Origin: Candidatus Baldrarchaeota archaeon
Lineage (GTDB): Archaea; Asgardarchaeota; Baldrarchaeia; Baldrarchaeales; DXJG01
Direction: 5' to 3'
Assembly (NCBI GenBank): GCA_019056805.1
Contig: DXJG01000010.1
Coordinates: 59,771-91,770, forward strand
Length of the DNA: 32,000 nt
Shown: piece after piece, positions 1 to 32,000 of the stretch
Numbering within the stretch: the stretch's first letter is position 1
Layout of the letters: the number at the start of each line of letters is the position of its first letter
Program-made: the position numbers and the translations under genes
Notes under the pieces: generated by a model
Databases searched by the model: none
Told to the model about the DNA's origin: nothing
Seen by the model: the letters and a program-made list of their open reading frames with translations, nothing else

Positions 1-2
1 AA

Positions 3-1076
3 AAACCTCTTATTATTGCTGGCAGTGGAGTTTATTGGTCTGGCGCATGGCTGGAGTTAGTGAAGCTTGCGGAGCTACTTTCAATACCAGTTGCATGTGA
101 GGGACTTGCAGTGGGCTGTATTCCCTATGATCACCCCTTGTATGTTGGAAATGCTATTGGAAACCCATTTATGAGGAATGCGGATGTTCTGTTGGTTGTA
201 GGCGCAAAATTTGATGAATTCCTGGGGTTTGGACGGGATCCATCTTTCTACTCTGATGATGTAAGGGTAATAAGGATAGATGTGGAGTTTTCTGAGATAG
301 GTAAAAATCGTCCAGTAGATGTGGGTATAGTAGGCGATGCAAAAGCTGTTCTTTCACAAATGCTTAAAATCATCGGAGAAACAGCTTCCACGGTATCTGA
401 GGAGAGAAATTGGGCGAAGAAGTTTAGATCTGCTTGGATCAGTCTTAGCGAAAGTTTTGATAAAGTAGCAGAGTCTTCGGAAAAGCCGATTAGACCTCAA
501 AGATTAATGAAGGAAATAAGAGAGGTGGTTGATGAAGACACCATATGTATTTTGGATGGCGGAGATACGACTGTATGGGCTTATTTATATTTAAGGGCGT
601 ATAGACCGGGGCAGATAATAGGTTCACAGGGGCCTTTTGGACATTTGGGTGCTGGAATACCTATGGGGATAGCGGCGAAACTTGCTTACCCAGATAAGAA
701 AGTTTTTGTTATTACTGGTGATGGAAGTTTTCTTTTCAATGGAAGTGAATTGGACACTGCTGTAAGATATAATGTTCCAATCGTAGTAATAGTGGTGAAT
801 GACTCTGCTTGGGGGATGGTTTATCATACAAGGTTTATCACATCAAAATCGAAAGAAAAAGCGGGACTTTTCACGTTGTTAAACGAAAGGGTAAGGTATG
901 ACAAATTTGCTGAAAGTTTAGGAGCATACGGGGAGCTGGTTACGGAGCCTGATGAAATAAAACCAGCAATTAAAAGAGCATTTGAATCTGATTTGCCAGC
1001 GGTAATTGATGTAAGGGTGTCTAGAGAGTTTCCGACGCCACTCAGTTATATACTCACCACGAAGAGGAAAATTTGA
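3..1076 (+). CDS. Thiamine-diphosphate-dependent enzyme, acetolactate synthase/IlvB-like/2-hydroxyacyl-CoA lyase superfamily; 5'-truncated by the window edge
   Basis: The frame is open from base 3 (KPLIIAGSGVYWSGAWLELVKLAELLSIPV, the typical central domain), so the GTG at 60 is not the true start. ThDP motif GDGSFLF...VIVVND and GxFGxLGxGxPxGIAAKLAxPD are present. Confidence 0.88.
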   Translation, partial: KPLIIAGSGVYWSGAWLELVKLAELLSIPVACEGLAVGCIPYDHPLYVGNAIGNPFMRNADVLLVVGAKFDEFLGFGRDPSFYSDDVRVIRIDVEFSEIGKNRPVDVGIVGDAKAVLSQMLKIIGETASTVSEERNWAKKFRSAWISLSESFDKVAESSEKPIRPQRLMKEIREVVDEDTICILDGGDTTVWAYLYLRAYRPGQIIGSQGPFGHLGAGIPMGIAAKLAYPDKKVFVITGDGSFLFNGSELDTAVRYNVPIVVIVVNDSAWGMVYHTRFITSKSKEKAGLFTLLNERVRYDKFAESLGAYGELVTEPDEIKPAIKRAFESDLPAVIDVRVSREFPTPLSYILTTKRKI

Positions 1077-1232
1077 AATGTCATTTTTTATAATAATATC
1101 TCTCCTTTTTTAACAGACCTGTGTATTAAAAGAGTTGTCTACTAAATGTTTATCAGCTAGTTTCAAATATAATCATCACAATATTCATAGCCTTTCAATT
1201 AAATCTCAGTGGTAACATGAGGGGAATTTAAA

Positions 1233-3140
1233 ATGAGTTATGGATATGTTGGTAAAATTTTGAGAGTAAACTTGTCAATAGGAAGTATAGATGTTGAGAA
1301 GTTTGATGAAAATTTTTATAGAAAGTATCTGGGTGGTAGAGCTCTAGCTTTGTATTTCTTGCTTAAAGAATTGAAACCAGGCGTCAACCCTTTTTCTCCC
1401 GAAAATAAATTGATATTTGCTACAGGTGTTGCTACTGGAATACCATTACCAGGTATGAATAGATATGCAGCGGTGTCTAAATCCCCTTTAACAAATACGT
1501 TTGGTGAATCTTATGCTGGAGGTTTTTTCGGGCCAGAGCTTAAATTTGCTGGATTTGACGCTATTATCATAGAGGGGAAAGCCGAAAAACCAGTATATTT
1601 ATGGATTCATAACGGAGAGATTGAGATAAGGAAAGCAACGCATATTTGGGGTATGAAAATCAAAGAGACCACCGAAACTATACGTAGAGAAGTTAAAAAT
1701 CCTAAGGCAAGAGTTGCTGCAATAGGTCCTGCTGGAGAAAAGTTAGTGCGTTTTGCAAGTATATTGCACGATATGAAATATGCAAATGGTAGATGTGGGT
1801 TAGGTGCCGTGATGGGATCTAAAAATCTAAAAGCCATCGCTGTGGTGGGTAGTCATAAGTTAAGATTTGCAGATAAAGAGAAGATCGTTAAGTTGGCAAA
1901 GTGGGCGTCTAAAGCAATAAAAGATATGCCTGGACCACATTCCAGGTGGATGTATGGCACTGGTGCTGTTTTATTACCGTTAAATGAGCTCGGACTTTTA
2001 CCAACAAGAAATTTTCTTGATGGTGAATTTGAACATGCTGAAGATATATCGGGGGAAAGAATGGCAGAAACTATTCTTTTAGGTAGAAAAGGGTGTTATA
2101 GTTGTGGAATTATGTGTAAACGAATTGTAAAAGGAAAATATCCTTATGAAACTGACCCAGACTATGGAGGCCCTGAATATGAAACTTTAGCGGCTTTTGG
2201 TTCCTTGTGTGGAGTTGGTGATTTAAATGCGATCTCATATGCTAATATGCTATGTAATGCATATGGACTTGACACGATTAGCACAGGTGTGACAATAGCA
2301 TTTGCCATGGAATGTTATGAAAACAAAATACTTACTAAGGAAGATTTTGGGGGGCTTGAGCCAAAATTTGGTAATGCGGATGCTATGGTAAAACTTGTTG
2401 AGATGATAGCAAAAAGAGAAGGTATCGGAGATATATTGGCGGAGGGTGTTATGAGAGCTTCAAGAATAATTGGTAGAAATGCCGAGAGATTTGCGATGCA
2501 CGTTAAGGGAAAAGAAATACCGATGCACGAGCCGAGAGGTAAAAAATCGTTAGCTTTGGCGTATGCAACTTCTCCGTCTGGTGCGGATCATATGCAGAAT
2601 GCTCACGATACACTATTTGAAAGAAATGTGGAGAAAATTTTACCATTAGGAATATTAAAACCGTTAAGCAGCATGGATCTTGGCCCAGAAAAAGTGAGAA
2701 TGTTCATGTATCTTAGCATGTGGTGGAGTTTGTTTGATTGTCTGGGAGTTTGTAAATTTGCAGTGATGCCCCATCCTGCAGCTGTTTTCAGCATATCACA
2801 GCTCAGAGATATTGTTAAAGCTGTTACTGGATGGGAGGTAACAATATGGGAATTATTGAAGGTGGGAGAAAGAGCTATTAATATGGCACGTTGCTTTAAT
2901 GTTCGTGAAGGGTTCAATAAAAGTGATGACACATTACCTGAGAGATTTTTCCAGCCTCTTCGTTCTGGTGCTATGAGAGATGAAAAAATTGCAGGAGAAG
3001 AATTTGAAAAGGCTTTAAAGCTGTTTTACGAGATGATGGGATGGGATTCAGAAACAGGAGTTCCCAAAAAAGCTAAACTCCATGAACTGGACATAGGATG
3101 GGCCGTCAATTTTCTAGAAAAATCAAATAATAAAACTTGA
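1233..3140 (+). CDS. aor: Aldehyde:ferredoxin oxidoreductase (tungsten/bis-pterin AOR family)
   Basis: 635 aa. N-terminus GYVGKILRVNLS, GRCGLGAVMGSKNLKA, Fe-S cysteines CYSCGIMC, GPEYET, GLDTISTG and DCLGVCKF. Purine-rich RBS gagggg upstream. Confidence 0.93.
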   Translation: MSYGYVGKILRVNLSIGSIDVEKFDENFYRKYLGGRALALYFLLKELKPGVNPFSPENKLIFATGVATGIPLPGMNRYAAVSKSPLTNTFGESYAGGFFGPELKFAGFDAIIIEGKAEKPVYLWIHNGEIEIRKATHIWGMKIKETTETIRREVKNPKARVAAIGPAGEKLVRFASILHDMKYANGRCGLGAVMGSKNLKAIAVVGSHKLRFADKEKIVKLAKWASKAIKDMPGPHSRWMYGTGAVLLPLNELGLLPTRNFLDGEFEHAEDISGERMAETILLGRKGCYSCGIMCKRIVKGKYPYETDPDYGGPEYETLAAFGSLCGVGDLNAISYANMLCNAYGLDTISTGVTIAFAMECYENKILTKEDFGGLEPKFGNADAMVKLVEMIAKREGIGDILAEGVMRASRIIGRNAERFAMHVKGKEIPMHEPRGKKSLALAYATSPSGADHMQNAHDTLFERNVEKILPLGILKPLSSMDLGPEKVRMFMYLSMWWSLFDCLGVCKFAVMPHPAAVFSISQLRDIVKAVTGWEVTIWELLKVGERAINMARCFNVREGFNKSDDTLPERFFQPLRSGAMRDEKIAGEEFEKALKLFYEMMGWDSETGVPKKAKLHELDIGWAVNFLEKSNNKT

Positions 3141-3246
3141 AATTTTTAGAAGGTGTAATGAGCGAATTTCTATGGTTGACAAAAATTGAAAATAAAAGTG
3201 TTTGGGTTGTGTTATTGTGTTATGAGAAATTTTAGAATTTTAGCTT

Positions 3247-4101
3247 TTATGTTGTGGTTTCTATTCCTTGTATTAGGTTATCTATACATATTCCTAGTTT
3301 GGTGGTGTATCCTCCTTCAAGTATTATGAAGACAGGTAATTCTAGTGAGCCTATTCTTTTCCCTATTTCTTTGTAACATTCTAAGGTTAGGTTTAAGCCT
3401 CCTAGGTCTCCTTTAAGTGTGTCGAAACCTGCTGATACAGCTACCACTTCTATTTCACTTGTATCCACGTTGCTGAGGGCTTTGTCTAAGGTTTTTAAAT
3501 ACAGTTTGTCATCTGTTCCAATTGGAAGAGGATAATTGTAGTAATTGTCTTCGCTTCTAAATCCTGTCCCAGGGTAAATGCCCCTAGTGTGTAGGGAGAT
3601 GAAGATTACATCTTTTGAACCTTCAAATATTTCTTGGGTTCCGTTTCCATGATGCGTGTCGATATCTAGGATTAAGGTTTTTTTACCTAGTTTTTTGACC
3701 GCTATTGCAATGTTGTTGAAGTAGCAGAAGCCTAGGGTTGGAGCTCCTAGCGCTTTTCCTTTTATACCAGCGTGGTGTCCTGGTGGGCGCATTAGGGAGA
3801 ATGCTTTTTCTTTCGCCGCTAATATTGCTGCCCCAGCGGAAAGTTTAGCGTATTCGTAAATGTTTTCGTAGGCTGGTGTATCAGGATCATAGAAGTTTCC
3901 ATTTTTAATTTTTTCAATGTATTCCTTGGTATGTACTAGTAGTAGGTCTTCTTCTGTGGCTGGTTTTGGTTCAATGAACTCATATTTATCTTTTAGGTGT
4001 TCATAGGCTAGTTGAACTCTTCTGGGGTTTTCAGGATGATATGGTGAACCATACTCTAAGCATTTAGGCGAAAACACGATCTTCATTGCTTCCTCCACCA
4101 C
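3247..4101 (-). CDS. Histone deacetylase-family (class II-like) Zn-dependent deacetylase
   Basis: Motifs HPENPRR, RPPGHHA, GFCYFNN, DIDTHHGNGTQ, SAGFD and LEGGY. Confidence 0.93.
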   Translation of the reverse strand: MVEEAMKIVFSPKCLEYGSPYHPENPRRVQLAYEHLKDKYEFIEPKPATEEDLLLVHTKEYIEKIKNGNFYDPDTPAYENIYEYAKLSAGAAILAAKEKAFSLMRPPGHHAGIKGKALGAPTLGFCYFNNIAIAVKKLGKKTLILDIDTHHGNGTQEIFEGSKDVIFISLHTRGIYPGTGFRSEDNYYNYPLPIGTDDKLYLKTLDKALSNVDTSEIEVVAVSAGFDTLKGDLGGLNLTLECYKEIGKRIGSLELPVFIILEGGYTTKLGICIDNLIQGIETTT

Positions 4102-4483
4102 GCATCTTCATTTCTCCTTACTATAATTAAGTTGAATTATTAAATGATACTGGTCTCACAGGAGGATGTGTGTTTTGAGATAATAATTTCATAGACATCT
4201 TTTATACAAGATATATCCTCTGCTCTTTATATTGAATTCATACGTTCCCCCTCGATATATTCCCGAAATTTTTCATTAAATTTATGACCCTCGGAATACC
4301 GTTGTTCTTTCTAGCAACACTTCCAACACTCTCAACCACAGGAGCAATTTCTCTCTTTAAACCCTTCAATATCTTTTCATTGCAATTTTGCTTGCGATCT
4401 CGTGGAAAAAAGGATTAAAAAGGTATACTGGGGCTTATGGATAAAATTAGTATGTGTTAGTGCTGGGTAAGTTATTAATTTGC

Positions 4484-5017
4484 TTATCTCTCTGTTTCTT
4501 CGATTTCGATATCTTTTAGAAAAGTTAGGATGATAGAAGTATCTAATCTAAATCCTTCCTGTATTATTTTTTGTATTGTGTTTCTTATTTCCGTTTTATT
4601 TATTTTCTTGAGAAGAAATAGAAGTTTTAGGAGGAATAGAGTCCCGTGAACTTCTATGTTGTGTTTGAATCCTATTCTTCTTGCTCTTTCATCATCTATG
4701 ATAGCAACATAATTTTTGTTTTTTGCAGCTAGTATAGTAGAGCTTTCTCCCTTTCCTAATTGATAGGTTTCCGAAAAAATGTCCGTTACAGGAGGATTTT
4801 GGATGATTTTGATTTTGCCCTTTTTAATGTATTTCTCTATGGTATACGCTTCTTCCGCTCCTACTTCTTTTCCCTTTACAACGACTTCGTGATATACAGA
4901 TTCGGTTGTATAAATTTCATCAAATGTTTCTATAATTTTTTCTAGGAGGCTGGTTTTTCCTAGGTATATTAGGGGCGTTGCATTGAGAATTATTTCCTTT
5001 TTTGTTTTCTTGCCCAT
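4484..5017 (-). CDS. vapC: PIN-domain toxin (VapC-like, DUF3368 type)
   Basis: ILNATPLIYL, VYHEVV, LGKGESSTI, IIDDERAR and GTLFLL pattern. Overlaps the upstream small antitoxin gene. Confidence 0.8.
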   Translation of the reverse strand: MGKKTKKEIILNATPLIYLGKTSLLEKIIETFDEIYTTESVYHEVVVKGKEVGAEEAYTIEKYIKKGKIKIIQNPPVTDIFSETYQLGKGESSTILAAKNKNYVAIIDDERARRIGFKHNIEVHGTLFLLKLLFLLKKINKTEIRNTIQKIIQEGFRLDTSIILTFLKDIEIEETER

Positions 5018-5325
5018 CTTTTTGCAGCCTCTAAGTCAGCTTCTAAGGATTCTTTTGAATATTGAATTACAATGCCTAGGGATGCTAGCCGTGCAATGAA
5101 TTCTCTAATTGATAAATTTGCGTTTTCAGCAGCTTTTCCCAGGGAGATTTCTCCTTTTAAATATTTTTGGACTGCTTCATTGAATTTTTCTTCTAATATT
5201 TTTTCGTGTAGTAGTTTTCTTGCTAAGACTGCTTTTGGTATTTTCTCCCTCTTTGCTTTTTCTTCAAGGTATTTTAGGTCTTCTTCAGGAATTCTTAATG
5301 GCAAGTATCCAGACATTTTTGGCAC
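4990..5325 (-). CDS. UPF0175-family antitoxin (RHH-like N-terminus plus HTH)
   Basis: LPLRIPEEDLKYLEE and YLKGEISLGKAAENANLSIREF patterns. Lies directly upstream of, and overlaps, the PIN gene. Confidence 0.8.
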   Translation of the reverse strand: MPKMSGYLPLRIPEEDLKYLEEKAKREKIPKAVLARKLLHEKILEEKFNEAVQKYLKGEISLGKAAENANLSIREFIARLASLGIVIQYSKESLEADLEAAKRWARKQKRK

Positions 5326-5888
5326 CCTATAGAACCTTATAGAAACTATTAAACACTAATAGTATATAAAAGTATTTTGATAATTTAGAGGATTCTTAAT
5401 AAATAGATTTAATGTTGACATGATTAATGCTAATTCCAGATTGTCTGGCTGTTTTATTATGTCTGAGTTGTTTGTTATTATATGGTTTCTGCGTGTAATT
5501 CTGGGATATTCATTTGTAAGGCTTGGAAGAGCCGTATATATAATTTAACGTTAAAGTTTGAAAAAAGATGTTAAAAGCTTTTTGAAGAATTTAGAGGCGA
5601 TGTTGGATTTGGGATTTAATGAGCGTTAGAAGGGTATCAAAAGCTTCCCGATTTAAAATACCTTTACTTTGCTGGTTTTCCTAGCATTGATGTTTGGAGG
5701 GAGATGATTGACCGAAGATACCTTAGCTTGCTTCTTTTGTGTATTTTATGCATTGTCGTAAAGTGGTTGTCTTTGTTTTGCGGCTAAAATGTTTAGTTGG
5801 TTAAACACTTGATAAAAATGTTTATAAAGTAGGAAAGAGTAGTTTTTGCCTATATAAATGTAAGCGTTAAAAATTTGGGGGTAATAAT

Positions 5889-6488
5889 ATGCAGCTGGCA
5901 ATACTTATAAACTATGCTTATGTGTTGTTGATTTTGGGTGGAATTAGCATTGCAGCATGGTTTTTTGAGAAACTAGGGGAAAGAATTCCCTTCATTGGGC
6001 CATTAGTGAAGGGTTCAATAAAATTGATAGCAATTTTCGGATTTATAATCGGTATTCTTTCAATAATCGCAGCTTATTACGCAGTTGTCATGGGCTATTA
6101 CGATAGATTTACAGTAGTACTACTTGCAGTAATGGGCGTTACACTAGGTCTTGCCCCTGTAACTAAGTTTCCTATAGCTGGATTGTTTAGTGTTATTGCT
6201 GGTGTTTCAATCGCGATGTTAGTTGCTTCACTTGTACCACCAGTTGTTTGGAACTGGTTATACATATCGTTTGGAATCAAAACATGGACAGTTCTTCTTA
6301 TAATCTTCGCAATTGTAGCATTTGTAGCATATACCCTTGCTAAAACAATAACCGGGTTCATCGAGCTCATGGGAACCATTCTGACAAGTAAACCAATCTC
6401 AATAATAATTGGAATTGTTGCAGTTGTGCAAGGAATCATGCTAATACTGGGAACATCGCTATGGATATATATAGCACCATACATGTAA
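5889..6488 (+). CDS. Hypothetical polytopic membrane protein (about 6 TM segments)
   Basis: 199 aa, almost entirely hydrophobic stretches. RBS-like ggggt upstream. No family recognised. Confidence 0.7.
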   Translation: MQLAILINYAYVLLILGGISIAAWFFEKLGERIPFIGPLVKGSIKLIAIFGFIIGILSIIAAYYAVVMGYYDRFTVVLLAVMGVTLGLAPVTKFPIAGLFSVIAGVSIAMLVASLVPPVVWNWLYISFGIKTWTVLLIIFAIVAFVAYTLAKTITGFIELMGTILTSKPISIIIGIVAVVQGIMLILGTSLWIYIAPYM

Positions 6489-6870
6489 GATTGAAAGCTT
6501 TTCTTTCATTTAATTGCGACAGAGTAGGAAACGTATTATTTGAGAGGCAGTAAAGTGGAAAGAAGTTGCAGTGATGACGAGGTTCTACTTGAAGTAGGGT
6601 TATCTGTGCAGAGTATCATAATGTTTTGAATTAACTTCAATTTTATCTCTCATACCATCTTTTTAAGATAAACTTAAAAGTAATGCCATATTCTTTTTCT
6701 GCAACTGTTTTATCGATGTAGTTTTATGTTGTGTCGAACAGTGAAAATAGATTTAATTTTGGAAAATATATTTTGATTTAACAATTTTGTAAGGATTTAA
6801 ACGATTGTAATTGAGATTGTGAAGAAAGTGTAAATAAGTGATATTAATCATTTATTATGAGGTGTTGTTT

Positions 6871-8082
6871 GTGATAGGGGTTTCATCTCCTGCTCGTGCC
6901 GATTTTTTAAATACTCATCAAGATTATAAGGGTCTCCCTGTAGTTCCTGCTGCTCTAAATATTCGTTTAAGAATTAAGGGAAAGGCTATAGGTGGAGATA
7001 AAGTTTATGTTCGTTCTTTAAATTTTTTGAGGGAAGATTTGCCTTGTGAAGACGAGTTTTCGCTTAATAATGTTTCTTATAGAGAGAGGGGCTGGTTTGG
7101 AAACTATGTTAGAGCTGTAGTAAATATTTTGAAGAGAAAGGGCTATGGAGATAGGATTTCTGGCGTGAAAATTGAGATTGATAGTGAGATTCCAATGGGA
7201 GGGGGATTAGGTAGCAGTGGCTCTTTGGAAGTGGCTTTAGTAAAGTTTTTTGACGCTGCTTTTAATCTGGGTCTTTCTACTAGGGAGGTTGCAGAGTTTT
7301 CTTATCTTGCTGAGCGAGAAGAACTAGGTATTCCATGTGGGAGATTAGATCAGTATGGGGCTGCTTTTGGTGGCATTATAAAGTTGGAAACTCGTCCACC
7401 ATTTGGTGTGGAGGTTCTTCCAAAAAGAGATTTTCTTTTCGTTATTGTAGATACGGGTATTAAGCATAGTACTGCAGATATTCATCCAAGAAGGCAACGT
7501 GAAATTGATGAAGGATTGAAACAACTACTTGAACAAAAACTTCCAGAAGATTTAAGGGAAAAGCTTTCTTTGAATCATTATGAAGTTAAATGGGAGAAGA
7601 TATCTGAGGACGGGTTGCTTCCATATCTTTCAACAATAAACGAGAAGTCTGCAAATCGAATTCTTTTCACAATTTACATGCATAAATCCACCGAGTTAGC
7701 GCTTAGAATTCTTCGAAATCAAGCTGTTAGTGCAAGAGAAGTTGCTAAAGTAACTCAAATTCCATATGAAGATATTGAGAGGAAGATAGAGAGAGGTAGG
7801 AGAGATCTTGTTCTTCTCGGGTTAATTGTTGATTATCAACATATGCTTTTGAGGGATTTATATGAGGTAAGTTTGCCAGAGGTAGAGGAGATAAGAGATG
7901 CTATGCTCGAAGCTGGAGCTTATGGTGTTAAGATTTCAGGTGCTGGACTTGGTGGAGCTATAATTGGAATTGTGGATAATGTGAATGTAGGGGAGAAGGT
8001 GTTTAAAGCAGGTATTGAAAATGGTGGTGTGAGAGGTTGGGTTTCATTTATTGGTGAAGGTGTTAAAGTGGAGGTTACATGA
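6871..8082 (+). CDS. galK: GHMP-family sugar kinase, galactokinase-like with a divergent sugar-binding signature
   Basis: Start reassigned to GTG 6871 (gaggtg at 6859-6864). Motifs PARADFLNTHQDY, IPMGGGLGSSGS, GIPCGRLDQY and KISGAGLGG. The ATG of galT follows the stop after one base. Confidence 0.75.
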   Translation: MIGVSSPARADFLNTHQDYKGLPVVPAALNIRLRIKGKAIGGDKVYVRSLNFLREDLPCEDEFSLNNVSYRERGWFGNYVRAVVNILKRKGYGDRISGVKIEIDSEIPMGGGLGSSGSLEVALVKFFDAAFNLGLSTREVAEFSYLAEREELGIPCGRLDQYGAAFGGIIKLETRPPFGVEVLPKRDFLFVIVDTGIKHSTADIHPRRQREIDEGLKQLLEQKLPEDLREKLSLNHYEVKWEKISEDGLLPYLSTINEKSANRILFTIYMHKSTELALRILRNQAVSAREVAKVTQIPYEDIERKIERGRRDLVLLGLIVDYQHMLLRDLYEVSLPEVEEIRDAMLEAGAYGVKISGAGLGGAIIGIVDNVNVGEKVFKAGIENGGVRGWVSFIGEGVKVEVT

Positions 8083-8083
8083 A

Positions 8084-9073
8084 ATGGAGAAAATATCTTT
8101 TAGGTTGGAGCTTAGATGGAATCCTTTGCTTAGGGAATGGGTTATTGTTGCTGCTCATCGAGAGTTTAGGCCGTGGCAACCTAAGGTTGAATGTCCGTTT
8201 TGCCCCGGTTCTGAAGAAATACGAGAGGAATGGGAAGTTCTTGCTCTTCCAAACAGATTTCCTTCTTTGGTTGAGAATCCTCCTCCACCGTTTTCTTCTC
8301 CTAAGTTTCCCTATAAGGTGGAAAAGGCTTATGGGATTTGTGAGATAGTTGTGGAAACTCCAAATCATGAAGGTGATTTATGTAATTTATCACAGGAGAA
8401 TATGAGGAAGGTGATTGATCTTTTTGTTGAGAGGTACAGGGAACTGGGTTCAAAGGATTTTGTGAAGTATGTTTTTATATTTAGGAATAAGGGGGCTGTT
8501 ATCGGGGTTTCTTTACATCATCCCCATTCTCAAATATACGCGTTTCCTTTTATTCCTCCTAAAATAGAGAGGGAATTGAAATCAGCATTAGAATACTCTA
8601 AGAACCATGGAAAATGTCTGTTTTGTGATGTAATTAAAGCTGAAAAAGAAGATGGTAGGAGAATAATTTATGAAAGTAAATATATGATGGTTTTTGTTCC
8701 TTATTCTGCAATGTGGCCTTACGAGCTTCATATATATCCCAAGCGTCATTTAGGTTCTTTACTGGATACGAATGAGGAAGAAAGAGATGATTTAGCACGG
8801 GTTCTTCGTGTTGTTACTGCAACATATAATTCTTTGTTTGATTTTAGTATGCCTTACATTATGGTGTTTCATCAAGTTCCAACCGATGGTGGAAAATACG
8901 ATTTTTATCATATGCATATCGAGTTTTATCCCCCTTACAGAGATAAAGAAAAGTTGAAGCATGCTGCAGGGGTAGAATGGGGTGCTGGAGTTTTCATATA
9001 TAGTGGAGAACCAGAAGTTAGGGCGAAAGAGTTGAGAGAGACTTGTGAGAAGATTTTAGGAAAAATAAGTTAA
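8084..9073 (+). CDS. galT: Galactose-1-phosphate uridylyltransferase (HIT superfamily)
   Basis: ELRWNPLLREWVIVAAHR..RP, Zn site CPFCPG, NRFP and catalytic HPHSQ in GVSLHHPHSQ. Start set at ATG 8084. Confidence 0.92.
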   Translation: MEKISFRLELRWNPLLREWVIVAAHREFRPWQPKVECPFCPGSEEIREEWEVLALPNRFPSLVENPPPPFSSPKFPYKVEKAYGICEIVVETPNHEGDLCNLSQENMRKVIDLFVERYRELGSKDFVKYVFIFRNKGAVIGVSLHHPHSQIYAFPFIPPKIERELKSALEYSKNHGKCLFCDVIKAEKEDGRRIIYESKYMMVFVPYSAMWPYELHIYPKRHLGSLLDTNEEERDDLARVLRVVTATYNSLFDFSMPYIMVFHQVPTDGGKYDFYHMHIEFYPPYRDKEKLKHAAGVEWGAGVFIYSGEPEVRAKELRETCEKILGKIS

Positions 9074-9192
9074 ATAATATGTAATGTGGAGCTTGATTAC
9101 ATTTTCTATTTCTTGTATGTGGTTAAAAGCTTATACGATGTATTTAAAAATCGTGTATGATATCGTTTGTATTACCTTGTTGAATTATAGGG

Positions 9193-10098
9193 GTGTTTAG
9201 CTTGCAGAAACCAGTTATTGTTGTACATGGTGGTGCGTGGAATATACCTGACGATTTAGTTGATCCCCATATTGAAGGAGTTAGAAACGCTGTGAAGATA
9301 GGCTGGGATGTTCTTGTGAACGGTGGGTCAGCATTAGATGCTGTTGAGGCTGCAGTGAAAACCATGGAAGACGATCCAACATTTGACGCTGGCAAGGGTT
9401 CTTTTCTCAACGAGGAAGGGTTTGTTGAGCTTGATGCTATAATTATGGATGGTTCTACATTAGATGTTGGCGCTGTTGCCGCTGTAAGAAATATTAAGAA
9501 CCCGATTGTTTTGGCAAGAAAGGTTATGGAGCTTACGGAGCATGTTCTTCTTGTTGGAGAGGGTGCAAATAAGTTTGCTAAGAAAATAGGGATAAAGATG
9601 GTTGATCCAAGAGAGTTGGTTTTGGAAAGGGAGGTAGAACGTTGGAAAGCGTTTAAGAAAGGAAAACTGAATGTAAAGGATATTTTTGAACCTGCTTCGA
9701 AGGGAACTGTTGGTGCTGTTGCTGTTGATATAAATGGGAATTTTGCTGCTGCTACTTCGACGGGAGGTGTTGCTGGTAAAATGGTGGGTCGTGTAGGTGA
9801 TACGCCGTTGGTGGGTTGTGGTACGTATGTTGATAACAATTATGGTGCTGTGTCTTCAACAGGGCATGGAGAAAAAATAATGAAAATTGTTCTTGCTAAG
9901 GAAGTGATTAATTTGATTGCACAAGGTTGTAATGCTCAGGAAGCTGCAGAAAAAGCTATTGAGTTGGTTTGGAATAGGTTGAGAGGGAGAGCTGGTGTGA
10001 TTGTGCTTGATAAGAATGGAAATATTGGTGTTTCATATAATACGCCTAGAATGGCTTATGCATATATTAAGGATGGGAAAATATTTTCTGGGATTTAA
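9193..10098 (+). CDS. iaaA: Isoaspartyl peptidase/L-asparaginase (Ntn hydrolase)
   Basis: VIVVHGGAW, ALDAVEAAV..MEDDPTFDAG, nucleophile motif GTVGAVAVD, ATSTGG, GRVGDTP and STGHGE. Confidence 0.93.
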   Translation: MFSLQKPVIVVHGGAWNIPDDLVDPHIEGVRNAVKIGWDVLVNGGSALDAVEAAVKTMEDDPTFDAGKGSFLNEEGFVELDAIIMDGSTLDVGAVAAVRNIKNPIVLARKVMELTEHVLLVGEGANKFAKKIGIKMVDPRELVLEREVERWKAFKKGKLNVKDIFEPASKGTVGAVAVDINGNFAAATSTGGVAGKMVGRVGDTPLVGCGTYVDNNYGAVSSTGHGEKIMKIVLAKEVINLIAQGCNAQEAAEKAIELVWNRLRGRAGVIVLDKNGNIGVSYNTPRMAYAYIKDGKIFSGI

Positions 10099-10159
10099 GT
10101 CTGTTATTTAATTAGTTTAATATTGTTATTGAAATAGTACGGTAAAAGGGGGGTTATGT

Positions 10160-10633
10160 TTGGTTGATAGGAACCTTGTTGGTAGGTGTGGTTTTTACTG
10201 TGGGGTTTGCGAGATTTATCGTGCTTATAAGGATTCAAAGGAGCTTAGGGAGGAGATAGCATGGAAGCATGGTTGTTCTCCAGATGAGGCTAGGTGTGAG
10301 GGTTGTCAAGCGATTGATGTTTATGGTTGGTCTTATGATAAAGAATGGGGCAAGAATTGTAAAATTGTGAAGTGTTTAAATGCTAAAGGCTTGAATTTTT
10401 GTTTTGAATGTGATGAATATGATAGATGTGAAAGGTTTAATCGGTTTGCTGAGATTTGTAAGGGTCTAGGAATCGATTTAAGGAAAAATCTTGAGATGAT
10501 TAAAGAAGGAAGGATTGAGGAGTGGCTTTTAGAGCAGGATAAAAAGTGGCGTTGCCCAAAATGCGGTAAACCTATTATCGTGTCCTACGATTTTAAGAAT
10601 TGTCACTGGTGTGGATACAAGTTGCGAGATTAA
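10160..10633 (+). CDS. Cys-rich DUF3795-like metal-binding protein with C-terminal zinc ribbon
   Basis: CGFYCGVC, CEGC, C.IVKC...KGLNFCFECDEYDRC and CPKCG...CHWCG. Confidence 0.7.
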   Translation: MVDRNLVGRCGFYCGVCEIYRAYKDSKELREEIAWKHGCSPDEARCEGCQAIDVYGWSYDKEWGKNCKIVKCLNAKGLNFCFECDEYDRCERFNRFAEICKGLGIDLRKNLEMIKEGRIEEWLLEQDKKWRCPKCGKPIIVSYDFKNCHWCGYKLRD

Positions 10634-10701
10634 ATCCCAACGCATAAAAGTTTTGGGGAATAATAGTTTAGATGATGAATGTTTGTGGGGGTGTATGATT
10701 A

Positions 10702-11895
10702 ATGGATGCTGTTAAAATTGTTGAAGATGTTTATTGGGTTGGTGCTATTGATTGGAATATTAGAGATTTTCACGGATATTCTACACATAGGGGGACGACT
10801 TACAATGCTTATTTGATTTTGGGTGAGAAGAACATCCTTATTGATACGGTGAAGAAAGGGTTTTTTGATGAGATGATTAGTAGGATTCAAAATGTCATTG
10901 AACCTAGGGATATTGATTATATTTTTTCTTTACATGTTGAAATGGATCATTCTGGTTCACTTCCCGAAATTATGGAGGTTGCAGATAAAGCTAAGGTTGT
11001 TGCTACTGAGAGATGTCAGAAAGGTTTGAGTTTACATTATCATGAGTGCAAAAAGGAGTTTGTTACAGTTAAGAATGGTGATACTCTTAAGTTTGGAGAT
11101 AAAACATTTACTTTTGTTGAGATTCCTATGCTTCATTGGCCAGATAACACTATGACATACATGCACGAGAGAAAGATTTTATTTTCCAGCGATGGATTTG
11201 GTCAGCACCTTGCGACTTCTCAAAGATTTAACGATGAGGTTCCTGAAGATATTGTGATGTATGAAGCTAGGAAGTATTATGCTAATATTCTTTTGAGGTA
11301 TGCAGATATTGCTACAAGGCGGATAAATGAAATTTTGAAGATGAATCTTGATATAAGGGTCATTGCTCCTGCTCACGGTGTTATATGGCATAGAGATCCG
11401 ACGAAGATTGTAGAATATTATCTTAAGTGGAGCTCTGGCGATACTGTGAAGAAGGCTTTGGTTGTTTATGATACTATGTGGGGTAGTACCGCTAAAATGG
11501 CGTTAGCGATTGCCGACGGGATTATGAGCAGGGGTGTTGAAGTTAAAGTTTTTAATTTAAGGGCTACGGATAGATCTGATGTAATGACAGAGGTTTTAGA
11601 TGCACGAGCCATTATTGTAGGTTCTCCGACCCTAAACAACAATATGTTTCCAACGGTTGCAGATTTTCTCACCTATATGAAAGGTTTTAGACCCAAGAAT
11701 AAAATTGGCGCAGCATTTGGTTCATATGGTTGGAGTGGTGAAGCTCCAAAGCAAATATTGGAAGAGCTTAAAGCTATGAAGTTTGATGTTGTAGAGTCTC
11801 CTTTAAGGGTTCAATATGTACCTAGTAGAGAAGAGCTAGAGAGCTGCTATAAATTTGGGAAAGAGATCGGTAAGAAAATTGTAGAAGCAGGATAA
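10702..11895 (+). CDS. fprA: Flavodiiron protein (A-type flavoprotein; O2/NO reductase family)
   Basis: GTTYNAYLI, diiron motif HVEMDHSGS, HWPD, SSDGFGQH and PAHG, then a flavodoxin domain (YDTMWGST, GSPTLNN, AFGSYGWSG). Confidence 0.95.
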   Translation: MDAVKIVEDVYWVGAIDWNIRDFHGYSTHRGTTYNAYLILGEKNILIDTVKKGFFDEMISRIQNVIEPRDIDYIFSLHVEMDHSGSLPEIMEVADKAKVVATERCQKGLSLHYHECKKEFVTVKNGDTLKFGDKTFTFVEIPMLHWPDNTMTYMHERKILFSSDGFGQHLATSQRFNDEVPEDIVMYEARKYYANILLRYADIATRRINEILKMNLDIRVIAPAHGVIWHRDPTKIVEYYLKWSSGDTVKKALVVYDTMWGSTAKMALAIADGIMSRGVEVKVFNLRATDRSDVMTEVLDARAIIVGSPTLNNNMFPTVADFLTYMKGFRPKNKIGAAFGSYGWSGEAPKQILEELKAMKFDVVESPLRVQYVPSREELESCYKFGKEIGKKIVEAG

Positions 11896-11967
11896 TTTCG
11901 ATAGAAAAATACCAAACTTTATATTTTAGACCTTGGATTGTTAGGTAGATGGAAAGGAGGGGGTATT

Positions 11968-12132
11968 ATGAAAAAGTGGAGATGCACGATTTGTGGATAC
12001 ATATATGACCCTGAGACTGGCGACCCTGATAGTGGTATTTCTCCAGGAACACCTTTTGAAGAACTGCCTGATGATTGGGTTTGCCCAGAGTGCGGAGCTA
12101 CTAAGGACATGTTCGAGGAGCTAGAAGAGTAG
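11968..12132 (+). CDS. rub: Rubredoxin
   Basis: [15 protein letters not shown]...[20 protein letters not shown] at 11968 follows a ggaggggg RBS. Confidence 0.96.
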
Positions 12133-12182
12133 CGAAAAAGCGCGTTGTTAGAGATTTAGTATATAGTTGCGAAGACTTCGAC

Positions 12183-12205
12183 TTCCTTTTCTTTTATTTT
12201 TGTTT
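12183..12205 (+). terminator. Possible oligo-T archaeal terminator after fprA-rubredoxin
   Basis: T-tract ttccttttcttttatttttgttt about 50 nt after the rubredoxin stop. The whole gap is T-rich, so support is weak. Confidence 0.3.
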
Positions 12206-12368
12206 GCACTTTATAATTTAGCTTCATTGAATTACGTTGATTGTATGTTGTTTTTATTATTTATGTTAGGTTTTATTTTGTATTTGTGCTTGGAATCGTA
12301 TGGTTTTTATTTGGTTTGTGTTTCGTGTGGTTAATGTTTACGTTGTGTGTGATTTGGAGGTTTGAGGT

Positions 12369-13622
12369 ATGGCTTTAGTGCCTTATAGGACGTGCAAGTT
12401 GTTTGGGGCCATTAGGGTTGTGCTTGGTATTCGTGGATCGGTTGTTTTGGTTCATGGTCCTCGTGGCTGTGCTTATCATATTAGGTATTTGTTGGGTGTG
12501 CGTGGCCCATTTTCAGGGTTGATTTTTACTACTGAGATGAATGAGCGAGATGTTATTTTTGGTGCTGGGGATAAGTTGCGGAATGCGATTTTACAAGTTG
12601 ATAAGGAGTATTCTCCTGAGCTTATTGGTGTTTTAACATCTTGTGTAAGTAGTATTATTGGTGAAGATGTTGACTCAGTTATAAGGTCTGTTAAAGACGA
12701 TGTTAAGTCTAAGGTTATTTTTATTCCTGCCGGGGGATTTGAAGGTGATCATATTGATGGCTATAAAGAAGCGTTAAATGTGATTGTCAAAGAACTTGTT
12801 TCCGAACCTGAGAAGAAGCTGGAAGATTCGATTAATTTAGTTGGTTTATATCGTTTTGGCCCTGATGTTGAAGATCTTTTACAAGTTTTTTCAAAGCTTG
12901 GAATTAGTGTTAACGGTATATTAACGGTTGACTCTTCTTTAGATGCACTTCGAAAATTGTCCGAAGCTTCTTTAAATGTTATTATGTGTGAAGCTAGCGG
13001 TTTTGAAGCTGCTCATCTTATGAAGAAGTTTTATAACATTCCTTATGTTTATTCAACTTTACCAATCGGAATTACTTCTACAGAACGCTTTTTGTTAAAG
13101 GTTCTCGAAGGCTTAGGTAAAGAACCTAGGCTTCCAGATCCAGTTGAGAAAGAAAAGAGGTTAGCAATCGAGGAAATTAAGAAAGTTGCTGAGCATCTTA
13201 GGGGTTTAAGGGTTGCTATTATTAGTGGTTCTACTCGTGTTGCTCCCTTAACCGAATTTGTTTGGGAACTTGGAATGGAACCTGTTGTTGTTTCAATTGA
13301 TAGACTTGGAGAGGTTACTTTAGAACTGTTAGATATGGTTGTTAAAGAGCATTCTTTAAGTCCTAGGGTTTTGAAAGAACCTGATTTTCAAGAGGTTTTG
13401 GATGCTTTGAGGAAGGAGAAGGTTGATTTGATTTTGGGAGGTCTTTATGAGAGATCTCTTTCTTACGAGTTAAATGTACCTTTATATGATATTATGCATA
13501 GTGAAGAGCGAACTATGGGCTTTAAAAACGCTGTTACTCTTTCTAAAAATATTCTTTCAAATGTTAAAAATTGGAGACATGAAAGTCAGGTGGAGGGTTT
13601 TAGATGCAGATACGGCAAATAG
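12369..13622 (+). CDS. Nitrogenase component-1-type oxidoreductase, single NifD/NifE/CfbD-like subunit (group IV-like)
   Basis: RTCKLFGA (C9), HGPRGC (C34), TTEMNERDVIFG, TSCVSSIIGEDV (C92), GGFEGD, LNVIMC (C207) and VPLYDIMHS (H377). RBS ggaggtttgaggt upstream. Confidence 0.9.
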   Translation: MALVPYRTCKLFGAIRVVLGIRGSVVLVHGPRGCAYHIRYLLGVRGPFSGLIFTTEMNERDVIFGAGDKLRNAILQVDKEYSPELIGVLTSCVSSIIGEDVDSVIRSVKDDVKSKVIFIPAGGFEGDHIDGYKEALNVIVKELVSEPEKKLEDSINLVGLYRFGPDVEDLLQVFSKLGISVNGILTVDSSLDALRKLSEASLNVIMCEASGFEAAHLMKKFYNIPYVYSTLPIGITSTERFLLKVLEGLGKEPRLPDPVEKEKRLAIEEIKKVAEHLRGLRVAIISGSTRVAPLTEFVWELGMEPVVVSIDRLGEVTLELLDMVVKEHSLSPRVLKEPDFQEVLDALRKEKVDLILGGLYERSLSYELNVPLYDIMHSEERTMGFKNAVTLSKNILSNVKNWRHESQVEGFRCRYGK

Positions 13623-14422
13623 CTATTTACGGGAAAGGCGGAATTGGAAAATCCACAATAGCTGCCAATATTTCAGCCGCTTTAGCTGAGAAAGGCCTTA
13701 GAGTTATGTTGGTTGGATGCGATCCTAAAAGAGATTCCACGATGACTTTGGTTGGTGGAAAACAGTTGCCACCGTTGCTTGAACTTCTCAAAGATAAGAG
13801 GAAATTGTCGCTGGGTGAGGTTGTTTTTGAGGGGTTTAAAGGTGTTTTATGTGTTGAGGTTGGTGGCCCTGAGCCGGGTATTGGTTGTGCTGGAAGAGGT
13901 TTAATTCTCGCTTTTAGAACTCTTGAGGAGCTGGGAGCTTTTGAACAGCCATTGGATTTTATAATTTATGATGTTCCTGGAGATGTTGTTTGTGGTGGTT
14001 TTGCTGTTCCTATGCGTGAAGGTTTTGCAAGAGAGGTTTATATTGTGACCTCTGGGGAATATCTTTCTCTCTATGCAGCGAATAATATTTGTAGGGGTGT
14101 TAGGCGGATAAATGCTAGACTTGGTGGAATTATTTGTAATTCTCGAAGGGTTCCTCGCGAAAAAGAGATTGTTGAAATGTTTACACAGGCTGTTAAATCT
14201 AGGGTGGTTGGTTTTGTTCCTTGGGATCCTATTGTTCCAAAATGTGAACTTCAAGGTAAAACTGTTATTGAGGGTGCACCTGATTCGGAGCAAGCTGAAA
14301 TTTATCGAAACTTAGCTACTAATATATTGAAGAATAAGGAGCTTGTTGTTCCAAGCCCTATACAATTCACGGAACTTAGAGTTTTTATGAAAAAATTTAT
14401 GGGAGAATATGCCCGGGAGTGA
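13604..14422 (+). CDS. nifH: Nitrogenase iron-protein homolog (NifH/NflH/CfbC family)
   Basis: IAIYGKGGIGKST, GCDPKRDST, GGPEPGIGCAGRG, DVPGDVVCGGFAVPMR and YAANNI. Both 4Fe-4S cysteines are present. Overlaps the D-like gene by 19 nt. Confidence 0.93.
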   Translation: MQIRQIAIYGKGGIGKSTIAANISAALAEKGLRVMLVGCDPKRDSTMTLVGGKQLPPLLELLKDKRKLSLGEVVFEGFKGVLCVEVGGPEPGIGCAGRGLILAFRTLEELGAFEQPLDFIIYDVPGDVVCGGFAVPMREGFAREVYIVTSGEYLSLYAANNICRGVRRINARLGGIICNSRRVPREKEIVEMFTQAVKSRVVGFVPWDPIVPKCELQGKTVIEGAPDSEQAEIYRNLATNILKNKELVVPSPIQFTELRVFMKKFMGEYARE

Positions 14423-14428
14423 AATAAT

Positions 14429-15292
14429 ATGTCTTCTTTAGCTTCATATGTTCGTGTTCATCCATGTTTTGACGAAAAAGCCCATTTTACTTATGCTCGT
14501 ATCCATCTTCCAGTTGCTCCCAGATGTAATATTCGCTGTAATTATTGTGAACGAATAATTGATGGGAAATGTTTTGTGAATAGACCGGGTATAGCTTCAC
14601 AAATAGTTTCGCCGAAAGAAGCAGCTGAACTTATTAGAAAAGCTAAAAATATTTATTCATCTTTATCTGTGGTTGGTATAGCTGGTCCAGGAGAACCTTT
14701 AGCGAATCCTGAAACTTTTGAAACTTTAGAGTTAGTTCATGAAGAGTTTCCAGATCTTTTGAAATGTGTTGCTACAAATGGTTTACTATTACCTTTTTAT
14801 GTTTATAAGCTTTGGAAACTTGGTGTTAGAACATTAACGATTACTGTTAATGCTGTTAAACCCGAAGTGGGGCAATATGTATATTCTTGGATTAAAATTG
14901 ATAGAGATGTTTATTTTGGTTTTGAAGCTGCAAAAAGACTTATTGAGGCCCAGTTGAATGGAATTGAGAGGGCTGTTAAGTTTGGATTTGCTGTAAAGGT
15001 GAATACTGTTCTTATCCCTGGAATTAATGATGCTCATATCGTCCAAGTTGCTAGAGAAATGGCGGCCAGAGGAGTTTATATTCAAAATATTATTCCTTTA
15101 ATACCTCTTGGTGTTTTCAAAAATCTTCATCCACCTGAACCAGGTATGTTGGAAGCTGTTCGAAAAGAATGCTACAAATATATTAGGCAGTTTCATTTAT
15201 GCAAAATGTGTCGGGCAGATGCTCTTGGAGTCCCTGGCCAAGAAATAAGTATGTACGAGAAAAATTGTTGTTCTCGATCTTGTCATGGGTAG
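14429..15292 (+). CDS. nifB: NifB-family radical SAM protein, short form without NifX domain
   Basis: HPC, RIHLPVAPRCNIRCNYC, RPG, VVGIAGPGEPLAN, TITVN, KVNTVLIPGIND and CKMCRADALG. Starts 6 nt after the nifH-like stop. Confidence 0.93.
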   Translation: MSSLASYVRVHPCFDEKAHFTYARIHLPVAPRCNIRCNYCERIIDGKCFVNRPGIASQIVSPKEAAELIRKAKNIYSSLSVVGIAGPGEPLANPETFETLELVHEEFPDLLKCVATNGLLLPFYVYKLWKLGVRTLTITVNAVKPEVGQYVYSWIKIDRDVYFGFEAAKRLIEAQLNGIERAVKFGFAVKVNTVLIPGINDAHIVQVAREMAARGVYIQNIIPLIPLGVFKNLHPPEPGMLEAVRKECYKYIRQFHLCKMCRADALGVPGQEISMYEKNCCSRSCHG

Positions 15293-15308
15293 TGTGAAAT
15301 TGATGAGG

Positions 15309-15785
15309 TTATTGTTGTAGGTGTTCTATGCGGTTTGCTGTTTTGTTTTCGATGTATAAGGCTGATATGAAGGGTTCTTTGAATGTGGTGGTTATTTTCT
15401 TTTTGGTTTTTATGAAAAATATTTTGTATTCGATTTCTATGTTATGAGCGTTAAATGTTCCAATTACTGCAACTTCATCGTTTTTCCGTAAGTCTATGTC
15501 TGATGGATATTTTATCAGTATGGTGTCTCCGTGTTCATCTTCTAGATAAAAGTATGTAGCGCTCTTGGCTATTGGAATTGTTTGCGGTAGGTCGAAAATC
15601 CACGTGTCAGTTACCACTTCCTCTATAAGATCTGTATTAACTACCTGAGTTACCTTTCCCTCTACTAGAACTGTTTTCTGATGATATTCTTTTTGCTTCA
15701 AAAGTAAATCTCTCACATTTACTTTAACGTATCTATAGGATTCCCTTAGTTTTTGTGTAAACCTATTTAAAAAGTTTTCAGCCAT
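15309..15785 (-). CDS. Hypothetical protein, probable OB-fold
   Basis: YHQKTVLVEGKV...FYLEDEHGDTILIKY...NDEVAVIGTF resembles an OB-fold beta-barrel pattern. Convergent with nifB. Confidence 0.55.
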   Translation of the reverse strand: MAENFLNRFTQKLRESYRYVKVNVRDLLLKQKEYHQKTVLVEGKVTQVVNTDLIEEVVTDTWIFDLPQTIPIAKSATYFYLEDEHGDTILIKYPSDIDLRKNDEVAVIGTFNAHNIEIEYKIFFIKTKKKITTTFKEPFISALYIENKTANRIEHLQQ

Positions 15786-15956
15786 TTTATTTCTCCCACC
15801 AATCGAGTTAACTCTAAATTATTGTAGCAGCGTGTAAATAAGGGATATATTTGTTAAGTTTATAAAATTGTAGCAACAACGTTGATCTTTAATAGTTTTC
15901 TTGAAGTGTTTAGTAAAATGCAAAAGGTGCATATATGTGGCACGAGGTGAGTTGGA

Positions 15957-16658
15957 ATATCGTTTATTAAGCTAAGTAAGCATATATACCTCGTTGGTGG
16001 GCGAACACTCTCCCATCCTCTTGACTCCAATGTGTATTTAATAGATGGTAGACCTCATGAATGTATTCTCGTAGATATTGGATCTGGTCTTAAAACAGAA
16101 AGAATCTTAAGGAATATAAGTGAAGCTGGTTTTGATCTAGGCTTAGTATCTGCTGTTGTGAATACGCATTGCCATTATAGGCATGCTGGTGGAAATCGGA
16201 GGCTGAATAAACTCTTAGGCTATTGTGAAGTTATAGCTCATGAACTTGATGCTAATGCTATTGAGAAAGGTGACCAAAGGTTAACTAAAGCAGAGATTTA
16301 TGGACAAATATTCGAGCCTTGTGATGTTCATTTCCGTATATGTACAACAGATATTGAAACCATGGAAACCATAGGATTAGGAGGTCATTGTACAATTGGT
16401 GTTGGAGACATAGACTTTATACCTATTCATGTTCCCGGACATACGCATGGAAGTATAGTTCTTTATGGAGAAATAGATGGAGTTCATGTGCTGTTTACTG
16501 GTGATCTAGATGAACCTCCAACTAATAGACGAGACCTTGAAATATGGCGTGAGTCCATTCAGCGACTCATTAATTTAAAAATAGATATTATATATGGAGG
16601 GCACTCCATAATATTCGAGGAGCCTAAAAAGTGGTTAAGTCAACTTACAAAATTCTAA
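15957..16658 (+). CDS. Metallo-beta-lactamase-fold protein with HxHxRH variant motif; start uncertain (ATA 15957 or GTG 16032)
   Basis: NVYLIDG, ILVDIGSG, THCHYRHAGG, HVPGHTHGS, LFTGD and YGGH. The frame is open upstream of 16032 with MBL-like KLSKHIYLVGG..LSHPLDSN up to a TGA at 15948. Confidence 0.75.
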   Translation: MSFIKLSKHIYLVGGRTLSHPLDSNVYLIDGRPHECILVDIGSGLKTERILRNISEAGFDLGLVSAVVNTHCHYRHAGGNRRLNKLLGYCEVIAHELDANAIEKGDQRLTKAEIYGQIFEPCDVHFRICTTDIETMETIGLGGHCTIGVGDIDFIPIHVPGHTHGSIVLYGEIDGVHVLFTGDLDEPPTNRRDLEIWRESIQRLINLKIDIIYGGHSIIFEEPKKWLSQLTKF

Positions 16659-16988
16659 GCGTTTTAATTTTAGCTATCCATCCATCTTTAATTCGCCAAA
16701 TCACACTTCCAGATTAAAATAGCAAACAGAATCTAACCTCAAATTCTTAAAAAATAAACCATTTTCCATAAATAAGTTTATAACAATATCTTGAAGCCAA
16801 ATAGTTAATATTTTTAAAACTCTTACCAGAAAGTGATTGTGTTTAGGAAAATTAATTTTCTCACAGCTCTAATACTCTAATATTTCAATTCTACTATTTT
16901 TAGCCGCTTTGCTGCTTCTGTTTCCCCTTAGCTACATTTCTTGAATGTATTATAATAGCTACGGAAAGAAGCGTCTATAGAAAGTTAT

Positions 16989-17489
16989 TTAGGTTTTAAT
17001 TTCTTTACTTAGCCATTCATGATATTTTTGCAAAGTATTTTTGCTAATAGGTATTACTATGCTGAGATGTTTTATTTTTGTCAATTTTTGGTCAATAGTA
17101 TATATTATCGATGCGTTTAAAGCGTCTGCTAAACTGACGAGATACCCGTCCCAACCTTCTACCCTGAATTTTGTTGCATTTTTAATAGCCATAATTGCAT
17201 GATCAATAGTAATGTCTTGAACAAAAGATGTATGTCGTAATTCTAGTGTTTTTAATAATTCTTGGCTAGCTAATTCTCTATTTACTCTCAAATATCTAGT
17301 CAATATATGATATGCACCAATAAAATTACTTATAGGTATCTTTGCATTAATTTCACCAAGAAAAACTTTTTCAAGAAAATTTATGGCTTCATTTTTCGCT
17401 GGGTTTTCACAGTGACTAAGAACGATTAAGCCTACATCAACTATTCCGATAGTCCAAGCTTCGCCAACGCCCATTCCTCCAGTGCCCAT
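16989..17489 (-). CDS. vapC: PIN-domain toxin (VapC-like); start may be ATG 17474
   Basis: IVDVGLIV, EGWDGYLVSLA and IYTID PIN-type acidic residues. Overlaps the upstream AbrB-type gene. Confidence 0.7.
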   Translation of the reverse strand: MGTGGMGVGEAWTIGIVDVGLIVLSHCENPAKNEAINFLEKVFLGEINAKIPISNFIGAYHILTRYLRVNRELASQELLKTLELRHTSFVQDITIDHAIMAIKNATKFRVEGWDGYLVSLADALNASIIYTIDQKLTKIKHLSIVIPISKNTLQKYHEWLSKEIKT

Positions 17490-17716
17490 TTATCTTCCTC
17501 CACTTCTTTTTCCGTAAAACATTCAGGAGCCTTTTTTCTAAGTTCTTCAAATCTCTTTTTGATAAGATTTTTATCGATTGATATTTTCTTTCTGATGATT
17601 ACTTTATTGTTTTCTATTGTCCATTCAATATAATCTCCTTCCTTAATATTCAAAATTTTTCTTATATCGCTCGGTATGACCGTCCTTCCCATTTTATCCA
17701 CTTTTGTCAGATTCAC
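17441..17716 (-). CDS. vapB: AbrB/MazE/SpoVT-family DNA-binding antitoxin
   Basis: TKVDKMGRTVIPSDIRKILNIKEGDYIEW is the classic AbrB fold. Lies upstream of the PIN gene. Confidence 0.85.
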   Translation of the reverse strand: MNLTKVDKMGRTVIPSDIRKILNIKEGDYIEWTIENNKVIIRKKISIDKNLIKKRFEELRKKAPECFTEKEVEEDKWALEEWALAKLGLSE

Positions 17717-17864
17717 ATTTTTTCCTCCATGGAATGTACCATGGTATTCAACTTATATTACGTGAGATGCTATATAAGCATTTTTCATACGGAGTCAATA
17801 AACTGTTTAACTGTGAGTTAGTTTTTTATACTTTTAAGGTGATTTTCCAAAAGAGGCGGTTCTC

Positions 17865-19007
17865 ATGTATGAGGACATCGTCAAAGAGGTTTATGAAATA
17901 GTGTATCCAAGGAGAAAGCTTTTCACCGCAGGTCCTGTGGCTTGTTTTCCCGAGGTTCTTGAAATTATGAAAGTTCAAATGTTTAGTCATCGAGCGGAAG
18001 AATATAAAATTATTCACAGAGACACTATTAAACGTTTAAAATCTTTCTTAGAAGCTGAGAAAGGTGAAGTTTTGCTTTTTCCAAGCTCTGGAAGTGGAAT
18101 CATGGAAGCTTCGATCAGAAATGCTGTTTCTTTAAAAGGGAAAGTTCTTGTTACTATTATTGGTGCTTTCGGAGAACGCTACGCTGAGGTTGTTAAGGAA
18201 AATGGTAGAGAAGCCATAGAGCTTAGATTCGAACTGGGAAAAGCTGTGGATCCAGATGTCCTTGATGATGCGTTGAAGAAGCATCCTGATGTTGAAGCTG
18301 TAACAATAACATATAATGAAACATCTACTGGTGTCTTAAATCCATTGCCTGAACTCGCTAAAATAGTTAAGGAACATGATAAGCTTCTTTTTGTAGATGC
18401 TGTAAGTGCGATGGGTGGTGCGGATATAAAATTTGATGAATGGGGCATAGATGTTGTTTTTGGTAGTTCACAAAAGGCTTTTGGCGTTCCGCCCGGGTTA
18501 GCGATTGGAGCTTTTAGCGAGAGAGTTTTTGAACTTGCTGAAAAAATATCGGAAAAGGGATGGTATTTTAATCTTCCTTTATATAGGAAATTTAATGAAA
18601 CTAAGGACGGTACGCCTTCAACGCCTCCAATGCCTCAGATTTTTGGTCTCAATGTGGTTCTTAGAATGATAGAAAGGATGGGTGGAAAGGAGAAATGGCT
18701 TAATATGTATCAGGAAAGAGCTAAAATGATTAGAAACGGAGTAAAAGATATTGGGCTTAAACTTTTAGCGGAACCGAGACATGAAAGTCCAACAATAACA
18801 GCTGTGTTTGCGCCAGAAGGAGTTAAAGGATCCGATATTTATAATGCGATGCGTGACCGTGGATTTGAATTGGCAAAAGGCTATGGCGAGAAAATTAAGG
18901 AAAAAACATTTAGAATAGGTCATATGGGACATATAACTTTTGAAGATATTAAAGAAATGCTAGATAATTTAAGAGAAGTCATTAATGAACTATCAAAACG
19001 AAAATAG
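17865..19007 (+). CDS. PLP-dependent class V aminotransferase (serine/alanine-glyoxylate type)
   Basis: LFTAGPV, SHR, SSGSGIMEA, YNETSTGVLNP, VDAVSA, PLP lysine in GSSQKAFGVPPG and FRIGHMG. Confidence 0.93.
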   Translation: MYEDIVKEVYEIVYPRRKLFTAGPVACFPEVLEIMKVQMFSHRAEEYKIIHRDTIKRLKSFLEAEKGEVLLFPSSGSGIMEASIRNAVSLKGKVLVTIIGAFGERYAEVVKENGREAIELRFELGKAVDPDVLDDALKKHPDVEAVTITYNETSTGVLNPLPELAKIVKEHDKLLFVDAVSAMGGADIKFDEWGIDVVFGSSQKAFGVPPGLAIGAFSERVFELAEKISEKGWYFNLPLYRKFNETKDGTPSTPPMPQIFGLNVVLRMIERMGGKEKWLNMYQERAKMIRNGVKDIGLKLLAEPRHESPTITAVFAPEGVKGSDIYNAMRDRGFELAKGYGEKIKEKTFRIGHMGHITFEDIKEMLDNLREVINELSKRK

Positions 19008-19063
19008 TCATTTTATTTCCTTGTTATTTTTATTTGATTATTTAAATTATCATAATTGAGATT

Positions 19064-20440
19064 TTATGCTATTTGTAGTAGCTGTAGATCAGGTATTTCT
19101 GCGTCATCTAAATAATAAGTATTGTAGATGGGTGTTCTATGTCTGATACCGTGAATAAAGACATAACCGTGTTTGTAAAATACTTCGATTATACGGTCTG
19201 ACATATCTTTAATGTGATTTTTTATTGCAGAACTTTCATGAGCAAAAACAAAAATTATATCGTTTCTTTCTCTTGCTTCCATAATCATTCTTGTTCCGAT
19301 TCTAAGTCCTTCCACCGGGCCAAAAACATTTTCTAAAGCATCTATTGAAAACATTATACCAGTAGTCTTAGAAACCTTATGTAAGTATTCCAAACCTTTC
19401 ATGTATTGCTCAAGAAAATCGTTTTCATCCGTTAACCTGGTAATTAATTTAAATTTCTTAAGATAGCTTTCATCGGGGACAAGCATTTTAATCATGCCGA
19501 CGATGAAACTTTTAGCTCCGTATCTTGGAGGCACTAAAAGTACACCATTATTTCTTAAAAGAAAACTTATAATGTGATGGCCCATAATTGCTGCAATTAC
19601 CCCTGATGGTACATTTTCCCGTATTAAATATAACACTAGATTTCCGCCACGTAACTTACCCATTATTTTATCCAAGGATGGTGATCCTGTTGGATGTTCG
19701 CCTGCAGTACTTTTACCGCTACGAATAAAACTTACATACTTGGCAATTTTATCTTTGATTTTAACTGGGTTAGGAAATGTAAATTCTTTTGGAAGTGTGA
19801 ATCTACCGCCGTAGAGAGTGAATGGAATTATAGGTCTTTCTATTTCCACTGCTCTTAATTTTTCAATTATCATTTCTCGATAAATTTTTCCATCAATATA
19901 TTCATATGTTAGACTAATAACCCCATCTGCAAGATAATCTAATTTCGTGATCTCCTTTGGATTTTCAGTTACGATAATGGATTTTATGTTGGATGTTCTA
20001 GCTAATTCGGCAAAACTATGTACAAATTTTTCTTGTGGTGTGTTTATTGTTTCACAAACTGAGTCTATTGAGTCTATTACAATAAATGCATCCTTCTCAT
20101 TTTCTATTCTTTTTAATCCTGCGTATAATCCTCGTAAAAATTCTGGTATTGAAGAATACATAATGGCATCATAAGTGCTTTGACTTTTAGGGAACGGGGT
20201 TACAGTAGCGTCGATTATATTCTTGGGTGGAAGATGTTCTGCAACATAGGGGTACTGTTTTATGACGGTTTCTGGATTAACTCTTGTTGAGTAATATAAT
20301 CCACATCCCTTTTTTGCTAATCTAATAAGGCATTCAAGAGAAAATATTGTTTTTCCAGAACCAGGTTTCCCTTTCACAAGCAACGTGGAATTTCCTTCAA
20401 TGGAGAAGAATTTCAATATTTCTTTAGGGATAGAAGTCAT
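19064..20440 (-). CDS. Two-domain RecA/KaiC-superfamily ATPase, GvpD P-loop-like
   Basis: IPKEILKFF...TLLVKGKPGSGKT (Walker A), IVIDSID (Walker B) and DYLADGVISL...R.MIIEKLRA. The second domain (HPTGSPSLDKIMG) lacks a Walker A. Confidence 0.75.
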   Translation of the reverse strand: MTSIPKEILKFFSIEGNSTLLVKGKPGSGKTIFSLECLIRLAKKGCGLYYSTRVNPETVIKQYPYVAEHLPPKNIIDATVTPFPKSQSTYDAIMYSSIPEFLRGLYAGLKRIENEKDAFIVIDSIDSVCETINTPQEKFVHSFAELARTSNIKSIIVTENPKEITKLDYLADGVISLTYEYIDGKIYREMIIEKLRAVEIERPIIPFTLYGGRFTLPKEFTFPNPVKIKDKIAKYVSFIRSGKSTAGEHPTGSPSLDKIMGKLRGGNLVLYLIRENVPSGVIAAIMGHHIISFLLRNNGVLLVPPRYGAKSFIVGMIKMLVPDESYLKKFKLITRLTDENDFLEQYMKGLEYLHKVSKTTGIMFSIDALENVFGPVEGLRIGTRMIMEARERNDIIFVFAHESSAIKNHIKDMSDRIIEVFYKHGYVFIHGIRHRTPIYNTYYLDDAEIPDLQLLQIA

Positions 20441-20784
20441 TTCTTTTCACCACTCCGCCGAGAATTAAAATAAAGTTGGACTGTCAGTGGGTGATAACAG
20501 TATTATATTGTTATAATTGTAATAGATATAACAACTTTTAAATTTTATCTACTTAAAAACTCTGTTTATTTGATCCGCATTAGCTTGATTGTTCTTTACG
20601 TACAAAATGTGCAATAACTGTAATTATAAGCTAAAATACTGTTTATTTTTTGTTAAAAGTCAAAATAATGATTTCTAGTGTAGAAAATATAAAATTGTAT
20701 CGTTTACATTGTTGCAACAATCTAATTATCATTTTAAGCCCTAAGTTCTTTACATTAATTTAAATACAGGAAATGATCTGGATT

Positions 20785-21999
20785 TTACACTGCAAGTTTG
20801 TCTATTTCTTTTATTATTTCGTATGAGTATTTTAAGGCTTTTTTGATTGTTTGTTCTTCTATGTTTTCGTAGGTATCTGTGTACCAGTGCCAATTTGGCA
20901 ACAACCCTTTTTCATTAAAGCCCATGATGCTCATTGCTTTGAAGCCTCTTGCTATTGCAGGTGTTGCATCAGTAGGAAGCAACTTATATGTTCTTGAACG
21001 TATATTCCATTCTTCATGCGACTTTGCGACTTTATCCGCAATTTCAATGAGTAATTTGTCTGATTTCATAGTGGTAAGCAGTCCTTCTCCCGTAATATAG
21101 TATATGTCTCCACTTCCAACCATATCGAAGTTCAAAATGAACGTCTTATTTTTATCAAAGTTTTTTCCGTATTCTTTTAAGAAGTGAATCATTCCGAACA
21201 TACCTGACTCTTCGCTTCCAGTAGCAACACACCATACTTCTGTGCTTTCTAACGGATTTTTTGATAAGATTTCTGCCAAAGCTAAAACCATACTTGCACC
21301 TGATGCGTTGTCATTTGCACCAGGAATGTCTTTATAGATAGCTTCTCGATGTATCATTGAAAAGAATCCTAAAAATATGAAACCTATTGGAACAAGGGAT
21401 AGAATAAGTGCTAGGTCGCGTATATTTATGAAAAGAATGTTTGTTGAAATGAAAGTTTCATAAAGTAGAGTTATAATTAGTATTAGCGGGTATAGGATAC
21501 TTGAAAGTGCTATTGCGAGAAATAGTTTTCTAAAGTTTTTTACAAATTTTGGGTTAAAGAACCAAGCTGGTCTAGAGGAATCGTAATGTCCTGTTAAAAT
21601 TAAGCGGTATTTCACTTTATTCTTCGGTTTAATAATTGTAAATACGTTATAACTTAATCCCTTTAGCAAAATATAGTAAAGAACTGGTTTTGTTGAGCCT
21701 TCTAACAGAAATATTATCAAAGCTAAAATTGCTGGAGGTATGCTGAGAATTATATTGTAAAAGTAAAGTATAAATGATAGAATATAAAGTCCAAAGAGAA
21801 CGATATAAACCCACGAAAATGTGGAAAGTGTATAAAACTTTTGTTTTACAGGTTCTAAACCTAAAGATCTAAAGAAGTTAAAAATGTAGTCTGCAGCTTT
21901 TTCCTCGTTTTCCGAGGATGGCCTTCGAGGCCCTATATCAACAGACAAAGCGTATATGTGTTTCATAGGATTGACATTTTCGATCATGTCAAACCCCAC
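20785..21999 (-). CDS. M28-family metallopeptidase with inserted transmembrane segments
   Basis: GHYDS, GANDNASG, GSEESG, NFDMVG and WHWYTD zinc/catalytic motifs, with hydrophobic helices inserted. Confidence 0.85.
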   Translation of the reverse strand: MGFDMIENVNPMKHIYALSVDIGPRRPSSENEEKAADYIFNFFRSLGLEPVKQKFYTLSTFSWVYIVLFGLYILSFILYFYNIILSIPPAILALIIFLLEGSTKPVLYYILLKGLSYNVFTIIKPKNKVKYRLILTGHYDSSRPAWFFNPKFVKNFRKLFLAIALSSILYPLILIITLLYETFISTNILFINIRDLALILSLVPIGFIFLGFFSMIHREAIYKDIPGANDNASGASMVLALAEILSKNPLESTEVWCVATGSEESGMFGMIHFLKEYGKNFDKNKTFILNFDMVGSGDIYYITGEGLLTTMKSDKLLIEIADKVAKSHEEWNIRSRTYKLLPTDATPAIARGFKAMSIMGFNEKGLLPNWHWYTDTYENIEEQTIKKALKYSYEIIKEIDKLAV

Positions 22000-22211
22000 A
22001 TTTTATTTTTAAGATTAAATTATAGTTTATGATTTTTAATCTAAATATGTACTACTACGGTTATATTTTTACGCTCATTATTCTCTTATTGGCAAGTTGA
22101 CTTGAAAATGATGAGTGTAGTAACGTAGGTGTAAAATATGTTTTTAGAATAGGTACTAAATTAGTTAAAAATTTAAGGATGAGTTTAAGATTATATATTA
22201 GGGGTTAAAGC

Positions 22212-23951
22212 GTGGGGAATTATTTAAAACTACATAAAAAATTTAGTTTGACAATTGTGCTTATTCTTGTTGTCTTATTGCTTTTCGATTCTTATTTAAG
22301 TTCTTCTTTAACTATAAGGAACCGTACAACAAACTATTCTCTTGTTACATCTAAGGAAGACAGTAAAGTTATTTTTGTACCCGATGATTACACTACGATT
22401 CAAGAAGCTGTTAATGCTGCTAATGGCTACGATATAATCATTGTTAGAGATGGAATTTACATTGAAAACGTTGAAATCCATAAAACAGTTGTTATTGTAT
22501 CTGAAAACGGTCCAAATTCAACCATTGTGCAAGCAAAAAACATTGAACAGCCTGTTTTCACGATTGAAGCAAGTTTTGTTAATTTAACCGGTTTTACCAT
22601 TAAAGATGCTGTTAAAAGTGCTGGAATATTAATTGATAGCTCTGGAAATATTATAAGTAATAATATTGTTGTAAATAACACTTATGGAATCCGTTTAGAG
22701 TTTGCAACAAGATATAATACTATATTCAATAATACAATTAGAAATAACACCTACGGGATTTATAATTCTGGTTCTGAGTCTAACAACTTTTACCTAAACT
22801 GCCTTATAAACAGCAAAAATTACTATACTAGGTATTCTCTCTTTTCTAAGGGTAATTCATGGAGTTCACCTAAAGAAATTACATATTACTATGAAGGAAG
22901 GAATTATACGAGTTTCCTTGGCAATTTTTGGAGTGATTATGACGGTGAAGATGTTGATAACGATGGAATAGGTGACACACCTTATGAAGCGAGTAAGGAA
23001 GATGTTGATTATTTTCCATTAATCGGAATTTGGATAAATAAAACCATAATATTTGTAGATGTAACTCCACCTTCAGTTATTGAAATAATTATTTCACCTG
23101 AATGTCCAAAAGCATATGAAGATGTCCGTATAGCCGCCAAGATAGTCGATAAAAGAAGTGGAGTAAAAAAGGCGACTTTATACTATAGTGTTAATGATGG
23201 AGAATGGATAAAGATTGAAATGGTTGAGAAAAATGGTTATTGGATCACTACAATACCTGGCCAACCAGGAGGAAGTTTTCTTAAATTTTTCATTGAAACT
23301 GTTGATAGTAAAGGTAATGTTGGTAGAAGTTATACTAGATACTATGAAATACCTGGTTTTCCAACTTCAGAGCTGTTAATAGCTATAATACTGTTTGTTA
23401 TAACTTTCTCGACAATTTCATTTTTTAGAAAAATACAAGAAAGAGAAGAAGAGTTTTTTGAAATTCCAGAAGATATTTTAGATCAAGTTCAACAAGAAGA
23501 AGAGGGAGGTACAGCGATTTCAAAGGTTTCAACTTATTCTAACGGTGATAAGAAAAGAGTGATAGAGCCTTTAAAAATTGGAGAAGAAGAAAAACGTATT
23601 CTTTTTGATTTAGAAAGTGAGAAAATGGCTCTCGAAGATTTAATAACTGACTTGAATAGAAAGTTTGAAACTGGGAAAATAGATTTCTTAGAATACTCTA
23701 AACTTTTTAAAGAGTATAGAAAAGAACTTCATTTAATTGAAAAGAAACTTATGAGATTTAAATTAAAGTTAGGATTAATTGAACATTTTAGATGTATGGT
23801 ATGCGGATTAGAAATAATGGAAAACGAAGATATCGTTTTTTGCCCATACTGCAAAAATCCAGCTCATAGGGATCATTTGTTAGAATGGCTTCATATCAAA
23901 GGTATATGTCCAAACTGCAGACGTTTTATCAGAAGAGAAGATTTAACTTAA
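22212..23951 (+). CDS. Single-pass membrane protein: signal/anchor, NosD/CASH beta-helix, Ig-like domain, TM helix, cytosolic coiled coil and C-terminal RING-like zinc finger
   Basis: VPDDYTTIQEAVNAA, Asn-ladder repeats, GNFWSDYDGEDVDNDGIGDTPY, DVTPP..SGVKKATLYY, TM at 23373-23426 and CMVC-x12-CPYC-x4-HRDH-x10-CPNCR at 23793-23924. Confidence 0.85.
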   Translation: MGNYLKLHKKFSLTIVLILVVLLLFDSYLSSSLTIRNRTTNYSLVTSKEDSKVIFVPDDYTTIQEAVNAANGYDIIIVRDGIYIENVEIHKTVVIVSENGPNSTIVQAKNIEQPVFTIEASFVNLTGFTIKDAVKSAGILIDSSGNIISNNIVVNNTYGIRLEFATRYNTIFNNTIRNNTYGIYNSGSESNNFYLNCLINSKNYYTRYSLFSKGNSWSSPKEITYYYEGRNYTSFLGNFWSDYDGEDVDNDGIGDTPYEASKEDVDYFPLIGIWINKTIIFVDVTPPSVIEIIISPECPKAYEDVRIAAKIVDKRSGVKKATLYYSVNDGEWIKIEMVEKNGYWITTIPGQPGGSFLKFFIETVDSKGNVGRSYTRYYEIPGFPTSELLIAIILFVITFSTISFFRKIQEREEEFFEIPEDILDQVQQEEEGGTAISKVSTYSNGDKKRVIEPLKIGEEEKRILFDLESEKMALEDLITDLNRKFETGKIDFLEYSKLFKEYRKELHLIEKKLMRFKLKLGLIEHFRCMVCGLEIMENEDIVFCPYCKNPAHRDHLLEWLHIKGICPNCRRFIRREDLT

Positions 23952-24131
23952 AATTTAAAATGTTCTTTTATTTTCAAATACATCTTAACTATAACATACT
24001 AATTGTAAAGATATTTAATAACAATAATACGAGAAATAGATATATTTTAAATAATGGCTGAATGAGTCTTCATAATGTTGAAATTCACTTGTTTATTTTG
24101 ATTGACACAATAGTGATAGTGGTGTGTTGTA

Positions 24132-24545
24132 ATGATTGGAATCATCGTTATTTCCCATGGAAAATTTGCTGAACACTTGATAAAGTCAGCAGAATTAATT
24201 GTAGGTAGACAAGAAAAGATAGTTCCTGTTCATTTGTTAGAAGGTGAGAGTCCAGAGAGATTTGAAGAGAAACTTCGTGAAGCTTTTAGGAATGTTAAAT
24301 CTGATCATGGAGTTCTTATTCTTTCTGACCTTTTTGGTGGAAGTACCGTTAGAGTAGCTGCTCGTTTTCTCTTTGACGAAGAAAAAGTGGAAGTCGTTGC
24401 TGGGGTAAATATGCCAATGTTATTGGAAGTTCTACTTAACAGAGAAGATACAGATTTGAAAAAATTGGTTAAAATAGCGGTTGATGCAGGAAAAAGCGGT
24501 GTAGTAGATTTCAGAGAAAAAATTGAAAAAAATGTTAAAGGTTGA
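24132..24545 (+). CDS. PTS mannose/fructose/sorbose-family EIIA component
   Basis: MIGIIVISHGKFA (phospho-His), LILSDLFGGS and VVAGVNMPMLLE. Confidence 0.92.
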   Translation: MIGIIVISHGKFAEHLIKSAELIVGRQEKIVPVHLLEGESPERFEEKLREAFRNVKSDHGVLILSDLFGGSTVRVAARFLFDEEKVEVVAGVNMPMLLEVLLNREDTDLKKLVKIAVDAGKSGVVDFREKIEKNVKG

Positions 24546-25032
24546 AGTGTTTTTCAAGTATTTCTAAAAAGTTGACTGCTTTGTCTTCCGGGAGTTGTTG
24601 GTAAATTAGTTTTATCCCGGTGTCTGCTATTTCTTTTAACGCCTTTGCTTCGTTTTCATTTAATGACACAGTTTTTGCTACACGTTTTCTTCCTTCTTCA
24701 TAGCCTAGTTGTCCAATGTCTAACCATTCGAATTTTACTCCGCCCTTTACAAGTCCCAGTGCATCGAAAGGAGTTTTTACTATGATGAAAACCTTTTCCT
24801 TTTCCCATTTATTTGAATTGTACTCTGAGATAGCTTCATTTATTCCTAATATTGAAACTTTTACACTTGTAGGCGCAGCAAGCGGTAGTGTCATTTTTGC
24901 GATTGGATCCTGTGCAACTTTGTCATTTACCACTATGATTCGATCTGGATTTGTTTTTCGTGCCCATTTAACTGTAACTTGCCCATGAATTAAGCGGTCA
25001 TCCAGTCTTACGAGGACTATTGGCATTTTCAT
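24535..25032 (-). CDS. PTS mannose/fructose/sorbose-family EIIB component
   Basis: LVRLDDRLIHGQV (phospho-His), IIVVNDKVAQD and LDIGQL. Tail-to-tail 11-nt overlap with EIIA. Confidence 0.92.
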   Translation of the reverse strand: MKMPIVLVRLDDRLIHGQVTVKWARKTNPDRIIVVNDKVAQDPIAKMTLPLAAPTSVKVSILGINEAISEYNSNKWEKEKVFIIVKTPFDALGLVKGGVKFEWLDIGQLGYEEGRKRVAKTVSLNENEAKALKEIADTGIKLIYQQLPEDKAVNFLEILEKHFNL

Positions 25033-25034
25033 CC

Positions 25035-25778
25035 CTACAGATGGCGTAATTTATCTTTATATTTTAGAGCTAACTGTAAATTATGTAATTCGGATCCTTC
25101 TACGTTTCCACTAACCCAGATTGGAGGGTCTATCCCTCTTTTCCTAAGGTTTTCCGCTACTTGCGCAACAAGAGCATTTAATATAGTAGCGGCTGTAATG
25201 GTGGATGTTGGTGCAACTTTATACTTGACCCCCTCTATATCAAGTATTGCATCTCCTAAAATTCCACAGTTATCTATAACTACATCTGCTAACTCGTAGA
25301 GTTTCTTACCGCTTGGATGTCTTGATTTCATGTTTTTACTGTGTTCTATTGAAGTTATTGCTATGATTTTCGCTCCTCTTTTCTTTCCTTCAATTGCCAT
25401 CTCAACTGGAACTGCATTAATTCCGCTGTTTGAGACAATAATTAAGACATCTTTCCCAGTTATAAAATAATAATTTAGGAGAATTGCGGCGTACCCTGAC
25501 AATTTTTCTAACATACTGCTTTTGAAAGCTCCAGTGTGAAGCATGAAGCTAGGATCTAAAATTGCACCGAAACATGCTAGTCCTCCTGCTCTTGCAAATG
25601 CTTCTTCTGCAATTAAGTGGCTATGTCCAGTACCGAATACGTAGACCATTCCATCATTGACAATAGCATCTGTTATCATATTTGCAGCTGTTTGTATAGT
25701 TTCTTTCTGTGTTTCAACTATTTTCTTCAAAATTTCAAAAACTTTATTGAAGAATCTTTCTGCAGCGGTTTCTGCCAC
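25035..25778 (-). CDS. SIS-domain sugar-phosphate protein, UPF0309 family (NagS-like)
   Basis: VFGTGHSHLIAEE..RAGGL, LEKLSGYA, IVSNSGINAVPVEMA, SRHPSGKKLYELADVVIDN...GDA. The GTG start abuts the IIC-IID stop. Confidence 0.85.
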   Translation of the reverse strand: MAETAAERFFNKVFEILKKIVETQKETIQTAANMITDAIVNDGMVYVFGTGHSHLIAEEAFARAGGLACFGAILDPSFMLHTGAFKSSMLEKLSGYAAILLNYYFITGKDVLIIVSNSGINAVPVEMAIEGKKRGAKIIAITSIEHSKNMKSRHPSGKKLYELADVVIDNCGILGDAILDIEGVKYKVAPTSTITAATILNALVAQVAENLRKRGIDPPIWVSGNVEGSELHNLQLALKYKDKLRHL

Positions 25779-27407
25779 TTATATACCTCCTAGTCCCAGA
25801 CCTATGAGACCGAGCGCTCCAAGTACAAATCCTACAGCCATTAGTATGAGAAGTGTACGAATCGGCGAGTACCCTTTCCGTATAAGATGGTATGCTAGGA
25901 AGAATATTGGCAGTGATAATATTCCTGAGAAGAGGATGCCGATAGCAGTTGTTATTGGGAATAAGGGTGTGCTTATTTTTACTATTACTGGTATAAAGGC
26001 TCCTATGACAACTAATCCTAGTAATTCTGCTCCTTCTCTCAATCTTTGGAATTTTGCGCCCATTGTTTGAAGCATTGTTAGTCCACGTTTATAACCGGTT
26101 TTTAAGCCCCAGTATCGGAATCCTAAAGTTATAGCATCAAAGAGTACGAGTCCTATGATTGGTGCTAGCATTACGACATTGTGGTATGCTAATGTTGATG
26201 CGTAAAGCAGTATCATGCCTGCAATTAAGAAGTAGAATAAGGCATCGCCAATACCAGCCATGGGTCCCATCATTGCAGCTTTAAAGTTTCTAAGTGTGTC
26301 CTCGTCTTTCCCTTGGATTTGTTCTTCTAAAGCTAAATTTGCACCTAGTATAACTGAGGTGATTATTGGGTTGCAATTAAAGAATTCTAGGTGCCGTTTC
26401 ATAGCCTTCTTTAAATCATTTTCATCTTTGTATATTTTTTTGAGTCCTGGAAGTATTGTGTAAAGATATCCAAGTGCTTGCATTCTCTCATAGTTCCATG
26501 AGGCTTCGAAAGTGAGAAATCTTAGAAAAACATTGTTAAGAGTCTTATTGTCAAGTAAAGGCTTATATGTAGAGGTTAACACACCTGCTTCTTCTTTTGT
26601 TTCATATTTTCCTCTTACTCTAAGCCATGCAACGAAGACTCCTATAATAGAGGTAATTAGAAGAGCTATCCAATCAAAGCCAGCAATTTGAACACCGTAG
26701 AGTGCAACAAGGGTAAGCAAAGAAACGATAAAACCTATTGCGAAATATATTGGTTTCTTGCGGAATGGAAGAAAGCTTAGGAGGATAGCAAGACCGACAG
26801 CTGGAAGTATGGTTGCCATTCCTGCAAGCCCGGTTAAAACCCAGCCTGCATATTTCTCCATGAAAATAACGAATTCTTCTATGTATTCTCCGCCAAGCCA
26901 TACTGCGAAGAATGTTGGGATTGCTCTGCTAAGTCCCCAGGGAATAAATCCTAGGAGATGGAAGCGTCCAACAGCTTTTAGATCTCCTTCTTCAATTTTT
27001 CTTTCTGCTGCATGTATTAAGCTAATGTTTACAGTTCTTGTTAGAATGTCAAGTTGTTGTCCTATGAATGCGACTGCTAATGCGAATCCGAAGAGAGCTG
27101 CTCCTGTTTCTGTAACTCCACCTGGCACTACTACTTCTATTCCTTGGAGAATTGCAACTGCAGTAAAGAAGAACGTTGCAGAGGTCATATCTGGCGGGAC
27201 GGAGCCACCAATTGGAATAAGACCTAATGAAATTAGTTGCATATATGCTCCTACTAATAGTCCTGTTGTCGGATCTCCAAGTATTATTCCAGTGATGAAG
27301 CCTCCAAATAAAGGTAATATTCCAAGAAGAACTTTAGGTCCTACTGCATCAACCATTGCAATAAATGCCCATATAGCTACTAATAGAGCTCCGGTTAGAA
27401 GATCCAT
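25779..27407 (-). CDS. PTS mannose-family permease, fused EIIC-EIID
   Basis: IIC half: PLFGGFITGIILGD..TGLLVGAYMQLISLG..PIGGSVPPD. IID half: EASWNYERMQALG, RHLEFFNCNP, MGPMAGIGDALF. One continuous frame. Start set at ATG 27407 after gggtgagg. Confidence 0.9.
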   Translation of the reverse strand: MDLLTGALLVAIWAFIAMVDAVGPKVLLGILPLFGGFITGIILGDPTTGLLVGAYMQLISLGLIPIGGSVPPDMTSATFFFTAVAILQGIEVVVPGGVTETGAALFGFALAVAFIGQQLDILTRTVNISLIHAAERKIEEGDLKAVGRFHLLGFIPWGLSRAIPTFFAVWLGGEYIEEFVIFMEKYAGWVLTGLAGMATILPAVGLAILLSFLPFRKKPIYFAIGFIVSLLTLVALYGVQIAGFDWIALLITSIIGVFVAWLRVRGKYETKEEAGVLTSTYKPLLDNKTLNNVFLRFLTFEASWNYERMQALGYLYTILPGLKKIYKDENDLKKAMKRHLEFFNCNPIITSVILGANLALEEQIQGKDEDTLRNFKAAMMGPMAGIGDALFYFLIAGMILLYASTLAYHNVVMLAPIIGLVLFDAITLGFRYWGLKTGYKRGLTMLQTMGAKFQRLREGAELLGLVVIGAFIPVIVKISTPLFPITTAIGILFSGILSLPIFFLAYHLIRKGYSPIRTLLILMAVGFVLGALGLIGLGLGGI

Positions 27408-27506
27408 ATCCCTCACCCACACTATTTAAAATACTTTAAAGGAGAGTCATCATATATACATGTTACTTTAATGAAATTTTATTGTTTATATTTGGAGGGC
27501 AGTCTT

Positions 27507-28673
27507 ATGGGCAAAAAACATCTTTTAATCAAGGGAGGAACTGTTATCACACCTTTTGAAATTATTGAAGACGGAGCTGTACTAATAGAAGGAGAAAAAA
27601 TCAAGAAAGTTGGAAAAATCAACGAGATAAACGTTTCTTCTTCCTTAAAAACTATTGATGTGGAGGGAAAGTATATTGTGCCTGGATTTATAGATCTCCA
27701 TACTCATGGTGGCGGTGGTTACGATATCTTGGTGGATGCAAACTATGATGCTATCAATAAATTATCTGGTTTTTATGCTATTCATGGTGTTACTTCGTTT
27801 CTTGCTACTACAGTAACAGCTCCACATGAAGTTTTAAAAAATGCAATGAAAACATTAAGGGAAGTTATTGAGAGAGGAACTGGAGGAGCGCAAATACTTG
27901 GAATACATTTGGAAGGCCCATGGATAAGTAAAAAGAAGCCTGGAGCTCAGCCGGTTCAATGGATACGTCCACCATCTTTTGAAGAATTTATGAAATTGTA
28001 CGAGGAATCTGGGAAAAATATTAAACTTGTGACAATAGCACCTGAAGAAGAAGGAGGCTTAGAATTTGTAAAAAAACTACGTGAATTAGGAGTGGTTGTA
28101 GCTATTGGTCACAGTGCAGCGAGTTACGAAGAAGTTGTGAAAGCAGTAAAATGCGGTGTTTCTCATGCAGCTCATATGTTTAATGCAATGAAAGAGCTTC
28201 ATCATAGGAAACCTGGAACTGTTGGTGCAATACTGTCAATGGATAATATAACTGCGGAGATAATTGCAGATTGCATTCATGTTCATCCTGCTGTCATAAA
28301 AATTTTGGTGAAGGCAAAAGGTACAGATAAAGTATGTTTGATTACTGATTCTACTCCTTATGCTGGTATGCCAGATGGAGAATACATGTTCGCTGGCATA
28401 ATTAAGGTCACGGTGAAGAATGGTGAGTGTAGACTTCCAACTGGCCAATTGGCAGGCAGTGTATTAACTATGGATCGTGGTGTAAAAAACATGGTTGAAA
28501 AGGTTGGAGTTTCTTTAAAAGACGCGATAAAAATGGCTTCTTATAATCCTGCAAAAGTTATAGGTGTAGATAACGTGAAGGGAAGTATAGAGGCTGGTAA
28601 AGATGCAGATATAGTAATACTTAACAAAAATCTTGAAGTTGAAATGACAATAATTCGTGGTACCTCTCTCTAA
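27507..28673 (+). CDS. nagA: N-acetylglucosamine-6-phosphate deacetylase
   Basis: PGFIDLHTHGGGG, GVTSFLATT, GIHLEGPWI, IGHS, HMFNAM, IADCIHVHP, LITDS and LAGSVLTM. ATG 27507 follows ggaggg. Confidence 0.93.
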   Translation: MGKKHLLIKGGTVITPFEIIEDGAVLIEGEKIKKVGKINEINVSSSLKTIDVEGKYIVPGFIDLHTHGGGGYDILVDANYDAINKLSGFYAIHGVTSFLATTVTAPHEVLKNAMKTLREVIERGTGGAQILGIHLEGPWISKKKPGAQPVQWIRPPSFEEFMKLYEESGKNIKLVTIAPEEEGGLEFVKKLRELGVVVAIGHSAASYEEVVKAVKCGVSHAAHMFNAMKELHHRKPGTVGAILSMDNITAEIIADCIHVHPAVIKILVKAKGTDKVCLITDSTPYAGMPDGEYMFAGIIKVTVKNGECRLPTGQLAGSVLTMDRGVKNMVEKVGVSLKDAIKMASYNPAKVIGVDNVKGSIEAGKDADIVILNKNLEVEMTIIRGTSL

Positions 28674-28685
28674 CCTAATTTTAAT

Positions 28686-29975
28686 TCAAATATTTCTTAG
28701 AAAGTCTATTATTGAATTGTAGAGTTTTTGGCTACTATCTTTATCAATTATTGCGATAGCAGATTCATAGCTTAGTGACTCGTAAGTTTCAGGAGTTGGG
28801 ATATAACCTATGTATCCGTTGGCATAGCCAGCAATTATTGTAGTTTCAAAGGGAGAGTTTTCCTTGATTTTCATACCTATTTCTGCAAATAGTTCCCCTG
28901 GTACACCAACTATTGCAATGTTGTCTCCAAATGTAATGATTTGGATCTCAATTTTAACTGTTTTTCTTTCCAGTGGTCTAAGTCTATTAAGGTATTCTTT
29001 TAAGCCTTTAAGAGCTTCGTAAATAACAGTAACTCTTCTTAAATCCGCTGGTGAGCTCTTTCTCTTTTTTAAAGCCATATACGTAGCTTTTACTTGACTT
29101 ATCATGCTATTTATTTTCTCATCTGATGGAAATCTTCTCACATGCAACTCCATATCTTTCTTATTTACTTTTATTTCATCTATTTCAATTTTTTCAGATT
29201 TTTCAATCGCTACTAGTGCATATGCCCCTACAATGTTTCCAATTCTCTCTGCCTCACTAAAAGAAGATTCACGTCTCACATATCTCGTCGATATGTCTCC
29301 TGCTGCGCTGTTAAGAAAAAGCGGCACGGAATTGCTTTTTGCTTTCTCAATAAGTGACATAGCATAACCTGGATAATCAGCGGAAATGAGAAGATTTGAT
29401 GCATCAAGTACTGTTGGATGACAAGCAAAATTAATAATTGCAGAAATAAGTTTTCCATCATTGTTATCAAATCTTATCGAAATAAGTTGTTTATCTACAG
29501 GCCCGTTTTTAACTCGGCGATTTGCAGAAGCGCCTTCAACAATAACTTTTCCTATTCGCACCTCTGCTGTTCTCATCTTTTCTACTGCATTTAATATTGA
29601 TTGATTAATTTTTGTTTTCAGAGTTGAAATCAATTTCTCGTTAGGATCGGATCTACTCGGAAATATTGTATCTCTGAAAATTCCATCTGGACCCGCATGT
29701 GTATGAGTTGCAGCAACCATAACGTTTTCTTTATCTATTCCAGTAGTTTCTTCTATATCTTCTCTAACTTCTTCTACCATTTTTCTATCAACAGCAAGTA
29801 AATCTAACGATATTATTGCAACAGTTTTTTCCCCATCATCTATTGCAAGTGATCTAACGTAAAGAGGGTCATGAACACCAATTGATAGCGAAGTTCTTTC
29901 AAGATAGCCTCCTAATGGAACACTAGAGGAAGGAGTAATATCTATTTTTGAAACACCAACTTTAATTTTCTTCAT
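28686..29975 (-). CDS. Neutral/alkaline ceramidase-like amidohydrolase (N-terminal domain family)
   Basis: GVSKIDITP, GVHDPLYVRSLA, ATHTHAGP, NFACHPTVL, ISADYPG, GDIS, VPGELF and GYANGYIGYIP. Confidence 0.85.
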   Translation of the reverse strand: MKKIKVGVSKIDITPSSSVPLGGYLERTSLSIGVHDPLYVRSLAIDDGEKTVAIISLDLLAVDRKMVEEVREDIEETTGIDKENVMVAATHTHAGPDGIFRDTIFPSRSDPNEKLISTLKTKINQSILNAVEKMRTAEVRIGKVIVEGASANRRVKNGPVDKQLISIRFDNNDGKLISAIINFACHPTVLDASNLLISADYPGYAMSLIEKAKSNSVPLFLNSAAGDISTRYVRRESSFSEAERIGNIVGAYALVAIEKSEKIEIDEIKVNKKDMELHVRRFPSDEKINSMISQVKATYMALKKRKSSPADLRRVTVIYEALKGLKEYLNRLRPLERKTVKIEIQIITFGDNIAIVGVPGELFAEIGMKIKENSPFETTIIAGYANGYIGYIPTPETYESLSYESAIAIIDKDSSQKLYNSIIDFLRNI

Positions 29976-30139
29976 TTAAATCATCCAGTGTATGTATTGA
30001 TTCTTATTTTAAATTAATAAGAGTAAAAACTTTATGGCAAACATTATCAGATATGCCAACAAAGCTTGAAGATTTTTCCTTACTTTAGTTATCGATTTAA
30101 ATTTAGTATATTGCTAAATTTAATGGTGGTGGTAAATTG

Positions 30140-30520
30140 TATTCCCCCTTCACATTAATTCACCTAATAATTTCTACATCTCTCCCACACTGGATGCTTA
30201 GTTTGGAATCAAAGTGTAAAAGACAACACTAAAGTCAACAAAAACGCAAAAAAGAAAAATAGTTACCAAAGGTGTTTATTCTATCGTTAGACATCCACAA
30301 TACCTTAAAAGGTAATTAACACGTGTTAGAACATCCTTCCCATTATCTGCATCCTATTCCTTACTTTCTATACTTCTTATAGTAGCAACTATTTATCTCA
30401 CCTCGTAGAAAAAAGAAAAGAGTCGGTTAAAGAATTTGGTGAAAACACAAAAATTATCGAAAAAGAGCGTCAATGCTTTACATCAAAATTAAAAAGAAAA
30501 AGAGAAAAAACAAACAATTA
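30140..30520 (+). pseudogene. Decayed isoprenylcysteine carboxyl methyltransferase/PEMT-family gene remnant
   Basis: IVTKGVYSIVRHPQYL at 30259-30306. KEFGE near 30429-30443 and NYRKRASML near 30452 lie in different frames, with stops between. Boundaries approximate. Confidence 0.65.
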
Positions 30521-30626
30521 AGAAGAACAAGTCGCCTGATTCTTAGATATCTTTTAGTTGTTTTGATACGCTTCAAAGTAAAAATTAAAAGTTAAAAATA
30601 CCATTTTGTCCATTATAAATAGTGTC

Positions 30627-32000
30627 ATGGTGAGTTACGTGAAAAGGATTTTTATTGCTGCAATAATTATTTTAGCTCTAATTATGGCCGTAAACATGGA
30701 TACAGCCCAAGCCCAGCCATACATCCTGGTCTGGAAACGTGCAACCGCTACTCATGTTAAGGATGTTTACCATGTTAGCGTTGCAATCTCTTCAGATGGA
30801 TCATATGTAGTTGCTGGCTCTTGGAATGACAGAATTCATTTCTACAATAGAAAAGGAAACCTAACATGGTGCTACTATACAGGATGGATAGTTGAAACTG
30901 TTGCAATCTCTTCAGATGGATCTTACGTAGTCGCCGGCTCCATTAACGATGTTTATTTCTTTGATAAAGAAGGAAATTTAATATGGACATATGCAACTGG
31001 CGGTTATGTTTGTAGCGTTGCAATCTCTTCAGATGGATCATATATGGCTGTCGGTTCCGAGGACGACAACGTCTATTTTTCTGATAGGGAGGGAATACTG
31101 TGGAGTTATACCACCGGCGACTGGGTTAAGAGCGTTGCTGTCTCTTCGGACGGATCATATGTAGTTGCTGGCTCCGAGGATGTTTATTTCTTTGATAAAG
31201 AGGGAAATCTACTGTGGAGATATGCAACTGGTAGTGTTGGTAGTGTTGCAATCTCTTCAGATGGATCTTACGTAGTCGCCGGCTCTCGGGACTACAGAAT
31301 TTATTTCTTTGATAAAGAAGGAAATCTACTATGGAATTATACTACCGGCTATTTTGTTTATAGTGTTGCAATATCTTCAAATGGATCTTACATAGCTGCT
31401 GGCTCCGCTGATGTCGTCTATTTCCTTAATGAAAAAGGAAATTTAATATGGAGTCATACTACTGGCGATGATGTTACGAGTGTTGCAATCTCTTCAGATG
31501 GATCATATGTAGTTGCTGGCTCCGAGGATAACAACGTCTATTTCTTCGATAAAGAAGGATTACTGTGGAGCTACGCTACCGACCGTGATGTTGATAGTGT
31601 TGCAATCTCTTCAGATGGATCATATGTAGCCGCTGGTTCCGGGGACAGTAATGTTTATTTCTTTGGAACTGTTCAAGCTTTGGCGAGGGATGCAATTAAT
31701 TCTGCGAGAAATGCTATTTCAGAAGCTAAGGCTCAAGGCTTCAACGTTGAAGAAGCCGAAAACCTGCTTTCCCAAGCTGAACAGGCATATGATTCGGGAG
31801 ACTACGAGCAAGCCATACAGCTTGCAGAACAAGCCGAAGCACTCGCCTTGGAGATAATTGTGGAAGCCAGTTTGGCGAGGGATGCAATTAATTCTGCGAG
31901 AAATGCTATTTCAGAAGCTAAGGCTCAAGGCTTCAACGTTGAAGAAGCCGAAAACCTGCTTTCCCAAGCTGAACAGGCATATGATTCGGGAGACTACGAG
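30627..32000 (+). CDS. Secreted/surface protein: signal peptide, 8-bladed WD40-like beta-propeller, tandem helical repeats; runs off the window end
   Basis: My translation shows an open frame from ATG 30627 (or GTG 30639) to 32000 without a stop: MKRIFIAAIIILALIMAVNMDTAQA, eight VAISSDGSYVVAGS repeats, then LARDAINSARNAISEAKAQG repeats. The ORF is not in the supplied track. Confidence 0.85.
   Translation, partial: MVSYVKRIFIAAIIILALIMAVNMDTAQAQPYILVWKRATATHVKDVYHVSVAISSDGSYVVAGSWNDRIHFYNRKGNLTWCYYTGWIVETVAISSDGSYVVAGSINDVYFFDKEGNLIWTYATGGYVCSVAISSDGSYMAVGSEDDNVYFSDREGILWSYTTGDWVKSVAVSSDGSYVVAGSEDVYFFDKEGNLLWRYATGSVGSVAISSDGSYVVAGSRDYRIYFFDKEGNLLWNYTTGYFVYSVAISSNGSYIAAGSADVVYFLNEKGNLIWSHTTGDDVTSVAISSDGSYVVAGSEDNNVYFFDKEGLLWSYATDRDVDSVAISSDGSYVAAGSGDSNVYFFGTVQALARDAINSARNAISEAKAQGFNVEEAENLLSQAEQAYDSGDYEQAIQLAEQAEALALEIIVEASLARDAINSARNAISEAKAQGFNVEEAENLLSQAEQAYDSGDYE
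30780..31660 (+). repeat. Eight intragenic WD40-like repeats (111-120 bp period)
   Basis: Units start at 30780, 30900, 31017, 31134, 31245, 31365, 31482 and 31599. The 23-mer gttgcaatctcttcagatggatc is exact in six of the eight. Confidence 0.92.
31679..32000 (+). repeat. Perfect 192-bp (64-aa) intragenic tandem repeat
   Basis: 31679-31808 is identical to 31871-32000. The second copy is cut by the window edge. Confidence 0.95.

Follow-up and report, generated by a model that had tools for sequence, protein, structure and literature searches.

Three adjacent genes of a Baldrarchaeia-like Asgard archaeon, here termed D, H and B, on balance probably encode a self-contained two-component nitrogenase-family enzyme which has one kind of catalytic subunit and carries an 8Fe cluster made by NifB. 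They lie in a stretch of 32,000 nucleotides of contig DXJG01000010.1, which was analysed as a whole and is called the window below. The ORF coordinates agreed with the tight coupling described in the initial annotation: the order is D-H-B, all on the plus strand, D and H overlap by 19 nt and a gap of 6 nt separates H and B (Table 1). The host genome is a MAG of 1.92 Mb, 91% complete. The trio recurs in two more Baldrarchaeia-type assemblies, L007 and L011. Between the window and L007 dN/dS was 0.08 for D, 0.09 for H and 0.16 for B, i.e. the functions of all three are maintained by purifying selection. Because of the recurrence and the low dN/dS the D-H-B trio is not due to chance. When the regions 5' of D in the window, L007 and L011 were aligned, a T-rich block stood out, a candidate archaeal promoter element. 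Positions 11850-12450 matched no Rfam family.

Table 1. Features of the D-H-B locus, in positions of the window.
Feature	Position	Strand	Description
T-rich block, TTTTTATT core	12294..12336	+	Conserved in three Baldrarchaeia-type assemblies, 5' of D
GGAGG ribosome-binding site	12356..12360	+	8 nt 5' of the D start codon; kept in L007 and L011
D	12369..13622	+	417 aa, lone NifD/NifE-like component-1 subunit of an archaeal clade without a name
Cys9	12393..12395	+	Equivalent of NifD Cys62, P-cluster ligand; invariant, same MAFFT column, predicted homodimer interface
Cys34	12468..12470	+	Equivalent of NifD Cys88, P-cluster ligand; invariant, aligned column, predicted interface
Cys92	12642..12644	+	Equivalent of NifD Cys154, P-cluster ligand; invariant, aligned column, predicted interface
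Cys207	12987..12989	+	Corresponds to NifD Cys275 and the L-cluster cysteine of NifE; invariant; HMMER and MAFFT agree
His377	13497..13499	+	Equivalent of NifD His442; invariant D-x-M-H motif, NifD M-H column (MAFFT)
H	13604..14422	+	272 aa, CfbC-type Fe protein (NifH family ATPase/reductase)
B	14429..15292	+	287 aa, stand-alone NifB, radical SAM core, no NifX domain

B is a radical SAM protein. Its best NCBIfam model was nifB (TIGR01290) with 278.8 bits over model positions 5-279 of 441. This is under the cut-off of 343.65; the model also spans the NifX domain, and because B has none it can match only this part. Archaeal NifB proteins have no NifX domain either. Among solved NifB proteins B matched 6y1x with 283 bits and 7bi7, 7jma and 7jmb with 275 bits. 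It has the CxxxCxxC motif at residues 33-40 and the conserved Cys13, His26, Cys48, Cys113, Cys258 and Cys261; the extra Cys/His ligands (K-cluster) align with those of 6y1x and 7bi7, and in trees B groups with archaeal NifB proteins. By these features B would be a genuine NifB which makes the [8Fe-9S-C] L-cluster. H matched PF00142 with 331 bits and has a P-loop (residues 10-17), switch I (39-46) and the cluster cysteines Cys95 and Cys130. It just missed the cut-off of CfbC (NF033200; 398.8 vs 402) and stayed below that of nifH (368.8 vs 394). Its nearest relatives outside its clade are methanogen CfbC proteins (55-59% identity), and a quick tree nested H within the CfbC radiation. This is an annotation trap: an H orthologue bears the annotation CfbC, an enzyme of F430 synthesis, in a genome which has no F430 pathway.

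D belongs to PF00148 (321 bits). The best NCBIfam model was nifE (TIGR01283), 202.5 bits at a cut-off of 505.1, and D was equally below the equivalog cut-offs of nifD (122.8 vs 653.55), vnfD (108.8 vs 823.1) and anfD (98.9 vs 873.8). The best match among PDB sequences was the fused NifEN 9i0g (184 bits). D is not CfbD: it reached 77.5 bits with TIGR03282 (cut-off 268.4), confined to residues 23-141, where the genuine CfbD from L068 scores 509, and a long branch lies between the two in trees. The D clade is a compact group of lone NifD/E-like proteins of about 400 amino acids with a monophyly support of 99-100. It is separate from the Treponema NflD/NflK pair, the NFL reference used in these trees. 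We found no published description of the clade.

The ligand positions of NifD are retained. Equivalents of Cys62, Cys88, Cys154, Cys275 and His442 were kept in all 18 aligned D-family members, and likewise those of Arg96, Arg359 and Glu427. D has five cysteines in total, four of which sit at conserved ligand positions. The equivalence of His377 and His442 comes from the alignment, in which the register to the preceding Pro is off by one residue. At the position of His195, 17 of the 18 members have Tyr, and the position of the homocitrate residue Lys426 is variable across the family.

An AlphaFold2 model of D had a pLDDT of 89.3, and Foldseek aligned it to NifK, NifD, NifEN, MarD and the DPOR B subunit with TM-scores of 0.78-0.85. 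As a homodimer (ESMFold2) D scored 0.68, the best of three controls 0.06; of proteins with solved structures, 20 of 30 that are pairs of one chain and 1 of 23 that are single chains score as high. Contacts were shared between the runs to at least 77%, with a partner pLDDT of 87 or more. The predicted interface is formed by residues 1-12, 27-44, 91-97 and 123-127, the segments with the three cysteines, and the six cysteines of both chains fall into it symmetrically. The score may echo the model's memory of the solved heterodimer interfaces of NifDK, NifEN and ChlNB. A homomeric catalytic component, as in CfbCD, fits both this prediction and the single PF00148 gene.

The initial annotation had reported that K/N, nifEN, nifI/PII, cfbA/B/E, mcr and other genes are missing from the window. 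These absences hold there; with profiles, nifI/PII was not found among the window genes scanned. It had further proposed a whole-genome search for nifK/E/N, marK, cfbABE and mcr; the search was run for nifK/E/N, cfbB/E, CbiX and mcr and found none. The genome (91% complete) had one PF00148 match only, plus one NifH and one NifB. NifD, NifK, NifE, NifN, NflD, NflK and CfbD references all matched the D ORF alone. Searches of the same genome for CfbB, CfbE, McrA, McrC, Mmp7, Mmp17, HemB and CbiX (CfbA family) were empty, and no de novo tetrapyrrole route (HemB, CbiX, CfbB, CfbE) was found in either Baldrarchaeia genome. Elsewhere in the genome there is one gene for a protein with a NifX/NafY-type cluster-carrier domain. 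Since the carriers are MAGs, a partner or client may have been missed in any single genome. In six MCR-less genomes, our own included and together covering three lineages or more, D is the sole PF00148 (component-1) homologue. Five MCR-less genomes were also searched for H and NifB, and in all five each of the three genes was present in a single copy; in a Hydrothermarchaeota MAG among them they are on three different contigs. The MCR-less carriers are Baldrarchaeia, Archaeoglobales-like MAGs and Hydrothermarchaeota, and none of the other known NifB clients (NifDK, NifEN, McrA, McrC, Mmp7, Mmp17) was found in them.

The D-H-B module cannot be viewed as an Asgard oddity: Methanobacteriales and Methanomicrobiales also have D-family genes, each standing alone. 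There, D is without H or nifB within 6 kb on either side. The PF00148 genes of three Methanobacteriaceae genomes are the D-family gene and CfbD only. Over 84 loci no second homologue was found within ±6 kb, except CfbD in some Methanomicrobiaceae. In Methanoculleus-type loci of this family the gene order is cfbE-cfbD-cfbB-ilvE-D, and in one Archaeoglobales MAG cbiB is directly upstream of D and CbiX about 4.5 kb downstream on the same contig. nifB adjoins D-H on the same strand in Baldrarchaeia and convergently in the Archaeoglobales-like MAGs. The D genes of these two sets are sisters in trees, as are the H genes, whereas the nifB genes are not; this suggests that nifB was linked to D-H twice.

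That a homo-oligomeric member of the superfamily operates with NifB in a non-methanogenic archaeon, as initially proposed, survived the computational tests: K/N is missing from six MCR-less genomes, the NifD ligand set is present, B is close to solved NifB proteins, no other known client was found and the homodimer was modelled; cluster content and oligomeric state are predictions. The enzyme might operate as follows. As a radical SAM enzyme, B would generate the L-cluster, [8Fe-9S-C] with a central carbide. D would take it into a NifD/NifE-type pocket, with Cys207 and His377 as ligands and a lining of the Arg96, Arg359, Ser278 and Glu427 equivalents. Two D chains would be arranged head-to-head, and a bridging Fe-S cluster, of the [4Fe-4S] or the P-like 8Fe kind, would be held where Cys9, Cys34 and Cys92 of each come together at the symmetric interface. 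The H dimer, a CfbC-type Fe protein, would dock above the bridging cluster and supply low-potential electrons at the expense of ATP; the buried 8Fe cluster would receive these via the bridging cluster and would be the site of substrate reduction. The substrate is probably a small molecule and not a tetrapyrrole. Because the pocket is without His195 and Lys426 equivalents, an all-iron L-type cluster is likelier than FeMo-co, and the enzyme probably does not fix N2 efficiently. NifB and CfbC are reported to be universal in methanogens (bioRxiv 10.1101/2023.10.20.563283), and a lone methanogen D would share the CfbC and housekeeping NifB of its host.

Other explanations were weighed. D might be a NifE-like scaffold, store or carrier, which takes up what NifB makes, matures it perhaps together with H and passes it on to an unrecognised acceptor. 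The best matches of D are indeed NifE and NifEN (PDB 9i0g, 3pdi, 9onk); the latter also partners an Fe protein, its NifB-made L-cluster sits on the cysteine which aligns with Cys207, and it has no His195 equivalent. Tyr at 195 is as in Clostridium NifE, residue 426 is not conserved and the genome does encode the NifX/NafY-type protein. However, we consider a scaffold unlikely. The NifE score is far under its cut-off, and NifEN is an E2N2 heterotetramer whereas neither NifN nor a NifDK client was found in the whole genome. The known acceptors NifDK, McrC, Mmp7 and Mmp17 were not found in the six MCR-less genomes, and Methanobacteriaceae without NifDK still keep the D gene. Further, the family has His442 and Arg359 like NifD; two reference NifE proteins have Lys at 359. 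Similarly doubtful is that D and H are CfbCD-like with a simple [4Fe-4S] cluster and a tetrapyrrole substrate, nifB being nearby for an unrelated reason; as a variant, a corrinoid or F430-type ring might be reduced or its metal reductively activated. The systems are alike in having one kind of catalytic subunit, a predicted homodimer with a bridging Fe-S cluster, an archaeal host and a CfbC-type reductase, H being within the CfbC radiation (398.8 vs 402), and tetrapyrrole genes are close to D in the Methanoculleus-type loci and the one Archaeoglobales MAG. These neighbours, however, are lineage-specific. CfbD retains only the Cys88 and Cys154 equivalents, to which D adds Cys62, Cys275 and His442 and the cofactor-pocket arginines. 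We know of no NifB requirement of CfbCD, whereas here nifB is in the operon. DPOR, COR and Group VI are also without the Cys275/His442 pair (North and Shafaat review, PMC13474568). The genome has no detectable cfbB, cfbE, CbiX or mcr, HemB, CbiX, CfbB and CfbE being missing from both Baldrarchaeia genomes. Such a reading would leave NifB without a client in five MCR-less genomes, despite purifying selection and linkage in two lineages.

That the module is a minimal true nitrogenase, fixing N2 physiologically on an L-type cluster, appears very unlikely. D shares with NifDK the fold (TM about 0.8), the five cluster-ligand positions and the Arg96, Arg359, Ser278 and Gly356 equivalents, and the dependence on NifB and an Fe protein would be common to both. 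L-cluster-loaded NifEN and NifB have been reported to reduce N2 at a low rate (PMC13245594, PMC13474568). The module differs from NifDK by the missing beta subunit and NifEN and by the nifD score of 122.8 vs 653.55. Against N2 fixation stand Tyr in place of His195, the variable 426 position and the absence of nifI/PII among the scanned window genes. To our knowledge, diazotrophy dependent on a D-family gene has not been reported. Least probable of all is an ordinary heteromeric D/K system in which the K-type partner was missed through genome incompleteness. Our genome has a completeness of 91% and the further carriers examined are all MAGs, but six independent MCR-less genomes of at least three lineages have one PF00148 gene each and sensitive K/N reference searches of the genome were empty. 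The D and K genes of known D/K systems are adjacent; the 84 loci had no second homologue within ±6 kb other than CfbD in some Methanomicrobiaceae. By the lack of an adjacent K-type gene D-H-B also differs from the heteromeric NFL proteins (Mar, Isr, Nfa, Groups IV-D/E and VI). Among these MarBHDK (Group IV-C; PDB 9fmg, 9d9u) is comparable as a nitrogenase relative which does not fix N2, has its own NifB homologue and contains P-type and L-type clusters (PMC12552129, PMC13474568). It is, however, a bacterial D2K2 heterotetramer in the context of sulfur metabolism, and D matches MarD (9fmg_A) with 98.8 bits as compared to 184 bits for NifEN 9i0g.

A self-contained enzyme with one kind of catalytic subunit is the reading we favour. 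The initial annotation had likened the architecture to the pre-duplication ancestor of nitrogenases. This did not hold: the D clade joins the assemblage of NifD and NifE, apart from NifK/N (SH-aLRT 96), which fits a D-type subunit that has lost its partner. In the tree the Asgard copy is beside the Archaeoglobales-like clade among euryarchaeal clades, and D was present in 2 of 41 Asgard genomes sampled. With both, it looks horizontally acquired.

In current reviews and the 2025 MCR-activation paper CfbD is the sole homomeric member of the nitrogenase family, and clusters made by NifB are limited to the MCR activation complex and Nif/NFL proteins of heteromeric type (PMC12176620, PMC13474568). 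D, if a one-subunit protein which keeps all NifD ligands and comes with an Fe protein and a NifB of its own, would contradict these statements. The MCR activation complex (McrC, Mmp7, Mmp17, A2) is the only other known user of a NifB-type [8Fe-9S-C] cluster outside of the nitrogenase family (PMC12176620). There, too, NifB serves non-diazotrophic archaea; the proteins, however, are unrelated, and McrA, McrC, Mmp7 and Mmp17 were not found in the MCR-less carriers. The chances are about even that D-H-B represents a third kind of NifB client, a homodimeric nitrogenase-family enzyme with a carbide-centred 8Fe cluster, encoded by three genes. If true, CfbD would no longer be the sole homomeric family member and D would be the simplest known host of an L-type cluster, with catalysis in a much simpler scaffold than the known ones. 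D-H-B would offer a concrete explanation for the retention of NifB in archaea which neither fix N2 nor are methanogenic, and the D family could account for what one of the methanogens' "additional nitrogenase-like proteins" does. Three small genes are tractable for co-expression. What the L-cluster does in such a minimal scaffold bears on the evolution of nitrogenase and on the transplanting of its chemistry.

The three genes form a co-directional unit in which D, a lone NifD/NifE-like component-1 subunit, precedes H, a CfbC-type Fe protein, and the NifB protein B. The ORF calls reproduced the coordinates and gaps of the initial annotation, which had described three coupled ORFs with a 19-nt overlap of D and H and a 6-nt gap between H and B. 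Because the next ORF (15309-15785) is convergent, the unit ends with B. The dN/dS values between the window and L007, another Baldrarchaeia-type assembly, were 0.08 for D, 0.09 for H and 0.16 for B. Therefore, all three genes are maintained. A riboswitch or other RNA element was sought upstream of D; Rfam returned no match at E ≤ 1. In one search of sequencing runs the hits were DNA data sets only, from subsurface, marine and vent metagenomes, with no RNA data set among them. Upstream of D, the window (9193-11895) and L007 (4448-5887) both have a gene for an isoaspartyl-peptidase/asparaginase and then one for a DUF3795 protein. The gene between this pair and D encodes a flavodiiron protein in the window versus an AF_2141-family protein in L007. 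An extra A within a homopolymer tract of the AUK032 assembly (L011 3660-3680) cuts off the last ~14 residues of D, a low-confidence tail, and leaves D and H in-frame, one TGA codon apart. The extra A may be an assembly error.

Features of the three-gene unit and of gene neighbourhoods of D at other loci (L numbers)
Feature	Position	Strand	Length	Remark
D	12369-13622	+	417 aa	PF00148, 321 bits
H	13604-14422	+	272 aa	PF00142, 331 bits
B	14429-15292	+	287 aa	radical-SAM protein; nifB is the best curated match
GGAGG	8 nt before D start codon	+		sequence
DUF63 gene	L009 10076-10858; L010 3530-4321; 14 further loci
cfbE-cfbD-cfbB-ilvE-D	L068 1267-7173 (Methanoculleus nereidis); also L034, L041, L057, L060, L062, L067

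The genome (1.92 Mb, 18 contigs, of which C18 carries the window; rated 91% complete) contained one PF00148 match, one true NifH and one NifB. Every ORF was queried with named NifD, NifK, NifE, NifN, NflD and NflK (from annotated plasmids) and with CfbD, CfbB and CfbE from the Methanoculleus locus. CfbB and CfbE had no match among the ORFs of this 91% complete genome, and McrA, McrC, Mmp7, Mmp17, HemB and CbiX were searched for in it and not found. Thus, the absences initially noted in the window extend to the genome. One protein with a NifX/NafY-type domain is encoded on another contig. A role of D as a maturase of nitrogenase was ruled out in genomes without NifDK.

D scored far below every curated equivalog cut-off. 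The best match was NifE with 202.5 (cut-off 505.1); the CfbD model reached 77.5 (cut-off 268.4) and covered residues 23-141 only. When 1.84 billion representatives were searched with a profile, about six clusters (50% identity) scored 420-584 bits, three to four more 333-345 and the remainder ≤ 298; the D family is compact. It was monophyletic in a 168-row FastTree (support 99) and in a 94-row IQ-TREE (LG+C20, quick search; support 100), and in both a very long branch separated it from CfbD. Model score and trees together ruled out that D is nested within CfbD. The family grouped with the NifD/NifE-containing assemblage (SH-aLRT 96), the rest of the backbone being largely unresolved in the FastTree and the quick IQ-TREE, and was placed apart from NifK/NifN and from the bacterial NflD reference. 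This position does not support the likeness to a pre-duplication ancestor that had been proposed initially, and the deep rooting of the superfamily is unreliable.

D had its closest homologues (85-86% identity) in MAGs bearing the name Candidatus Baldrarchaeia, and a related MAG carries the label Odinarchaeota; the host is thus an Asgard archaeon. Identity to D was 86% in Baldrarchaeia-type MAGs, about 51% in Archaeoglobales-like MAGs, 39-46% in Methanobacterium and Methanothermobacter, 35-45% in Methanomicrobiales, 40% in a MAG labelled Bathyarchaeia and 39% in a Hydrothermarchaeota MAG. Only two of 41 sampled Asgard genomes, both of the same genus, carried the family, and the Asgard branch of the D tree adjoins the Archaeoglobales-like clade among euryarchaeal clades. 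This fits a horizontal acquisition of the Asgard D and agrees with a published remark that the Nif-family members of Asgard archaea were transferred from Euryarchaeota (PMC12176620). A contig binned as Candidatus Acidiferrales bacterium (L083) encodes a D-family protein that shares 39% identity with D, a value inside the Methanomicrobiales range; the contig may be mis-binned. A different PF00148 homologue, 25-26% identical to D, was present in two related Asgard genomes (same genus, same order): G017 (L096 730-1842) and G020 (L097, contig C57 8372-9487). It would represent another nitrogenase-like system.

Cys9, Cys34, Cys92, Cys207 and His377, the latter within an invariant D-x-M-H motif, were invariant in a 16-sequence alignment spanning the D family. 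HMMER alignments with NifEN and a NifD-like PDB chain equated them with NifD Cys62, Cys88, Cys154, Cys275 and His442, and aligning the family by MAFFT to named NifD, NifE, NifK, NifN and CfbD gave the same five equivalences. CfbD retained only two ligand cysteines, as the literature predicts (PMC13474568), whereas the D family kept the complete set. D has five cysteines in total, four at ligand positions and one in the disordered C-terminal tail. Equivalents of Arg96, Arg359 and Glu427 were kept in all 18 D-family members examined, those of Gly356 and of Ser278 (as Ser or Thr) in 17 each. The His195 position is a Tyr in 17 of the 18, and the Lys426 position is variable. The monomer model was confident (pLDDT 89.3) and superposed on NifK, NifD, NifEN, MarD and the DPOR B subunit with TM scores of 0.78-0.85.

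ESMFold2 was run on a pair of D chains. The homodimer scored 0.68 (best of three controls, 0.06), which as a model result is a likeness and not binding; among proteins of solved structure, 20 of 30 one-chain pairs and 1 of 23 single chains came up to this mark. At least 77% of contacts were shared between runs, with a partner pLDDT of at least 87. The pass may reflect what the model has learned from solved heterodimers in this family. The predicted symmetric interface consists of residues 1-12, 27-44, 91-97 and 123-127 and contains Cys9, Cys34 and Cys92. Thus, six cysteines would meet where NifDK holds the P-cluster.

In H, the P-loop, switch I and the cluster cysteines Cys95 and Cys130 are intact. 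Its nearest relatives outside its clade are methanogen CfbC proteins (55-59% identity), and in a quick tree H of the Baldrarchaeia and Archaeoglobales-like modules formed one clade (support 96) inside the CfbC sequences. B aligned over its full length with solved NifB structures (6y1x, 283 bits; 7bi7, 7jma and 7jmb, 275 bits) and conserves the radical-SAM motif and the further Cys/His ligands. It stays below the TIGR01290 cut-off because the model includes a NifX domain, which archaeal NifB lack. Closest to B are the NifB proteins of archaea with a methane or alkane metabolism (53-56% identity).

The window and two further Baldrarchaeia-type assemblies share the co-directional order D-H-B. In Archaeoglobales-like MAGs D-H is followed by a convergent nifB (TIGR01290 scores 262 and 248); in one of them a PP-loop ATPase gene (NAD_synthase, QueC and DUF7411 hits) lies directly beside nifB on the same strand (L009 8726-9502). 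Between the two lineages the D proteins are sisters and the H proteins are sisters, but the nifB genes are not. As the nifB tree is small and quick, this is suggestive of nifB having become linked to D-H on separate occasions.

Exactly one D, one H and one NifB were encoded in each of five genomes without McrA (two Baldrarchaeia, two Archaeoglobales-like, one Hydrothermarchaeota), in which McrC was not found either. The Hydrothermarchaeota MAG has its D, H and nifB genes on separate contigs. A sixth MCR-less carrier had a single PF00148 gene. Mmp7 and Mmp17 were absent from all six and were found in the Methanothermobacter control. At every methanogen locus D stood alone within ±6 kb, away from H and nifB, and the PF00148 genes of three Methanobacteriaceae genomes were the D-family gene and CfbD only. 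Methanogens are reported to carry NifB and CfbC universally (bioRxiv 10.1101/2023.10.20.563283). This complementary pattern, D alone in methanogens versus D with H and NifB in MCR-less genomes, is in our view the strongest argument that the D, H and B proteins work together. Six Methanomicrobiales-type genomes (G007, G008, G010, G012-G014) had four PF00148 matches, i.e. CfbD, the lone D and two more. These two are direct neighbours in G007, G008 and G012; in G010, G013 and G014 a distance of 0.3-3.3 kb lies between them. This extra pair looks like a separate heteromeric nitrogenase-like system.

The neighbours of D were surveyed at 84 loci for a clue to the substrate, and none was common to all lineages. 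The widest association was with a DUF63 (PF01889) membrane protein, encoded within a few kb of D at 16 loci in Archaeoglobales-like MAGs and Methanobacteriaceae, the sole neighbour common to more than one lineage. PHP, DUF1786 and LeuA genes were specific to Methanobacteriaceae; AIR-synthase-like, ARMT1-like and Rce1-like genes adjoined D in one Methanomicrobiales group. In Methanomicrobiaceae the lone D adjoins the F430 biosynthesis cluster (cfbE-cfbD-cfbB-ilvE-D). One Archaeoglobales MAG has a CobD/CbiB gene directly upstream of D (L008 5040-5933) and, on the same contig, a CbiX chelatase gene ~4.5 kb downstream of the module (G002 contig C41 10774-11097).

The best-supported interpretation is that D-H-B encodes a homomeric, ATP-driven nitrogenase-family enzyme, in which the buried D site would hold a NifB-made 8Fe cluster and the D interface a bridging Fe-S cluster. 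Four alternatives were weighed. Most weight among them is carried by a scaffold role, in which D carries the L-cluster for an unrecognised acceptor. Next is an enzyme with [4Fe-4S] clusters only that acts on tetrapyrroles, at which the cfb and cbi neighbours in some lineages hint; against it, HemB, CbiX, CfbB and CfbE were not found in Baldrarchaeia. The residue pattern of D fits a pocket for an L-type all-iron cluster, and neither FeMo-co with homocitrate nor a tetrapyrrole. A true minimal nitrogenase ranks third. Least weight is given to a missed K partner; all component-1 queries matched D alone among the ORFs of the 91%-complete genome.

Single-subunit NflD proteins with two cysteines only have been described (Dos Santos et al., 2012; PMC3464626); these are CfbD. 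Other nitrogenase-like clades are without His442 (Dos Santos et al., 2012; PMC3464626), and Groups IV-A, C, D, E and F are bacterial nflBHDK systems (PMC13753814). CfbD is treated as the sole homomeric member in the 2026 review of North and Shafaat (PMC13474568) and in the 2025 paper on MCR activation (PMC12176620). In the open full-text literature we found no account of the D clade, nor of a single NifB-linked subunit that keeps all of the ligands. The H orthologue of Baldrarchaeia (protein P0267) is labelled by NCBI as CfbC, an F430 enzyme, yet these genomes are without CfbD, CfbB, CfbE and MCR. This label is an annotation trap for metabolic reconstructions.

Follow-up and report, generated by a model that had tools for sequence, protein, structure and literature searches.

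The window, by which we mean the whole stretch of 32,000 nucleotides analysed, carries consecutive genes for a nitrogenase component-1-type (D-like) subunit, a NifH-like ATP-dependent reductase and a minimal NifB (Table 1). The start of the NifH-like gene overlaps the stop of the D-like gene by 19 nt, and the nifB start lies 7 nt past the stop of the NifH-like gene; read by this spacing, the three genes form a tight, co-transcriptionally packed operon. The AT-rich intergenic region upstream is the putative promoter region. The D-like open reading frame has a stop-free translation, and an upstream in-frame start is impossible. Neither PII (NifI) nor other nif genes were found near this D-H-B triad in the window, and an Rfam search of the whole window returned no match.

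Table 1. Features of the D-H-B operon, in window positions.
Feature	Coordinates	Strand	Basis or remark
AT-rich intergenic region 5' of operon	12133..12368	+	GGAGG at 12356-12360, 8 nt before ATG; read from sequence
D-like nitrogenase component-1-type subunit, P0001, 417 aa	12369..13622	+	PF00148, E 1.3e-95
Cys9 codon, NifD Cys62 equivalent, P-cluster ligand	12393..12395	+	Alignments, invariance, predicted dimer interface
Cys34 codon, NifD Cys88 equivalent, HGPxGC motif	12468..12470	+	Alignments, invariance, predicted interface
Cys92 codon, NifD Cys154 equivalent	12642..12644	+	Alignments, invariance, predicted interface
Cys207 codon, NifD Cys275 and NifE cofactor Cys equivalent	12987..12989	+	Alignments, invariance
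His377 codon, NifD His442 loop, register ± one residue	13497..13499	+	Alignments, invariance
NifH-like ATP-dependent reductase	13604..14422	+	PF00142, E 7.7e-99
Minimal NifB, radical SAM, no NifX domain	14429..15292	+	NCBIfam nifB, 278.8 bits

The NifH-like protein falls just short of the CfbC model (398.8 versus a cut-off of 402) and scores 368.8 on nifH (cut-off 394). It carries the Walker A motif GKGGIGKS, as well as Cys95 in a CAGRG and Cys130 in a VCGGFA motif, and is 54-56% identical to the lone NifH-like gene of non-diazotrophic Methanobacteriales, compared with 48-49% to bacterial NifH. The score of the third gene product lies below the NCBIfam nifB cut-off (TIGR01290; 343.65 bits) and covers only positions 5-279 of a 441-position model that includes the NifX domain, a domain missing from archaeal NifB (PMC13474568). 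Searches against solved archaeal NifB structures returned 6y1x (E 3.5e-83; deposited under the title 'Radical SAM domain protein') and 7bi7 (E 8.6e-81), with the CNIRCNYC radical-SAM motif and the C-terminal CxxC both matched. Judged by these motifs, it is a bona fide minimal NifB, with the radical-SAM core and the NifB-specific cluster ligands.

The D-like subunit matches PF00148 (Oxidored_nitro) with 321 bits against a cut-off of 28.6, residues 9-398 aligning to model positions 1-397. Among NCBIfam models it stays below every cut-off: the best is nifE (TIGR01283; 202.5 bits versus 505.1), with NifD (TIGR01282) at 122.8 bits versus 653.55 and CfbD (TIGR03282) at 77.5 bits versus 268.4, the latter confined to residues 23-141 in the N-terminal third. 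The sequence-only reading had called this a lone subunit, and it is indeed the single PF00148 match in the whole genome. The host is an Asgard-type archaeon without nitrogenase or methane genes, as read from a 1.92 Mb genome that is 91% complete, so that absences from it are not proven. None of McrA, McrC and Mmp7 was found in this genome, and no other known L-cluster client is thereby seen in it.

Cluster-ligand equivalents, putative cofactor pocket and predicted dimer

Four independent alignments were compared for the five residues that the sequence-only reading had equated with NifD cluster ligands, and its codon positions for them are arithmetically correct. In a MAFFT L-INS-i alignment with NifD, NifK, NifE and NifN sequences from annotated plasmids, C9, C34 and C92 fall on C72, C98 and C164 of S. 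meliloti NifD, C207 on C283 and H377 on H450, positions which, by the HCYRS and MHSWDY motifs, we take to be C62, C88, C154, C275 and H442 of A. vinelandii. The proposed P-cluster placement of the three N-terminal cysteines is thereby borne out. Searching PDB chains with phmmer, C207 was paired with the NifE cysteine of holo-GmNifEN (9i0g) and with the HCxRS cysteine of the alpha chain 9spz, and H377 with the 9spz histidine across a one-residue gap. HHalign of the family against a five-sequence NifD profile (Prob 100, E 1.6e-51) likewise placed C207 with C283 and M376-H377 with M449-H450. All four alignments agree on C207 as the alpha-Cys275 equivalent. The three described so far also pair H377 with the alpha-His442 loop, as had been proposed with an offset of one residue; the fourth, a larger MAFFT run, displaced it by one column from His442, so that its register inside this loop is sure to ±1 residue.

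Across 118 homologues, the most distant at approximately 37% identity, none of the five residues varies, four N-terminally truncated rows being gapped at C9, and the methionine preceding H377 is invariant in 118/118. Lack of conservation of C207 and H377 in close homologues had been named as a possible refutation; both are present in all 118, and the claim that the subunit keeps both FeMo-cofactor ligand equivalents is confirmed by the alignments and this invariance. In a 35-sequence set the five positions are again invariant, against a mean column identity of 48% and 52 invariant columns out of 417, a degree of conservation which by sequence exceeds chance. The sole other cysteine, C413, and seven of the nine histidines are not conserved. 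The N-terminal extension of NifD is missing, as had been read: only eight residues precede the first cysteine of the 417 aa protein, compared with 47-71 in NifD, 25-66 in NifE and 5-12 in CfbD.

Conservation extends to the pocket around the putative cofactor. R290, D311 and E361, equivalent to Arg359, Glu380 and Glu427 of NifD, are invariant, G287 (Gly356) is kept in 34/35 sequences and S210 (Ser278) in most family members; R290 matches the NifD-type arginine at a position where NifE has lysine. Conversely, residues on the side of molybdenum, homocitrate and substrate are altered: the Arg96 loop is deleted, Tyr replaces His195, and neither Gln191 nor Lys426 is conserved, the former being variable. 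The Cys together with a His in the same loop and a Tyr in place of His195 is found in the NifE of anaerobes as well. Given a pocket without the residues tied to molybdenum and homocitrate, the cofactor is likely an all-iron L-type cluster, as in methylthio-alkane reductase (MAR), rather than FeMo-co proper. For a Cys- and His-bound [Fe8S9C] cluster without homocitrate there is a precedent, namely a nitrogenase-like enzyme that depends on a NifB homologue for its cluster (PMC12552129). The earlier suggestion of a second, cofactor-type metal site that would explain the adjacent nifB thus gains support from the invariance of ligands and pocket and from the co-occurrence with NifB described below.

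The AlphaFold2 (AF2) model of the subunit has a pLDDT of 88.6, and a fold search with it returned nitrogenase alpha, beta, E, N and BchB chains with TM-scores of 0.79-0.85 (by query). Around His377 (residues 371-380) confidence falls to 79, lower than in any other buried part of the model. A homodimer model reached an ipSAE of 0.78, compared with 0.00 for the best of three controls, a mark that is attained by 20 of 30 proteins whose solved structure pairs one chain with itself and by 1 of 23 proteins solved as single chains. Three runs share at least 90% of contacts, with a partner pLDDT of at least 88. The modelled interface includes residues 7-9, 30-41, 91-93, 96-97 and 123-127, and therefore C9, C34 and C92, while Cys207 lies outside it. 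That a homodimer could supply six cysteines for a symmetric P-like cluster is consistent with this model, which passes its controls and places the three cysteines in a symmetric interface, and which may owe its pass to likeness to solved alpha-beta nitrogenase pairs.

Distribution and phylogenetic placement

The triad is also present in Archaeoglobi, nifB adjoining the D-like gene in both Asgard and Archaeoglobi copies. Five further D-H-B carriers (four Archaeoglobi-type and one Asgard of the same genus; G001-G005) hold one PF00148 match each, as does one Hydrothermarchaeota genome. Methanobacteriales and Methanomicrobiales commonly carry a stand-alone copy, whether or not they possess true nif genes, and most family members, namely those of methanogens, have no adjoining NifH or NifB. 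In Methanobacteriales the D-like gene lies outside nif clusters, alongside complete nifDKEN sets in the same genomes. The family is not universal in methanogens, since 25 of 61 Methanobacteriales genomes gave no match to the nifE model at E 1e-30. Non-diazotrophic Methanobacteriales possess a single NifH-like gene, which necessarily serves CfbD too. NifB was found in all eight McrC-negative genomes carrying the D-like gene and, among 96 Archaeoglobi genomes, in 7/7 D-like carriers, with the D-like gene in 0/73 NifB-less genomes; these genomes are related rather than independent, and the counts overstate the support.

Conserved neighbours offered no hint of a substrate, either across 80 loci, where open reading frame clustering found no neighbour in more than 15, or in the triad loci, where D, H and B are the sole common genes. 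The larger clusters from the 80 loci, D aside, were antisense reading frames inside D. A flavodiiron-rubredoxin pair upstream in this window was discarded as a candidate, not being kept at the same-genus locus. At one Archaeoglobi-type locus (L010) a CobD/CbiB gene lies directly upstream.

In phylogenetic trees, all D, E, K, N and other heteromeric paralogues formed a well-supported clade that excludes the family. Approximately unbiased (AU) tests rejected a clade of the family with NifE (p 0.0004) and a sister relationship to NifD alone. Nesting within the alpha lineage was not rejected (p 0.34), so that a split before the D/K duplication is a candidate reading. The family was paraphyletic in the maximum-likelihood tree, a feature that is not meaningful because constrained monophyly gave a better likelihood. 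A further candidate, the lone NifE of methanogens that possess only nifHDKE (PMC8809328), was ruled out, as the gene lies outside nif clusters, a true NifE is co-resident and the AU test rejects a grouping with NifE.

The family appears to be a so far undescribed nitrogenase relative, made of one subunit and rooted near the base of the family. More tentatively, and with doubt outweighing our confidence, it might represent a surviving homomeric lineage that split before or at the D/K duplication and already had a P-type cluster and a NifB-made cofactor on Cys and a Loop II His. If so, the split preceded or coincided with the duplication that gave rise to all heterotetrameric nitrogenases, maturases and nitrogenase-like enzymes; CfbD would not be the sole homomeric member of the superfamily, and the cofactor ligation of the ancestor, left unsettled by ancestral reconstruction (PMC12552129), would be of nitrogenase type.

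Possible function and competing explanations

On balance, we lean slightly towards a homomeric reductase that is driven by NifH and has a P-type cluster as well as an Fe8S9C-type cofactor made by NifB, as suggested by the alignments and the dimer model. Two D-like subunits would meet at the surface by which NifD contacts NifK, and the six cysteines of the pair would hold one symmetric P-type [8Fe-7S], or at least [4Fe-4S], cluster. NifB would build an [Fe8S9C] L-type cluster, to be inserted in each subunit between Cys207 and His377 without molybdenum or homocitrate, as in MAR. A NifH-like dimer would dock over the interface cluster and give electrons, one per cycle of ATP hydrolysis, to this cluster and then to the cofactor, which would reduce a small substrate. 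In methanogens with a stand-alone D-like gene, these roles would fall to the housekeeping NifB and the lone CfbC-type Fe protein. MAR itself (MarBHDK, group IV-C; 9fmg) is a nitrogenase-like system that does not belong to N2 fixation; it comes with a NifB homologue of its own, has P-cluster cysteines and binds an [Fe8S9C] cluster, free of homocitrate, through one Cys and one His (PMC12552129). However, it is a DK heterotetramer, whereas the present genome has no K-type paralogue; its His429 lies on Loop I, whereas His377 aligns to nitrogenase Loop II (MarD being compared by description); and it has been verified only in bacteria, whereas the D-like family is archaeal.

By score, the closest named relative is NifE, as seen in holo-GmNifEN, which has in common with the D-like subunit the fold, three interface cysteines and the cofactor Cys, and which also works with NifH and NifB. 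The D-like dimer might accordingly be a NifEN-like scaffold or carrier that takes NifB-co, holds it, and matures or passes on the L-cluster without catalysis, an explanation we regard as unlikely. Among family models and solved relatives, NifE and NifEN match best, and anaerobe-type NifE, a scaffold and no enzyme, carries the same Cys and loop His, with Tyr likewise in place of His195. Furthermore, the family is frequent in methanogens, where NifB is essential and L-clusters occur in the MCR activation complex (PMC12176620; bioRxiv 10.1101/2023.10.20.563283), so that the acceptor there could be the McrC/Mmp7 sites of that complex. Yet eight carrier genomes show no McrC, and this genome offers no known acceptor, with no McrA, Mmp7 or second PF00148 gene, and hence no NifN partner, found. 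Identity to NifE is only 27-29%, and the N-terminal region is absent together with the surface L-cluster site Cys that is a hallmark of the maturase (position 48 in NifD numbering; PMC8890362). The NifD-type arginine in place of the NifE lysine, the rejected clade with NifE and the patchy occurrence in Methanobacteriales noted above also count against a scaffold.

Still less probable, in our estimate, is a reductase of the CfbD/DPOR style, acting on an organic substrate such as a tetrapyrrole through an interface [4Fe-4S] cluster only, C207 and H377 being substrate-binding or structural and nifB adjoining for some other reason. CfbD resembles the D-like subunit in being an archaeal, homomeric catalytic subunit with a short N-terminus and a NifH-like partner; the Fe protein of the triad is CfbC-like, nearly reaching the CfbC cut-off, the lone NifH-like gene of non-diazotrophic Methanobacteriales must serve CfbD as well, and the CobD/CbiB gene at L010 would fit such a role. 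However, CfbD binds its [4Fe-4S] cluster with two interface cysteines per subunit (Ser at the first position) rather than three, its model reaches only the N-terminal third at a low score, and it has no equivalents of Cys275 and His442, both invariant here. CfbD accompanies MCR and F430 genes and has no need for NifB, in line with reports that DPOR, COR, CfbCD and group VI systems function without it (PMC13474568), whereas co-occurrence with NifB is strict in our sample. We consider it very improbable that the protein is a working minimal nitrogenase, that is, a homodimer with an L-type cofactor fixing N2 slowly in an organism without NifDK. NifH and NifB are present, NifD has all five cluster ligands in common with the subunit as well as equivalents of Ser278, Gly356, Arg359, Glu380 (as Asp) and Glu427, and NifEN with bound L-cluster is reported to reduce N2 together with NifH (PMC11168457, PMC12047441). 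In contrast to NifD, the subunit has neither a NifK partner, there being one PF00148 gene here as in six related carrier genomes, nor an N-terminal extension, and the altered residues on the molybdenum and substrate side, together with the lack of PII or other nif genes nearby, argue against nitrogen fixation. Coexistence with complete nifDKEN sets in Methanobacteriales, where the copies lie outside nif clusters, further indicates that the D-like gene is no substitute for nifDKEN.

Within the nitrogenase superfamily, CfbD has been treated as the sole homomeric member (PMC12176620, PMC12552129), and a 2026 review describes CfbCD as the simplest system of this type and states that a His442 equivalent is missing from most nitrogenase-like sequences of group IV (PMC13474568). 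Judged by gene content, the D-like family is homomeric, and it retains the full set of nitrogenase ligands. Our literature search found no account of it; coverage was incomplete, and an earlier description is possible. As the family accompanies NifB in archaea without nitrogenase or MCR, NifB would gain a third kind of client. The question of the nitrogenase ancestor becomes testable on an extant protein, not on reconstructions alone. Encoded by one gene and probably thermostable, this 417 aa protein offers a small platform for work on the assembly and use of P-type and L/M-type clusters. Some of the further nitrogenase-like proteins of unassigned function noted in methanogens (bioRxiv 10.1101/2023.10.20.563283) may belong to this family.

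Cluster-ligand positions and predicted cofactor pocket

A sequence-only reading had assigned cluster ligands in the D-like subunit P0001, and its codon coordinates were all correct. C9, C34 and C92 correspond to the three P-cluster cysteine positions and C207 to the HCYRS cysteine (S. meliloti C283), equivalences that hold in four independent alignments, the fourth being a larger MAFFT set; for MAFFT L-INS-i, the reference NifD/K/E/N came from annotated C. butyricum, N. vulgaris and S. meliloti plasmids. H377 lies on or beside the MHS histidine (S. meliloti H450) with the one-residue offset originally described, its register being certain only to within one position because of a one-residue difference in loop length. 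We take S. meliloti C283 and H450 to be A. vinelandii C275 (by motif) and H442. In phmmer searches against PDB chains, C207 paired with the NifE cysteine of holo-GmNifEN (9i0g), and C207 and H377 with the HCxRS cysteine and the histidine of alpha chain 9spz; HHalign of the profile of the family (P0001 and its homologues) against a NifD profile gave Prob 100 and E 1.6e-51. None of the five residues varies among 118 homologues, which reach down to ~37% identity, or in a 35-sequence set with only 52/417 invariant columns; the one remaining cysteine of P0001 and seven of its nine histidines are not conserved. The ligand pattern is real and non-random. The NifD-type N-terminal extension is indeed lacking, with 8 residues preceding the first cysteine vs 47-71 in NifD and 25-66 in NifE.

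Transferring the FeMo-co environment of NifD to the family via the S. meliloti sequence, we identified family-invariant equivalents of Arg359 (R290; Lys in NifE), Glu380 (Asp311) and Glu427 (E361), with Gly356 (G287) kept in 34/35 members and Ser278 (S210) in most. Unlike NifD, however, the family lacks the Arg96 loop through a deletion, varies at the Gln191 position, does not conserve Lys426 and has Tyr for His195, as in anaerobe NifE. These differences suit FeMo-co less well than an all-iron cluster free of homocitrate, and we predict the latter as the cofactor. In methylthio-alkane reductase, such an [Fe8S9C] cluster is held by one Cys and one His; the ancestral His ligand could not be inferred, because its D subunit, MarD, and NifD use different loops (PMC12552129). 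The His442 equivalent is missing from most group IV sequences (PMC13474568).

Operon organization and homodimer model

The D-like gene is preceded by GGAGG 8 nt upstream of its start, at the end of a 236-nt AT-rich spacer, and is followed by NifH-like and radical-SAM genes. P0001 scores far below all curated NCBIfam cut-offs (nifE 202.5 vs 505, nifD 122.8 vs 654, CfbD 77.5 vs 268). The radical-SAM product, whose CxxxCxxC motif and C-terminal CxxC align with solved archaeal NifB (E 3.5e-83 to 6y1x, 8.6e-81 to 7bi7), is by this comparison a genuine minimal NifB. The 1.92 Mb, 91% complete genome carries a single PF00148 gene, bearing out the description of a lone subunit, together with one strong NifH-like gene, one NifB and one NifX-like ORF. 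The last, distant from the operon, encodes a cofactor-binding domain and may carry the L-cluster from NifB to the D-like protein. Upstream, a flavodiiron protein (FDP) gene and a rubredoxin gene form a classic O2/NO detoxification pair directly before an oxygen-sensitive system; this pair was not found in a same-genus locus (L009).

Coordinates of the operon and associated features
Feature	Location	Strand	Details
FDP gene	window 10702-11895
Rubredoxin gene, 54 aa	window 11968-12132	+	two CxxC pairs, CTIC and CPEC; between FDP gene and operon
D-like subunit P0001, 417 aa	window 12369-13622	+	PF00148 end-to-end match, E 1.3e-95
NifH-like gene	window 13604-14422		start overlaps D stop; Walker A, cluster cysteines Cys95 and Cys130
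Radical-SAM gene (minimal NifB), 287 aa	window 14429-15292		7 bases past NifH-like gene
NifX/NafY-type domain	G000 (same genome) C3:29742-30005	-	PF02579, E 2.2e-24; outside window
Split family gene	G386 (Archaeoglobi) C13:1334-2504		two ORFs that overlap, covering 3-147 and 148-389 of the profile; NifB ~0.8 kb downstream
PP-loop ATPase	L013:9720-10496	-	adjoins NifB
PP-loop ATPase	L014:8824-9609	-	adjoins NifB
DUF63/PF01889	L013:11070-11852	-	Archaeoglobi-type
DUF63/PF01889	L002:4530-5321	+
CobD/CbiB	L010:2544-3437	+	directly upstream of D-like gene

The AlphaFold monomer of P0001 is confident (pLDDT 88.6, pTM 0.87) and resembles alpha, beta, E, N and BchB chains (TM 0.79-0.85 by query). When two copies were modelled together with a riding 4Fe-4S cluster, ipSAE was 0.78 vs 0.00 for the best of three controls, passing a mark reached by 20/30 proteins solved as one-chain pairs and 1/23 solved as single chains. 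Likeness to solved alpha-beta pairs may account for this pass, which need not count as independent evidence. At least 90% of contacts were common to three runs (partner pLDDT >=88). The modelled symmetric interface (residues 7-9, 30-41, 91-93, 96-97 and 123-127) takes in all three cysteines per copy, agreeing with the suggestion that a homodimer could supply six, and C207 and H377 lie outside it, as expected of an intrasubunit site.

Phylogeny, association with NifB and alternative readings

In a 56-row tree (IQ-TREE, LG+C20+F+G4) comprising the family, four CfbD, archaeal and bacterial NifD/K/E/N and four other methanogen nitrogenase-like (NFL) pairs, all heteromeric paralogues fell in one clade (UFBoot 98, SH-aLRT 98), with the family and CfbD outside; quick and careful runs were concordant. 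A monophyletic family was preferred to an apparent grade in constrained comparisons. Placement as sister to NifE alone (AU p 0.0004) or NifD alone (p 2e-5) was rejected. These results place the family's branching before the NifD/NifE divergence, and possibly before the D/K duplication; a clade with all alpha-type sequences was not rejected (p 0.34). CfbCD has been named the simplest NFL system (PMC13474568), and CfbD2 taken as present-day representative of a homomeric ancestor (PMC12552129). CfbD counts as the sole homomeric protein of the nitrogenase superfamily in PMC12176620 and PMC12552129, with Asgard or TACK members recorded as no more than scattered in the former.

McrA, McrC and Mmp7 were not found in the window's 91% complete genome, nor was McrC in seven further carrier genomes, all seven with NifB. 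Among 96 Archaeoglobi genomes, the family gene occurs in seven (one copy split into two ORFs), all with NifB, and in none of the 73 lacking NifB, a co-occurrence that is supportive rather than statistical proof because related genomes are not independent. The other 16 NifB-bearing genomes hold different nitrogenase-type genes or none; their NifB is compatible with an MCR-related use. Frameshift, gene decay or misassembly accounts for the split copy.

The earlier proposal of a second, cofactor-type metal site, which would explain the adjacent nifB, is the best-supported reading, and we lean towards a homomeric reductase driven by NifH, with a P-type cluster at its interface and an L-type cofactor derived from NifB. 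The main rival, which we consider rather unlikely, is a NifEN-like scaffold or carrier; P0001 shares the Tyr of anaerobe NifE but has Arg where NifE has Lys. A CfbD-style enzyme with [4Fe-4S] only would suit the homomeric architecture, and is improbable beside the invariant C207 and H377 and the neighbouring NifB. That the protein is a working minimal nitrogenase seems very improbable: although the ligand pair is kept, the pocket departs from that of NifD.

Distribution and genomic neighbourhoods

The nearest homologues, at 84-94% identity, belong to MAGs labelled Asgard, and among 301 sampled genomes of the phylum a close copy is restricted to the window's own genus. A second tier (~50%) in Archaeoglobi-type MAGs retains the D-H-B grouping, in which B is encoded on the other strand, and at 37-48% the gene is common in Methanobacteriales and Methanomicrobiales, standing alone among lineage-specific neighbours. 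Some Methanobacteriales carriers have complete nifDKEN clusters, away from the family gene; in others CfbD is the sole other component-1 gene. Five such non-diazotrophic carriers (G006, G009, G312, G315, G321) each have a single NifH-like gene, to which the window's is 54-56% identical vs 48-49% to bacterial NifH. As each also encodes two component-1-type proteins, CfbD and the family member (a direct check was made in G006 and G009), the two would have to share one Fe protein.

Members are named "nitrogenase component 1", "NifE" or "BchB" in databases; a full-text literature search found no description of the family, and no Swiss-Prot entries belong to it.

At two Archaeoglobi-type triad loci (L013, L014), a PP-loop ATPase gene (LarE-like; weak NAD_synthase, QueC and DUF7411 matches) adjoins NifB; it is absent from the window. 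The commonest real neighbour, in 14/80 loci, encodes a DUF63/PF01889 (AliA_AliB) membrane protein, also seen in Methanothermobacter, and a CobD/CbiB (cobalamin biosynthesis) gene occurs at one Archaeoglobi-type locus only. Separate from the family, an NFL pair in Methanobacteriales (512-557 and 452-457 aa; L117, L118, L109, L110) has three interface cysteines in both subunits, its larger subunit keeping the Cys275 and Arg359 equivalents with Arg at the His442 position, and is another uncharacterised NFL clade of methanogens.

Follow-up and report, generated by a model that had tools for sequence, protein, structure and literature searches.

A 579-aa open reading frame occupies positions 22212..23951 of the forward strand in the 32,000-nt window, the whole stretch of Candidatus Baldrarchaeota DNA that was analysed, exactly where the original prediction had placed it. 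Its product combines an ectodomain, a transmembrane (TM) helix, a helical hairpin and a C-terminal RING finger. No tRNA or Rfam features were found in the window. The gene lies 180 bp upstream of the EIIA gene of a mannose-family PTS and on the same strand; it sits on contig C18, away from the ubiquitin operon of the genome on C17. The features of the gene are as follows.

22212..23951, + strand: whole gene of the ectodomain-TM-hairpin-RING protein, GTG start, 579 aa (open reading frame list and translation)
22245..22301, + strand: N-terminal hydrophobic segment, residues 12-30 (hydropathy scan; helix in the AF2 model; K6, K9 and K10 ahead of it)
22359..22946, + strand: right-handed beta-helix of NosD/CASH type, residues about 50-245 (Pfam, AF2 pLDDT 85-96, Foldseek)
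23073..23351, + strand: membrane-proximal beta-sandwich, FnIII/CBM56-like, residues 288-380 (AF2 strands with pLDDT 70-88; Foldseek)
23364..23429, + strand: TM helix, residues 385-406 (hydropathy 388-406; AF2 helix 385-405; all sequons ahead of it)
23430..23579, + strand: acidic cytoplasmic linker, predicted disordered, residues 407-456 (pLDDT below 50 at residues 401-456; low conservation in the ortholog alignment)
23580..23768, + strand: Vps23-core/steadiness-box-like helical hairpin, residues 457-519 (identity to UEV-Vps23; AF2 pLDDT 89-98; sub-cutoff Pfam Vps23_core)
23790..23948, + strand: RING finger, residues 527-579 (Pfam Prok-RING_1, identity to srfp, fold matches, conservation)

The N-terminal hydrophobic segment may be either a cleaved signal or an uncleaved anchor. 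The beta-helix that follows was matched in Pfam by NosD (residues 73-245, E 3e-20) and Beta_helix (residues 71-196), and in Foldseek by pectin methylesterases and tailspikes; the full-length AF2 model shows it with confidence at residues about 50-215. It contains the conserved motif FLGNFWSDYxGEDxDNDGIGDxPY and, from a gap in the alignment, lacks one coil (25 aa) that the orthologs have. Identity with the NosD maturation protein was rejected, as the two share the beta-helix repeat domain alone and the score against NCBIfam TIGR04247 (62 bits, cutoff 300) is far too low for a nitrous-oxide-reductase maturation factor. The beta-helix that had been predicted was thus recovered. For the beta-sandwich, Foldseek retrieved CBM56 5t7a (TMt 0.68, rmsd 2.4) and FnIII domains, so the 'Ig-like' domain of the original prediction is better described as FnIII/CBM56-like. 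Hydropathy and AF2 agree on the one TM helix, originally given as 23373-23426 (residues 388-405), and the acidic linker expected behind it is present. All nine N-x-S/T sequons belong to the ectodomain, the tail having none, which supports a topology with the ectodomain outside the cell and the tail inside. The full-length AF2 model was built on seven sequences and was poor in the RING (pLDDT 45-50), after which the tail was re-modelled with 46 sequences.

A search of the genome for ubiquitin, E1, E2, JAB and ESCRT genes recovered all of them, in line with the role in a ubiquitin system first suggested for this protein. Contig C17 carries a cluster of E1 (ThiF, 230 bits), E2 (UQ_con, 131 bits, with the HPN...C motif), ubiquitin (57 bits, ending RTTGG-stop) and a small RING E3, and this cluster adjoins the genes for UEV-Vps23, Vps28 and EAP30 (Vps22/36), that of UEV-Vps23 abutting that of Vps28. 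The E1, E2 and ubiquitin genes lie at 6766-7815, 7788-8252 and 8285-8518 of locus L016, all on the minus strand. Two JAB proteins and two Snf7 genes (ESCRT-III) are also present in the genome.

The helical hairpin of the original prediction (helices 458-486 and 492-519 in the full-length model) can now be described as a Vps23-core/steadiness-box-like module: over the 57 aa of residues 457-513 it shares 58% identity (E 2e-17) with the C-terminal hairpin found in UEV-Vps23 from the same genome. Pfam Vps23_core (PF09454) scored it at 20.7 bits, under the cutoff of 26.8, and the bona fide UEV-Vps23 of the genome is likewise under that cutoff at 22.2 bits. A PDB profile search with the hairpin returned nothing significant, with 8whn, a fragment of the Ribophorin-1 superfamily, at E 0.09 and the yeast Vps23 core at E = 2. 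The protein as a whole was rejected as a Vps23 ortholog, since it has no UEV or UQ_con match in Pfam and carries an ectodomain and TM helix ahead of the hairpin. Judged from sequence, the hairpin is a paralog of the steadiness box of ESCRT-I UEV-Vps23 and the RING a paralog of the ubiquitin-operon E3, and these paralogies make coupling to ESCRT-I, and no longer generic 'signalling', the likely mechanism.

Contacts between the steadiness box and Vps28 are the basis of ESCRT-I assembly (PMC10936438, PMC9192718). When the hairpin was co-folded with Vps28, ipSAE values of 0.70, 0.70 and 0.72 were obtained (best control 0.00), passing a mark that 58 of 80 solved complexes attain, as do 2 of 110 mismatched pairs. 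At least 95% of the contacts agreed between runs, partner pLDDT was at least 84, and the predicted interface joins residues 8-45 of Vps28, its N-terminal hairpin, to residues 482-511 of the 579-aa protein. Since structures of ESCRT-I headpieces are known and the hairpin has a true Vps28 partner as its close paralog, this result may reflect likeness and not retained binding. From the identity and the co-fold we would give docking of the protein to Vps28/ESCRT-I odds a little short of even.

It may be that the hairpin is a mere self-association coiled coil, forming dimers or oligomers and gathering RINGs as in many dimeric RING ligases, in which case the protein would still be a RING E3 and would make no contact with ESCRT-I. 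Hairpins of this type do occur on unrelated membrane proteins encoded by the same genome, with two copies on a Ribophorin I homolog and also on a 2-TM protein. In the PDB, the hairpin profile finds its best sequence match in the Ribophorin-1 superfamily and not in Vps23, and the Vps23_core match is sub-threshold. Against it stand the close identity to a UEV-Vps23 encoded beside Vps28 and a co-fold that separates clearly from its controls, with an interface on the N-terminal hairpin of Vps28, and we consider it rather unlikely.

We give somewhat less credence to a second alternative, in which the protein acts as a cargo or adaptor that marks itself. Here the hairpin would serve in cis as a substrate of the RING, not (or not only) as a dock, and its auto-ubiquitylated lysines would be read by the UEV domain of UEV-Vps23, which would send the protein, with anything bound to its ectodomain, into ESCRT-dependent vesicles. 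Consistent with this, seven lysines of the hairpin (461, 471, 484, 489, 500, 517 and 519) are invariant, a small RING E3 of Helarchaeial origin, together with E1 and E2, ubiquitylates the steadiness box of UEV-Vps23 at Lys201 (bioRxiv 10.1101/2023.07.25.550441), and Asgard UEV domains bind ubiquitin (PMC9192718). Self-marking is, however, compatible with the preferred reading of a membrane-anchored E3 coupled to ESCRT-I, and does not exclude it.

Turning to the RING, the ligand spacing predicted originally proved exact: C528-x2-C531-x12-C544-x2-C547-x4-H552-x2-H555-x10-C566-x2-C569, eight Zn ligands in cross-brace spacing, with LLEWL (W559) and CPNCR (P567, R570) also in place. Among the 15,639 six-frame ORFs of the genome just 3 show this pattern, which is therefore not due to chance; the other two encode the small RING protein of the ubiquitin operon and a RING protein with 8 TM helices. 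The ligand set is non-canonical, having a C-x2-C knuckle in place of C3-x-H4 and a 4-residue gap to H5. Pfam Prok-RING_1 (PF14446) matched at 29.6 bits against a cutoff of 29.1, a difference of 0.5 bit over 28 of the 54 profile positions (6-33), and at 33.8 bits in the six-frame genome search; zf-RING_2 was under its cutoff. Pfam mentions TM helices for some bacterial members of the Prok-RING families, which were reportedly defined by Burroughs, Iyer and Aravind in 2011.

Residues 527-578 share 63% identity (E 3e-27) with the small RING of the ubiquitin operon in the same genome. Across 46 family members the eight ligands, E558, W559 and P567 each reach at least 90% conservation, and the equivalents of the E2-contact residues (V530, W559, P567) and the linchpin R570 are invariant across orthologs. 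The predicted, zinc-free AF2 model of the tail has a pLDDT of 88.7, and its best PDB matches in Foldseek were all RING/U-box E3s (rmsd 1-2.3 A, probability 1.0), including E2~Ub complexes of RNF165, RNF12 and RNF13; the nearest solved sequences are RNF24 and EL5. V530, W559 and R570 are equivalent to I30, W58 and R69 of Caldiarchaeum srfp, whose mutants I30Q, W58A and R69A are impaired in ubiquitylation (PMC5654768), which backs the earlier choice of the Trp and of the Arg after the last Cys as hallmarks of RING E3s. These residues and the modelled fold make the protein quite probably a functional RING E3 of the ubiquitin system.

The C-terminal zinc domain could instead be a non-E3 treble-clef finger with a structural or binding role, the protein then being a surface beta-helix enzyme or adhesin with a cytoplasmic anchor. 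The non-canonical ligands, the marginal Pfam scores and weak matches to double zinc-ribbon models would suit such a finger, but the exclusive fold matches to RING/U-box E3s, the invariance of the E2-contact and linchpin residues, the strong identity to a RING inside a ubiquitin operon and the E3 activity of the homologous srfp proteins (PMC5654768) make it improbable. A plain or double zinc ribbon, a non-cross-brace fold that would have counted against the original prediction, was rejected as well, with only weak matches in Pfam and RING/U-box domains alone from the fold search.

No related loci were retrieved with the single protein as query; an alignment query then retrieved an ortholog from Ca. 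Baldrarchaeota archaeon Yap30.bin4.67. The six full-length orthologs keep the whole architecture at 46-62% identity across the alignment. This full architecture was seen in Baldrarchaeota, and the full tail in just two of the four GTDB genomes of the genus, the remaining two being 82-84% complete; many related archaeal proteins carry other ectodomains ahead of the TM-RING. The hairpin and RING are the best-conserved parts (mean column identity 84%, against 68% for the whole protein), and for this reason the tail is, as read from the ortholog alignment, under selection.

Regulation of the adjacent mannose-family PTS through ubiquitylation of its permease, as originally suggested, is very improbable: the genes are close and co-oriented, an arrangement kept in the closest ortholog, and the genome has EI and HPr, so the PTS is probably functional, but no PTS lies near three more distant orthologs, whose neighbours are GHMP kinase, GalT and deacetylase genes, and the wider region is syntenic, so the adjacency may be inherited gene order. 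With PTS adjacency in only the closest of the four orthologs examined, a conserved functional link was rejected.

We therefore favour, with a probability of roughly 0.6, the reading that the protein is a membrane-anchored E3 of the Asgard ubiquitin-ESCRT pathway, with a RING and an ESCRT-I-type hairpin inside and a beta-helix outside. The receptor-like membrane RING E3 first proposed for this archaeon with a ubiquitin system is thereby upheld, both the E1/E2/ubiquitin genes and the predicted RING fold being present, while its permease target is not. A single-pass (or hairpin-anchored) protein of a Baldrarchaeia-type Asgard archaeon would expose a glycosylated, carbohydrate-type beta-helix and beta-sandwich, and on the cytoplasmic side would carry the steadiness-box-like hairpin followed by the RING finger. 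Homology to the small RING E3s, conservation at the E2-contact and linchpin positions and the fold predicted for the domain suggest that the RING recruits E2~ubiquitin supplied by the E1/E2/Ub operon of the genome and promotes ubiquitin transfer. Paralogy and the passing co-fold suggest that the hairpin engages the N-terminal hairpin of Vps28 as the Vps23 steadiness box does, which would bring the ligase into ESCRT-I, or next to it, at the membrane. The ectodomain, to go by its fold class, would give specificity for a location or a ligand, probably a glycan. The net effect would be an E3 that attaches ubiquitin to itself or to membrane proteins nearby and so marks them for the Asgard ubiquitin-ESCRT pathway.

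Asgard archaea have ubiquitin, E1, E2 and RING proteins and ESCRT-I, -II and -III, but their targets and the choice of membrane cargo are still an open question, and published work covers soluble parts, namely the small RING E3, UEV-Vps23 and Vps28. A literature search, which covered sources other than the founding Prok-RING family paper, found no description of an Asgard membrane-anchored protein with hairpin and RING. Asgard RING E3s as such are known; what appears to be new, on sequence and model evidence, is a membrane-anchored one with an ESCRT-I-type hairpin. The protein is a testable candidate for the missing membrane end of the pathway, one that may physically connect the surface of the cell with ubiquitin tagging and ESCRT sorting in the prokaryotes nearest to eukaryotes. 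Should the Vps28 contact prove true, ubiquitin writing and ESCRT-I would be physically joined within one polypeptide.

A bolder proposal, which we regard as doubtful, is that Asgard archaea already had ligand-facing, receptor-type TM RING ligases that a steadiness-box hairpin made part of ESCRT-I. The protein would then be an alternative ESCRT-I subunit in which the UEV reader is swapped for a RING writer on a surface receptor, within a modular family of swappable ectodomains (beta-helix, DUF2341, propellers, solute-binding domains). If so, ubiquitin-ESCRT cargo selection at the membrane would be older than eukaryotes and would prefigure both receptors of the PA-TM-RING type and the Tsg101/steadiness-box/RING ligase circuit.

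Among known systems, the nearest in the RING is the archaeal srfp E3 of the Caldiarchaeum and Asgard ubiquitin operons (Prok-RING_1), which belongs to the same RING subtype: in place of C3-x-H4 it has an extra Cys knuckle, as noted for Caldiarchaeum srfp (PMC5654768). The likeness to the srfp of the genome extends, besides overall identity, to the same E2-contact Val/Ile, Trp and Pro and the linchpin Arg. However, srfp is soluble, measures about 80-90 aa and has its gene within the ubiquitin operon, whereas here the RING is part of a far longer protein encoded on another contig, in which it is joined to an ectodomain, a TM helix and the hairpin. Asgard UEV-Vps23 resembles the protein in its hairpin and in the predicted contact with Vps28; in contrast to it, the 579-aa protein lacks the UEV domain and the long stalk, is membrane-anchored, has a RING after the hairpin, and scores under the Vps23_core cutoff.

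Eukaryotic single-pass TM RING-H2 ligases (the PA-TM-RING proteins RNF13, GRAIL/RNF128 and RNF43/ZNRF3; RNF24; plant ATL/EL5) share the layout of a luminal or extracellular domain, a TM helix and a cytosolic finger of RING-H2 type, and RNF13, RNF24 and EL5 are among the fold matches of the tail RING. The likeness is one of layout, with no sign of orthology and a RING too short for a reliable tree, and the C4H2C2 ligand order and the added ESCRT-I-type hairpin set the Asgard protein apart. The comparison with ligases of the RNF43/ZNRF3/GRAIL type made originally thus holds for the layout but not for membership, as the PA domain of those proteins is absent and a NosD-type beta-helix and a beta-sandwich stand in its place. 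The 'ectodomain-TM-RING' design of eukaryotic receptor ligases is found in modular form among the prokaryotes most closely related to eukaryotes as well.

The same overall design, with the same hairpin and RING tail, is found in the Freyarchaeial proteins WXG39522.1, WXG42237.1 and MDO8082912.1, which are annotated merely as NosD or DUF2341 domain proteins. They differ in an extra zinc ribbon between hairpin and RING and in far larger ectodomains (up to 1687 aa), and their tails are only about 33-35% identical to that of the 579-aa protein. Finally, a RING E3 is functionally paired with the ESCRT-I steadiness box in the Tsg101-associated ligases Tal/LRSAM1 and Mahogunin, as cited in bioRxiv 10.1101/2023.07.25.550441. 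In those systems the ligase and the steadiness box reside on separate soluble proteins, whereas here a single membrane protein has a RING fused to a steadiness-box-like hairpin.

We confirmed that the GTG-initiated ORF at 22212-23951 (+) of the window (ORF list and translation) encodes a 579-aa protein, P0001, with the boundaries and the layout of ectodomain, TM helix, hairpin and RING finger first described for it (translation, Pfam, AF2 and hydropathy). Its features are:

Residues 73-245: NosD beta-helix (Pfam, E 3e-20; Beta_helix matched too)
Residues 288-380: beta-sandwich (full-length AF2 model)
Residues 385-405: TM helix (full-length AF2 model)
Residues 458-486 and 492-519: helical hairpin (full-length AF2 model)
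Residues 463-502: Vps23_core (Pfam, 20.7 bits, sub-threshold)
Residues 527-554: Prok-RING_1 (Pfam, 29.6 bits; cutoff 29.1)

The beta-helix is also confident in the full-length AF2 model, zf-RING_2 reaches a sub-threshold 22.7 bits in Pfam, and hydropathy marks two hydrophobic segments, 12-30 and 388-406. All nine N-glycosylation sequons lie in the ectodomain and the tail (acidic linker, hairpin and RING) is free of them, a distribution in the sequence that fits a topology with the ectodomain outside and the tail inside. Conservation is highest in the hairpin and RING, with a mean column identity of 84% vs 68% for the whole protein in the ortholog alignment. After residue 145 (window 22650-22660 region) P0001 is about 25 residues shorter than all six orthologs, corresponding to one beta-helix coil. 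In structure, the beta-helix is similar to pectin methylesterases and phage tailspikes, and the beta-sandwich to CBM56 and FnIII domains; such predicted folds would suit the binding or processing of glycans, but are generic.

The RING (residues 527-578) is 63% identical (E 3e-27) to that of the small RING protein, the soluble E3 of the host's ubiquitin operon. The ligand spacing proposed originally is exact, and the pattern occurs in 3 of the 15,639 six-frame ORFs of the host genome, the other two being RING proteins as well. When the tail was modelled from a 46-sequence alignment (AF2, pLDDT 88.7), its top Foldseek matches in the PDB were RING/U-box E3 domains only (rmsd 1-2.3 A over 46-60 columns), among them 3lrq, RNF24, EL5, RNF165, RNF12 and RNF38 with E2~Ub, RNF13, TRAF6 and Rad18. 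RNF13 is a PA-TM-RING ligase. By sequence, RNF24 and EL5 have the closest RING-H2 fingers among solved chains. P0001 departs from the usual RING in its variant ligand set, with a C544-x2-C547 knuckle in place of C3-x-H4. The same substitution has been described in the small RING protein of Caldiarchaeum, where ubiquitylation is impaired by I30Q, W58A and R69A (PMC5654768); every ortholog keeps the equivalent residues of P0001, V530, W559 and R570. As far as a predicted model can tell, the RING/U-box fold and these conserved functional residues argue against a non-cross-brace zinc ribbon. The host has a second membrane RING protein, polytopic and with the same ligand pattern (G000:C9:276855-277811, minus strand, L042; 319 aa; about eight TM segments, zinc ribbon, RING at the C-terminus).

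The original prediction depended above all on the host having a ubiquitin system, and E1, E2 and ubiquitin are all encoded on contig C17 of its genome (1.92 Mb, 91% complete; the window lies on contig C18). There the genes run in the order Yip1/zinc-ribbon protein, E1 (ThiF), E2, ubiquitin, small RING protein, coiled-coil protein, UEV-Vps23, Vps28, a 95-aa protein and an EAP30 (Vps22/36) protein. Diagnostic features on C17 are:

E2: UQ_con 131 bits, HPN and catalytic Cys
Ubiquitin: C-terminus RTTGG-stop
Small RING protein: 86 aa, Prok-RING_1 36 bits
UEV-Vps23: UQ_con/UEV and Vps23_core

In addition, the genome encodes two JAB/MPN proteins and carries two Snf7 (ESCRT-III) genes. The Yip1-domain protein, a membrane protein whose zinc ribbon is N-terminal (L016 6010-6762 (+), G000:C17:166009-166761), adjoins the E1 gene and is convergent with it; a Yip1/ubiquitin/UEV-Vps23 association has been reported in Hodarchaeia (bioRxiv 10.1101/2023.07.25.550441).

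Residues 457-513 of P0001 share 58% identity (E 2e-17) with the hairpin at the C-terminus of the host's own UEV-Vps23. By sequence comparison, the tail is therefore made of two modules, paralogs of two genes close together in the ubiquitin-ESCRT cluster. In UEV-Vps23 this hairpin is the steadiness box, which keeps Vps23, Vps28 and Vps37 together in ESCRT-I (PMC10936438, PMC9192718), and a Helarchaeial small RING E3, together with its E1 and E2, attaches ubiquitin to Lys201 within it (bioRxiv 10.1101/2023.07.25.550441). Co-folding P0001 residues 450-525 (7-row alignment) with host Vps28 (9-row alignment) gave 0.70/0.70/0.72 vs 0.00 for the best control, passing a mark that 58 of 80 solved complexes attain, as do 2 of 110 mismatched pairs; contact agreement between runs was at least 95% and partner pLDDT at least 84. 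The predicted interface joins hairpin residues 482-511 to Vps28 residues 8-45. Because solved structures of ESCRT-I headpieces exist and the hairpin is closely paralogous to a genuine Vps28 partner, the pass indicates likeness and supports the predicted binding, short of demonstrating it.

Some evidence points the other way: matches of the hairpin to the Vps23_core profile and to yeast Vps23 are weak and similar hairpins occur on other host proteins, so it may serve more generally in docking or oligomerisation in the cytoplasm. Pfam Vps23_core is sub-threshold for P0001, equally so for the host's real UEV-Vps23, and in the PDB search the hairpin profile matched the yeast Vps23 core only at E = 2. 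The similar hairpins are on a Ribophorin I homolog (two copies), a 2-TM protein and a protein of the published Znr-CC-PH-SB type. The first (G000:C17:12984-14732, L039; Pfam 62.9 bits; signal, ectodomain, TM helix) carries two weak steadiness-box-like hairpins in its cytoplasmic tail, and PDB 8whn ('Ribophorin 1 superfamily protein') has the same double motif, which suggests that Asgard membrane proteins commonly carry this module on the cytoplasmic side. With two TM segments and a coiled coil, the second (G000:C9:330090-330716, minus strand, L040; 209 aa) ends in a steadiness-box-like hairpin (profile E 3e-6); a Pfam search gave no match. The third (G000:C17:154991-156541, minus strand, L041; 517 aa) combines zinc ribbon, coiled coil, bacterial-PH and steadiness-box, lies directly downstream of the two ESCRT-III genes, convergent with them, and fits the Znr_CC_PH_SB type (PMC10936438). 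For P0001 itself, the paralogy and the co-fold model suggest that the hairpin may dock to Vps28.

The PTS permease had also been suggested as a target. The genes around P0001, and the PTS genes on contig C15, are:

19064-20440 (-): GvpD/KaiC-like P-loop ATPase, 458 aa, upstream
20785-21999 (-): M28 peptidase, N-terminal half multi-TM, upstream
24132-24545 (+): EIIA, mannose/sorbose-family PTS, downstream
24535-25032 (-): EIIB
25035-25778 (-): SIS protein
25779-27422 (-): fused EIIC-EIID
27471-28673 (+): amidohydrolase
G000:C15:90055-92032: Enzyme I and HPr

PTS systems are uncommon in archaea; here the genes at 24132-28673 and on C15 make up a complete mannose/sorbose-family system in an Asgard genome, in a layout that resembles an amino-sugar (aga/nag-type) uptake locus. 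Beyond it, 28686-29975 (-) encodes a protein resembling neutral/alkaline ceramidases (Pfam Ceramidase_alk N-terminal domain, 134 bits), unexpected in an archaeon for a family of mainly eukaryotic and bacterial lipid enzymes. The closest ortholog, from Guaymas Basin sediment, keeps the flanking arrangement including the PTS, and the ATPase and a class-V aminotransferase have syntenic counterparts on its contig. In three more distant orthologs (Baldrarchaeota contigs L034, L036, L043) the gene has GHMP kinase plus Gal-1-P uridylyltransferase on one side and a deacetylase (histone-deacetylase-family) plus asparaginase on the other, with no PTS context; the PTS neighbours are therefore not conserved, and the suggested link is unsupported. 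Large LVIVD-repeat proteins lie near the ortholog in two of these contigs (L034, L043). The recurrence of a sugar-catabolism neighbourhood, in two differing contexts, is weak evidence.

The closest named homologs of P0001 are from Candidatus Baldrarchaeota/Baldrarchaeia, with a full-length ortholog in Ca. Baldrarchaeota archaeon Yap30.bin4.67. Against 1.84 billion representatives, the tail profile matched end to end in one 50%-identity cluster only, the Baldrarchaeota family; of 400 genomes in the phylum, 278 had a match to the RING alone, and the full tail matched only in the host and one congener. Looser hairpin+RING relatives include soluble forms with HEAT or winged-helix repeats, such as P0138 (322 aa; HEAT repeats, hairpin, RING) and P0131 (663 aa; winged-helix/PCI-like repeats, hairpin, Zn ribbon, RING). 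Many representatives without the hairpin have signal/TM, ectodomain, TM helix and RING, their ectodomains including FG-GAP propellers (P0160/P0244), a family-5 solute-binding domain (P0169, 792 aa), CarboxypepD_reg/PEGA and DUF5122. Public annotation of such relatives reads only 'NosD domain-containing', 'DUF2341' or 'hypothetical', and literature searches, beyond whose reach lay the 2011 paper defining Prok-RING families, found no description of a membrane-anchored hairpin+RING protein.

In summary, the core of the original prediction, a membrane receptor-like RING protein in a host with a ubiquitin system, stands; the PTS suggestion does not, and the candidate ESCRT-I connection had been missed. 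Everything on P0001 beyond sequence and predicted structure is inference; we classify it as a putative membrane-anchored, receptor-like variant of the Asgard RING E3 fused to a steadiness-box-like hairpin. Freyarchaeial relatives of 657-1687 aa likewise join NosD and/or DUF2341 ectodomains, a TM helix, hairpin and RING, but differ from P0001 in an additional zinc ribbon between the last two. The soluble small RING E3, UEV-Vps23, Vps28, free-standing steadiness-box proteins and Znr-CC-PH-SB are known from the literature; the Asgard RING E3 is familiar, and P0001 varies it by membrane anchoring, receptor-like layout and hairpin fusion.
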